A stretch of DNA of 64,000 nt from Eledone cirrhosa (taxonomy: Eukaryota). Under the pieces are notes generated by a model, which saw nothing but the letters and a program-made list of their open reading frames with translations, was not told where the DNA came from and made no database searches. Position numbers and translations under genes: made by a program. Each line of letters begins with the position of its first letter. Positions within the stretch are counted from its first letter, which is position 1. The stretch covers positions 13,888,001 through 13,952,000 of the forward strand of contig OZ024741.1 in NCBI GenBank assembly GCA_964016885.1, in the 5' to 3' direction. Positions 1 through 64,000 of the stretch are shown here, piece by piece.

Positions 1-135
1 TCTGCTCAAACAGTCGCGCAAAGTGCTGCTGAAAGGCCGCGCACATTTGCTTGGGGTCAAGTAGCACACGTCCGTTTTGGTCTTTCAAAGACCGAATCGT
101 GGACTTGTTGTCACTTTTTGCCTCCGCCACACGGC

Positions 136-1230
136 CTAGCTGACAGCTTTCGCTCCTTCATTTCCTAGAGCACGTGTTTTGCTTCTGACCACGCAGCATT
201 CGTGTTTCGCATCGAAGAACTGGTCCAGTGCTGTTCTTGACGCTAACACTCTAGCTGCATTGCCACTTCTAAGTGCCTCCTCTAGCTTGGCTACTAGTTC
301 TCTTTGTATTCTGTTTTTCTCTAAGGCTAACTCTCTGCTATACCCTATCGATTCTATTCTAATTGCTTTCTTGAGAGAGTACCACCATCTATTGTTGACA
401 ATGGCTCCCGTTAACTGTTGCTTGACTAGTCTACTTATCCGTTCACTGTAAGCTTTACGTGCCGGCAACGACACGTTTAGCTTCCAGTATCCGGGTCCCT
501 GTCTATGTGTTCTATCACGGTTGACTAAGCAGACGACTAACTTGTGATCTGAATAGGCAACCATGTGCATTCGTCGACAGCTTAACATCTCCTTGTCCCT
601 TTCTCTAATGAAGAACCTATCTAAATACGATCTAGATGTCCCACTGCGGTTTGCCCACGTCCACTGTGGTGCAGTCGGGAAATCCAGTCGATACCTATCG
701 GCCAGTTGGAATTGGCCGATTAAAGTTTTGAGGCTTTTGCACCCCGCTCTACTGGGACATGCTCCCACATAGTCCCATCGTGCATCTAGGATACCATTCC
801 AGTCCCCCACTAAAAGTAAGGAGAGAGACGTTCCCAGAAAAGACTCTAGACGCTTAAAGAAGTCTGGCCGTGATTGCGATTGCCCGGTCGGGGCATAAAC
901 GGCCACCAGTCTGAAGGCTCCACCTCCGATACTGTTCACGTCTAGGACTACCAGTCTACCCTCCGGATCCAAGTGTACTTGCTGTACTCCGACGTCCAGG
1001 TTCTTCCGAAACATGACAGCCACTCCACCTCCACCTCCTGGCTGACAGAGAGATGCATAGATCTCAAAGTCGTCGAAGATGGGGGTTAGTTGCTGCCTGT
1101 TGTGGATCCTGGACTCGGTGATGGCTATCACATCCATACCGTGTGACCTAACGTCGTTTAAAAGTTGGCCCTGTTTCCAGGGCATCCCTAGGCCACGCAC
1201 ATTCACGCTTCCAACTCGTAAACTAGCCAT
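136..1230 (-). pseudogene. ORF2 N-terminus: AP-like endonuclease plus linker, interrupted at 136
   Basis: MASLRVGSVNVRGL, ITESR, VAVYAP, VGDWN, SYLDRF, SDHK and GPGYWKLN are L1/Tx1 APE motifs. ATG at 1230. Confidence 0.9.
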
Positions 1231-1273
1231 GTTGGTGAAGAGAAAAGTTGGAGAAAAAGGACGAAAGGTGCAC

Positions 1274-2552
1274 TTACCTTTTCGTTTCCTGGAGATCGGG
1301 TTGTTCAATCTCCATTTGGGTGCTGGATGGGGTGTTGGGTGGGGTGGGGAAACATTTTAACAGGACGCGGTTGATGGGTTTGTGGCAGAGGTTGCCCACG
1401 TCCTGTGAAAATTTATTTTTTAGGTCACTATAGGTCTCCATAGAAACCCTTATAAGTTTAAGGTGTGGAGACGATTCTGCCTTGATGAAAGTTTTGCCCT
1501 CCGTCTCCACCTTGGGGTTTTGGGAGATGACCTCCATCAAACTCTTGTTGTTTGTGTTGATGTATGTGTATTGTTGTTTGTGTTTTTGTTGTGTTGTTTT
1601 AGTTTGTTGTTCGTCCGGGAGTTTTCTTTTTATGGTGGGTGCTTGTGTTTGGTGTGGTGTTGGTGTTGGTTTTGCTGATAGGGGGATGTTTGACTGTGGT
1701 GTTGTTTGTGTTGTTGTTTGTGTCTGTGGCTGTGTGTTGGTGTTGGTGATTGGAGTTTTGGGGGTTTTGTGGTGTCTCTTTTTGTTTTTTAGATTTCCGC
1801 GGTGTTCCCTCTTCTTCACTTAAAGAAGGAGAAGCAGCTTCATCCATCAATGAATAATTATCGTCAGGTGTGTGGGGTATGTTGAGTGGTGATGGTGTTT
1901 CGGTGTGTGTGTTCGTGGTAGTGTTTGATGGAGTGGGATTGAGTGGGGCTGTGTTCTTCAGGGGTGTTGTCTCTGTTTTTTTCTGTTGTTGGTTGAGTGT
2001 CTGTTTGTTTTGGTGTGGTTGCTCGTTTTGTCTGTCGTTGTACTTGTGGTGGTGGTGGTTGTTTTGGTGTTGGTGTTGGTAATAGTGTTTTTTTAATGAT
2101 GTTGTTGTGTGTTTGTGGACAAGAGGCTTTTAGGTGTACTGTGCTACCACAGCGAAAGCAATGAAATTTTCGTCCTTCTACCGAAATGTTTATTTTGTTG
2201 TTATTATCGATAACGACTTTTTCGAGTATTTTGGAGATTCTCTCCGGTTTCATTTGCAACAGAATCTCCAAATCTGTACCCGCCCACCTTTGTCGAATTG
2301 ATTTTCGTATCGAAAGAATCATATCAGTTTCTGGCTCTACGAAGCCAGCCAAGATCCACCAGATGTTAATGTTTGGGGGTATGTTTTTTATTTTTATTTT
2401 TTGTGTCCTTTTTCCCATATATGTAGGGATAAAGGTGTATGCTTTTGATACCATTGGTGTCACAGAATGTTTTGGGGCGAGTGCCTCGCTTTTAAACAGT
2501 ACGGAAACACTTCCGTACTGTTTTCCTCGCTGGAGAAAATCGATATTTGCTA
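1274..2552 (-). pseudogene. ORF1 (gag-like, zinc knuckle), broken into 1864-2463 and 1274-1819 pieces
   Basis: CFRCGSTVHLKASC CCHC knuckle, IKIKNIPP motif, T/P/Q-rich C-terminal tail. Confidence 0.75.
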
Positions 2553-2646
2553 GATAGATAGGTAGGTAGATAAATAGATAGATAGATAGGTAAATAGATA
2601 TATAAATAGATAGGCAGATATATATATATTCATTTTCTATCTCTAT

Positions 2647-2741
<95 letters not shown>

Positions 2742-3594
2742 ATACAATAACAGAGATAGTTTAAAGCTAAACTCTGACTGGTAACCATCTCACTCAACAA
2801 ACATTAGGTTATATTAAAATATAAACCCAGATTAAGTGTTTGGGGTGCTAGCAATATGTATAATGTGGAAAAACCAGTTGTATTATTTTATGAGATATAA
2901 TTAAAGTTAAAGTATATCTCTCTTTCCAAACAATTGTTTCATTATAAGTTTTCTACAAGTTTGGGAGAATGTTTCCAATTTATGTAGAAGCCTAATATAT
3001 ATCCATGTAAGAATATATTTAGGTGGGAACTTATAAATCATCAGTGGAAGCCCATTAAACATTGATATAAGAAAATAATTTCTTACCGCTGTCAAAAATC
3101 ATGTCCGTAAATTTACTCTCTCCCACCTCGAATGACCGCCAAATTTGAAATTCCAGCAGTTTTTGACTGAGGAAGTATCATAGCGACACGAAGCGGGAAG
3201 GGGAGACAACTCACGAAATGAGGAAAAAAATAATATACACGCGGGTTAATTAGTTTTTTTGAAAACATTATCAATCCAACATGTTTAAAAACTCAATTGA
3301 AAATAAAAAAATAAATATATGCTTGTATAAATTACACACACATATAGATATTTTCTTAGGCTAAATCAGAAGTTGTACCCGAATAAGAACCGTTTCTCAT
3401 AACCGCAGTAAATGCAGAAAGTTATGCTATAAAGGGCAAATGGGAATATAATTCTCTCTCTATATATATATATACATGTATAGTACGAACTATATGCGGA
3501 TATTTTACGCCTAGATGTGGTAGCTAAGTATATGTTATGTTTATACCATTACTTATTTGTATAGGTAAATATATATTACCCGTATGTTTTGTGA

Positions 3595-3760
3595 GGGGAA
3601 CGTTTCCACGAGCCAAAGTATAGTCTTCCTGTCTTCCTCCGGCTGCAACGTTTTTTGAAATATTTACTTCTGTGTTCACAGATTGACTTTTTTAGTTTCA
3701 GAAGATCCCGTTAAGGGTGAAAGCAGCGATTCTTTGCTTAAACTTTAATCTGTTATTTTA

Positions 3761-3765
<5 letters not shown>
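3595..3765 (+). mobile_element. 3' fragment of a small (TA)n-targeting PLE-like family with a hammerhead-like motif
   Basis: Near-identical to 34275-34445; ends at a (TA)n tract. Confidence 0.6.
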
Positions 3766-3832
<67 letters not shown>

Positions 3833-3838
<6 letters not shown>

Positions 3839-6800
3839 TTCAAGAGGAACCAATCTTAAAGAGAGAGATGGAGATAGGAGAGGAGATAGGAGAGGAGAGA
3901 TTGGTGAATTAGTTAGAAGCCAAAGCGTAAAGGCATGTGCTCAATGTGCAATATGCAGTAGAAAGCAGCTAGGTGGCTGGGTTCATGCAGAAGTTAGGTG
4001 CGCAGAGCTGGAAATATTCATTAGTTAAGCAAAACAAGACCACAAACTTCACAAGGAAGACATTATTAAAAGATTGTCAACATATTTTAGTTTGATGTAA
4101 GGAATGTAGAGAATAATAATATTAATAATAATAATGTCCGTTTACAATTGTTTCGTTACTCCATATAATATTTCTGGATCAGATGACTATATATCATAAT
4201 TGATCTGGTTCAGTTGAAAATAATTAACATATTTAAAAAACAGAGCGGCTCATCGAAACTTCAAAGGAATATAAATTAAAATAATGAGAGAATGTTACAT
4301 AATATAGTTCCATATATTGGTTTTTCACTATGGTGCCTTGGTTGCATCAGTTGTCAGCCATAATCAAGCAGTATTCATCTGTCGAGGCTGCATTGTGTGA
4401 GATCTGCCTATGGGTAACAAGATGGCTGCCAAAGGCCATATTTACCTTACTAATTAGAGGGTGGTTTCAGGGGAAGTAACTCCTCGAGAGATTAGAAATT
4501 GTGGGTAGTTTATAGTTAAGTGCTAATTTTTAAATTTTTAAATTGCGAGACAATGTAGGGGAGGTAACTTATAATTATCTAAGTTAGTCATAGCTATTTA
4601 ACTTATTAGCTACAAGTAAAAATGGGGCTAGATGACTAAGTTGGGTCAAATATTCTATTGGCGAAGGAATTAGCCCTTCGATGTTGACAGCTAATAGTTA
4701 CCCCCATTCTATCGTTAATCGGTAGAGGTCGTGATAGAGTTATGTAATATGCTTCTGTAATACAGAGATCACAAGATTTTCTTCGTCCATTGAACGGTTG
4801 GGCTCTAACCACGATATCCCATTTTAGTGAGTGTTGAACGTTGCTTAATTTAAGGTTTTTAATGAGCCTAGCTAGCGATGTCGAACATATATTGCTAGGG
4901 TCTCGGAAGGAAAGAGAGTGCGCGTTATAGCGTACCTTAAAAGCATTATAGACAAGAATAATTTCCTCACTAAATTAGCAACAACTATAAAAAAATTTAA
5001 AGATAGCCACCTCTTACATGTTATGTCTGACAAAACTAAAAATCTATACACCATGACTCCTGAAACTTACAACTCTTTCCTTCTTAAAGAACTCAATAAA
5101 AACTATAAAAAAACTATACCCTCCAGTGTAAACGTACTTAACCGAAAAGCCCAGGCTTTGGTTAAGGACTTGCATCTGGATAGAATTACCTTATGTACCA
5201 ACAACCCCAAGGTTCTCTTTCAAGGATCATAAGCCAAACTTTATAGAGAACCCATCTATTAGACTTATAAGCCCAACCACATCCGACCTGGGCCGTATCA
5301 GTAAGAACATCCTTGATAGGATAATCCCTGGGCTACGGGATGATATCACCTACAAGTTGTGGTCCAACACCGGCCAAGTCATTAGATGGTTCTCCGATCT
5401 AAGGTCCAAGCAATCTATGAGGTTCATCCAATTTGACATTGACAGCTATTACGTGTCAATAACCCCGGAACTGCTCAACAACGCATTAACCCTAGCCAGC
5501 ACCAACTCGGACATAACCAATAATGAGATTAACATCATACTTATGGCTAGGCAGACTATTATTGAATTCAACGGAGCACTCTGGACTAGAAAAGATAGAA
5601 CAGACAACTTTGACATCACGATGGGCTCAAGTGACTCTGCGCAAATCACCGATTTAGTTGGAATTTACCTATTACATAACATCAGAGCCGAAATCCAACC
5701 CTAGCAAGGCGGAATACACAGGGACGACGCCCTATTTGCAGTCCACAATTGCACTAATCGGGGCATTGATTTGCTAAAAAAACAATTACATAGATTCTTT
5801 AAAAATAACGGTCTCTCTATCACCATCGAGCCGAACCATAAGGTAGTAAACTTCCTAGACGTCACCCTGGATCTCAACAATAACCTATATTACCCTTACC
5901 ATAAACCAGGTGAAATACTTACATATATTAGCCCACACTCTAACCACCCACCGGCAGTCATCAGAGCAGTAATCAAATCTATCTCGTATAGGATCTCAAT
6001 GCTATCAGCAAATGAGATATTTATAAACCATGCACAATATTATAATAAGGCTCTTTCTGAATCTGGTTATGAACAGTCCATTTACTACATACCTAAATGC
6101 CATAACACAGCAATTCACCATAATAAACTTAACACTAGAACTAGAAATACCTTAGCATATAGCCAGATTCGCCGGAATTTTAGAAGTAACAGCACCTATA
6201 CAGGGAAGTTTAATGGTGGCAGCGGCCTGCTCCCCACTCCAAGTAGCAAACTAAAAATCAACCCTAGAATAGGAATGAGAAATGGGATGACAAATAACAA
6301 ATCCCCAGGTAATAATGACCCTAGGAAGGCCCCTACCAACTCCACTAGAACCCCTAGAAGGAATAGACCTAGAAATATCACCTGGCTTAACCCCCCATTC
6401 TCATCTAATCTAGCCACTAGTATCCCTAAACGCTTCTTCTCTATCCTATCTAAACATTTCCCCCCCAACCATAGATATTACAAACTCTTTAATAAAAACA
6501 ACATTAAAATCTCATTCTCCACAACACCTAACCTAGCTAGCCACATCGTATTCAGTAACTATCATAAACTAAGACACTATAACTCCCACACCGCGGTACC
6601 ACCACCCCTATCAAATACACCACGCCACTATACCAATAATTACTCTAGTAGCACACCTCCCCCATCTAATCCTTCAAGCACTGACCTACCGCTTAGGTTA
6701 AACTACCCTACTCTCACTACCCGCAGAAGCAACTGCAATTGCCGTTACCCTAATGCATTCCCATTAAATGGACACTGCCTGACACCCAACATAGTCTATA

Positions 6801-7788
6801 GGTGCACGGTTAAAACTGCTTCGAATACCAGCTCTTATATCTGGTCTACCTCTAACCCTTTTAAGGTACGCTATAACGCGCACTCTTTTTCCTTCCGAGA
6901 CCCTAGCAATATATGTTCGACATCGCTAGCTAGGCTCATTAAAATCTTTAAATTAAGCAACGTTCAACACTCACTAAAATGGGATATCGTGGTTAGGGCC
7001 CAACCGTTCAATGGACGAGGAAAATCTTGTGATCTCTGTATTACCGAAGCATATTACATAACTCTATCACGACCTCTACCGATTAACGATAGAACAGAGG
7101 TAACTATTAGCTGTCAACATCGAAGGGCTAATTCCTTCGCCAATAGAATATTTGACCCAACTTAGTCATCTAGCCCCATTTTTACTTGTAGCTAATAAGT
7201 TAAATAGCTATGACTAACTTAGATAATTATAAGTTACCTCCCCTACATTGTCTCTCAATTAAAAAATTTTAAAATTACCACTTAACTATAAACTACCCAC
7301 AACTTCTAATCTCTCGAGGAGTTACTTCCTCTGAAACCACCCTCTAAATAGTAAGGTAAATATGGCCTTTGGCAGCCATCTTGTTACCCATAGGCAGATC
7401 TCACACAATGCAGCCTCGACAGATGAATACTGCTTGATTATGGCTGACAACTGATGCAACCAAGGCACCATATTGAAAAACCAATATATGGAACATTATA
7501 TTATGTAACATTCTCTCATTATTTTAATTTATATTCCTTTGAAGTTTCGATGAGCCGCTCTGTTTTTAAATATGTTAATTATTTTCAACTGAACCAGATC
7601 AATTATGATATATAGTCATCTGATCCAGAAATATTATATGGAGTAGCGAAACAATTGTAAACGGACATTATTATTATTAATATTATTATTATTATTCTCT
7701 ACATTCCTTACATCAAACTAAAATATGTTGACAATCTTTTAATAATGTCTTCCTTGTGAAATTTGTGGTCTTGTTTTGCTTAACTAAT
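3833..7788 (+). mobile_element. Penelope-like element 1 (possibly Hydra clade), 5'-truncated, with ~920-bp inverted 3' copy
   Basis: 4020-4943 is the reverse complement of 6858-7788; flanked by (TA)n on both sides; RT+GIY-YIG coding region. Confidence 0.9.
4944..7165 (+). pseudogene. PLE reverse transcriptase with C-terminal GIY-YIG endonuclease (frameshifts and stops)
   Basis: SDKTKNLY, FIQFDIDSYY, FDITMGS, IHRDD, VNFLDVTLDL, SNHPP, WLNPPFS, CNCR..PLNGHCL..IVY..YI..T..FK.RY..H, CDLC, SCQHR. Confidence 0.9.
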
Positions 7789-7804
7789 TAATATATATAT
7801 ATAT

Positions 7805-8472
7805 ACGTGAACGGCAAAGCATAAACGAACTAAGGAAAAAATTAGAGATAAGAGGGATCAGATGTTGTTTACTCGAGAGAAGGCTGCGTTGGTATGGACA
7901 CGTGATGCGCATGAAAGTCGATAGCTGTATTACAAAGTGCAGGGCAATAAAGATAGACGGTAGCCACGGAATAGGCAGACCTAGAAAAACATGGGATGAG
8001 CTGATAAACTCCGACCTCACACACTTACACCTCTCCAAGACAATGTCACTGGACCGTGACCTTTGGCGGTACTCAGTAACAGAGAAGACCCGCCTTGCCA
8101 GTAGGCATCTCTAACAAACTACACCCCGTCCCACCACCACCCCCACCCCATCCACACCACCCCGTTCTATGTAAAGTTATGTTGGTGCCGCGCCATCCAG
8201 GCCGAAACAAATGAGATCGTGTAGGTGTCACGACAAAAAAACACACAGTCCACGCTGTAATGTGGCCGTGTAGGCAACACGGTAAAAACCTCCCAGACCC
8301 ACACTGTAAATGTGGTTGGTGTTAGGAAGAGCATCCAACTGTAGAAAACCTGCCAGACAGTCTTATGCGAGCAAGACAATCACTCTTGCCTCAAGTGGGA
8401 CTACCCCCGTCCAAACCCATGCAAGCGTGGAACACGGACGTTAAACGTTGATGATGATGATGATGATGATGA
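7805..8472 (+). mobile_element. RTE LINE family A, 3' fragment
   Basis: Near-identical to 15397-16063; (GAT)n tail. Confidence 0.9.
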
Positions 8473-8574
8473 TATATATATATATGTATATATACACATA
8501 TATATACATACATATATATATATATACATACATATACATACATATATATATATGTATATATATGTATGTATATG

Positions 8575-8612
<38 letters not shown>

Positions 8613-8615
<3 letters not shown>

Positions 8616-11600
8616 TCATCATCATCATCATCGCTTAACGTCCATCTTCCACGCTTGCATGGGTTTGGACGGGAGTTTTCCCACTTGAGGCAAGATCGTT
8701 TGTCCTGCTCGTATAGGACCGTCTGGCGGGTTTTCTACAGCTGGATGCTCTTCCTAACACCAACCACGTTTAAAGTGTGGACTGGGAGGTTTTTACCATG
8801 CTACCTACTTGGCCACATTACAGCGTGGACTGGGTGTTTTTTTGTCGTGACACCTACACGTCTGGCGGGTTTACTACGGCTGGGTGCCCTTCCTAACACC
8901 AACCAGGTTTACAGTGTGGACTAGGAGGTTTTTACCGTTCTACCTACACGGCCACATTACAGCGTGGACTGTGTGTTTTTTGTCGTGACACCTACACGAC
9001 CTCATCTGTTTCGGACTGGATGTTGTGGTACCAACTTAACTTCACATTTAAGGGGATGGTGTGGATGGGGTGAGGGTAGTGGGACAGGGTGTATTTTTGT
9101 TAGAGGTGCCTGCTGACTGTAGGTTTCACTTTGTACTTAGGCAAGGCGGGTCTTCTGTATTACTGTGTAGCGCCAAAGATCTCGGTCCAGTGACATTGTC
9201 TTGGAAAGGTGTAAGTGTGTGAGGTCGGAATTTATCAAGTCGTCCCAGGTTTTTCTGGGCCTGCCTACTCCGTGGCTACCATCTATTTTTATTGCCCTGC
9301 ACTTTTTTATACAGCTGTCGTCTTTCATGCGCATCACGTGACCGTACCAATGTAGTCTTCTCTCGAGTAAACAACATCTGATCCCTCTTATTCCTAATTT
9401 CTCCCTTAGTTCGTTTATGCTTTGCCGTTCACATATATTACTATTACACATCCAGCGGAGCATGCAAGCTTCGTTCCTCTCCAGTCTGCATATATCCTCT
9501 GCACACAATGCCCAGATCTCACTGCCATGCAACATTGCTGTTCATATGCAGGCATCATACAGCCTGCCTTTCATTTTTAGAGAGAACCCTTTAGTGGCCA
9601 ATAGTAGTATAAGCTCTCTGAACTTTAACTTTTTCCATCCCGTTCTGACTCTAGCTACTGTACTTTCAGAGCACCCTCCCTCACTGCTGATTTTGTCACC
9701 CAGGTAACGGAAGGTGTCCACTATTTCTATAGCACCATCTGTGCAATGGAATGAGCTAGTATTCTGTGGGCACTTGCTGCTACTTATTGCACCAGAGCAC
9801 CGGCCGCATATAAAATCTATATTCTTAGTTAGCTTACCTGTGATCCCACTACATCTTTTATGCACCCATACTTTGCATTTGGGACATAAAATGGAGTTTC
9901 TGCCTACTCCTTTCCTACACACAGAACATGGCCATTTCCCAGATGGGACTGGTGACCTATTTTCCTTCCTACAAACTTAGACGAGTTAACTTTAAGGCCT
10001 TTTGATTCTAGGCCATGTTTCCATGTTTGGAATTTCTTCTCTAGTTCAGCCATTGATTCAGCTATGACCGTTAGATCATCTGCATATAGGAGTTCCCATG
10101 GGCAGCCGGTCTTGAACTCCTCTGTAATAGCCTGAAGGGCAATAATAAATAGTAGGGGGCTAAGAACGGAGCCCTGATGAACACCAACTTTTACGCTAAA
10201 CTCTTCACTATATTCGTTGTTAATTCTAACTTTGCTGATTGTTTCTTTATACATGGCTTATATAGCTCTCACAAGCCATTCAACAACACCTAGTTTTCTA
10301 AGAGCCCACCAGATAATGGAGCGGGGGACTCTGTCAAAGGCTTTCTCCAAGTCGACAAAAGCTAAGTATAGGGGTTTACTTTTAGCTAGGTACTTCTCCT
10401 GTAGTTGTCGTACAATGAAAAGAGTGTCTGTGGTACTTTTACCTGACACAAACCCGAGCTGCATTTCATCTAGATCAATTCGCTCTCTGATTAGTTGCGC
10501 TATTACTTTTTCTGTGACCTTCATGACCTGGTCGATTAATTTAATGCCTCTATAGTTACCCCTATCTAGGGCATCTCCTTTACCCTTGTAGCAGTTAATG
10601 AGGATGCTGCTCTGCCAGTCCTTCGGAAGGACCCCATTCTGTATGACTTGGTTTACTATCCGGGTGACCATAGTGTGTCCCACCATTCCAGATGCCTTCA
10701 GCATTTCAGCAACTATTTCCGAAGGCCCAGCCGCCTTACCCATCTTCATCATATCTTTGATTGCCTTACTTATTATACTAGCTTCAACTAGCACTGCTGG
10801 TCCCTCTATTGGATTGATGTGAGGGAGACTGTCTTTCTCCCATTTATTCTCCTCATTTAGTAGCCTTTCGTAGTGACACTTCCAAGCTACCTTCTTATCA
10901 GCGTCAGTGATGGCAAGTACACCATCATCATTAAGGAAACACACTTCTCCCCGACAATATCACTGTTTTCCTTGACACATTGCCTAGCCATCCTGAACAC
11001 CTGATGTTTTTGGTCCTCGCGTTGTAGAACATGCTTGAACTTTCTTTCCTCTGCTTCCCTTCTTGCGAGGTACACTTGTCTCCTAGCTTCCCTCCTGGCC
11101 ACTTGATAGTCTTCTCTGCTTCCCCCATCCCGCCATACTTTCCAAGCCTGCTTTTTGGCCTTAATTGACTTCTCCACCTTACTGTTCCACCACCATGTTA
11201 CTCTCCTCAGGCCTGCTCCAGCCACAGACTTCGTCTGCCGCCATCAGCAGGTTTGCCTTCAGGAATTTCCACTGCTCCTCTATATTGTCCGACTCTAAAT
11301 GCTCTTCCTTACTGTCGAAAGCATCAAGTAATATACTTTTGAATTTATTTCTGGCTGTGGGGTCCTTTAGCTTTCATATTTTTCTCCTGAGTATTGTCCT
11401 CTTCTGTTGTCTAGTACGTCTCGTCCTGACTATGAGGTCGCTAATTATCAGTCTATGTTGGGAGGTGCATTCTTCATGGGGGAGGGATTTAGTGTTTACA
11501 ACAGACACTCTGTCACGTCTTCTGGTAAGGATATAATCTACCTGGCTTGTGTGTTCCCCCGATCTATAGGTGATCAAGTGATTGTCACGTTTTTTGAAGT

Positions 11601-11921
11601 TAGTGTTACAGATAGTTAGGTTATTTGCGTCACAGAATTCCAGGATTCTGGAGCCTTCCTCATTTCTAGTACCAAACCCATAGCCTCCATGGATTTCGTC
11701 GTAGCCGTCACAATGTTGTCCAACGTGACCATTTAGGTCGCCTGCGTAATTATATAGTCACTGTCGGATATTTGGGAGGTAGTTAGCATCAGTGTCTCAT
11801 AGAATCTGTCTTTTATAGTGCCGGGCAGTCCGGATTGGGGTGCGTACGCAGATATTACTGTCACCGTAGTTCTATTGAGGACAAGTCTTATTTTAATTAT
11901 TCTGTCGTTCACTCTATTTAC
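8613..11921 (-). mobile_element. RTE LINE (family A variant) with partial APE and RT, multiple frameshifts
   Basis: [60 protein letters not shown]-like GRPRKTW; (GAT)n tail; duplicated 3' UTR segment. Confidence 0.93.
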
Positions 11922-12120
11922 GTATATGTATATATATGTGTATATATATGTATGCATATATATATGTATGCATATGTATATATATGTATATATATATGTA
12001 TGCATATATATATATGTATGCATATGTATATATATATATATATATGTATGTATATATATACGTATATATATATTTGTATATATGTATATATATATATATA
12101 TATACGTATATATATATTTG

Positions 12121-12151
<31 letters not shown>

Positions 12152-12170
12152 GTGTATATAAATATATATG

Positions 12171-12202
<32 letters not shown>

Positions 12203-12239
12203 CATATATATTTATACATGTATATTTATATATATATAC

Positions 12240-12270
<31 letters not shown>

Positions 12271-12295
12271 TGTATATTTATATATATATACATAC

Positions 12296-12341
<46 letters not shown>

Positions 12342-12342
12342 G

Positions 12343-12373
<31 letters not shown>

Positions 12374-12374
12374 G

Positions 12375-12442
<68 letters not shown>

Positions 12443-12458
12443 TACATATATATATATG

Positions 12459-12490
<32 letters not shown>
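11922..12490. repeat. Interrupted (TA)n / (TATATG)n array
   Basis: Direct reading. Confidence 0.95.
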
Positions 12491-12501
12491 GAGAGAGAGA
12501 G

Positions 12502-12701
12502 AGGAACGAGTAGGACCCCGACGGCTGAGCTCAAGCCGTTTCGACGGCTAATTCTGGACTAAAATGTCCAGAATTAGCCGTCGAAACGGCTTGAGCTCAG
12601 CCGTCGGGGTCCTACTCATTCCTATTACCGACTCTACTACCCTAAATATTGAGTACTTTGGTGTGTTATGGTCCACCTGGTTCCTTACCACATTTCCTTT
12701 G

Positions 12702-12702
<1 letters not shown>
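12502..12702. mobile_element. Short fold-back element (~57-bp arms) with one-sided tail
   Basis: 12502-12559 is inverted at 12566-12623; homologous to 37381-37582. Confidence 0.75.
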
Positions 12703-12741
<39 letters not shown>

Positions 12742-12837
12742 TAAAACTTTTATATTCTGCTATGTATTGAGTACCTTACTTACTGTGATTACCTCTAATT
12801 CAACCCAGAATAACTTACCTATATATATATATATATA

Positions 12838-12990
12838 TATACGATAGTAAACAAATGGAAACTATATTTATAAAACCATATTTATTTCATTATACATATT
12901 TCAGGGATAACATATTAAAAATATGGCATGCCTTTGTCAGATAAAATACAATATATAAATTGTTTTATAAATAATTTTGACGTACCATAA
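12838..12990 (-). mobile_element. PLE-like family D 3' fragment (degenerate hammerhead core)
   Basis: Homologous to 37753-37900 and 45956-46090. Confidence 0.65.
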
Positions 12991-13601
12991 ATATAAGCCA
13001 CCATTAAGGTAGGAAGCTGGCTTGGTAGTGAGGTGTTTATAATTATTTAGTTATAGTGTTAAGCACAGTTAGAAAGAAAGACGGAGAGAAAGAAGAAATG
13101 TATGTAAAGAAAAACAGAGAGAAATAGAGAGAAATAGGGGAGAGAGAAAGAAGGAGGAGGTGAAAAAAGAGAGGCAACCGAAGTCAACAGATGAATAATA
13201 ATAATTCACCATACAAATAGAGAGATTTAAGAGAGGGAGTACAGTAATTATTTAGTTATAGTGTTATGCACAGTTAGAGAAGAGACGGAGAGAAAGAAAA
13301 AAATGGAGATGACAAGAAAATAGAGAGAGAGAGAGAGGTGGGAGGAAAAGAAAGAGGGAGAAAAAATATAATAATTATATAGGGGGAGGTGAAAATCAAG
13401 AGAGAAATAAGAGATAAACATGAGAGGCAAAGTCAAAACGACAGATACATAAACTTCATCATATATAAAGAGAGAGGAGAAGAAAGAGCTATATCTAGAG
13501 AGAGGGATGATAGAGTTACATCTTTACGTCATGTCCTATCAATTTGAATTATCAATTCATATGAACTGGGTAATATAATGTAAATATCAATATTCATGAA
13601 T

Positions 13602-16063
13602 CTGGAGCAGGCCTGTAGGCAGGAGGAGAGTAACATGGTGGTGGAACAATAGGGTGGAGGGGTCAATTAAGGCCAAAAAGCAGGCTTGGAAAGTATGGCG
13701 GGATGGGGGAAGTAGAGTAGACTATCAAGTGGCCAGGAGGGAAGCTAGGAGAGAAGTGTACTTAGCAAGAAGGGAAGCTGAGGAAAGAAAGTTCAAGCAT
13801 GTTCTACAACGCGATGACCAAAAACGTGAGGTGTTCAGGATTGCCAGGCAATGCGTCAAGGAAAACCGTGATATTGTCGGGGAGAAGTGTGTACTTAACG
13901 ATGATGGCATACTTGCCATCACCGACACTGATAAGAAGGTAGCTTGGAAGTGTCACTATGAAAGGCTACTAAATGAGGAGAATAAATGGGAGAAAGACAG
14001 TCTCCCCCTTATCGACCCGATAGAGGGACCAGCAGTGTTAGTCGAGGGGAGTATAATAAGTAAGGCAATCAAGGATATGAAGACTGGTAAGGCGGCTGGG
14101 CCTTCGGAAATAGTTGCTGAGATGCTGAAGGCATCTGGCACGGTGGGACACACCATGGTCACCCGCATAGTTAACCAAGTCGTACAGAATGGGGTTGTTC
14201 CGAAGGACTGGCATAGCAGCATCATCGTTAACTGTTATAAGGGTAAAGGAGACGCCCTAGATAGGAGTAACTATAGAGGCATTAAATTAATCGACCAGGT
14301 CATGAAGGTCACGGAAAAAGTAATAGCGCAACTAATCAGAGAGAGAATTGATCTAGATGAAATGCAGTTCGGGTTTGTGTCAGGCAAAAGCACCACAGAC
14401 GCTCTTTTCATAGTACGACAACTACAGGAGAAGTACCTAGCTAAAGGTAAACCCCTCTACTTAGCTTTTGTCGACCTGGAGAAAGCCTTCGACAGAGTCC
14501 CCCGCTCCATTATCTGGTGGGCTCTTAGAAAACTAGGCGTTGACGAATGGCTTGTGAGGGCTATACAAGCCATGTATAAAGAAACAGTCAGCAAGGTTAG
14601 AATTAACAACGAATATAGTGAAGAGTTTAGCGTAAAAGTTGGCGTCCATCAGGGCTCTGTTCTCAGCCCCCTACTATTTATTATTGCCCTTCAGGCTATA
14701 ACAGAGGAGTTCAAGACAGGCTGCCCATGGGAACTCCTATACGCAGACGACCTGACACTCATAGCGGAATCAATGGCCGAGCTAGAGAAGAAATTCCAAA
14801 CATGGAAGCACGGCCTAGAGTCAAAAGGACTTAAAATTAACCTGGCTAAGACCAAAGTTCTAGTTTGTAGGAAAGAAAACAAGGCGGCGGTCCCTTCTGG
14901 GAAATGGTCGTGCTCGGTATGTAGGAAAGGCGTAGGTAGAAACTCCATCTTATGTCCTAAATGCAAAGTATGGGTGCATAAAAGATGTAGTGGGATCACA
15001 GGTAAGCTAACTAAGAACATAGACTTTACATGTGGCCGGTGTTCTGGTGCAATAAGTAGCAGCAAGTGCCCACAAAATACTAGCTCTTTCAATTGCGCAG
15101 AGGGTTCTATAGAAATAGTGGACAGCTTCCGTTACCTGGGCGATAAAATCAGCAGTGGGGGAGGGTGCTCTGAAAGTACTGTAGCTAGAGTCAGAACTGG
15201 TTGGAAAAAGTTCAGAGAGCTTATACCACTATTAGCTGCTAAAGGGTTCTCCCTAAAAATGAAAGGCAGGTTGTACGATGCCTGCATACGAACAGCAATG
15301 TTGCATGGTAGTGAGACCTGGGCATTGTGTGCAGAGGATATACGCAGACTAGAGAGGAACGAAGCTTGCATGCTCCGCTGGATGTGTAACAGTAATATAC
15401 GTGAACGGCAAAGCATAAACGAACTAAGGAAAAAATTAGAGATAAGAGGGATCAGATGTTGTTTACACGAGAGAAGGCTGCGTTGGTATGGACACGTGAT
15501 GCGCATGAAAGTCGATAGCTGTATTACAAAGTGCAGGGCAATAAAGATAGACGGTAGCCACGGAATAGGCAGACCTAGAAAAACATGGGATGAGCTGATA
15601 AACTCCGACCTCACACACTTACACCTTTCCAAGACAATGTCACTGGACCGTGACCTTTGGCGGTACTCAGTAACAGAGAAGACCCGCCTTGCCAGTAGGC
15701 ATCTCTAACAAAATACACCCCTCCCGCCGCCACCCCCACCCCATCCACACCACCCCGTTCTATGTAAAGTTATGTTGGTGCCGCGCCATCCAGGCCGAAA
15801 CAAATGAGATCGTGTAGGTGTCACGACAAAAAAAACACACAGTCCACGCTGTAATGTGGCCGTGTAGGCAACACGGTAAAAACCTCCCAGACCCACACTG
15901 TAAATGTGGTTGGTGTTAGGAAGGGCATCCAACTGTAGAAAACCTGCCAGACAGTCCTATGCGAGCAAGACAATCACTCTTGCCTCAAGTGGGACTACCC
16001 CCGTCCAAACCCATGCAAGCGTGGAACACGGACGTTAAACGTTGATGATGATGATGATGATGA
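13602..16063 (+). mobile_element. RTE LINE family A, 5'-truncated, young
   Basis: Uninterrupted RT ORF, 3' UTR and (GAT)n tail. Confidence 0.95.
13654..15708 (+). CDS. RTE reverse transcriptase with internal PHD-like zinc finger (no endonuclease, 5'-truncated)
   Basis: 684-aa open frame with RT motifs (QFGF, DLEKAFD, QGSVLSP, YADD, FRYLG) and an RRLRWYGHVMR..GRPRKTW C-terminus. Confidence 0.9.
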   Translation: MEGSIKAKKQAWKVWRDGGSRVDYQVARREARREVYLARREAEERKFKHVLQRDDQKREVFRIARQCVKENRDIVGEKCVLNDDGILAITDTDKKVAWKCHYERLLNEENKWEKDSLPLIDPIEGPAVLVEGSIISKAIKDMKTGKAAGPSEIVAEMLKASGTVGHTMVTRIVNQVVQNGVVPKDWHSSIIVNCYKGKGDALDRSNYRGIKLIDQVMKVTEKVIAQLIRERIDLDEMQFGFVSGKSTTDALFIVRQLQEKYLAKGKPLYLAFVDLEKAFDRVPRSIIWWALRKLGVDEWLVRAIQAMYKETVSKVRINNEYSEEFSVKVGVHQGSVLSPLLFIIALQAITEEFKTGCPWELLYADDLTLIAESMAELEKKFQTWKHGLESKGLKINLAKTKVLVCRKENKAAVPSGKWSCSVCRKGVGRNSILCPKCKVWVHKRCSGITGKLTKNIDFTCGRCSGAISSSKCPQNTSSFNCAEGSIEIVDSFRYLGDKISSGGGCSESTVARVRTGWKKFRELIPLLAAKGFSLKMKGRLYDACIRTAMLHGSETWALCAEDIRRLERNEACMLRWMCNSNIRERQSINELRKKLEIRGIRCCLHERRLRWYGHVMRMKVDSCITKCRAIKIDGSHGIGRPRKTWDELINSDLTHLHLSKTMSLDRDLWRYSVTEKTRLASRHL

Positions 16064-16619
16064 GACATAGATATATAATGTGTGAAAATAATTTTGCTCA
16101 ATAATGACCATATGTTTAGTTTAAAACTCTGAGGTCAATGTACCAAAATCTGAGATAAATCTTCAAAAAAATTACCCTATTTATAAATAGATACACACGC
16201 ATATGCACTTTCTGAAAAAAGAAAAAGAGAAAGTCATGTCAAGCTCTAGTCAATAATACAGACATACACATGACTTTACGTGATCAACTCTATAATTTCT
16301 TGTGTCATAAAAAAATTTCCTTGTGTTATAAAAAATTTCACTATATATATATATACAAAAATAAACGATTAATATTCAAGCCCTCACACATATGTTTATC
16401 GTTCATGTATATAATGCATATCTGTAACATATACAGAACCATACCTACATATATATATATACATATATATGTATACACAAGATATCTGCGTGAGTATTCC
16501 AGCATCTCTATGTACACATACAGGCACATGAACAGATAAAATATACTCTGTAATCTTTCCATATGCATGTTAATACATATGGCCTTTGTATAGAGATAAC
16601 CAGATATCAATATATCAGC

Positions 16620-17930
16620 ACAGAAATTATTTAAAGGATTTAGAAGACCCTGTGGTTCTACGGATGCTCTTATATTTAGTATAGAAATTTATCTTGCGTA
16701 AAATTTATTTAATACATTGGGAGCATCTACATTTTAGAGTAGTTTAATTACATCATTTGTTTATATTTATGAAGAAGGTTTAAAAGAAAAAGTTGAAGGA
16801 ATCGAAAGATTTATCGTCAGGTTTCATACATTAATTAAATTTCTTAATTAATTATACTACATTTTAAATTTATATTTATATTTAAACGTTGAGTTCAATC
16901 TATGTCTGCAGCAACTGAATAAATTGCTCCTTAGATTAAGGGAATTTTTGGATTTTAATATAAAGAATATCTCCTCCATACAGAGATCACATGTCTCAGA
17001 TGAGGAATTAAAAGGAATCCCTCTTGAGACAATATTCCAAAACATCGAATACCCAACATTATCACGTTTAAGTTGCCAGAGTAAGCTTGATAGCGAAGTT
17101 GAAGATTTTTTGTTTGGATCTGTGAAAGAATTCTTATGATTATTGAAGCGAAGTTTAAATTCTGTCGAGGTGGAACCAACATAGTTGAAAGAATTTAAGT
17201 TAGTTTTAACATTACAATTGTATATTATATTTTTAACTAAGCAATTGTTATTTAACGGACATTTAGATTTATTTCTACAGTTACAGTTATTTAATTGAAT
17301 ATTGTTTGGGTTATTATTGGTATTTTGGTTAGGTTTTAAATTCCTATTATTAATTCTGTTAATATTTTGTGCTAAATTTTTGGTGGACGAGTAAGTTAAT
17401 TTTATAGTATGTCTATTAAAAATTGAGTGATATTTATGTGTTCTAGGGAAGCGTTTGTCAAGAGCATTAAAGAATAGTTTAGCAATGTGGGTTTTAATAT
17501 TTCGTGAGAAAGGGGGGGCAAACCATATTATATTTCTAGTTCTATTTCTTTTCCGGCTTTTGGAATTATTGTAATGTTTTCTATAATGTTTTCTTTTTCG
17601 TCAAAAATATTTTTATTAGATGAAATTCTTGAGATTCGTTCTTGAACAGAGTTCACTATAGTATTTTTAACAGATCTGGGGTGATTAGAGTTAAAATTGA
17701 CATAATTCAAGTTTTCATTTAGTTTGTGAAATGGATAGTGAAGACATGTGTTGAGATTTAGTGTTACATCTAGGAAATTGACTATTCTATGGTTATTCTC
17801 TATTTCTATTTTTAGATTAAGGTAATTAAAAAATTGTATAATTTGTTTCCTTTTTCTATTTAGTTCAGAGTTATTATTTTCAATAAGTAAAAGCATGTCA
17901 TCACGATATAATCCTCCGGTTACACCTGGT
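16620..17930 (-). mobile_element. Penelope-like element 2 (same type as PLE1, diverged family), 5'-truncated
   Basis: GLYRDD, VNFLDVTLNL, SNHP, WFAPPFS, CNCRNKSKCPLNNNCL, YVGST, CDLC, SCCRH; stop at 16857. Confidence 0.88.
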
Positions 17931-17940
17931 ATATATATAT

Positions 17941-18513
17941 ATAAAACATGAGAAGAAAGAGGTATACTGCGTGGTTGCACATGGGTTACATATTATAAAA
18001 TTAGTCCCTCATCAGTGATTTGCCAACCATCATTGGTATTTCATCGCATTAAAAATCATATACCTCAGGTTGGTGCGAGCAATAACTAAAAAAAGCTATT
18101 GGGACAAGTGAGTCGCGTAAAGCGAGTGAGACAAGTAAACAACATAGAAGGATGAAAGCAAACCGAAGATAGGAAAAAAAACAATCAACATGGTTATCCA
18201 GTCAGCATAAGCTGGGTGGATTTCATGAGCGTTCAGAATACAGACCATCCGACCTGAGTGAGATGTGAGAAAGAAAGAAAGAGCCCCACTACCAACGAAA
18301 CGGGAGGAAGTGAGAAGGGGAGAAACAGAGAGTGAGTGAGTGGAAGTGCGAGGAAGAGGTCAGTCGAGAGAAAGTGTAACTGGCAGAGGGGGCGAAAGAA
18401 GGTGAGAGAAACAGAGAGAACGGGGGAGCAGTAAGAGAGAAAGAGAGAAACAGACAAACGCAGCCGAGGTAAATATGTATAAAAAACATGAGAAGAAAGA
18501 GGTATACTGCGTG
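17941..18513 (-). mobile_element. ~570-bp non-coding element with ~31-bp terminal direct repeat and structured RNA core
   Basis: aaaacatgagaagaaagaggtatactgcgtg at 17943-17973 and 18483-18513; (TA)n on both sides. Confidence 0.6.
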
Positions 18514-18531
18514 TATGTATATATATATATG

Positions 18532-18574
<43 letters not shown>

Positions 18575-18583
<9 letters not shown>

Positions 18584-19085
18584 AGATCAAAAGATGGTTA
18601 AAAGAGTTCCATGTATTTTATTATGTGCGTTTCAAAAACAAATATCATCATGCAATAACATTTGTGTTTTCATCAGATAAAATAGGAAGACATGATATGA
18701 AGGTTAAAAAACACTTGTGAATAGTGCAGTTTTAAATCAACATATGAAAAGTAGTTTTAGATTGATGTGTGATATTGGGAAAACATTTTGAGGGGTGGGG
18801 GGTGGAAAGGATGAAAAAGAGGAGGAGATGAGAGTAAAAAGTGGAGGGGGAGGAGTATAATGAGGAAGGATGAGATAGGAGGAGAGATGGGTGATAGAGA
18901 GAGAGAGATAGCTTTTATAACTGAGAAAAATATATTGTTTTACATAGAGAGGTTGAAAAACCGTTGGAAGATAATATATAAATTAAAAGAATTTGAAAAT
19001 TAACGAAGAGAAAAATAATGTTAAGTTAAGGTTTGTATATTGAAGGGTTTAATAATATGTGCGATGAAAAGAAATTGTTAATATG
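18575..19085 (-). mobile_element. PLE-like family E 3' region with hammerhead at 18614-18684
   Basis: 18575-18746 is homologous to 24810-24980. Confidence 0.65.
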
Positions 19086-19109
19086 CATATATATATATAT
19101 ATATAATAA

Positions 19110-19578
19110 TAATGGAGCTGCGGCGCTGCAAATGAGTTACATATGAAAAAGTTTGTCCTCATCAGTGGCCTTTCAACCGTCGTAGGCATTTCGTCGCTTT
19201 AAAGGCCATATACCTCAGGTTGGTGCGAGCAACGGCTAAAAAAAGTCGTTGGGACACGTAAATAAGGGGGACGCTAGCGTAAACAAACAAAATGGTTTAA
19301 GCAACAGAAAGTGATGAAGAAGAAAGAAACAAGTCCCAGATTTCTATGAATATAAATTCGGTGGAATCGTGAACGAGAGAATAAAGACCATCAAACCTGG
19401 TTGAAATGTGAGCAAGGAAGGAATTTCGCACAGGTCTAACGGGAGGAAGAAGGGGTCTGGTCTGCGAATTCGGTAAACATAAGTTCTGTGAAGTAGCAGA
19501 TGAGAGAGAGAGAAAAAATTCATACCGGCTTGGCCAAGTGCCCGCGAGAAAAGGATTACGGACAGGTCAAACGGGAAT
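19110..19578 (-). mobile_element. Diverged relative of the 17941-18513 element
   Basis: Conserved blocks including catatacctcaggttggtgcgagcaa and gtc(c)ctcatcagtg. Confidence 0.6.
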
Positions 19579-19597
19579 ATATATATATATATAGAGA

Positions 19598-19899
19598 GAG
19601 GCACATGGCTTAGTGGTTAGAGCATTGGCCTTGCAATCAAAAGGTTGTGAGTTCAATTCTCAGACCGGGTGATGTGCAAGATACTTTATTTCACATTGCT
19701 CCAGTTTACTCAGCTGTAGAAATGAGATGATAGGGACTGGGGTCCCTATCATTCCACTGCAAAGTGGTCGTGGAGGTGCCACGGCTGTAAATGAGGTTGG
19801 AAGGGCATCCAGCTGTAGAAATCAAGCCAGAATCAGTTCCCATCCCACCCTTGCAAGCAGGGAAAAGTGGACGTAGGAATGAAATGATGATGATGATGG
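19598..19899 (+). mobile_element. tRNA-derived SINE with RTE-like 3' tail
   Basis: A box TGGCTTAGTGG, B box GTTCAATTC, tail shared with the RTE 3' UTR, (GAT)n end. Confidence 0.85.
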
Positions 19900-19986
19900 C
19901 ATATATATATATATGTGTATATATATATATATATATATCTATGTATATATATATATATATACATATTTATATATATGTATGTATAT

Positions 19987-22900
19987 ATATTGTTATACTT
20001 GGGGAGGGTCATATTTGTGTAATATTGCCAGAATTAATAACAGAACACACTCACTGTTTGGTTGGTTTTCGCTTCTCGCTGTCTTTTATATCGGTAATCT
20101 AACTTACTCGGTCCTCAATGTTGCCATTGACTGACCGACAGTCAAAAATAATACAGATACAATATAGACACAAACACATATATATAGTTTATCATAAATC
20201 TTTCGTTGCACATCTGCAACATCGTCAGTGGTGTTATATTTTCCTCCTGTTGTGTTGTATATCTACGCCATTTTTATTCAGTCTGTCTATATATTTATTT
20301 ATTTATTTGCTTGTTAGTTTATTTTATTTTGTCTTCTTTGCGCATGCGTTTGCGTGTGTGTATAGTGTTATGTTTGCTGTGTGATGGGTGACTAGTGTGT
20401 GTTTATGTGCTTGTGTATGTATTTATTTATCTTATTTTATTTACTTATTTATACTTCTCTTAGGTCAGTGTTGTTTGTTTGGGTGTTGTTGTTATTCCAT
20501 TCATTCTTTCTGTTTAGCTTTCGTCTTCTAATTTCTATTTCACTGGCCTCTCTGATTTGCCTATCTGCTGGGTCATTTCTATGTTTAGATATTATTCTAA
20601 TTTCTATGTTGTCTATGTTACCGTCATGTTGTTGTCTAGCATGTTCGTATAGTACTGACACGTTTTTTCGTCCTTTTAGTTCCCCCCAGTGTTGGTCTAT
20701 CCTTTCACCTATGCTACGAGCTGTCTCACCTATGTATGTTGTTGTCATGTTTCTGCAAGTACCCTCTGTACATCTTATGCTATAGATTACGTTTCTAGTT
20801 TTACAGTTTATCCGGGGGTTCACCTTACATATGATACATTTCCTATTGGTACAGTGGGTTTTCTTAAAAGGGTAGGTTTTGCTGATCAGGGATTTTATGG
20901 TGGTTCCTGGCTTTTCTACCACCTTTATTTTTAAGTGGGTCTTTCTCAGGGCCTTTCTATACTGGTTAGCTAATTTCCCTCCAGGTGTGGCGTCCACAAA
21001 CATGACACTCTGGTATCTCTGGTTGTCGTACCATGAGGTAGCTTTCCCTATCTTATGTCTAGCCCTATCTAAGCTATTCCATGATTTGCTCCTGTATAGT
21101 GGGCAAATTCCTTTCATGTCCAGTTCTATGAGGGTCTTATACTTTTCCATGGCTCCTTCGTATACTCTGACTCTGTCTCTTTGGTTGTAGCCAGAGAACT
21201 GCATGTGGTTGATGAAGTGTTGGATGTGTCTTTCCATTTCTGTTGGGTCGCACATGTGGGACACATTCTTCATCACTCGTACCAAATCTGCGATCAGAAT
21301 ATTAAACTTAGCACTACTGGACATTGCTGAGTTTTTGAGTATCAGGTATTTGGAGGCCATGGGTTTAGCATAGTGTGAGTGGAGAATTTGGGCTCTCTCG
21401 TCTATAGTGTTAATCCAGAGTTCTGTGTCTAATACAGGTAGTCTATTGTTAGGGTGTTTGGAAGGGAAGTCGATAGTTACAGTTATACTCTGGTGTATGG
21501 AATTAGCTATCTGCTGGATGCTTTCCATCGTGCTACGTTCTAAATCAAACTTGTTAGTGCTCTCTAGTGGGGGTGTTCTTATAACTATATTGATATCGTC
21601 TACATAACGTACATGATGAGGTCTATGGAGCTTTCATTAAGGAGATCTTTAAGTCTCCTTTCCCACCATACCATGAAAAGGTTGGCAACATCAGCTATGC
21701 TGACGCCGATGGCTGCTCCCTCATTTTGGGTGTAGATTTTCTCGTTGAACTTAAATATGTGGCCCTTTAGGGTAGTTTTGATACTAGCCCCTATTGCATG
21801 TGCGACCATTTTTCTTACCTGATCATTGTTTTGGGGGGTCCGTATAGCTTTGGTCCACCCAATCCACCTTCCCATGGGAGTCTTTTTTGCCATTGAGGTT
21901 ATGGTGGGGGGGGGTCTACCTCTTATAGGTCTACTAGGGCAGAAACATCTAAGGTCATGGCTGTCTAGGTAGTCAGTGTCATAGGTAAGTCTAAGTAGGA
22001 GGCCCAGTTCGTTTGTGTCGACGTCGCAGAACTCCACCTCACTCTCAATGATCATCTCCACACATCTTTTCACAGCAAAATCAATGTTAATGGATGGGTA
22101 CAGTGACACCACATCCATGCTGCCTATTATGCAGTTGGATAGGCTCCTGTTTTTGTTGCACTCACTGATTCTGCTGAGGAGGTCCTCTGTACTGTCACAT
22201 ACATCTGGGGAGATCTTGATTATGGGGCGTATAACCATTCAGAGGAAGTAGGAGATCCTGTAGTTGCTAGCTATATTAGCTCCGCATACGGGTCTTGTTG
22301 GTGGTCCTGTTGTTGGGTCGTCGACTGTCTTGTGGTCTTTGCGGAGCCCATACAAGGGTGGTATGCCATTGTTAGACGCCTGGAAGTTGTTGGCAGTGCG
22401 TCTGCTTGGCTTTAGGATGTCAGTCCACATCATCATGTGAGCGTTGAGGATTTTTTTCTCTCCCATCGTGTGTTTGTTATGCAATTTCGCTCGTGTTGGT
22501 GATGTGGGGTTGCATAGCCTCGATGTAGTTCGGCATGCTATCTATTGACATCCTACCAGACTTATCCGTGGGTAGACACACTACCTCACCATCCCTTGTG
22601 TGCTGCTTGAGGATAACCAAGCTTTCTACAGGTTTCCTCCCAAGTTGTTGGGCCTCTGGTCTGCTCTGTCTCTTAGTATACTTGTCTACTATTTGTCTAA
22701 TCTTATTTCTAGCTATGGTGAACTATGCCTCTGTCTCGTCATCTATTTGTTGTGGTATGCAAACTCTTTTATTAAAGGGTAACCTCGTAGGATAGATATT
22801 ACCCATCTTATATGTTTTGTCAGCTGGGTTGAAAAATAGTTTCTCTAAGGGGTTGTCATTATATCTATCGTCATAGTTGTGTGTGTTGCTATTATTGTTA

Positions 22901-23507
22901 TCAGGGTGGTTGTTGTTGTTTCTATCATTAGCATTATTATTATTGTTATGATTGCTAGATGTATTGTTGTTTACTTCACCGTTATTGTTGTTGTTGTTAC
23001 TGTTATTTCTACCATTGTGGTTGTTACTTTTATTATGTTTCTTGTTTTTGTTGTGTCTATCATTGATGTTGCTTCATGTACTATTTCCATTATATAATAA
23101 AATAAACAAAATAAAATAAACAAACAAGCAAATAAATAAATAAATATATAGACAGACTGAATAAAAATGGCGTAGACATACAACACAACAGGAGGAAAAT
23201 ATAACACCACTGACGATGTTGCAGATGTGCAACAAAAGATTTATGATAAACTATATATATGTGTTTGTGTCTATATTGTATCTGTATTATTTTTGACTGT
23301 CGGTCAGTCAATGGCAACATTGAGGACCGAGTAAGTTAGATTACCGATATAAAAGACAGCGAGAAGCGAAAACCAACCAAACAGTGAGTGTGTTCCGTTA
23401 TTAATTCTGGCAATATTACACAAATATGACCCTCCCCAAGTATAACAATATTTGTTTCGACACACGATTTCATATAAAAAAACCTCGCAAAACTAATTCA
23501 TCGCCGC
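19987..23507 (-). mobile_element. Penelope-like element 3 (different clade) with inverted 3' copy and tail
   Basis: 19987-20332 is inverted at 23106-23451; extra tail 23452-23507; RT+GIY-YIG ORF pieces. Confidence 0.9.
20449..22790 (-). pseudogene. PLE RT plus GIY-YIG endonuclease (frameshifted)
   Basis: PTDKSG, PPLYGLRKDHK, TRPVCGA, GSMDVVSLYPS, GAAIG, YVDD, LPVLD, NVIYSIRC..YIGETARS..ER..H. Confidence 0.9.
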
Positions 23508-23756
23508 TATGTATATATATCTATATATCTATGTATATATATATATATATATATACTTTGATAGGTTTCGGCCAGTATTGGGCCAGGCCATGTCTAACTT
23601 AATAGCACCACCTGGCGAAGTCTTACAAATCAGTGTTTGGGCACCATGCTCCACTCGAGCAGAGAGTTATTGTTTATGGAGGCATATCCGGGATTTCTTG
23701 AAGACTTCTTGAACTTGATGGGGTCTGTCTTTGCTTTGATGTGTCTTGGTGTAATG

Positions 23757-24648
23757 TTAAAGAGTGCTGGTATGGCAGGGCGCTGAGTCTTGCTGTTACA
23801 CGTACGGCCTACCTGCAGCTACCTGGTCGATCCAGGGCTTTACTACCTCGCTCAGAACGCGGATGTAGCCATCGATGTTCAGCTTGAGGCCCGCAGGGAA
23901 GAAGTGAGGTGGCATGACGTCAAATAAGACCAATGATGTTGCTGGAAACTTTGTCTGCATGACTCTGGGCACGTCTTTGGATGAGACAGTGATCCTCCTG
24001 TTGTTCTGGAAGTTGATCTTCTGGTCTTGGCAGAAGTTTTTCTCGTCGGAGAAAAACCACATCATGTCTGGCTTCAGTGGGTGTTTCAACTTGTTGATCA
24101 GCTTCTTTGCGTGCTTCAGTCGCTTTTCTTGCATCGCTTTTGACAGAAATTGTCCTTTCCTCATCTTTTATGAAACGTAGCGAATGTCTTCATGTACCAC
24201 CAACCTAATGAGCTTTTCATCCTCGCCTTTCTCCCTTGCAATGGCATGTATCGACTTGCTAGGTTCATTCTTGATGATATCCTGAACTTCACCGACGAAC
24301 TCGGGCGTTCTGAAGGCGTCAGATTGTCGATCATGTGTTTTCCTCTCTGATGTTGCTTCGTAGTCGAATCCTGAATCTTCCAATTCCTTTTTGACCTTTT
24401 CCACCATTATCCTGCTGCTGCTGAGAAAGTCTGAAATTTCCTTATTTGTCCCCCCGGCACAGATTCCAAGAAGAACTCCGTGTCTCTTCCACAAATTTGG
24501 AGGTTCAAAATTATTCATAATCAATTATTCTGAAAATAAATAATGGAAATATAGTCACTGTTTTTATGAAGACAAGAGTGAGAACGGAAGTAAAAAAAAT
24601 TTGCATAAAATTAGCAGTTGAAAATTGTGAACAAATATTGTCTGCACC

Positions 24649-24653
<5 letters not shown>
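23757..24653 (-). mobile_element. Tc1/mariner (maT/DD37D-like) transposon remnant with one TIR
   Basis: TA-CAGGGTGCAGAC terminus; HTH-type N-terminus; WFFSDEKNF, TKFPA, VVKPW, QQDSAPCHT; third catalytic residue region missing. Confidence 0.8.
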
Positions 24654-24708
<55 letters not shown>

Positions 24709-24719
24709 ATATATATATG

Positions 24720-24980
24720 TAGGAGGTGAGTTTTATTGTAGTACAATAAAGCAATGCAGATATCGGATAAGTAGCACTCTACAGTTTGTAGGACTGGAGT
24801 ATAAATAATAATATATAAGATCAAAAGATGGTTAAAAGAGTTCCATGTATTTTATTATGCGCATTTCAAAAACAAATATCATCATGCAATATCATTTGCG
24901 TTTTCGTCAGATAAAATAGGGAGACATGATATGAAGGTTAAAAAACACTTGTGAATAGTGCAGTTTTAAATCAACATATG
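24720..24980 (-). mobile_element. PLE-like family E fragment with tail
   Basis: Homologous to 18575-18746, plus ~85 extra nt before (TA)n. Confidence 0.65.
24848..24918 (-). ncRNA. Type I minimal hammerhead ribozyme
   Basis: TATTTTAT-CTGACGA-[stem II]-GAAA-TGCGCA-TA-ATAAAATA: 8-bp stem I, intact core, palindromic stem III. Confidence 0.8.
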
Positions 24981-24981
24981 T

Positions 24982-25115
24982 TGGTACTTTATCAACTGGT
25001 ACTTTATTTTATCGACCTCGTAAGGATGAAAGGCAAAGTTAACCTTGCCGGGATTTGAACTCAGATCGTAAAGGGACGTAACTATGCTGTCTGACCCTCT
25101 ACCGATACTGCCAAA
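24982..25115 (-). mobile_element. tRNA-derived SINE fragment (second family)
   Basis: GAGTTCAAATCCC B box plus ttgcctttcatccttacg..gataaaataaagtaccag; also at 36421-36550 and 56690-56858. Confidence 0.75.
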
Positions 25116-25159
25116 TTTTAATTGTTTTTCATGCATATATATATGTATATATATATATG

Positions 25160-25190
<31 letters not shown>

Positions 25191-25314
25191 CCCTATTACT
25201 TTCTACCTACATTACTATTTCTCTATCCGTGTATCTAGCTATTTGTCTGTTTTCTGTGTATTTTTCTCCACATTATATCCACCTCTTATATATATACACA
25301 TATACCCATACATT

Positions 25315-25346
<32 letters not shown>

Positions 25347-25361
25347 TCTCTCTCCCTCTCC

Positions 25362-25420
<59 letters not shown>

Positions 25421-25730
25421 CTCTTCTAAAGAACATACAAAAAATAATTTGATATATATTATACATGGTCCACCCACCTCCTTCATCTCACCATCTTTAT
25501 GAATAACTTTGTTCCTTTGATGAACATTAAGAAGAATTAGCAGCATAAATACTGAAGATCTGGCTGTAGAATTGGTCCTTCGGGAAACGACAGCCTCAAA
25601 GAATCTATTACTTCTCATTATGGCAGTCAGAAAACATATATGATTCTGTGTATTTATACTACACATATTAATATTATATATATATATATATATGTGTATA
25701 CGTATCTGTGTGGGTGTACATGTGTGTGAC

Positions 25731-25792
<62 letters not shown>

Positions 25793-25867
25793 TCATCATC
25801 ATCATCATCATCAACGTTTAACGTCCGTGTTCCACGCTTGCATGGGTTTGGTCGGGGGTAGTCCCAC

Positions 25868-26540
<673 letters not shown>

Positions 26541-28237
26541 ATCATCATCATCATCATCACCGTTTTACGTCCGTTCTTCCACGCTAGCATGGGTTAGACG
26601 GGTTGTCCTGTTGTGGGCAGTGTCTGGTCGGCTGACCATGCCTTGCTCATACAGGAACTGATCTGGCTTGATTTCTACAGCTGGATGCCCTTCCTAACAC
26701 CAACCTCATTTACAGTGAGTGCTGGGTGCTTTTTCGTGGCGCCTACACATCCACTTTACAGTGTGGGCTGGGTGCTTTTTTGCTGTGGCACCTCCACGGC
26801 CACCTTGCGGTGGGGGGGGGGGCATATTGTTTATATGCTTCAGCATGTACCCATGGGAGGTCGGGTACCCTGTATTACTGCGTGACGCCAGAAGTCACGG
26901 TCGTGTGTCATTGACTTTGAGAGGTGTAGTTGGGTAAGGTCGGCTTTTATCACCTCATCCCAAGTCATCTTGGGTCTCCCCACTCCGCGGTTTCCATCAA
27001 CTTCTAGTGCTCTGCACCTTTTTATGCAGCTGTCATCCTTCATACGCATCACATGTCCATACCAGCGTAACCGCCTCTCCTGCACGCAGCATTTGATTCC
27101 TCTTATGCTCAGTCTCTCTCTCAATTCCTTTATGCTTTGTCGTTCACGTATATTACTGTTACACATCCATCGGAGCATGCAGGCTTCGTTTCTCTCTAAT
27201 CTACGTAAGTCTTCCACCTTCAGCGCCCAGGTCTCACTACCATGCAACATCGCTGTTCGGATACACGCATCATACAGTCTGCCTTTCATTCTGAGGGAGA
27301 AGCCTTTTGCAGCTAGCAGTGGTAGTAGTTCCCTAAACTTCTTCCATCCCGTTCTTACCCTAGTTATTGTACTTTCTGAGCACCCACCTCCGTTGCTAAT
27401 TCGGTCACCTAGGTAGCAGAAGCTGTCTACTGTTTCTACAGGGCCCTCCCAGAGATTGGTGGTACTTGTTTCCTGTGGCTGTTTGCTTGCTGTTTCAGCA
27501 CAGCTGCTGCATGTGAATCCTACATTCTTAATTAAGCTTCCTGAGATCCCGCTACATCTCTTGTGTACCCATTGTTTGCATTTGGGGCAGAGAATGGAGT
27601 TCCTACCTACACCTTTCCTACATACTGAGCAAGGCCATTTCCCTGAGGGGATCTGGGTTCTGTTTTCTCGTCTACTTACAAGGACCTTAGTCTTTGTCAT
27701 GTTGACTTTGAGGCCCTTTCTCTCTAGTCCCTGCTTCCAGGTTTGGAATTTATTCTCTAGTTCTACCATAGATTCAGCTATGAGTGCGAGGTCATCAGCA
27801 TACAGGAGTTCCCATGGGCATCCGGTCTTAAACTCCTCCGTTATTGCCTGCAGGACTATGATGAACAGGAGAGGGCTAAGAACAGAGCCCTGGTGGACCC
27901 CAACCTGTACGCTAAATTCCTCGCTATACTCATTGCCTATCCTAACTTTGCTGACTGCTCCCCTATACATGGCTTGTACCGCTTTCACAAGCCATTCATC
28001 TACTCCTAGTTTTCTAAGAGCCCACCAGATTACTGCACGTGGAACTCTGTCAAAGGCTTTCTCAAGGTCGACAAATGCCAAGTAGAGTGGCTTACTTTTA
28101 GCTAGGTACTTTTCCTGTAATTGCCTCACAAGGAAGAGGGCATCAGTGGTGCCTTTCCCTGGTACAAACCCAAATTGCATCTCGTCTATATTCACCCGGT
28201 CCCTAATCAGCTGTGCTATAACTCTTTCTGTTACTTT
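26541..28237 (-). mobile_element. RTE LINE family B, 5'-truncated; open RT frame 26840-28195
   Basis: 451-aa ORF with RT motifs and the same PHD-like finger; (GAT)n tail. Confidence 0.93.
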
Positions 28238-28252
28238 CTATATATGTATATA

Positions 28253-28590
28253 TCATCATCATCATCATCATCATCACCGTTTTACGTCCGTTCTTCCACG
28301 CTAGCATGGGTTAGACGGGTTGTCCTGTTGTGGGCAGTGTCTGGTCGGCTGACCATGCCTTGCTCATACAGGAACTGATCTGGCTTGATTTCTACAGCTG
28401 GATGCCCTTCCTAACACCAACCTCATTTACAGTGAGTGCTGGGTGCTTTTTCGTGGCGCCTACACGTCCACTTTACAGTGTGGGCTGGGTGCTTTTTTGC
28501 CGTGGCACCTCCACGACCACCTTGCGGTGGGGGGGGGGGGCATATTGTTTATATGCTTCAGCATGTACCCATGGGAGGTCGGGTACCCTG
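28253..28590 (-). mobile_element. RTE family B 3' UTR fragment
   Basis: Near-identical to 26541-26872. Confidence 0.9.
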
Positions 28591-28596
28591 TATATA

Positions 28597-28652
<56 letters not shown>

Positions 28653-28759
28653 AATGTATATATATATGTATATGTATAAATGTATATATATATGTATATA
28701 TATAAATGTATATATATATGTATATGTATAAATGTATATATATATATGTATATGTATAA

Positions 28760-28791
<32 letters not shown>

Positions 28792-28880
28792 GTATATATA
28801 TATATAAATGTATATATATATGTATATATATATGTGTATATATATATGTATATATATGTATATATATATATGTATATATG

Positions 28881-28936
<56 letters not shown>

Positions 28937-29671
28937 TGTATATATATAAATGTATATATATATGTATATGTATAAATGTATATATATATGTATATATATA
29001 TATGTATATATATATATAAATGTATATATATATGTATATATATATATATAGTATTAAGGATACTATTTATGATTATGTATGTAATAAAACCTTTTATGGT
29101 TATATATTTTTCATACAAACCCTAAATAGTGAAAGATAGTCATTAATAACTATCTTATTACCAGTAAGATAAATAGCTCAATGTAATAACATCGGTTGTT
29201 TTACAGAGCAGTTATATATGAAACAATCTCACGTGTAGCATGCACGCGTGTCTTATTTATACATAAGACACGCGTGCATGCTACACGTGAGATTGTTTCA
29301 TACACTGACTACTCTAAACTTTCCTCTTGCTTTATCTTCATAAACTGCCAATGTTTCATTTTTATCTTTATTTTTATTTTTATTTTTATTTTTATTTTTA
29401 TTTTTATTTTTATTTTTATTTTTATTTTTATTTTTATTTTTATTTTTATTTTTATTTTTATTTTTTATTTTTATTTTTATTTTTATTTTTATTTTTATTT
29501 TTATTTTTATTTTTATTTTAATTTTATTTTTATCCTTTAACCTTTATATGTAAATTGCCATGCTATATCATTTTGATGGATGTCATCCCACTGTGGGTCA
29601 ATATATGCATATGCTTTTATATGTCTCTTGTGTTGAAAAGGAGGTCAAGTATGTTATAGATCACTAAATAG

Positions 29672-29720
29672 TTGCTCCGAAGAATCCAAACCGTGGTTTG
29701 GAGGAAACAATTGTAAGCAA
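29672..29720 (+). ncRNA. Minimal hammerhead-like motif (CCGAAGA core variant) at the 3' end of a TA-flanked element (~29050-29757)
   Basis: TTGCT-CCGAAGA-A-TCCAAACC-GT-GGTTTGGA-G-GAAAC-AATT-GTA-AGCAA, overlapping an AATAAA. Confidence 0.65.
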
Positions 29721-29775
29721 ATAAATGATTTAAACTGAACTTTGATTATTGTAATCTATATATATATATATATAT

Positions 29776-30008
29776 CAGATCAGAGCTAACAACACGGACG
29801 CTCTATCTCAAAATTATTTTTGAAAAGCATTTAGAAATGCGCAACCGGTAAAAACTTAAAACCACAACTGAATACTAACCCATACAATCACTAATACTCT
29901 TTTATTCCTAATTAAACTATTTTTCAACTGTGAACAATTTGTCAGCATTTTCTATTCCGTTTACCAATATATAATAACTTGTGTGTTACACCTCTATTCT
30001 TTTAACTA
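29776..30008 (+). mobile_element. PLE family F 3' end with tail
   Basis: Homologous to 34937-35140 (minus) and 39188-39566. Confidence 0.7.
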
Positions 30009-30091
30009 TATATATATATATATGAAAGTAGAGAAATTAATGTGAGCAAGAAGCCAACAGTATTTCATAATATATATATATATGTGTGTGC

Positions 30092-30188
<97 letters not shown>

Positions 30189-30679
30189 TATATATCTTGA
30201 AACCGGTCAACCCATCCAACCCATACTAGCATGAAAAATAATTATTATTATGATGATGACGATATATATATATACATGCTGCTTACTCATGTAGACATGT
30301 ACGTGTGTATGTATGTATATATATATACACACATACATAGTGAACAAACATATAGGCATTTATGTATGTATAGATAATTGGCTGGTTATGACATATTTCT
30401 GTGTATATGATGTGTTTATAAATGTACATGGCTTAGTGGTCAGGGTGTTCAACCCATGAGAGTATGTGTTTGATTCCTAGCAATGCTGAATCTTCCTGAA
30501 TATCACATCAAGGTGTCATGCATCTCTTTCTTGCTCCGTTACTTGTATGTTAATTTATCAGGTAGGCTGTTCCATTGATCAAAGAACTGAAACAGTCTTC
30601 ACCAGAACCAACATAGGTCCAACAGAAAAGTATGATGTGTTTGTAAGGCTGGACCTACTGCTTTGGGGGTCTTTTATAC

Positions 30680-30975
30680 ACATCATCATCATCATTTTAC
30701 ATCCGCTTTATCCTGCTTGCAAGAGTGGGATGGCTCCTATTCAGCACAGCATCTCTCCTCTTGTCATGGTCCTTCGTCATCTCCTCCGTGAACTTCAGCG
30801 ATCTGAGGTCTGCTCTCACCACCTCCGCCCATGTTTTTTGTGGTCTCCTCTACTGCGTCTTCCTTCAACTGGGATTTCTTGGCACTTCTTTACCCAGCGG
30901 TCATCCTCCATGTGCATCACATGTCCATACCATCGCAGTCTTCTCTCCCGCACACTACAACTTATCCCTCTTAAA
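30680..30975 (-). mobile_element. RTE family C 3' fragment
   Basis: Homologous to 32870-33141. Confidence 0.8.
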
Positions 30976-31794
30976 CACAAGAAATTAGAATACACAGCAA
31001 ACTCCCCCCCCCCCCCATTTTACATATTAAAGACACAAGTAATTGGCATTGAAAAGTTATACATACAGGTATTAAATTCTAAAAAATCTGACCATCCTCA
31101 TTTTATGTCCACTTTCCATACTGGCATGGGTTAGATAGGTTGTCATAGTCCAAGACTAGACATTTGATGAATTTGGCCACATTAAAGACATTAAATACTT
31201 TTTGTTAAGAATATACTTCTCGTTATCAAAGAGTTAAAACTAAAAGGCTAAGCAGAGGGCACAAATAAATTGCTACGGCCATTGCTGGTGGCTCCCCCCC
31301 TCCCCCACGGCAGGAGCATCTGTCTCCATTGCCGCCCCATTAAATCCAGCCCAGTGTGCATGACCCTCACTAACCCTGTAGGACAAATTATATTGTTGTG
31401 ATTTATTAGTTTGCAATTCTGAATATCAAACTCCATTTTCCTCAGGGTCTACTGTCTAAACTTGAAGACAATATTTTCAATGCTGGCTCCCAACTAGTCA
31501 CCATAAACAGGGAGTCTCACTTCTCATGCACACATGAGGGTCAGTTGAAATGTTCATAGGCTGACCAAGATTCTCTCATGGAATAACCAAATAAGGTTTA
31601 TTCTTCAACATAGTCCCTGGAAAGAAGGAATGCAGTTATTAATAAGAAGAGTTGAAATTAATTCATGCAAGATTTCATAGCTCTAGCATCACTCCTTCAT
31701 AGTCCAACTGGCCAGACTTGTCTCATAATGTGGACGACCCTTCTAACTCATGCAAGTATGAAAAATAGATGTTAAACTGTGAAGATGATATATA

Positions 31795-33141
31795 TCAGTT
31801 TGGTTTTGTGCCTCAGAAAAGTACAACAAATGCCCTCTTTTTAGTGAGACAACTACAAGAGAGGTTCTTAGAGAAGAATAAGCCACTATACTTAGCTTTT
31901 GTTGACCTAGAGAAGGCCTTTGATAGGGTACCCCGATCTGTCATCTGATGGTCCCTAAGGAAACTAGGTGTAGAGGAATGGCTTGTGAGGACAGTGCAAG
32001 CTATGTACAGGGGTGCTGTCAGTAAAGTGAGAATAGGAATGGAGTTTAGTGAGGAATTCCAGATACAAGTAGGTGTACATCAGAGTTCGGTCCTCAGCCG
32101 GTTCTTGTTCATTATAGTCCTCCAAGCCATAACAGAGGAGTTTAAGACTGGCTGCCCATGAGAACTTCTCTATGCTGATGATGGTTCTTATAGCAGAATC
32201 AGTAGAGGAGCTAGAGAATAAATTCTGGCTATGGAAACTGCAGTTGGAATCAAGAGGCCTGAGAGTGAACATAGCTAAAACAAAAGTGTTAATAAGTAGA
32301 AGAGAGGACAACACTCTGATTCCATCGGGGAAATGGCCATGTTTGATATGTATGAAAGGAACTGGCATAAATTCCATAAAATGTACGCAATGCAGATCTT
32401 GGGTACACAATAGATGTAGTGGGATAGCAGGCAATCTAACAGGTAGGGAAAACTACATATGCAGTAGATGTATAGGGAAAGTTGGCAATAGTAATCGTAG
32501 TGATAGACATATTTTTCCAATGCAGGTGGGTTCTATAGAAGTGGCTGATAGCTTCCGGTACCTAGGTGATCAGATTAGCATGGGAGGGGAGTGTTCCGAG
32601 ACCATAGTATCTAGAATAAGGGCGGGTTGGAAGACGTTTAGGGAGCTACTTTCTCTGTTGACCAAGAAGGGCTTCTCCCTGCGTATGAAAGGATGGTTAT
32701 ATGATGCCTGTGTGAGATGCGCGATGCTGCATGGTAGTGAGACATGGGCAGCAACTGCAGAAGATATGCGACGACTGGAGAGAAATGAAGCAAGTATGTT
32801 CCGTTGATGTGAAATGTCAATGTGCGGGAACGACTAGGCTTAGACGAGTTGAGAAAGAAACTGGGTATAAGAGGGATAAGTTGTGGTGTGCAGTAGAGAA
32901 GTCTCAGATGGTATGGACATGTGATGCGCATGGAGGATGACCGCTGGGTAAAGAAGTGCCAAGAAATCGCAGTAGAGGTAGACCACGAAAAACATGGGCG
33001 GAGGTGGTGAAACCAGACCTCAGATCGCTGAAAAACACCGAGGCGATGACGAAAACCGTGACAAGTGGAGAGATGCTGTGCTGAATAGGACCCGTCCAAC
33101 CCTTGCAAGCGGGGAAAAGCAGATGTAAAATGATGATGATG
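31795..33141 (+). mobile_element. Older RTE family C, decayed RT
   Basis: QFGF, DLEKAFD, GCP*ELLYADD, PHD-like finger, MLHGSETW; in-frame stops. Confidence 0.88.
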
Positions 33142-33423
33142 ATATATATATATATCATCTCCAACATAATTGTTTAACGTCTATCTTCCATGCTAGCATG
33201 GGTTAGACAGGAATTGTCCCACTTGAGACAAGATTAATTGGGTGACCATGTCTCACCCATATAAGACTATCTGGCACTATCCGTATAAGACTTCTGTGGC
33301 TGGACCCTTCCTAACACCAAGCACATTACAGTGTGGACTGTGTGTTTTTTTGTCGTGACACCTACACAACCTCTTTATGTATATAAATATATATGTGATA
33401 TATATATATGATATATATATATA

Positions 33424-33457
<34 letters not shown>

Positions 33458-33465
<8 letters not shown>

Positions 33466-33940
33466 GTTTGTATATGTATAATAAAGCCAAAACAATGCAG
33501 GTATGGACATAGAATAAAGAATGCAAATGCAAAAGATATTGTTGACAATTAGTCTTTTACCTTAGATTTATTTAAATGTCCTTAATTTTCGAGATAATAT
33601 CTCTTCTTTGGAGGGAAGTAAAGCGGTTAAACCAGTGTTCTAAATAGCTTGCCAAGTCATGCTGACAGGAAATGGTATAGAGTACCATTTCCTGTCAGCA
33701 TGACTTGGCAAGCTATTTAGAACACTGGTTTAACCGCTTTACTTCCCTCCAAAGAAGAGATATTATCTCGAAAATTAAGGACATTTAAATAAATCTAAGG
33801 TAAAAGACTAATTGTCAACAATATCTTTTGCATTTGCATTCTTTATTCTATGTCCATACCTGCATTGTTTTGGCTTTATTATACATATACAAACGTTTAT
33901 ACCTCATTACACAATGCTTCAAGTGAACTATAACCTCCTC

Positions 33941-33941
<1 letters not shown>
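33458..33941. mobile_element. Fold-back element: ~219-bp perfect inverted arms, 5-nt loop, 40-nt one-sided tail
   Basis: 33459-33677 is inverted at 33683-33901; loop TAGAG; (TA)n on both sides. Confidence 0.85.
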
Positions 33942-33989
<48 letters not shown>

Positions 33990-33995
<6 letters not shown>

Positions 33996-34445
33996 TATAA
34001 CAGATTAAAGTTTAAGCAAAGAATCGCTGCTTTCACCCTTAACTATACCATTTACGTGGTTTTGTCTTTGCGTGCTATTGTTCTCCACGCTCCACATATG
34101 ACTTATTATCTTCGTTTTTTCGTTCATTGCCAGAGAACGTCTCTATGCACCACCTAAGAGAACATTAGTCTACAACCTCTTTTATACCATAAACGTGGTT
34201 TTGTCTTTGCGCGTAATTGTTTTTCACCGCTCCTATTAATGACGTATTATTCGTTTTTTCCCGTTCTTTGCCAGCGAACGTTACCACGAACCAAAGTATT
34301 GTCTTCCTGTCTTCCTCCGGTTGCAACGTTTTTTGAAATATCCAGTTCTGCGTTTACAGATTGACTTTGTTAGTTTCAGAAGATTCCGTTAAGGGTGAAA
34401 GCAGCGATTCTTTGCTTAAACTTTAATCTGTTATATTAATAAATA
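33990..34445 (+). mobile_element. Small PLE-like element with inverted 3' tip, internal ~140-bp diverged duplication and hammerhead-like motif
   Basis: 33991-34043 is inverted at 34388-34440; same family as 3595-3765. Confidence 0.7.
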
Positions 34446-34528
34446 TTTGCTCTACGGTTCTTATATATTTGATATATATTTTCCTTATCGAGACCTCTTT
34501 GGATTTTAGTCTTCAATTTTATTATTAT

Positions 34529-34588
<60 letters not shown>

Positions 34589-34761
34589 AGGTATCACGGC
34601 AAAAAAGCACCCACCACTCACTGTAAATGAGGTTGGTGTTAGGAAGGGCATCCAGCTGTAGAAATCAAGCCAGAATCAGTTCCCGTCCCACCCTTGCAAG
34701 CAGGGAAAAGTGGACGTAAAATGATGATGATATGTATATATATATCATATATATATATATA

Positions 34762-34818
<57 letters not shown>

Positions 34819-34936
34819 ATATATATGATATATATATATATATATATATATATATTCTAACTCATGCTAGCGTGGAAGAACGGACGTAAAACGGTGATGA
34901 TGATGATGATGTATATATATATGATATATATATATA

Positions 34937-35879
34937 TATTGGTAAACGGAATAGAAAATGCTGACAAATTGTTCACAGTTGAAAAATAGTTTAATTAGGA
35001 ATAAAAGAGTATTACTAATTGTATGGGTTAGTATTCTGTTGTGGTTTTAAGTTTTTAAGTTTTTACCAGTTGCGCATTTCTAAATGCTTTTCAAAAATAA
35101 TTTTGAGATAGAGTGTCCGTGTTGTTTGCTCTGATCTGATTAGTTTTGGGAATTCTACCTGTTTTTATGTTAAAAAAGTGGCTCCAGCGCTACTTTGGTG
35201 TTGCAAAAATTCTTGTGGTGAAAACAATTTTGATTGGTCGGTAGAGGTCATGTGAATGTAAAAAATTGATTTTGAGCCAAGACTGTTTCTATGTTAAAAA
35301 AGTGGCTCCAGCGCTACTTGGTGTTGCAAAAATTCTTGTGGTCAAAACAATTTTGATTGGTCGGTAGAGGTCATGTGAATGTAAAAAATTGATTTTGCGC
35401 CAAGACTGAGAAATGACTCTTTCACAACAAATATGTGTGTGTATGTGTGTGTGTGTAGTAGTAGTAGTAGTAAAGTGTTCGATGTTGTGATAATGGTTAG
35501 CAGGGATGTGTGTGCGAACCGCAGCCTGTTGACAGTTCAAATGGCTATTAAAATAAGTGTGTGTGTGTGTGTGTATAGCAGAGTGATTCGTGGTAGCGGG
35601 GTGGTCAGTAGGAATGTGTCTGTAAGTAGGAATGTGTATTTTAGCATGTCAAAAGATATTTTTCAGCTTTTGTCTTATACGGAGAAGTGTGTGTATGTGT
35701 ATAAGTCTCTTTGTATGTTAATGTATGTGTGTGTGTGTATATATGTGTGTGTGTGTGCGTGGGTGGACCAGTATTTTTTTCCCCTGGTAAAATGGTGTAC
35801 ATTATTCGATATTTTCAGTAAAATCGGTTCTCTTAATAGAACATCAAAAATCTTAACAATAAAAGGTGTGAAATGATAT

Positions 35880-35917
<38 letters not shown>

Positions 35918-35918
35918 T

Positions 35919-35960
<42 letters not shown>

Positions 35961-36420
35961 TTTTTTTGTGTTGCACCATAGAGCATGTGTGTTTACGTAT
36001 GTCATTGTGTTTATATGTGGGTAGAGATGTGTGCTGATATAGGTATGTATGTTGACGTGTGTATGTTGTGGGTTCGTCTTAGGGAGAAGTGTTTAGACGG
36101 GGTCCGTATTTATTAATAAAGTAAGATTCCTTGCTGATGCGCTGGGTGTGGGTGGCATTATCTTTAAATTTGTAGAGGGGAAAGATTCTGAAGTTGGGAT
36201 GATTTTGGGCGGCACAGGTATCAATGTGTTCACTCAGTGGTATTTTCCTGTATTCCCGTATTTTAATTTGGGATCTATGGACAGTCATGCGTTGGCGGAG
36301 GCTGTTTTTGGTCTGGCCTATGTATTGTTCTCGACAACCTGAGCAAGTTAATACATATATTAGATTTTCCGATGCACATGTGAAATTGTGTTTTACTATA
36401 AAACGTTGTCCTTCTTTGAA
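34937..36420 (-). mobile_element. PLE family F: GIY-YIG C-terminus (36079-36420) and long 3' region
   Basis: FTCASENLIYVLTCSGCREQYIGQTKNSLRQRMTVH...KESYFINKYGPRLN. Linkage of the ORF to the 34937 end is inferred. Confidence 0.75.
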
Positions 36421-36550
36421 ATAATAATAATAATAATAATAATTGTTTCTACTTTTGGCACAAGGCCAGCAATTACCCAGTGCATTACTAGTACTTTATT
36501 TTATCGACCCCGTAAGGATGAAAGGTAAAGTTAACCTCGGCGGGATTTGA
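36421..36550 (-). mobile_element. SINE 3' part with (ATT)n tail
   Basis: Homologous to 56740-56858. Confidence 0.75.
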
Positions 36551-37375
36551 ATAATAATAATAATAATAATAATAATGAAATATTGTGTACATTGCTCAGG
36601 TGCACTACAACTCATCAAAAAGTGTATGTATATTACATAGGGTAATGTACAAACGTCAGGAAAATGAGCAGTGCATGAGTCATGATATACACATGTGTGC
36701 ATGTGTATTGAAGGGGGACATCATGTGTAGTTTTGGCGTATTTCGGGAAGCACGAGTGTTTTAAAGGATGCAGTGTCTCGGCAGCTAACAACTGACGCAG
36801 GCAGTTTGTTCTATGCTTCAGCAACTCTAAGCGTGAAAAAATGTTTACGAAAATCATGGGAGCTGTGCTGTTTTCTGACTTTGTAGGCATGTCCACGTGT
36901 GTTAGACACATGGAGATCAAAAAGGTGCTTAGGGTTGTTGTTGGCGAGATGGTTAATAACTTTGTGGGTGTTTATCAAGTCCATTGCTTGACGTCGGAGC
37001 TTCAATGAATCCATGCCCAGGGAAGCAAGGCGTTCAGAGTATGGTAGGTGTCTGATGGAGGGTATGCGATTGGTTGCATGTCTCTGAACAGTTTCCAGGA
37101 GGTCAATGTTCTGAGCAAGATAGGGTTCCACACTGATGATGCGAATTCCAAGTGTGGTCGTACCATAGCTGTATACAGCTTTAAATAGATGGCTGGAGAG
37201 CGGCTAACAAAGGTCTTGCTGAGTGATGCCAAGACACCCTCGGCCTTCTTGACAATCTTAGAGACATGCTTTGCGCAACGCAAATCGTTGGTGACAGTAA
37301 TGCCCAGGTCACGTTCACAGGAGGACTTCTTGATATCAGTGTTGTGGAGGGAGTATGTGGACGCTGGATTTTTCT
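36551..37375 (-). mobile_element. CR1-clade LINE 3' fragment
   Basis: ERDLG, LYTAMVRPHLEFASSVW, LETVQRHAT, TRGH, FFTLRV; (ATT)n tail. Confidence 0.88.
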
Positions 37376-37380
37376 TATAT

Positions 37381-37577
37381 ATATAATGAAGGAAATGTGG
37401 TAAGGAACCAGATGGACCATAACGCCCCAAAGTACTCAATACTTAGGGTAGTAGAGTGGGTAATAGGAACAAGTATGACCCCGACGGCAGAGCTCAAGCC
37501 ATTTCGACGGCTAATTCTGGATGTCCAGAATTAGCCGTCGAAACGGCTTGAGCTCTGCCGTCGGGGTCATACTTGTT

Positions 37578-37582
<5 letters not shown>
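37381..37582. mobile_element. Second copy of the short fold-back element, opposite orientation
   Basis: 37463-37521 is inverted at 37524-37582; tail 37381-37462. Confidence 0.75.
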
Positions 37583-37626
<44 letters not shown>

Positions 37627-37752
37627 CATGTGTGTGTATATATATATGATATATAATATATCATATATATATACACACACATGATATATATATATATATA
37701 TATATATATCATATATATATACACACAAATGATATATATATATATATATATA

Positions 37753-38010
37753 TATACGATATTAACAAATGGAAACTATATTTATAAAACCATATCTATT
37801 TTATTATACATATTTCAAGGATACCATGTTAAATTATGGTATGCTTTCATCAGACAAAATACAATATATACCAGTTTTATAAATAAATATTGACATACCC
37901 TTTCAAAATGCAACCGTTATTTTTGGAAGACATCAGGGATAGTGGATTTGTTTATCTTAGTAAGTCGTTGTGTTATAAAAATATTTGCTTGTTGTATCCC
38001 AGCAATTTAA
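37753..38010 (-). mobile_element. PLE-like family D 3' fragment with CTGATGA..GAAA core
   Basis: Homologous to 45956-46316. Confidence 0.7.
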
Positions 38011-38039
38011 ATAGAACATTTGCATATATATATATATAT

Positions 38040-38850
38040 ATTAGTTTTGCCAGGTTTTTTTATATGAAATCGTGTGTCGAAACAAATATTGTTATACTTG
38101 GGGAGGGTCATATTTGTGTAATATTGCCAGCTTAGTAATATAGCATGTAATATAGACAACATAGAAATTAGAATAATATCTAAACATAGAAATGACCCAG
38201 CAGATAGGCAAATCAGAGAGGCCAGTGAAATAGAACTTAGAAGGCCAAGACTAAACAGAAAGAATGAATGGAATAACAACAACACCCAAACAAACAACAC
38301 TGACCTAAGAGAAGTATAAATAAATAAATAAATAAATAGATAAATAAATAAATACATACACAAGCACAATAACAACAAACACATATAAACACACACTAGT
38401 AAAGATAGAATACATTAACCAATACACAGTCACCCAATCACGAACACACATCAAACAAAACACTATACACACACACGCAAACGCATGCGCAAAGTAGACA
38501 AAATAAAATAAACAAACAAACAAATAAATAAATAAATATATAAACAGACTAAATAAAGATGGCGTAGACATACAATGTAACGGGAGGAAACAATAGCACC
38601 ACTGACGATGTTGCAGATGTGCAACGAAAGAACTTTGATAAACTATATATATATGTGTTTGTGTCTATATTGTATCTGTATTATTTTTGACCGTTGGTCA
38701 GTCAATGGCAACATTGAGGACCGAATAAATTAGATTACCGATATAAAAGACACAGAAGCGAAAAGCGAAAACCAACCAAACAGTGAGTGTGTTCTGTTAT
38801 TAATTCTGGCAATATTACACAAATATGACCCTCCCCAAGTATAACAATAT
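38040..38850 (+). mobile_element. PLE3-family truncated copy with inverted tip and tail
   Basis: GIY-YIG C-terminus (DRQIREASEI..PRLNRKNEW) and 3' region; 38086-38130 is inverted at 38805-38850. Confidence 0.85.
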
Positions 38851-38998
38851 ATATATATATATATCATATATATACTCACATGATATATATATATTTGATA
38901 TATATATATATATATATAAGGGATAACAAAATATTGTTATAGGTAATCCAGTTAGAGGTTGTGAATACTTTGTATTGTGGATATATATATATATATCA

Positions 38999-39050
<52 letters not shown>

Positions 39051-39149
39051 AAGTTATCTGCATAAATCTACATCTAGATATAAATAAAGATAATATAAAT
39101 GTAGATAACTATAGGTGTATATGCATGTATGTATGTATGTATTACATAT

Positions 39150-39187
<38 letters not shown>

Positions 39188-39193
<6 letters not shown>

Positions 39194-39566
39194 TAAACGG
39201 AAAAGAAAATGCTGACAAATTGTTCCCAGTGAAAAATAGTTTAATTAGGAATAAGTAAAAATTAGTAATAGTATTGGTTAGTATTCAGTTTTGGTTTTAA
39301 GTTTTACCGGTTCCGCATTTCTAATGCTTTTCAAAAATAAGATTAGAGGAAACATCACGGGCGCTCTATCTCAAAATGATTTTTGAAAAGCATTAGAAAT
39401 GCGCAACCGGTAAAACTTAAAACCAAAACTGAATTCTAACCAATACTATTACTAATTTTTACTTATTTCTAATTAAACTATTTTTCACTGGGAACAATTT
39501 GTCAGCATTTTCTTTTCCGTTTACCAATATATCATAACTCGTGTGTTACACTTCTATTCTTTTAAA
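39188..39566. mobile_element. PLE family F fold-back (~150-bp arms) with tail
   Basis: 39188-39338 is inverted at 39379-39530; tail to ~39566. Confidence 0.8.
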
Positions 39567-39760
39567 TATATTTATATATATATATTTATATATATATATA
39601 TATAAATTTTAGTACAGCATTAACGAAGCTTTAGCTCTCGGCCAAGCTAACGAATACAAATTCGGTCTGTAACTTTAGCACTCGGATGGGGAAAAGTACC
39701 CCAGAGTAATAACAATACGTTTAGACAGCTTTGCAAATCAAATATAGCGATCGGCAGTCC

Positions 39761-39793
<33 letters not shown>

Positions 39794-40439
39794 TATATAC
39801 ATACATACCTACCTATATCTAAGTAGATATAAATATATAGATACAGACAGATGTATGCAAATCACAACAAATAGCTTGACAAATGAAAGCGAGATATGTT
39901 TTGAGATTCCTGAATCACATCTCATGTTTGGTTGATGTCTACTCAAAATCATTGATGGACAATCATTGTTAATAAGTTTAACAAACGATATAATATATAT
40001 ATATATATATATACACACCCATGCTAGTGTGGAAGATGGACGTTAAATGATGATGATATTTATATATATTCATGCCTTTGTATGTTTTTTTAATATACAT
40101 ATATTATCAATATATATATATATATTAATACATATATTTATGTATACATTTAATATATATGCATACATATCTTTATTATTAATATACATACTTTTTAATA
40201 CATATATAATGCATGTTCATATTTGTGTATACATTATACATTATATATACAATATATTAGCATACATATCTTTATTTTTTATATACATCCTTTTTAATAC
40301 ATATGTAATGCATGTATATTATATATATATATATATATATTCAGATGCCGATGCATGCATAATCGCTTGCACTATGTATATTTTATATATTTTTTAATAT
40401 ATATACATGTTCAGGCACAAATATTTTTTCTCTATGTGC

Positions 40440-40470
<31 letters not shown>

Positions 40471-40835
40471 GTAAAATGGCTTTTGTATTTATCTCTTGTG
40501 TTAACAGTGGCCAGAGATAGATACACAAAGGCCAAGTGATATGTACACACACATTAATATATATATATATATATACACTCAAACTTGGCCATTCTGTCAT
40601 TGAGTCAGTTCTGTACAAAAGACCAATCAATCATGTTTCAGTACAGAGAATTAATCTCTGTGTGTGCATGTGTCCCTGTGTGTGTATATATATATATATA
40701 TCTGTATCTCTGTATGTATTGTATATATGTATAGATTATGTGTGTGATATTTTTCTGCTATTTATAAGGTCTGTTGTACTGAACAATGATTGAAAGACAT
40801 TGAAAGCTATAGACGGTGAGCTGTCATGTCCAGTA

Positions 40836-43710
40836 AGTGGTAGTGTTGATGGCGGCAGTTGTGGTGGTCTTGGTGGTGGTAGTGGTGGTCTTGGTGGTGG
40901 TAGTGTTGATGGCGGCAGTTGTGGTGGTCTTGGTGGTGGTAGTGGTGGTCTTGGTGGTGGTAGTGTTGATGGCGGCAGTTGTGGTGGTCTTGGTGGTGGT
41001 AGTGGTGGTCTTGGCGGTGGTAGTGGTGGTCTTGGCGGTGGTAGTGGTGGTCTTGGTGGTGGTAGTGGTGGTCTTGGCGGTGGTAGTGGTGGTCTTGGCG
41101 GTGGTAGTGGTGGTCTTGGTGGTGGTAGTGGTGGTCTTGGCGGTGGTAGTGGTGGTCTTGGTGGTGGTAGTGGTGGTCTTGGTGGTGGTAGTGGTGGTCT
41201 AGGTGGTGGTAGTGGTGGTCTTGGCGGTGGTAGTGGTGGTCTTGGTGGTGGTAGTGGTGGTCTTGGCGGTGGTAGTGGTGGTCTTGGTGGTGGTAGTGGT
41301 GGTCTTGGTGGTGGTAGTGGTGGTCTAGGTGGTGGTAGTGGTGGTCTTGGCGGTGGTAGTGGTGGTCTTGGCGGTGGTAGTGGTGGTCTTGGTGGTGGTA
41401 GTGGTGGCCTTGGCGGTGGTAGTGGTGGTCTTGGTGGTGGTAGTGTTGATGGTGGCAGTTGTGGTGGTCTTGGTGGTGGTAGTGGTGGTCTTGGTGGTGG
41501 TAGTGTTGATGGCGGCAGTTGTGGTGGTCTTGGTGGTGGTAGTGGTGGTCTTGGTGGTGGTAGTGTTGATGGCGGCAGTTGTGGTGGTCTTGGTGGTGGT
41601 AGTGGTGGTCTTGGTGGTGGTAGTGTTGATGGCGGCAGTTGTGGTGGTCTTGGTGGTGGTAGTGGTGGTCTTGGTGGTGGTAGTGTTGATGGCGGCAGTT
41701 GTGGTGGTCTTGGCGGTGGTAGTGGTGGTCTTGGTGGTGGTAGTGTTGATGGCGGCAGTTGTGGTGGTCTTGGTGGTGGTAGTGGTGGTCTTGGTGGTGG
41801 TAGTGTTGATGGCGGCAGTTGTGGTGGTCTTGGCGGTGGTAGTGGTGGTCTTGGTGGTGGTAGTGTTGATGGCGGCAGTTGTGGTGGTCTTGGCGGTGGT
41901 AGTGGTGGTCTTGGTGGTGGTAGTGGTGGTCTTGGTGGTGGTAGTGGTGGTCTAGGTGGTGGTAGTGGTGGTCTTGGTGGTGGTAGTGGTGGTCTTGGCG
42001 GTGGTAGTGGTGGTCTTGGTGGTGGTAGTGGTGGTCTTGGTGGTGGTAGTGGTGGTCTTGGTGGTGGTAGTGGTGGTCTTGGTGGTGGTAGTGGTGGTCT
42101 TGGTGGTGGTAGTGGTGGTCTTGGTGGTGGTAGTGGTGGTCTTGGCGGTGGTAGTGGTGGTCTTGGTGGTGGTAGTGGTGGTCTTGGTGGTGGTAGTGGT
42201 GGTCTAGGTGGTCTTGGCGGTGGTAGTGGTGGTCTTGGCGGTGGTAGTGGTGGTCTTGGTGGTGGTAGTGGTGGTCTTGGTGGTGGTAGTGGTGGTCTTG
42301 GTGGTGGTAGTGGTGGTCTTGGTGGTGGTAGTGGTGGTCTTGGCGGTGGTAGTGGTGGTCTTGGTGGTGGTAGTGGTGGTCTTGGTGGTGGTAGTGGTGG
42401 TCTAGGTGGTGGTAGTGGTGGTCTTGGCGGTGGTAGTGGTGGTCTTGGCGGTGGTAGTGGTGGTCTTGGTGGTGGTAGTGGTGGCCTTGGCGGTGGTAGT
42501 GGTGGTCTTGGTGGTGGTAGTGTTGATGGTGGCAGTTGTGGTGGTCTTGGTGGTGGTAGTGGTGGTCTTGGCGGTGGTAGTGGTGGTCTTGGTGGTGGTA
42601 GTGGTGGTCTTGGCGGTGGTAGTGGTGGTCTTGGTGGTGGTAGTGGTGGTCTTGGCGGTGGTAGTGGTGGTCTTGGTGGTGGTAGTGGTGGTCTTGGTGG
42701 TGGTAGTGGTGGTCTTGGTGGTGGTAGTGGTGGTCTTGGCGGTGGTAGTGGTGGTCTTGGCGGTGGTAGTGGTGGTCTTGGTGGTGGTAGTGTTGATGGT
42801 GGCAGTTGTGGTGGTCTTGGTGGTGGTAGTGATGGTCTTGGCGGTGGTAGTGGTGGTCTTGGTGGTGGTAGTGGTGGTCTTGGTGGTGGTAGTGGTGGTC
42901 TAGGTGGTGGTAGTGGTGGTCTTGGCGGTGGTAGTGGTGGTCTTGGCGGTGGTAGTGGTGGTCTTGGCGGTGGTAGTGGTGGTCTTGGCGGTGGTAGTGG
43001 TGGTCTTGGTGGTGGTAGTGGTGGTCTTGGCGGTGGTAGTGGTGGTCTTGGTGGCAGTTGTGGTGGTCTTGGTGGTGGTAGTGGTGGTCTTGGTGGTGGT
43101 AGTGGTGGTCTTGGTGGTGGTAGTGGTGGTCTTGGCGGTGGTAGTGGTGGTCTTGGTGGTGGTAGTGGTGGTCTTGGTGGTGGTAGTGGTGGTCTTGGTG
43201 GTGGTAGTGTTGATGGTGGCAGTTGTGGTGGTCTTGGTGGTGGTAGTGGTGGTCTTGGTGGTGGTAGTGGTGGTCTTGGCGGTGGTAGTGGTGGTCTTGG
43301 TGGTGGTAGTGGGGGTCTTGGTGGTGGTAGTGGTGGTCTTGGTGGTGGTAGTGGTGGTCTTGGCGGTGGTAGTGGTGGTCTTGGTGGTGGTAGTGGTGGT
43401 CTTGGCGGTGGTAGTGGTGGTCTTGGTGGTGGTAGTGGTGGTCTTGGCGGTGGTAGTGGTGGTCTTGGTGGCAGTTGTGGTGGTCTTGGTGGTGGTAGTG
43501 GTGGTCTTGGCGGTGGTAGTGGTGGTCTTGGCGGTGGTAGTGGTGGTCTTGGTGGTGGTAGTGGTGGTCTTGGCGGTGGTAGTGGTGGTCTTGGTGGCAG
43601 TTGTGGTGGTCTTGGTGGTGGTAGTGGTGGTCTTGGCGGTGGTAGTGGTGGTCTTGGTGGCAGTTGTGGTGGTCTTGGTGGTGGTAGTGGTGGTCTTGGT
43701 GGTGGTAGTC
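40836..43710. repeat. 21-bp minisatellite GGTGGTGGTAGTGGTGGTCTT with 60-bp higher-order variant
   Basis: Direct reading, ~2.9 kb. Confidence 0.95.
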
Positions 43711-43785
43711 TTGTTAATATGTATATATGTATATATATAATGTATATAGATATATGTATATATATAATGTATATATATACATATA

Positions 43786-44124
43786 TCATTTCATTCATTT
43801 CATTTTACGTCCACTTTTCCCTGCTTGCAAGGGTGGGACGGGAACTGATTCTGGCTTGATTTCTACAGCTGGATGCCCTTCCTAACACCAACCTCATTTA
43901 CAGTGAGTGCTGGGTGCTTTTTTTCCGTGGCACCTCCACGACCACTTCAAAGTGGAATGAAGGGCACCCCAGTCCCTATCATCTCATTTCTACAGTTGAG
44001 TAAACTGGAGCAATGTGAAATAAATTGTCTTGCTCAAGGAACAACAGATCACCCGGTCTGAGAATTGAACTCACAACCTTACGATTCCATGGCCAATGCT
44101 CTAACCACTAACCCATGCGCCTCC
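43786..44124 (-). mobile_element. tRNA-derived SINE with RTE tail
   Basis: Homologous to 60537-60914. Confidence 0.85.
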
Positions 44125-44204
44125 ATATATATATATACATCTTGCAAGCAGGGAAAAGCGGACGTAAAATGATGATGATGATGATGATGATGATATATAT
44201 ATAT

Positions 44205-44803
44205 CATCATCATCATCATCATCACCGTTTTACGTCCGTTCTTCCACGCTAGCATGGGTTAGACGGGTTGTCCTGTTATGGGCAGTGTCTGGTCGGCTGA
44301 CCATGCCTTGCTCATACAGGAACTGATCTGGCTTGATTTCTACAGCTGGATGCCCTTCCTAACACCAACCTCATTTACAGTGAGTGCTGGGTGCTTTTTC
44401 GTGACGCCTACACATCCACTTTACAGTGTGGGCTGGGTGCTTTTTTTGCCGTGGCACCTCCACGACCACCTTGCGGTGGGGGGAGTGGGGGCATATTGTT
44501 TATATGCTTCAGCATGTACCCATGGGAGGTCGTGTACCCTGTATTACTGCGTGACGCCAGAAGTCACGGTCGTGTGTCATTGTCTTTGAGAGGTGTAGTT
44601 GGGTAAGGTCGGCTTTTATCACCTCATCCCAAGTCATCTTGGGTCTCCCCACTCCGCGGTTTCCATCAACTTGTAGTGCTCTGCACCTTTTTATGCAGCT
44701 GTCATCCTTCATACGCATCAAATGTCCATACCAGCGTAACCGCCTCTCCTGCACGCAGCATTTGATTCCTCTTATGCTCAGTCTCTCTCTCAATTCCTTT
44801 ATG

Positions 44804-44806
<3 letters not shown>
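44205..44806 (-). mobile_element. RTE family B 3' fragment
   Basis: RRLRWYGH..GRPKMTW plus 3' UTR. Confidence 0.9.
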
Positions 44807-44885
<79 letters not shown>

Positions 44886-45537
44886 TATTAAGATGTATAA
44901 ACTTGACATAACTATTATCATCTTATATTCTCTCAACTAATCACATTTGATTATATTTCTCTATCCCGTTTTCTCCCCCATATTTATAATATTTTTATTT
45001 GAAAAAATCATTTTTTTTTTACATTGTGTTTTCCCCTTCAAATACTTGCTTATATTTCTTTATATATTCTCTATATATTTTTTTAATATATATTTTTTAT
45101 CTTTATTCTTATTTTCACTTTTATCCTCCTTTATATTTTACCTTATTCTTACTTTTATACCTTATTATAGTGTAATCTTCCCCATGCCTTATTATACATT
45201 ATTAATTATAGATTATTATTATTATTACTCTTTTTCCATTTCTAATTACCTCATGTACTTTCTCCCCCGTTATATATATATTGTATGCCCTTTGTGTGTG
45301 TGTAGCCTCTGCACACCCTCTGCACCCTACTATCGAAGCCACCCCATCTATGGCTCAACTAACCACTCGACTCCTGGGAATGAATATGACCGCAGCTAGT
45401 AAACAAGGACCCACACCCCACCCTCCCGCACCAAAATTAGACTTATCGTCCCCTACTTTTGCTCTTTACTCTATTTACTCTTTGTTCTTGAATGTTTGGT
45501 TGGTAGAGTCCATAACACCAATCAAACCCCTTTTATA

Positions 45538-45582
45538 GCTCTGAAGAATCCTACGGTTACGTAAGGAAGAAACATTGTAAGC
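45538..45582 (+). ncRNA. Type I minimal hammerhead ribozyme near the 3' end of a TA-flanked element (~44880-45628)
   Basis: GCT-CTGAAGA-A-TCCTACG-GTTA-CGTAAGGA-A-GAAAC-ATT-GTA-AGC, followed by AATAAA. Confidence 0.7.
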
Positions 45583-45805
45583 CAATAAAAATCTTTTGAT
45601 GTTGTAGACGCTCTTGTGTTCTTTTTCATATATATATATATATATATATATTTACATATATATATATTTACATATATATATATTTACATATATATATATA
45701 TTTACATATATATATATATATGTATACATATATATATCTATACATATATATATATATACACACACATATATATATATATACACATATATATATATATACA
45801 CACAC

Positions 45806-45870
<65 letters not shown>

Positions 45871-45871
<1 letters not shown>

Positions 45872-46316
45872 GCAAAAGTTCTATTTAAAATTGTTGGGAT
45901 ACAAGTAAATATTTTTATAACTGATATAAAGCACTCGACAAGTATTTGGAGTAGATATACGATATTAATAAATGGAAACTATATTTATAAAACCATATTT
46001 ATTTCATTATACATATTTCAGGGATACCAAATTAAATTATGGTATGCCTTCATCAGACAAAATACAATATATAACAGTTTTACAAATAAGCACTATGACT
46101 TACTTATTAAAGTTATATAAACAATTCACTATCCGGATGACTTCCAAAAACAATGGTTGCATTTTAATAGGGTACGTCAAAGCTTATTTGTAAAACTGTT
46201 ATATATTGTATTTTGTCTGATGAAGGCATACCATAATTTAATTTGTTATCCCTGAAATATGTATAATGAAATAAATATGGTTTTATAAATATAGTTTCCA
46301 TTTATTAATATCGTAT
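45871..46316. mobile_element. PLE-like family D fold-back (~135-bp arms) with ~85-nt tail
   Basis: 45956-46091 is inverted at 46182-46316; CTGATGA..GAAA core in both arms. Confidence 0.8.
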
Positions 46317-46384
46317 ATGTATATATATATATATACACACACACATATATATATATATATGTATACATATATATATATATATAT

Positions 46385-46559
<175 letters not shown>

Positions 46560-46560
46560 C

Positions 46561-46591
<31 letters not shown>

Positions 46592-46602
46592 AATATATAT
46601 AT

Positions 46603-46679
<77 letters not shown>

Positions 46680-46737
46680 TATCTATATATATGTCATCAT
46701 CATTTTTCATCATTCCGCTTTTGTATATATATATATT

Positions 46738-46802
<65 letters not shown>

Positions 46803-46859
46803 CCCATGCTAGCGTGGAAGATAGATGTTAAACGATGATGATGATGATGATATATATAT

Positions 46860-46990
46860 AGGTGCATGGCTGAGTTAGTGACGGCACGTGGTTGGAGTGG
46901 TTAGAGAAATGGATTCACAATAATGAGGTTGTGAGTTCGATTCCCAGGCCAGGCGATGCATTTTGTCCTTTATTTCACGTTGCTCCTTCT
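46860..46990 (+). mobile_element. Decayed tRNA-derived SINE head
   Basis: AGTGGTTAGA..GAGTTCGATTCC. Confidence 0.6.
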
Positions 46991-47790
46991 ACCTGGAGTT
47001 GCGACCGATAGATAGTATTAGCAATTGGCAAGACCAACGGAAACATTGTTTCCTCGGTCCGATTTGACGAAAGTCGATCGACTTTGATATCTATATATAT
47101 GTCATCAATACCACTATAGAAAATAGATAGAAAGACAGGCATGGTGTGTGTTTTAGGAATTTGCTAGGTTACCAGTTATTTCTGTTTCCAGTTCCTCTGA
47201 AATAAGTGACTAATGGCAATGTTTAGTGGAATTTGGTAGATGGAAACTCATTGTGTTTATATCCCCTATAACCTAGTAGTATGTCAAACAAGAGATTGAT
47301 AAAATAAGTATTGAACTTGAAGAAATATGTGCTGGAGTCAATAGGATTGACTTAATGACGGCAGTGCTGCTACATGGCTGTACTCTACTGACAGAAATAA
47401 GTAAAATAGACCAGCATGTGACTGTTGAGACCCTGACTAGTGCTGTTAGTGGGATTGCCCCACCTCAGATGTTTTCTTGGTGCCCTGGGGGTAATCTAAT
47501 AACACTACAAAAGATGCCTTAGTCTGGTTCACCAATCTCAAACTGTCTCTCTTACCATTCAGAATGTCAGACGACAACAAGAAGTAAAATAGTAAAAGAA
47601 TAGATACAATTTATTTCAGATTGAAATGGTTTCTACAAGACTAGAACTGTTTCATCTGTTTGAAATCATTCCAGGTGATTTTAAGCAAGTGAAACAGTTT
47701 TAGTCTTAACTTTCTACTGCTTAGTGTAGTATTGAGTTTTCTATTTTATGGTTTTCTCATCCTGTTCCTCTACAGAAAACCATGTTTTAC

Positions 47791-48270
47791 CTATATACAT
47801 GTGTGTGTGTGTGTCTGTATATACATGTGTGTGTGTGTGTCTGTATATACATGTGTGTGTGTCTGTATATACATGTGTGTGTGTGTCTGTATATACATGT
47901 GTGTGTGTCTGTATATACATGTGTGTGTGTGTCTGTATATACATGTGTGTGTGTCTGTATATACATGTGTGTGTATATACATTGTGTGTGTGTATATATA
48001 CATGTGTGTGTGTCTGTATATACATGTGTGTGTGTGTCTGTATATACATGTGTGTATGTGTCTATATACATGTCTGTGTGTATATACATGTGTGTGTGTG
48101 TGTCTATATACATGTGTGTGTGTGTCTATATACATGTGTGTGTGTGTGTGTGTCTATATACATGTGTGTGTGTGTGTGTGTGTGTCTATATACATGTGTG
48201 TGTGTGTGTCTGTATATACATGTGTGTCTGTATATACATGTGTGTGTGTGTCTATATACATGTGTGTGTG
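47791..48270. repeat. ~22-bp satellite CTGTATATACAT(GT)n
   Basis: Direct reading. Confidence 0.9.
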
Positions 48271-48530
48271 CAGTTGGTAGAGCATGGAACAAACTCCCTC
48301 CATCAGTTGTTAGCTGTTGGGTCATTTCATCCTTCAAAACCTCCATGCTTCCTGAGATCCACCAACACTACCCCTGATATCCCCCTCCACACACACATGT
48401 GTCTGTGTGTATATCATAACTCATACACTGTTCACTTTCCTAACTTTTGTATATTATTCTGTGTACTATACATGCACCTTTGATGAGTTGTAGTGCACCT
48501 GAACACTGTACACAATTTTTATTATTATTT
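48271..48530 (+). mobile_element. CR1 3' end fragment
   Basis: Homologous to 36570-36830 (AWNKLP motif; tgatgagttgtagtgcacctg). Confidence 0.75.
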
Positions 48531-48704
48531 AATTCTATGTGTGTCTGTAAATGTATGTATATATTATTAGCACAGATTAAAACTTAAAGCAAACAATTTC
48601 TGCTTTCCCCTCTAAAGTGTGTATGTATATATCCATATATGTGCTGGGGTCAATAGGATTGACTTAATGAAGGCAGTGCTGCTATATGGCTGTACTCTAC
48701 TGAG

Positions 48705-48960
48705 AGTAGCACAGAGGAGACTGAGGTTAGCTGGACATGCTCACTGACATCCAGAGTTGACACTGCACTCAGTGCTCCCGTGGGAGCCCCTGCATGGACA
48801 CACTGGAAGAGGAAGACCAAGGTTAACATATGTTCATGCCCTAAGGACAGACACTGGTCTCTTGGAGATGCAGGACATGGCAGCGATAATGAGAGACAGA
48901 GACCGCTGGAGAGAACTCGTCCATGGATCTCGGGAATTTTATCCACCCTAGATAGATGAA
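48705..48960 (+). mobile_element. Old RTE-type LINE C-terminal fragment
   Basis: RRLRLAGH..WEP..RGRPRLTY..DTGL..MRDRDRW. Confidence 0.7.
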
Positions 48961-49458
48961 AATGGATGAAGTGTTAAGTTTTCATTACGTTTATTATTTA
49001 ATGAAGTGTGACATGTGTTTCGCAATTGATCAGCTGAAGGCCCAACTCTGGAATTAAAAGCTCGTCGGACTACTGGAAACTACACATCGAGTATCACAGC
49101 TTTATTAATAAAGGACTTTCAAACACACTGAACTTTGCATTTTCCTTATATATGCAAGAAGTAAATGGAAACATCAAAGCAAACTACACAGTACAACAAA
49201 GAAATATATTAGTTTAACACTTGATAGAGTAGGAAAAGAGTCTGCATGTTTCAGGCATTAGTCCTTCATCAGAAGATAGAATGAGATAAAAGACAAAATA
49301 GAAAGATAGAAAGTGGGAAGAGGAAGGAAGAGAAATACTGTTTTTTGACAAAAAACGTGTATATATGTGTATATATGTGTATATACGTGTATATATGTGT
49401 ATATACGTGTACATACGTGTATATATGTGTATATATGTGTATATATGTGTATATACGT

Positions 49459-49935
49459 TATGGACATGTGATGCATATGAAGGATGACAGCTGCATAAAA
49501 AGGTCCAGAGCACTAGAAGTCAATGGAAGTCGTGGAGTGGGGAGACCCAAGAAGACCTGGGATGAGGTGATAAAAGCCGACCTTACCCACCAATTGCACC
49601 TCTCAAGGGTGATGACACACGACCGTCACCTCTGGCGTCACACAGTAATACAGAAGACCCACAGGAACAAGCTGTAGCTGAAGCATATAGACAGTATGCC
49701 TCCACTCCCCTCCCACTGTAAAGTGGGAGGGGAGGTGCCACAGCAGAAAAGCACCCAGCACTCACTGTAAATGAGGTTGGTGTTAGGAAGGGCATCCAGC
49801 TGTAGAAATCAAGCCAGAATCAGTTCCTGTATGAGCAAGACAAGGTCAGCCGACCGGACACTGCCCACAACAGGACAACCCGTCTAACCCATGCTAGCTT
49901 GGAAGAACGGACGTAAAACGGTGATGATGATGATG
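49459..49935 (+). mobile_element. RTE family B-like 3' fragment
   Basis: YGHVMHMKDDSCIK..GRPKKTW; (GAT)n tail. Confidence 0.88.
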
Positions 49936-50321
49936 ATATACACATATATGGAGTGTCTGCAGTACAAAGACTGGCATGACCACAAATCAGAGTAGGACTC
50001 AATACATGCAGAGATGCAGGGTGGGTATATTAATGAGATCTGACTGTGAGCTCTGGGGTGTGTGTATATATTTATAGGGAGGGAGAGAACTAACCCCTTA
50101 GTTATGCCTGTGTGTGTATATATATATATGTGTGTAACCCATGCTAGCGTGGAAGATAGACGTTAAACGACGATGATGATGATGATGTATATTTATTTGT
50201 ATCAATTGGAAAGACCAATGGAAACATTGTTTCCTCGGTCCGAATCGACGAGCTCCACCCCACTCATTAAGCAAATGAGGTCTGGGATCTTGTCTTGTTG
50301 ATAATTATATATATATATATA

Positions 50322-50778
50322 CATCATCATCATCATCATCATCATCACCGTTTTACGTCCGTTCTTCCACGCTAGCATGGGTTAGACGGGTTGTCCTGTT
50401 GTGGGCAGTGTCTGGTCGGCTGACCATGCCTTGCTCATACAGGAACTGATCTGGCTTGATTTCTACAGCTGGATGCCCTTCCTAACACCAACCTCATTTA
50501 CAGTGAGTGCTGGGTGCTTTTTCGTGGCGCCTACACGTCCACTTTACAGTGTGGGCTGGGTGCTTTTTTGCCGTGGCACCTCCACGACCACCTTGCGGTG
50601 GGGGGGGGGGCATATTGTTTATATGCTTCAGCATGTACCCATGGGAGGTCGGGTACCCTGTATTACTGCGTGACGCCAGAAGTCACGGTCGTGTGTCATT
50701 GACTTTGAGAGGTGTAGTTGGGTAAGGTCGGCTTTTATCACCTCATCCCAAGTCATCTTGGGTCTCCCCACTCCGCGG
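50322..50778 (-). mobile_element. RTE family B 3' fragment
   Basis: Near-identical to 26541-26990. Confidence 0.9.
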
Positions 50779-50788
50779 TCTATATATA

Positions 50789-50857
<69 letters not shown>

Positions 50858-51650
50858 ATATGTGTGTGTCTATGTATGTGTGTATATATGTATGTGTGTA
50901 TATATGTATGTGTATATATATATGTATGTGTATATATATATATATATATGTATAGATATGTATGTATATATCTATATATCTTTATTTATATATGTATATA
51001 TATATATATACATATGGCTATGCTTGTATGTATAAGTATGTAGTGTCTATGTTTGTGTATATATATTTATATATATTTATACACACTACATTATGCATGC
51101 ATATATGCACACATATATACATACCCCCCACCTGCCCCTTTAGTTTCAAAGCTGACAAAAAACAAGAGAGGGAATCAGCAGACCCCCCCCCCCCCGTAGC
51201 CCTAGATGGACCCAGCACAGACCCCAACCTAGACAGTAATTAGAGCCTAACATCCTTCATTGTCACCGGCCCTTTATAGTCAATGCTGACTGCTTCATTA
51301 TCTTAATGACCCCTACTCTATAATGATAGCTATTATAGCCTCTAGAGTTCACTGGAGCTGCATATATCAACACACCATATACACATATGTGTGTGTGTAT
51401 ATATATATATATATATCTGTATGTATATGCACGTGTGTATGTGTGTGTGTATATATATACATATACATATAGACATATATAAATATATATATATATATAC
51501 ATATATATATAAATATATATGTATGTGTATGTATGTATAATGTGTTTATATATACACACATACACTATATATATATAGATATATACATATAGACATATAT
51601 GTATGTGTATAATGTGTTTATATATATACACACATACACTATATATAGAC

Positions 51651-51681
<31 letters not shown>

Positions 51682-53095
51682 TAGACTCATATAAACTCTC
51701 ATGTTTGTTTTGATACTATATATATAGGTGTGTGTGTGGTTTATATATATATATATAATATACACACACACTTTCCACATACTTATGTATATTCAGTCAT
51801 TACAAACAGGCAGAGCTTATTTTGTCTCTCACATATCCTTATATGTTAGACACACACGGCAAAAGTAACAAAAATATCCAACACTATCACCAGCCCCACC
51901 ATGACGACAACCTCCAGCCCCACCATGAATACAACCTCCAGCCCCATCATGAAGACAACCCCCCCCCCTCCATCACAACGGCCACCAAAATAATGTTCAT
52001 AGAAAACAGTTCCTGGTTGTTGAAGCATCAAAGTTTGTTAAGCACATTACTATTTATCTACCTCTTTAAATACCCTGTCCCCTCCGACACACCATCCTTA
52101 TATATATATATATATATATGTATATCGTTATATATGTATATCGTTATATTTATATACATTGTTATATTTGTGGATGATCATGTTGCCAATATTGCCAATA
52201 GAAAGAAACACACACCATATAATTTTTACTTAATCTTTATTGTTTGTTATTCATTTGTTTATCAAAGTTCTTTCGTCACACATTCTGTGACCTCTTCAAT
52301 GATTATCTATTTTGTGCCTCTTCATTCTCCTGGTCCATCTTGTCTTTGTTTTCTTGTGCATTTTTTTGTGTTTCATGTCTGATCATGAATTTGTGCCTGC
52401 ATCTGTATGTGTGTGTTTTCTGTTTGTCATGTCTATGTTTTATGTATGTGTGTTGGTTTTGTATCTTTTACTGTTTGTGTCTTTTTTTTTTTGTATGCCT
52501 TCATTCTGTCTTCAGCCATTAAGTTGTGGGTTGTCACTATTCCACTTGTGTCTTCTGTTCAGGCTAGGACTATTTTCTGTTATGTGGCCTCTGTAATTTG
52601 TCTGAGTGTTGCCTCAGTTTTGTGCAGTAATAACAGTTGATCATTACAACAAATAGTTGAATAGTTTGGTAAATTATCGTTAGAGGAGGAAATCCAATAG
52701 ACAGAGGTTCCTATGATGAAGTGACTCTATCCACTCTTTACAGCGGCAACAGTACTTTACTCAGTTTTCTCAACTATTATTTATTGTGATTGACTGTTAT
52801 TACAGCTATTTTCTGTATTTGGGACACTCACATTTTCAACACCACACCATCATCACTTCCACCACTCTCTTTCCCCTCTCCATCCTCCACTCACACCTTA
52901 ATTTTCCACACATACCACTCTCCCAATACGTCCTCCACTCCCCCACCAGACTCTATTCACACCACATTCCTCCTCCTCATCTCCCCCTCACACCTCCTCT
53001 ATCCCCCATTCAGTCTCCCCCATCACTTACACCTCACTAATTGCACCTCATTATCTCAACTTAACCACAAATAAAACAATAACAACTACTTTGAT

Positions 53096-53450
53096 GTGTG
53101 TGGTGGTGGTGGTGGTGGTGGTGGTGGTGGTACGAGTGGTGATGGTGGTAGTGGTGATGGTGGTAGTGGTGGTGGTGGTGGTGGTGGTGGTACGAGTGGT
53201 GGTGGTACGAGTGGTGGTGGTAGTGGTGGTGGTGGTACGAGTGGTGGTGGTACGAGTGGTGGTGGTGGTGGTGGTACGAGTGGTGGCGGTGGTAGTAGTA
53301 GTGGTGATGATGGTGGTGGAGTAGTGTTAGTGTTGCTGGTGGTGGTAGTGTTGGTGATAGCAGTGTGGTGGAGATGGTGATAGCAGGGGTAGAGGTGATA
53401 GAGTTGATGATGGTGGCAGGGTGGTGTTGGTGATGGAGTATAGTAGTGGG
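53096..53450. repeat. (GGT)n-type low-complexity tract
   Basis: Direct reading. Confidence 0.85.
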
Positions 53451-53813
53451 ATGTGATGCTAGAGAAGTGATGCAGACATGTTTCTAGTATCAATATATGT
53501 AGGACTTTAGCCTAGATTTATGTAACTGATGATGATGATGATATATTATATATCATTTTACAGCTGTCTTTCCATATATATATTGGTGTAATGGTAGCAC
53601 AGTGGTCTGGATAACCAAAGATGTGGGTTCGACTCCCATGTACGGCAACACTCATCTTTTTCCATTTCTCCGAGGGTTATAAACCCCACTATCAGGCTAG
53701 AAAATTTCTTTAGTCTAAAATACGGTGAAAGCTTATAATTTCTAATTTCTAATTTCAAACTCGCGCACCATTTCAAAAAACATACTTACATGTTTACATT
53801 TATAATTTGCTTG

Positions 53814-53849
<36 letters not shown>

Positions 53850-53852
<3 letters not shown>

Positions 53853-54090
53853 TTTGTTTTGCAAGGTTTTTGATATGAAATCGTGTGTCGAAACAAATAT
53901 TGTTATACTTGGGGAGGGTCATATTGTTGTAATAATATTGCCAGAAATAATAACAGAACACAATCAAATAAATTAACTATGGAGATATAAAAGATACAGA
54001 AGCGAAAACCAACCAAACAGTGAGTGTGTTCTGTTATTATTTCTGGCAATATTATTACAAAAATATGACCCTCCCCATGTATAACAATAT
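53850..54090. mobile_element. Miniature PLE3-family fold-back with tail
   Basis: 53897-53962 is inverted at 54025-54090; tail 53850-53896 matches 23452-23495. Confidence 0.8.
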
Positions 54091-54104
54091 ATATATATAA
54101 ATAT

Positions 54105-54885
54105 ATAATACAGAAGACCTGGCTGCCCACGGGCCGAAGCTGAAGTATATATACAGTATGCTCACCCCACCTGCCCATACAATCCTTATGAGGACAGGCC
54201 GAAGTATGCATCCAGTGAAGCCACCAGTCCACACTGTAAAGCGGTCATATAGGTGACATGACAAAACACACACAGTCCACATTGTAAAGTGGTCGTGTAG
54301 GTGTCATGACAAAAAGCGTCCAGCCCAACTGTAAAGTAGTGGTCATCTAGGTGTTACAACAAAAAGCACCTAGTCCACACTGTAAAGTGGTCATGTAGGT
54401 GTCACAACAAAAAGCGTCCAGCCCAACTGTAAAGTAGTGGTCATCTAGGTGTTACAACAAAAAGCACCTAGTCCACACTGTAAAGTGGTCATGTAGGTGT
54501 CACAACAAAAAGCACCCAGTCCACACTGTAAAGTGGTCATGTAGGTGTCACAACAAAAAGCCTCCAGCCCACACTGAAAAGTGGTCATGTAGGTGTGATA
54601 ACAAAAAGCACCCAGTCCACACTTTAAAGTGGTCATGTAGGTGTCACAACAAAAAACACACAGCCCACACTGTAAGGTGGTTATGTAGATTACACAACAA
54701 AAAGCGTCCAGTACTCACTGTAAATGAAGTGGGCATTATGAAGGGCATCCAGCTGTAGAAACCAAGCCAGAATCTGTTCTGTATGGGCAAGACATGGTCA
54801 CCTGACCTAGCATTGCCCACAACAGGACAACTCATCTAACCCATACTAGCGTGGAAGAATAGATGTAAAACGGTGATGATGATGC
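54105..54885 (+). mobile_element. RTE 3' UTR with ~41-bp unit amplified about 12 times
   Basis: Units of aaaaagcacccagtccacactgtaaagtggtcatgtaggtgtcacaac, then the RTE terminal core and (GAT)n. Confidence 0.8.
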
Positions 54886-55399
54886 TGATATATTATATTT
54901 ATTAGTTATATATCGTGTTGGTGATTTACATGATAAACACACCCAGTACAACTGTAAAGTGGTTGGTTATAGGGAGGGCATTCACCTGTAGAATTCTTGC
55001 CAAAAAGGAAAAAAACTTCAGGAGGCTCCTCAGTTGTGTCAAAAACATGACAGACTTTCCTTTGCACTCAGTGGAGCATCAACTGTACATAAAATGAGAC
55101 ATAGATCCCTAGCCTGTCTTGGAGACCAGTGGCTCCGTTTTAGTACTGACTTTGTCTATGTAGGCCTGTCCTACCCTAGCAGGGTATATTAAAACAATGA
55201 TGAAGCTGTTATATATGACTAAGACTGTCATTTATCTTAACTAGAATATATAAACCTAACCCATGCTATCTATGAACTCAAGCAAATTGAAGCCATAACC
55301 CTACAAACAGCCCGACCCACCACACAGTACATTAGTTATATATAAATAATGATGATGATGTGGTGTATATTATCTTTTAGCTGACTGATCAATAAGGTT

Positions 55400-56060
55400 G
55401 TTCACTGACCCACAATGTGTTCAACACACTCACTTGTTCACTGACCCACTATATTGTTCACTCTCCCACTGTATTGTTCACTGACCCACTATATTGTTCA
55501 CTCTCCCACTGTATTGTTCACTGACCCACTATATTGTTCACTCTCCCACTGTATTGTTCACTAACCCACTGTATTGTTCACTGACCCACTATATCGTTCA
55601 CTCTCCCACTGTATTGTTCACTGTTCCACTGCAGTGTTCACTCTCCCACTGTATTGTTCACTAACCCACTGTACTTTTCACTAACCCACTGCATTGTTCA
55701 CTGACCCACTGTGGTGTTTACTAGTTCACTGTGTTCACTGACCGACTGTGGTGTTCACTATGTTCACTGACCCACTGTGGTGTTTACTAGTTTATTATGT
55801 TCACTGACCCACTGTGGTGTTTACTAGTTCACTATGTTCACTGACCCAATGTGCTGTTTACTAGTTCACTATGTTCACTGACCCACTGCTGTTTACTAGT
55901 TCACTATGTTCACTGACCCACTGCTGTTTACTAGTTCGCTATGTTCACTGACCGACTGCTGTTTACTAGTTCACTATGTTCACTGACCCACTGTGCTGTT
56001 TACTAGTTCACTATGTTCACTGACCCACTGCTGTTTACTAGTTCACTATGTTCACTGACC
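55400..56060. repeat. 20-bp then ~30-bp satellite based on TGTTCACTGACCCACTG
   Basis: Direct reading. Confidence 0.9.
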
Positions 56061-56080
56061 TACTATCTTCTCTTTCCTAG

Positions 56081-56152
56081 GTCCAGTCTGGTAATATTGA
56101 AAATGTCACAGTCAAAGAAAAAGCCAAGTTCCCTCAAAGATTCTACCCCGAT
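56081..56152 (+). CDS. INPP5A: Internal exon of type I inositol polyphosphate 5-phosphatase (VQSGNIENVTVKEKAKFPQRFYPD)
   Basis: tctttcctag|...|gtaagt; 72 nt, phase 0. Resembles IYSDTLESTPMLEKEKFPQDYFPE of vertebrate INPP5A (recalled sequence). Confidence 0.85.
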
Positions 56153-56689
56153 GTAAGTACTGCCGTATTATTAATCACTAGCAGAAAAACCACCCTCAGG
56201 TGGTGTTCTGCTATCATGTGTAGTGTGTATATTGATATTATACGCAAGTATATATACATGTAGATATGATACATCAAATAACATCGTAATTGACAATATC
56301 CACAGAAATTGAACGAAGACTGCGTTACATTGTCTTATGTAATCAGTAACGTAATCCATGATACAGTAAAAATAGACGATATTATATATAAACTGTATTA
56401 GGAGAAAATTAGTGACAGAAATATATGAATGTTTATTTAAGCGATCGCTAACCGGAAGTGTTGACAATTGAAAATTTTAAAGAAGTGAATCTTAAAATAA
56501 CCAACAATATTATTTATATTTAATCAAGAATAACGAAATTTAGTAGATAAATTATGTAATATTCATTCATTATTTATTCAAAGTAATCCAACTTATTTTA
56601 CAAACAGGATAAAAAAATATGTTCTGGACGCAGTCCCGCACTCTTTACTTTATAGTTTAGATTATTAGTGGATTGGCAGTATTGGTAGA

Positions 56690-56858
56690 GGGTCGGACGC
56701 CATGCTTTGTAGCATGGAGTTGCGGCCCTTTACGATCTGAGTTCAAATCCCGCCGAGGTTAATTTTGCCTTTCACCCTTACGGGATTGATAAAATAAAGT
56801 ACCAGTAATACACTGAGATAGTTGCTGGCCTTGTGCCAAAAGTAGAAACAATTATTAT
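56690..56858 (+). mobile_element. tRNA-derived SINE (second family)
   Basis: GAGTTCAAATCCC, conserved body, (ATT)n end. Confidence 0.75.
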
Positions 56859-56902
56859 TGTGGATTGGTAGTGTCAGTAGAGCGTCGGGCAACATGCCTT
56901 GT

Positions 56903-57542
56903 ACCACCACTACATCACAACCACTACATCACAACCATCACACCACCACCACCACCACATCACCACCACTACATCACAACCATCACACCACCACCACCAC
57001 CACCACCATCATCACATCACCACCACTACATCACAACCACTACATCACAACCATCACACCACCACCATCATCATGACACCACCACCACCATCACCACCAC
57101 TACATCAGAACCACTACATCACAACCATCACACCACCACCATCATCACACCACCACCATCACATAACCACCACTACATCACAACCATCACACCACCACCA
57201 TCATGACACCACCACCACCATCACATCACCACCACTACATCACAACCACTACATCACAACCATCACACCACCACCATCAGCACACCACCACCACCACCAT
57301 CACATCAACACCACTGCATCACAGCCACTACATCACTACCACCACTACCACCACCACCACCACCACCACCACAAGTATCACTACCACCACCACCACTACG
57401 ATCACCACCACCATCACCACCACCACCTCTGCCACCATCACCTTCACTACCACCACCACCACCACCACCACCACCATCACTACCACCATCACCACTACCA
57501 CCACCATCACTACCACCATCACTTCCACCTCCGCCACCACCA
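56903..57542. repeat. (CAC/CAT)n-based minisatellite
   Basis: Direct reading. Confidence 0.9.
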
Positions 57543-57570
57543 TTTCACAACTCTCTATCTCTGTTTACAG

Positions 57571-57623
57571 TTTAAATGGTCCCGAAAAGGATTTTTACGA
57601 ACTCGATGGAATATCAATAATTG
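57571..57623 (+). CDS. INPP5A: Next INPP5A exon (FKWSRKGFLRTRWNINN.)
   Basis: ctgtttacag|...|gtaaga; in frame with the previous exon. KWSRKGF.RTRW is the INPP5A signature. Confidence 0.9.
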
Positions 57624-57661
57624 GTAAGAACTGTTCTATTATGATTTCTCTAACATAATAT

Positions 57662-58980
57662 ACACTGTCATAACGCTACATCTACACTGTCTCCACACTA
57701 CCTTAACACTGCCTCAATACTGCCTTAACACTGTCTCAACACTGCCCCAACACTGCTTTAATACTGTCTCAACACTGCCCTAAAGCTACATCTGCACTGT
57801 CTCCACACTGCCTCAACGCTGCCTTAACGCTGTCTCCACACCACCTTAACACTGCCCTAAAGCTACATCTACACTGTCTCCACACTGCTTTAACACTGTC
57901 TCCACACCGTCTTAACACTGCCCTAAAGCTACATCTACGCTGTCTCCACACTGCCTCAACACTGCCTTCACACCACCTTAACACTGCCTCAACACTGCCC
58001 TAAAGCTACATCTACACAGTCTCCACACTGTCTCAACACTACATCTACACTACGTCTACTACACTATATCTACACTACATCTACTACACTATATCTTCAC
58101 TACATCTACACTACATCTACTACACTATATCTTCACTACATCTACTACACTATATCTTCACTACATCTGCTACACTATATCTTCACTACATCTACTACAC
58201 TATATCTTCACTACATCTGCTACACTATATCTTCACTACATCTACTACACTACATCTTCACTACATCTTCACTACATATATTACACTACGTCTAATACAC
58301 TATATCTTCACTACATCTGCTACACTACATCTACTACACTATATCGTCACTACATTTACTACCCTATATCTTCACTATATCTACACTACATCTACTACAC
58401 TATATCTTCACTACATCTACTACACTATATCTTCACTACATCTACTACACTATATCTATTACACTATATCCACACTACATCTACTACACTATATCTTCAC
58501 TACATCTACTACACTATATCTATTACACTATATCCACACTACATCTACTACTCTATATCTTCACTACATCTGCACTACATCTACTACACTATATCTACTA
58601 CACTATATCTTCACTACATCTACTACACTACATCTACTACACTATATCTACTACACTATATCTTCACTACATCTACACTACATCTACTACACTATATCCA
58701 CACTACATCTACTACACTATATCTTCACTACATCTACACTACATTTACTACACTATATCTTCACTACATCTACACTACATCTACTACACTATATCTTCAC
58801 TACATCTACACTACATTTACCACACTATATCTTCACTACATTTACTACACTATATCTTCACTACATCTACACTACACTATATCTACACTACATCTACACT
58901 ACATCTACTACACTATATCTACACTATATATACACATCTATTATATTAGCTAAACACTACACCATCTACACTGCCTCAAC
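57662..58980. repeat. ACACTG- and CTACACTATATCTT-based satellites
   Basis: Direct reading. Confidence 0.9.
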
Positions 58981-59225
58981 ATGCAATGGCTGGAGAAAAA
59001 TGACGCGAGCATGCTTTAATAGATGTGGAGTGTTAATGTACATGAAGAATGAAGTATTGAGGAGCTGAGAGAAGAACTGGGTATAAGAGAAATGAAATAT
59101 AGTGTGTCAGAGAGATGACTGCACTGGTAGCGACATGTGATGTGTATTGATGATGATTGTCAGTTAATCCCTATAATAGAAAACTGCAGCAGTTGAAAAT
59201 GAAGGTAGACCTGGACAGGGGTGAT
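58981..59225 (+). mobile_element. Highly decayed RTE fragment
   Basis: LEKNDASML..ELREELGIR..HVM remnants. Confidence 0.6.
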
Positions 59226-59617
59226 GGGATCAGAAATGAGGGTGAAGGAACACAACAGGGGTAGGGAAACATGGAAAAATCAAATGTAAAGTACAGATGA
59301 TGATGATGATGGTGGTAGTAGTGGTGGTGGTGGTGGTAGTGGGGATAGTGGTGGTAGTGGTGGTGGTGGTAGTAGTGGTAGTGGTAGTGGTGGTAGTAGT
59401 GGTGTAGTGGTAGTTGTGGTAGTGGTAGTAGTAGTGGTAGTGGTGGTAGTGGTGGTAGTGGTAGTAGTGGTAGTGGTAGTGGTTGTAGTGGTAGTGGTGG
59501 TAGTAGTGGTACATATGCCAGAAAACAATAGTACTCCGTTAAAGATTTAAGATATGAAACTAAGTATCAACATTATTGTTAGATACAGAATATCTTCATT
59601 GTTTATGTGTGTGTATA

Positions 59618-60287
59618 TCATCATCATCATCATCATCATCACCGTTTTACGTCCATTCTTCCATGCTAGCATGGGTTAGACGTGTTGTCCTGTTGTGGGC
59701 AGTGTCTGGTTGGCTCACCATGCCTTACTCGTACAGGAACTGATTCTGGCTTGATTTCTACAGCTGGATGCCCTTCCTAACACCAACCTCATTTACAGTG
59801 AGTGCTGGGTGCTTTTTTCCGTGGCGCCTACATGTCCACTTTACAGTGTGGGCTGTGTGCTTTTTTGCTGTGGCACCTCCACGACCACTTTGCAGTGGGA
59901 GGGTGTGGGGGCATATTGTCTATATGCTTCAGCTTGTACCCATGGGAGGTCGGGTACTCTGTATTACTGCGTGACGCCAGAGGTCACGGTCGTGTGTCAT
60001 CGCCTTTGAGAGGTGCAACTGGGTAAGGTCGGCCCCTATCACCTCATCCCAGGTCTTCTTGGGTCTTCCCACTCCGCGGCTTCCATTGACTTCTAGTGCT
60101 CTGCACCTTTTTGTGCAGCTGTCATCCTTCATACGCATCACATGTCCATACTAATGCATCCGCCTCTCCTGCACACAGCATTTGATTCCTCTTATGCTCA
60201 GTCTCTCTCTCAATTCATTTATGCTTTGGCGTTCGCGTATATTATTATTACACATCCATCGGAGCATGCAGGCTTCGTTTCTTTCTA

Positions 60288-60288
<1 letters not shown>
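59618..60288 (-). mobile_element. RTE family B-like 3' fragment
   Basis: RT C-terminus, 3' UTR and (GAT)n. Confidence 0.9.
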
Positions 60289-60322
<34 letters not shown>

Positions 60323-60370
60323 TATATATATGTAATATATTATACATTCACTCTCAAGCACACACACAGA

Positions 60371-60914
<544 letters not shown>

Positions 60915-61100
60915 ACATATATATATATATATATAATATATTATACACACACTGTATATATATATATATACACACATATATATATATATATATAATATAT
61001 TATACATTCTCTCTCAAGCACACAAACACAGTATATATACATATATATGTAATATATTATACACACACTGTATATATATATATTTATATATATATATATA

Positions 61101-63234
61101 GGAGGAGAATAAATGGGAGAAAGACAGTCTCCCCCACATCGACCCAATAGAGGGACCAGCAGTGTTAGTTGAGGGTAGTATAATAAGTAAGGCAATCAAG
61201 GATATGAAGACGGGTAAGGCGGAAATAGTTGCCTTCGGAAATAGGGCCTTCGGAAATAGTTGCTGAGATGCTGAAGGCATCTGGCATGGTGAGACACACC
61301 TTGGTCACCCGGATAGTTAACCAAGTCGTACAGAATGGGGTTGTTCCGAAGGACTGGCATAGCAGCATCATCGTTAACTGTTATAAGGGTAAAGGAGACG
61401 CCCTAGATAGGAGTAACTATAGAGGCATTAAATTAATCGACCAGGTCATGAAGGTCACGGAAAAAGTAATAGCGCAACTAATCAGAGAGAGAATTGACCT
61501 AGATGAAATGCAGTTCGGGTTTGTGTCAGGCAAAAGTACCACAGACGCTCTTTTCATTGTACGTCAACTACAGGAGAAGTACCTAGCTAAAGGTAAACCC
61601 CTCTACTTAGCTTTTGTCGACTTGGAGAAAGCCTTTGACAGAGTCCTCCGTTCCATTATCTGGTGGGCCCTTAGAAAACTAGGTGTCGACGAATGGCTTG
61701 TGAGAGCTATACAAGCCATGTATAAAGAAACAGTCAGCAAGGTTAGAATTAACAACGAATATAGTGAAGAGTTTAGCGTAAAAGTTGGCGTCCATCAGGG
61801 CTCTGTTCTCAGCCCCCTACTATTTATTATTGCCCTTCAGGCTATAACAGAGGAGTTCAAGACCGGCTGCCCATGGGAACTCCTATACGCAGACGACCTG
61901 ACACTCATAGCTGAATCAATGGCCGAGCTAGAGAAGAAATTCCAAACATAGAAGCACGGCCTAGAATCAAAAGGCCTTAAAATTAACCTGGCTAAGACTA
62001 AAGTTCTAGTTTGTAGGAAATAAAATAAGGCGGCGGTCCCTTCCGGGAAATGGCCATGCTCAGTGTGTAGGAAAGGCGTAGGTAGAAACTCCATTTTATG
62101 TCCCAAATGCAAAGTATGGGTGCATAAAAGATGTAGTGGGATCACAGGTAAGCTAACTAAGAACTTAGATTTTACATGTGGGCGGTGCTCTGGTGCAATA
62201 AGTAGCAGCGAGTGCCCACAAAATACTAACTCTTTCAATTGCGCAGAGGGCTCTATAGAAATAGTGGACAGCTTCCGTTACCTGGGTGACAAAATCAGCA
62301 GTGGGGGAGGGTGCTCCGAAAGTACAGTAGCTAGAGTCAGAACTGGATGGAAAAAGTTCAGAGAGCTTATACCACTATTAGCCGCTAAAGGGTTCTCCCT
62401 AAAAATGAAAGGCAGGCTGTATGATACCTGCATACGAACAGCAATGTTGCATGGCAGTGAGACCTGGGCATTGTGTGCAGAGGATATATGCAGACTAGAG
62501 AGGAACGAAGCTTGCATGCTCCGCTGGATGTGTAATAGTAATATACGTGAACGGCAAAGCATAAACGAACTAAGGAAAAAATTAGAAATAAGAGGGATCA
62601 GATGTTGTTTACTTGAGAGAAGGCTACGTTGGTACGGACACGTGATGCGCATGAAAGTCGATAGCTGTATAACAAAGTGCAGGGCAATAAAGATAGACGG
62701 TAGCCACGGAATAGGCAGACCTAGAAAATCCTGGGACGAGCTGATAAATTCCGACCTCACACACTTACACCTCTCCAAGACACTGGACCGAGACCTTTGG
62801 CGGTACTCAGTAATAGAGAAGACCCGCCTTACCTAAATACATAGTAAAACCTACTACAGCCAGTAGGCATCTCTAACAAAATACACCCCCGTCCCACCAC
62901 CCACACCCCATCCACACCACCCCCTCCTATGTAAAGTTATGTTGGTGCCACAACATCCAGGCCGAAACAAATGGGATCGTGTAGGTGTCACGACAAAAAA
63001 AACACACAGTCCACGCTGTAATGTGGCCGTGTAGGCAACACGGTAAAAACCTCCCAGTCCCACACTGTAAATGTGGTTGGTGTTAGGAAGGGCATCCAAC
63101 TGTAGAAAACCTGCTAGACAGTCCTATGCGAGCAAGACAATCACTCTTGCCTCAAGTGGGAATACCCCCGTCCAAACCCATGCAAGCGTGGAACACCGAC
63201 GTTAAACGTTGATGATGATGATGATGATGATGAT
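61101..63234 (+). mobile_element. RTE LINE family A, 5'-truncated, with a local duplication/frameshift and two stops
   Basis: Homologous to 13975-16063; stops at 61949 and 62021. Confidence 0.93.
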
Positions 63235-63520
63235 ATATATATATAATTCGGATTCATATATAAATACACATACACTAAAATATGTGCTCATATTCGGAAT
63301 ATATTTGCCAGTTATATTTTCAATGTAATTCACAAAATAAATTTGTTATAAACATCAAATTCTGTTACCCCTCCAGCCCATGCCAGCATTGAAAGCAGGC
63401 ATAAAATAATGATGATGATGATGATACATACATCTCAATAGCTGAAATTAAAACCTTATGTTCATCATCAGTGTTGTAATGTCTGAAAAAATAATATATA
63501 TGTATCATAAATATGTAAGC

Positions 63521-63592
<72 letters not shown>

Positions 63593-64000
63593 CATATGTA
63601 AGCACATAAATATATATATATATATGCGTATCTATGTATGCATTATATATATATATGTGTGTGTGTGTGTGTGCATAAATATATATGCATTATATATATA
63701 TATATATATATAATTTATATGCTAGTGTCTTGTTGGTTGTTCTCCCAGTGGTGTAGTTGACAACATCATAACTACACAATATAGACATTATCACATTGAA
63801 ACTAACAACACTATTAACTGGGGACAAATAAACATTATTAAAATAAACACACATTATTTACTGTTCAATTGTTTTTCTTCAAATATTCTGGATGGAATAT
63901 TATTTATTTTATTGTCTTATCAATATGTGAACTTTGTTAAATTTGTCTTCTATAGATTATTGTTATTGTTGTTGTTTTTGCTGGTGCTGTTGTTGTTGTT

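Follow-up and report, generated by a model that had tools for sequence, protein, structure and literature searches.

Hammerhead ribozymes in Penelope pseudo-LTRs and in retrozymes are of type I (PMC4209133; Li et al. 2026, preprint 10.64898/2026.07.22.740005), and the G10.1-C11.1 pair of stem II is highly conserved in hammerheads (PMC4209133). Type-SGC non-circularly permuted hammerheads (HRIMA-1 and its variants) cleave in vitro and are described as known only from metatranscriptomes, with no examples found in the genomes of known organisms (Eckert et al. 2023, PMC10085705). In the crystal structure of an active hammerhead (Zhan et al. 2024, PMC11300833, PDB 8YDC), stem II consists of the G10.1-C11.1 pair and a helix formed with a foreign strand. 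Naiads are Penelope-like elements that insert in (TA)n and are reported to be without canonical hammerheads (Craig et al. 2021, PMC8557442), some of them being flagged only as 'HHR_core' or 'HHR_half_core' in the metadata sheet of that work; the 5' truncations, partial tandems and inverted copies that they display have been described for Penelope-like elements in general (PMC8557442, section 6).

We analyzed a hammerhead-like motif present in two copies in a 64,000-nt stretch of contig OZ024741.1 of Eledone cirrhosa (hereafter, the window). Both copies are on the minus strand: copy 1 (18004..18105) lies near the fixed 3' end of the non-coding repeat F1 (17944..18513), which comprises one unit of ~540 nt and a terminal repeat of ~30-45 nt, and copy 2 (19154..19255) is likewise close to the 3' end of the non-coding repeat F2 (19105..19577), a 5'-truncated copy of a ~620-nt unit. 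The two repeats are also on the minus strand and flanked by (TA)n, their given ends being approximate. An earlier note on this DNA had reported that the two copies match almost without gaps; indeed, positions 18007-18109 align with 19157-19259 at 80% identity over 103 nt with 0 gaps, and the 21-nt stretch that the note called invariant has exactly two matches in the window, where 0.01 would be expected. The description of the host elements as otherwise diverged holds in part: BLAST aligns only the motif-bearing end, but F1 and F2 are related families, with identity in a global alignment of whole units ranging from 52 to 82% outside the motif and from 74 to 86% inside it. Copy 2 differs from most F2 copies by two substitutions, which cost one pair each in stem II and in the linking helix.

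The motif contains the complete hammerhead core (the letters CUGAnGA, GAAA and UH), flanked by stems I and III. Read 5' to 3', its first half is made up of the 5' strand of helix P1, hairpin A, a 5-6-nt strand, a linking-helix strand, a stem III strand and UH; the middle, of a stem I strand, a short linker, the partner of the 5-6-nt strand, N11.1 and GAAA; and the end, of the stem III, linking-helix and stem I partners followed by CUGAnGA and the P1 3' strand. In copy 1 the 5' strand of P1 (18101..18105) pairs with 18004-18008, the bases right after CUGAnGA. Hairpin A (18080..18101, 7-8 bp), a predicted arm of the four-way junction, has three of its eight pairs changed on both sides; it is present where the earlier note had drawn it, with one A-C mismatch in copy 2. 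The 5' strand of the stem II replacement (18074..18078) pairs with 18044-18048, the bases that immediately precede N11.1 (18043) and GAAA, and the 5' strand of the linking helix, or 'I' helix (18068..18073), pairs with 18023-18028 and adjoins stem I. The helix CAACC/GGUUG, once proposed as an alternative pseudoknot, exists and covaries, but is no alternative, as it nests with stem III and both can form together. The 5' strand of stem III (18060..18064), ending in U16.1, pairs with 18035-18039, and that of stem I (18053..18058) pairs with 18016-18021. The latter is the former stem B, which had been likened to hammerhead stem I; it is located as claimed, and four of its six pairs are changed on both sides. 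The stem III pairing and CUGAUGA likewise occupy their proposed positions in both copies. The core letters G12-A13-A14-A15.1 are found at 18039..18042, and C3-U4-G5-A6-N7-G8-A9 at 18009..18015. By analogy with hammerheads, cleavage is predicted at 18058..18059, between H17 (18059) and the first stem I base (18058), and between 19209 and 19208 in copy 2; the position after GGUAUA, singled out before, is the hammerhead cleavage-site position.

The blocks containing the site (S), GAAA (G) and CUGAnGA (C) follow each other in the order S, G, C, which differs from the circular orders CGS, GSC and SCG and agrees with the view that the motif is outside types I-III. A normal stem II is missing, as had been suspected: the strand after CUGAnGA and the strand before GAAA are complementary for one pair at most. 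A stem II of the G10.1-C11.1 type could comprise at most one pair in F1, F2 and a third family (F3, below), and none in three other loci (L342, L365 and L431). In the window copies G10.1 is able to pair with N11.1 or inside P1, and position 10.1 has the same choice between 11.1 and P1 throughout F1-F3. In F3, L108, L342 and L365, the copies as parsed have a closed junction with no unpaired base, where 10.1 opens P1 and the 5' strand supplies the partner of 11.1; for L342 and L365 the four-way junction is perfect, and A10.1 and C11.1 cannot pair. Across 17 parsed copies the linker has 2-7 nt (3-4 nt in the window families) and the linking helix 4-11 bp. As a normal stem II is lacking and a putative replacement helix is present, we class the motif as a variant that would act in the manner of a hammerhead and not as a standard member of the class. 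An older family with decayed copies (L150, L152, L145 and L137) apparently lacks hairpin A and would have a three-way junction at stem II.

The closest described relatives share different parts of this design. Type-SGC hammerheads (PMC10085705) have the same block order (site, GAAA, CUGAnGA) and the full core, the same short linker between stems I and II ('typically three' nt there, 3-4 nt in the window families), and an extra helix joining stems I and II, which is found in the window motif too. In type SGC, however, the strand after CUGAnGA is the partner in stem II, and the block is assumed to be unbreakable, whereas the window motif breaks block C: the bases following CUGAnGA pair with the 5' end to form P1, and a hairpin sits in the junction. 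The window motif is moreover genomic and resides in an animal retroelement, while type SGC is metatranscriptomic (PMC10085705). With the pseudoknot-containing hammerhead (PMC11300833) the motif shares a stem II of at most one pair, its replacement by a helix with an outside strand, and a further helix beyond. That ribozyme has the ordinary block order, with G10.1-C11.1 on one continuous loop and an A-minor linker (PMC11300833); in the window motif, by contrast, the blocks are permuted non-circularly, the backbone departs after A9 or 10.1, and 10.1 and 11.1 are often unable to pair. The pairing of loop II with the helix IV loop and the pistol-like connectivity described in PMC11300833 do not occur in the window motif, which is connected differently. 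What is new here is the SGC order with stem II made from a separate 5' strand, encoded in a genome and in an animal retroelement; the SGC order itself has already been published. A search of the full-text literature, with few subscription journals in its scope, found no link between Naiads and permuted hammerheads and no split stem II.

The repeats are present in thousands of copies in the 3.0-Gb genome of the same species. In a DNA search of it, first-look candidates numbered 587 for F1 and 1332 for F2 (40 scored for each). F3 was represented by a 15-mer with 1436 exact genome matches (control, 0), and a 22-mer common to F1 and F3 had 3218 matches (control, 0). The units of F1, F2 and F3 are 534, 621 and 530 nt long, respectively, and contain one ribozyme-like motif each. 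We surveyed 79 insertions out of the first 100 listed matches of the F1/F3 22-mer. The TA run begins 64-67 nt past G8 in 66 of them; 16 of the 79 are in tandem arrangement, with arrays of up to five units; and the 5' ends fall at scattered positions, although some called ends (a few) are alignment breaks. Inverted 5'-truncated copies are also present. This retroposon anatomy with a fixed 3' end at (TA)n identifies the minus strand as the sense strand. Naiads (PMC8557442) similarly have (TA)n targets, 5' truncation, and tandem and inverted copies, but the window elements are protein-less: no ORF with an N-terminal GIY-YIG endonuclease and a reverse transcriptase was found in the units, which makes them at most non-autonomous relatives of Naiads. 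The repeats are also like non-LTR retrozymes in being non-coding tandem units with one ribozyme motif per unit and a link to Penelope elements; retrozyme hammerheads, in contrast, are type I, often minimal and dimer-dependent, and the descriptors used in retrozyme searches were of type I and unable to match the window order (PMC4209133; 10.64898/2026.07.22.740005).

The fold was further analyzed in an alignment of 16 hand-picked distinct copies of F1-F3. Among its 34 pairs, 96.5% of the cells are paired, compared with 22-47% in slid controls; the copies being related, the shuffle control is lenient. Ten of the 34 pairs show a double-sided change, and these are spread over five of the six helices. 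Covariation of the linking helix amounts to one C-G/G-C swap in 6 of the 16 rows, and P1 has no double change among these close families (two rows of the alignment are misregistered there), while all six helices vary between distant families. The claim of a conserved, covarying and pseudoknotted RNA with a hammerhead core is borne out. Minimum-energy folding of the copies did not recover the knot, crossing helices being beyond the program. At the gathering and E-value thresholds, Rfam gave no ribozyme family and no hammerhead match over the motif in the window; no family reached its gathering score at either copy. Weak snoRNA and miRNA matches were put down to chance.

A genome search for the pattern site-GAAA-CUGAnGA with a different stem III yielded 241 matches against five for the reversed pattern and uncovered older families with rewritten stems; patterns of this kind impose the core letters on what they find. 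A further family with the full core (L108) was met in flanking DNA and not through the core pattern; on the plus strand of this locus, near position 940, a second CUGAnGA is found on the same strand as the family. Joint parsing of 22 loci, drawn from the window, families of the same genome and metagenome contigs, resolved 17 copies in 15 of them, and the seven loci without a full parse are all decayed or truncated. In these 17 copies at least two pair types are seen at all positions counted in stems I, II and III, with the exception of the invariant U16.1-A15.1. Among the families N7 takes each of the four bases, whereas in the parsed copies H17 is always A, C or U. A descriptor score of at least 45 was reached by 161 of 166 candidates and by none of one in the reversed sequence (784 kb); as the descriptor was run on loci fetched for the motif, only the reversed control is informative.

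A pattern requiring only GAAA...CUGAnGA had 71 matches against 17 in the control, and these were rejected as new families, being mostly F1-F3 mutants and unrelated repeats. A short motif from the end of an octopus Naiad was discarded as count evidence (11 matches, 100 in the control), a few of the 11 loci being decayed family members. Among the matches listed for metagenome contigs, nine of 119 pattern loci had a stem I of at least 4 bp, four of them with the wider fold, whereas in viral contigs stem I was found in none of the 120 pattern loci listed. Judged by eye, the four fold-bearing metagenome contigs resemble coral Naiad entries; no Naiad ORF was found beside the metagenome copies.

Inspection by eye of the part of the PMC8557442 supplement covered here identified the six-helix order near the 3' end of at least 10 of 55 Naiad consensus entries: Naiad_Obim, Ovul, Esco, Amil, Aacu, Anas, Naiad-2_Movir, Plae, Bfor and one Clytia entry. 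These ten span four phyla; stem I of the Bfor entry has only ~2 bp, and the Esco entry contains mismatches. A standard 10.1-11.1 pair is possible in none of the ten ends, and in the Naiad consensus sequences the motif sits on the ORF strand. In the same supplement (file S5, parts 13-16) six entries, three of them from Nippostrongylus, seem by eye to be of type CSG, with CUGAnGA ahead of the site and GAAA last, and to have a stem II of the ordinary kind, and in entries of parts 17-18 from the spider and ostracod region the strand following CUGAnGA is again in a separate helix.

In the genome of E. cirrhosa, Naiad-like reverse-transcriptase pieces are decayed (93 matches with open frames of up to 321 aa) and by eye resemble the octopus entries. 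An intact Naiad ORF was not found in this genome, nor was the motif found downstream of 30 decayed Naiad reverse-transcriptase pieces; a profile match at L195 was rejected as a Naiad tail motif because it lies upstream of such pieces. By eye, the end of Naiad-1_Movir holds a twister-like stretch. Judged by eye from the consensus ends, the window motif is likely one of Naiad-type Penelope-like retroelements. The young families, whose copies are mostly 85-98% alike, probably depend on enzymes from a different Penelope-like element, since the Naiad-like reverse transcriptase is decayed and the motif was not found behind the 30 pieces.

One Penelope-like element is an immediate neighbor of F1, outside the motif (16857..17928, minus strand). 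It is 5'-truncated and frameshifted and has a C-terminal GIY-YIG-like domain. Its family is young, with 62,741 first-look candidates in the same genome and ORFs of up to 750 aa (L205-L239), and carries an ordinary type I hammerhead in the terminal repeat; as a carrier of the scrambled motif it was rejected, having 0 copies. A lone CUGACGA after GAAA is located ~40 nt past the stop codon in this family, with no evident stems. Pfam named none of the three Penelope-like pieces. Elsewhere in the window, a 21-nt tandem repeat (40850-43709, ~137 copies), flanked by TA repeats and probably a minisatellite, is open in several frames on both strands (Gly-rich on the plus strand, Pro-rich or His-rich on the minus strand). 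There are tRNA-like heads of short interspersed repeats at 19600-19900, 53584-53639 and 60544-60607, with Rfam tRNA matches at the last two, and, by eye, a fragment at 14000-15700 on the plus strand that resembles the reverse transcriptase of non-LTR retrotransposons and is akin to ORFs in L002 and L010.

We consider it probable that the motif is a variant of the hammerhead with the SGC order, in which a predicted four-way junction rebuilds stem II, that its carriers are non-autonomous and of the Naiad type, and that it cleaves itself. We regard activity as likely because the stems are rewritten but the whole core is kept, including a free N7 and an H17 other than G. Against it, the highly conserved 10.1-11.1 pair of hammerheads is impossible in L342, L365 and the Naiad consensus ends. 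In the proposed structure, the helix preceding GAAA would stack on the G12-A9 pair and take the place of stem II, P1 would stack on hairpin A, the core G-A pairs would form the fourth arm of the junction, and the linking helix would tie the stem II replacement to stem I. The RNA would cut itself after H17 as a single copy; cuts in successive tandem units would free unit-length RNAs of 530-620 nt, which may circularize, as proposed for retrozymes, and an autonomous Penelope-like element would provide the reverse transcriptase and the endonuclease that copy them into TA repeats.

The 5' ends of the insertions bear on cleavage. Only three of the 79 insertions have a 5' end that is at most 1 nt away from the predicted cut. 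In a closer count by eye, covering 100 listed of the 685 F1/F3 ends between -4 and +10 and setting two internal deletions aside, 23 of the listed ends retain the stem I strand in full (6-7 fall exactly at the cut and 11 are ambiguous via TA flanks), while 31 are at +7 and 15 at +9, where there is TA microhomology. TA microhomology dominates the truncation ends near the predicted cut, and a circular template would be expected to hide a 5'-end peak at the cut. The 5' truncations of F1 and F3 cluster at TA microhomology 7-10 nt past the predicted cut, where a linker separates stem I from the stem II strand.

The lack of a clear peak at the cut is one of the observations that would agree with a hammerhead descendant that does not cut, or cuts negligibly, and is kept as a 3' recognition fold for the reverse transcriptase. 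So would the fixed distance from the 3' end, the locking of the strand after CUGAnGA in another helix, and the weak cutting in vitro of minimal Penelope hammerheads (PMC4209133). We regard this as unlikely: the core letters, a free N7 and a non-G H17 persist across rewritten stems, by eye in four phyla, and we infer that a recognition fold would not need such a core pattern. Still less probable is a ribozyme that works only as a dimer, by pairing of tandem units, or as a switch in which P1 opens and a normal stem II forms. The tandem arrangement of 16 of the 79 insertions, the dimer action proposed for animal Penelope hammerheads (PMC4209133) and the two pairing options of 10.1 in F1-F3 (11.1 or P1) could be understood in this way, but all helices close inside one copy, including a stem III that has 5-6 bp in the window motif and 5-13 bp among the parsed copies, compared with the dimer-forcing 1-2 bp (PMC4209133), and a normal stem II is impossible both in cis and in trans, the bases after CUGAnGA and before GAAA forming one pair at most. 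Neither a dimer nor a switch is needed to explain the motif, and these readings, offered among others by the earlier note, are given a low rank.

The same data leave hardly any room for the idea that the features arose by chance or belong to a DNA-level repeat, or that the plus strand is the functional one. Plain folding, by a program that cannot draw pseudoknots, gave no striking result, with slightly better z-scores on the plus strand (-2.4 and -2.9) than on the minus strand (-1.7 and -1.8), and there is a weak match to a box C/D snoRNA (snR66, 25 bits against a cut-off of 65). On the other hand, double-sided changes occur in five helices, single changes in stems I-III yield G-U on the minus strand, no parser match of at least 45 appears in reversed sequence, and the motif is on the ORF strand of Naiad consensus sequences. 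Chance, repeat features and plus-strand function are thus largely refuted already.

Beyond the self-cleaving variant itself, we find a broader reading probable, with somewhat less assurance: the hammerhead would be divisible into four movable blocks where three were recognized, animals would encode an active non-circular form with stem II put together at a four-way junction, and Naiads would carry a scrambled set of ribozymes driving thousands of retrozyme-like parasites. As part of that reading and held with the same assurance, the Naiad set would include the form described here in ctenophore, cnidarian, acanthocephalan and cephalopod elements, type CSG in nematode ones, and twister in others. 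If this is true, CUGAnGA and the stem II strand would be separable, contrary to what has been assumed, and current descriptors would miss a whole group of ribozymes. Non-circular permutations, represented by a few hundred sequences from metatranscriptomes, would then extend to animal genomes, with thousands of copies, and the puzzle that Naiads, unlike other Penelope-like elements, were said to lack hammerheads would be answered.
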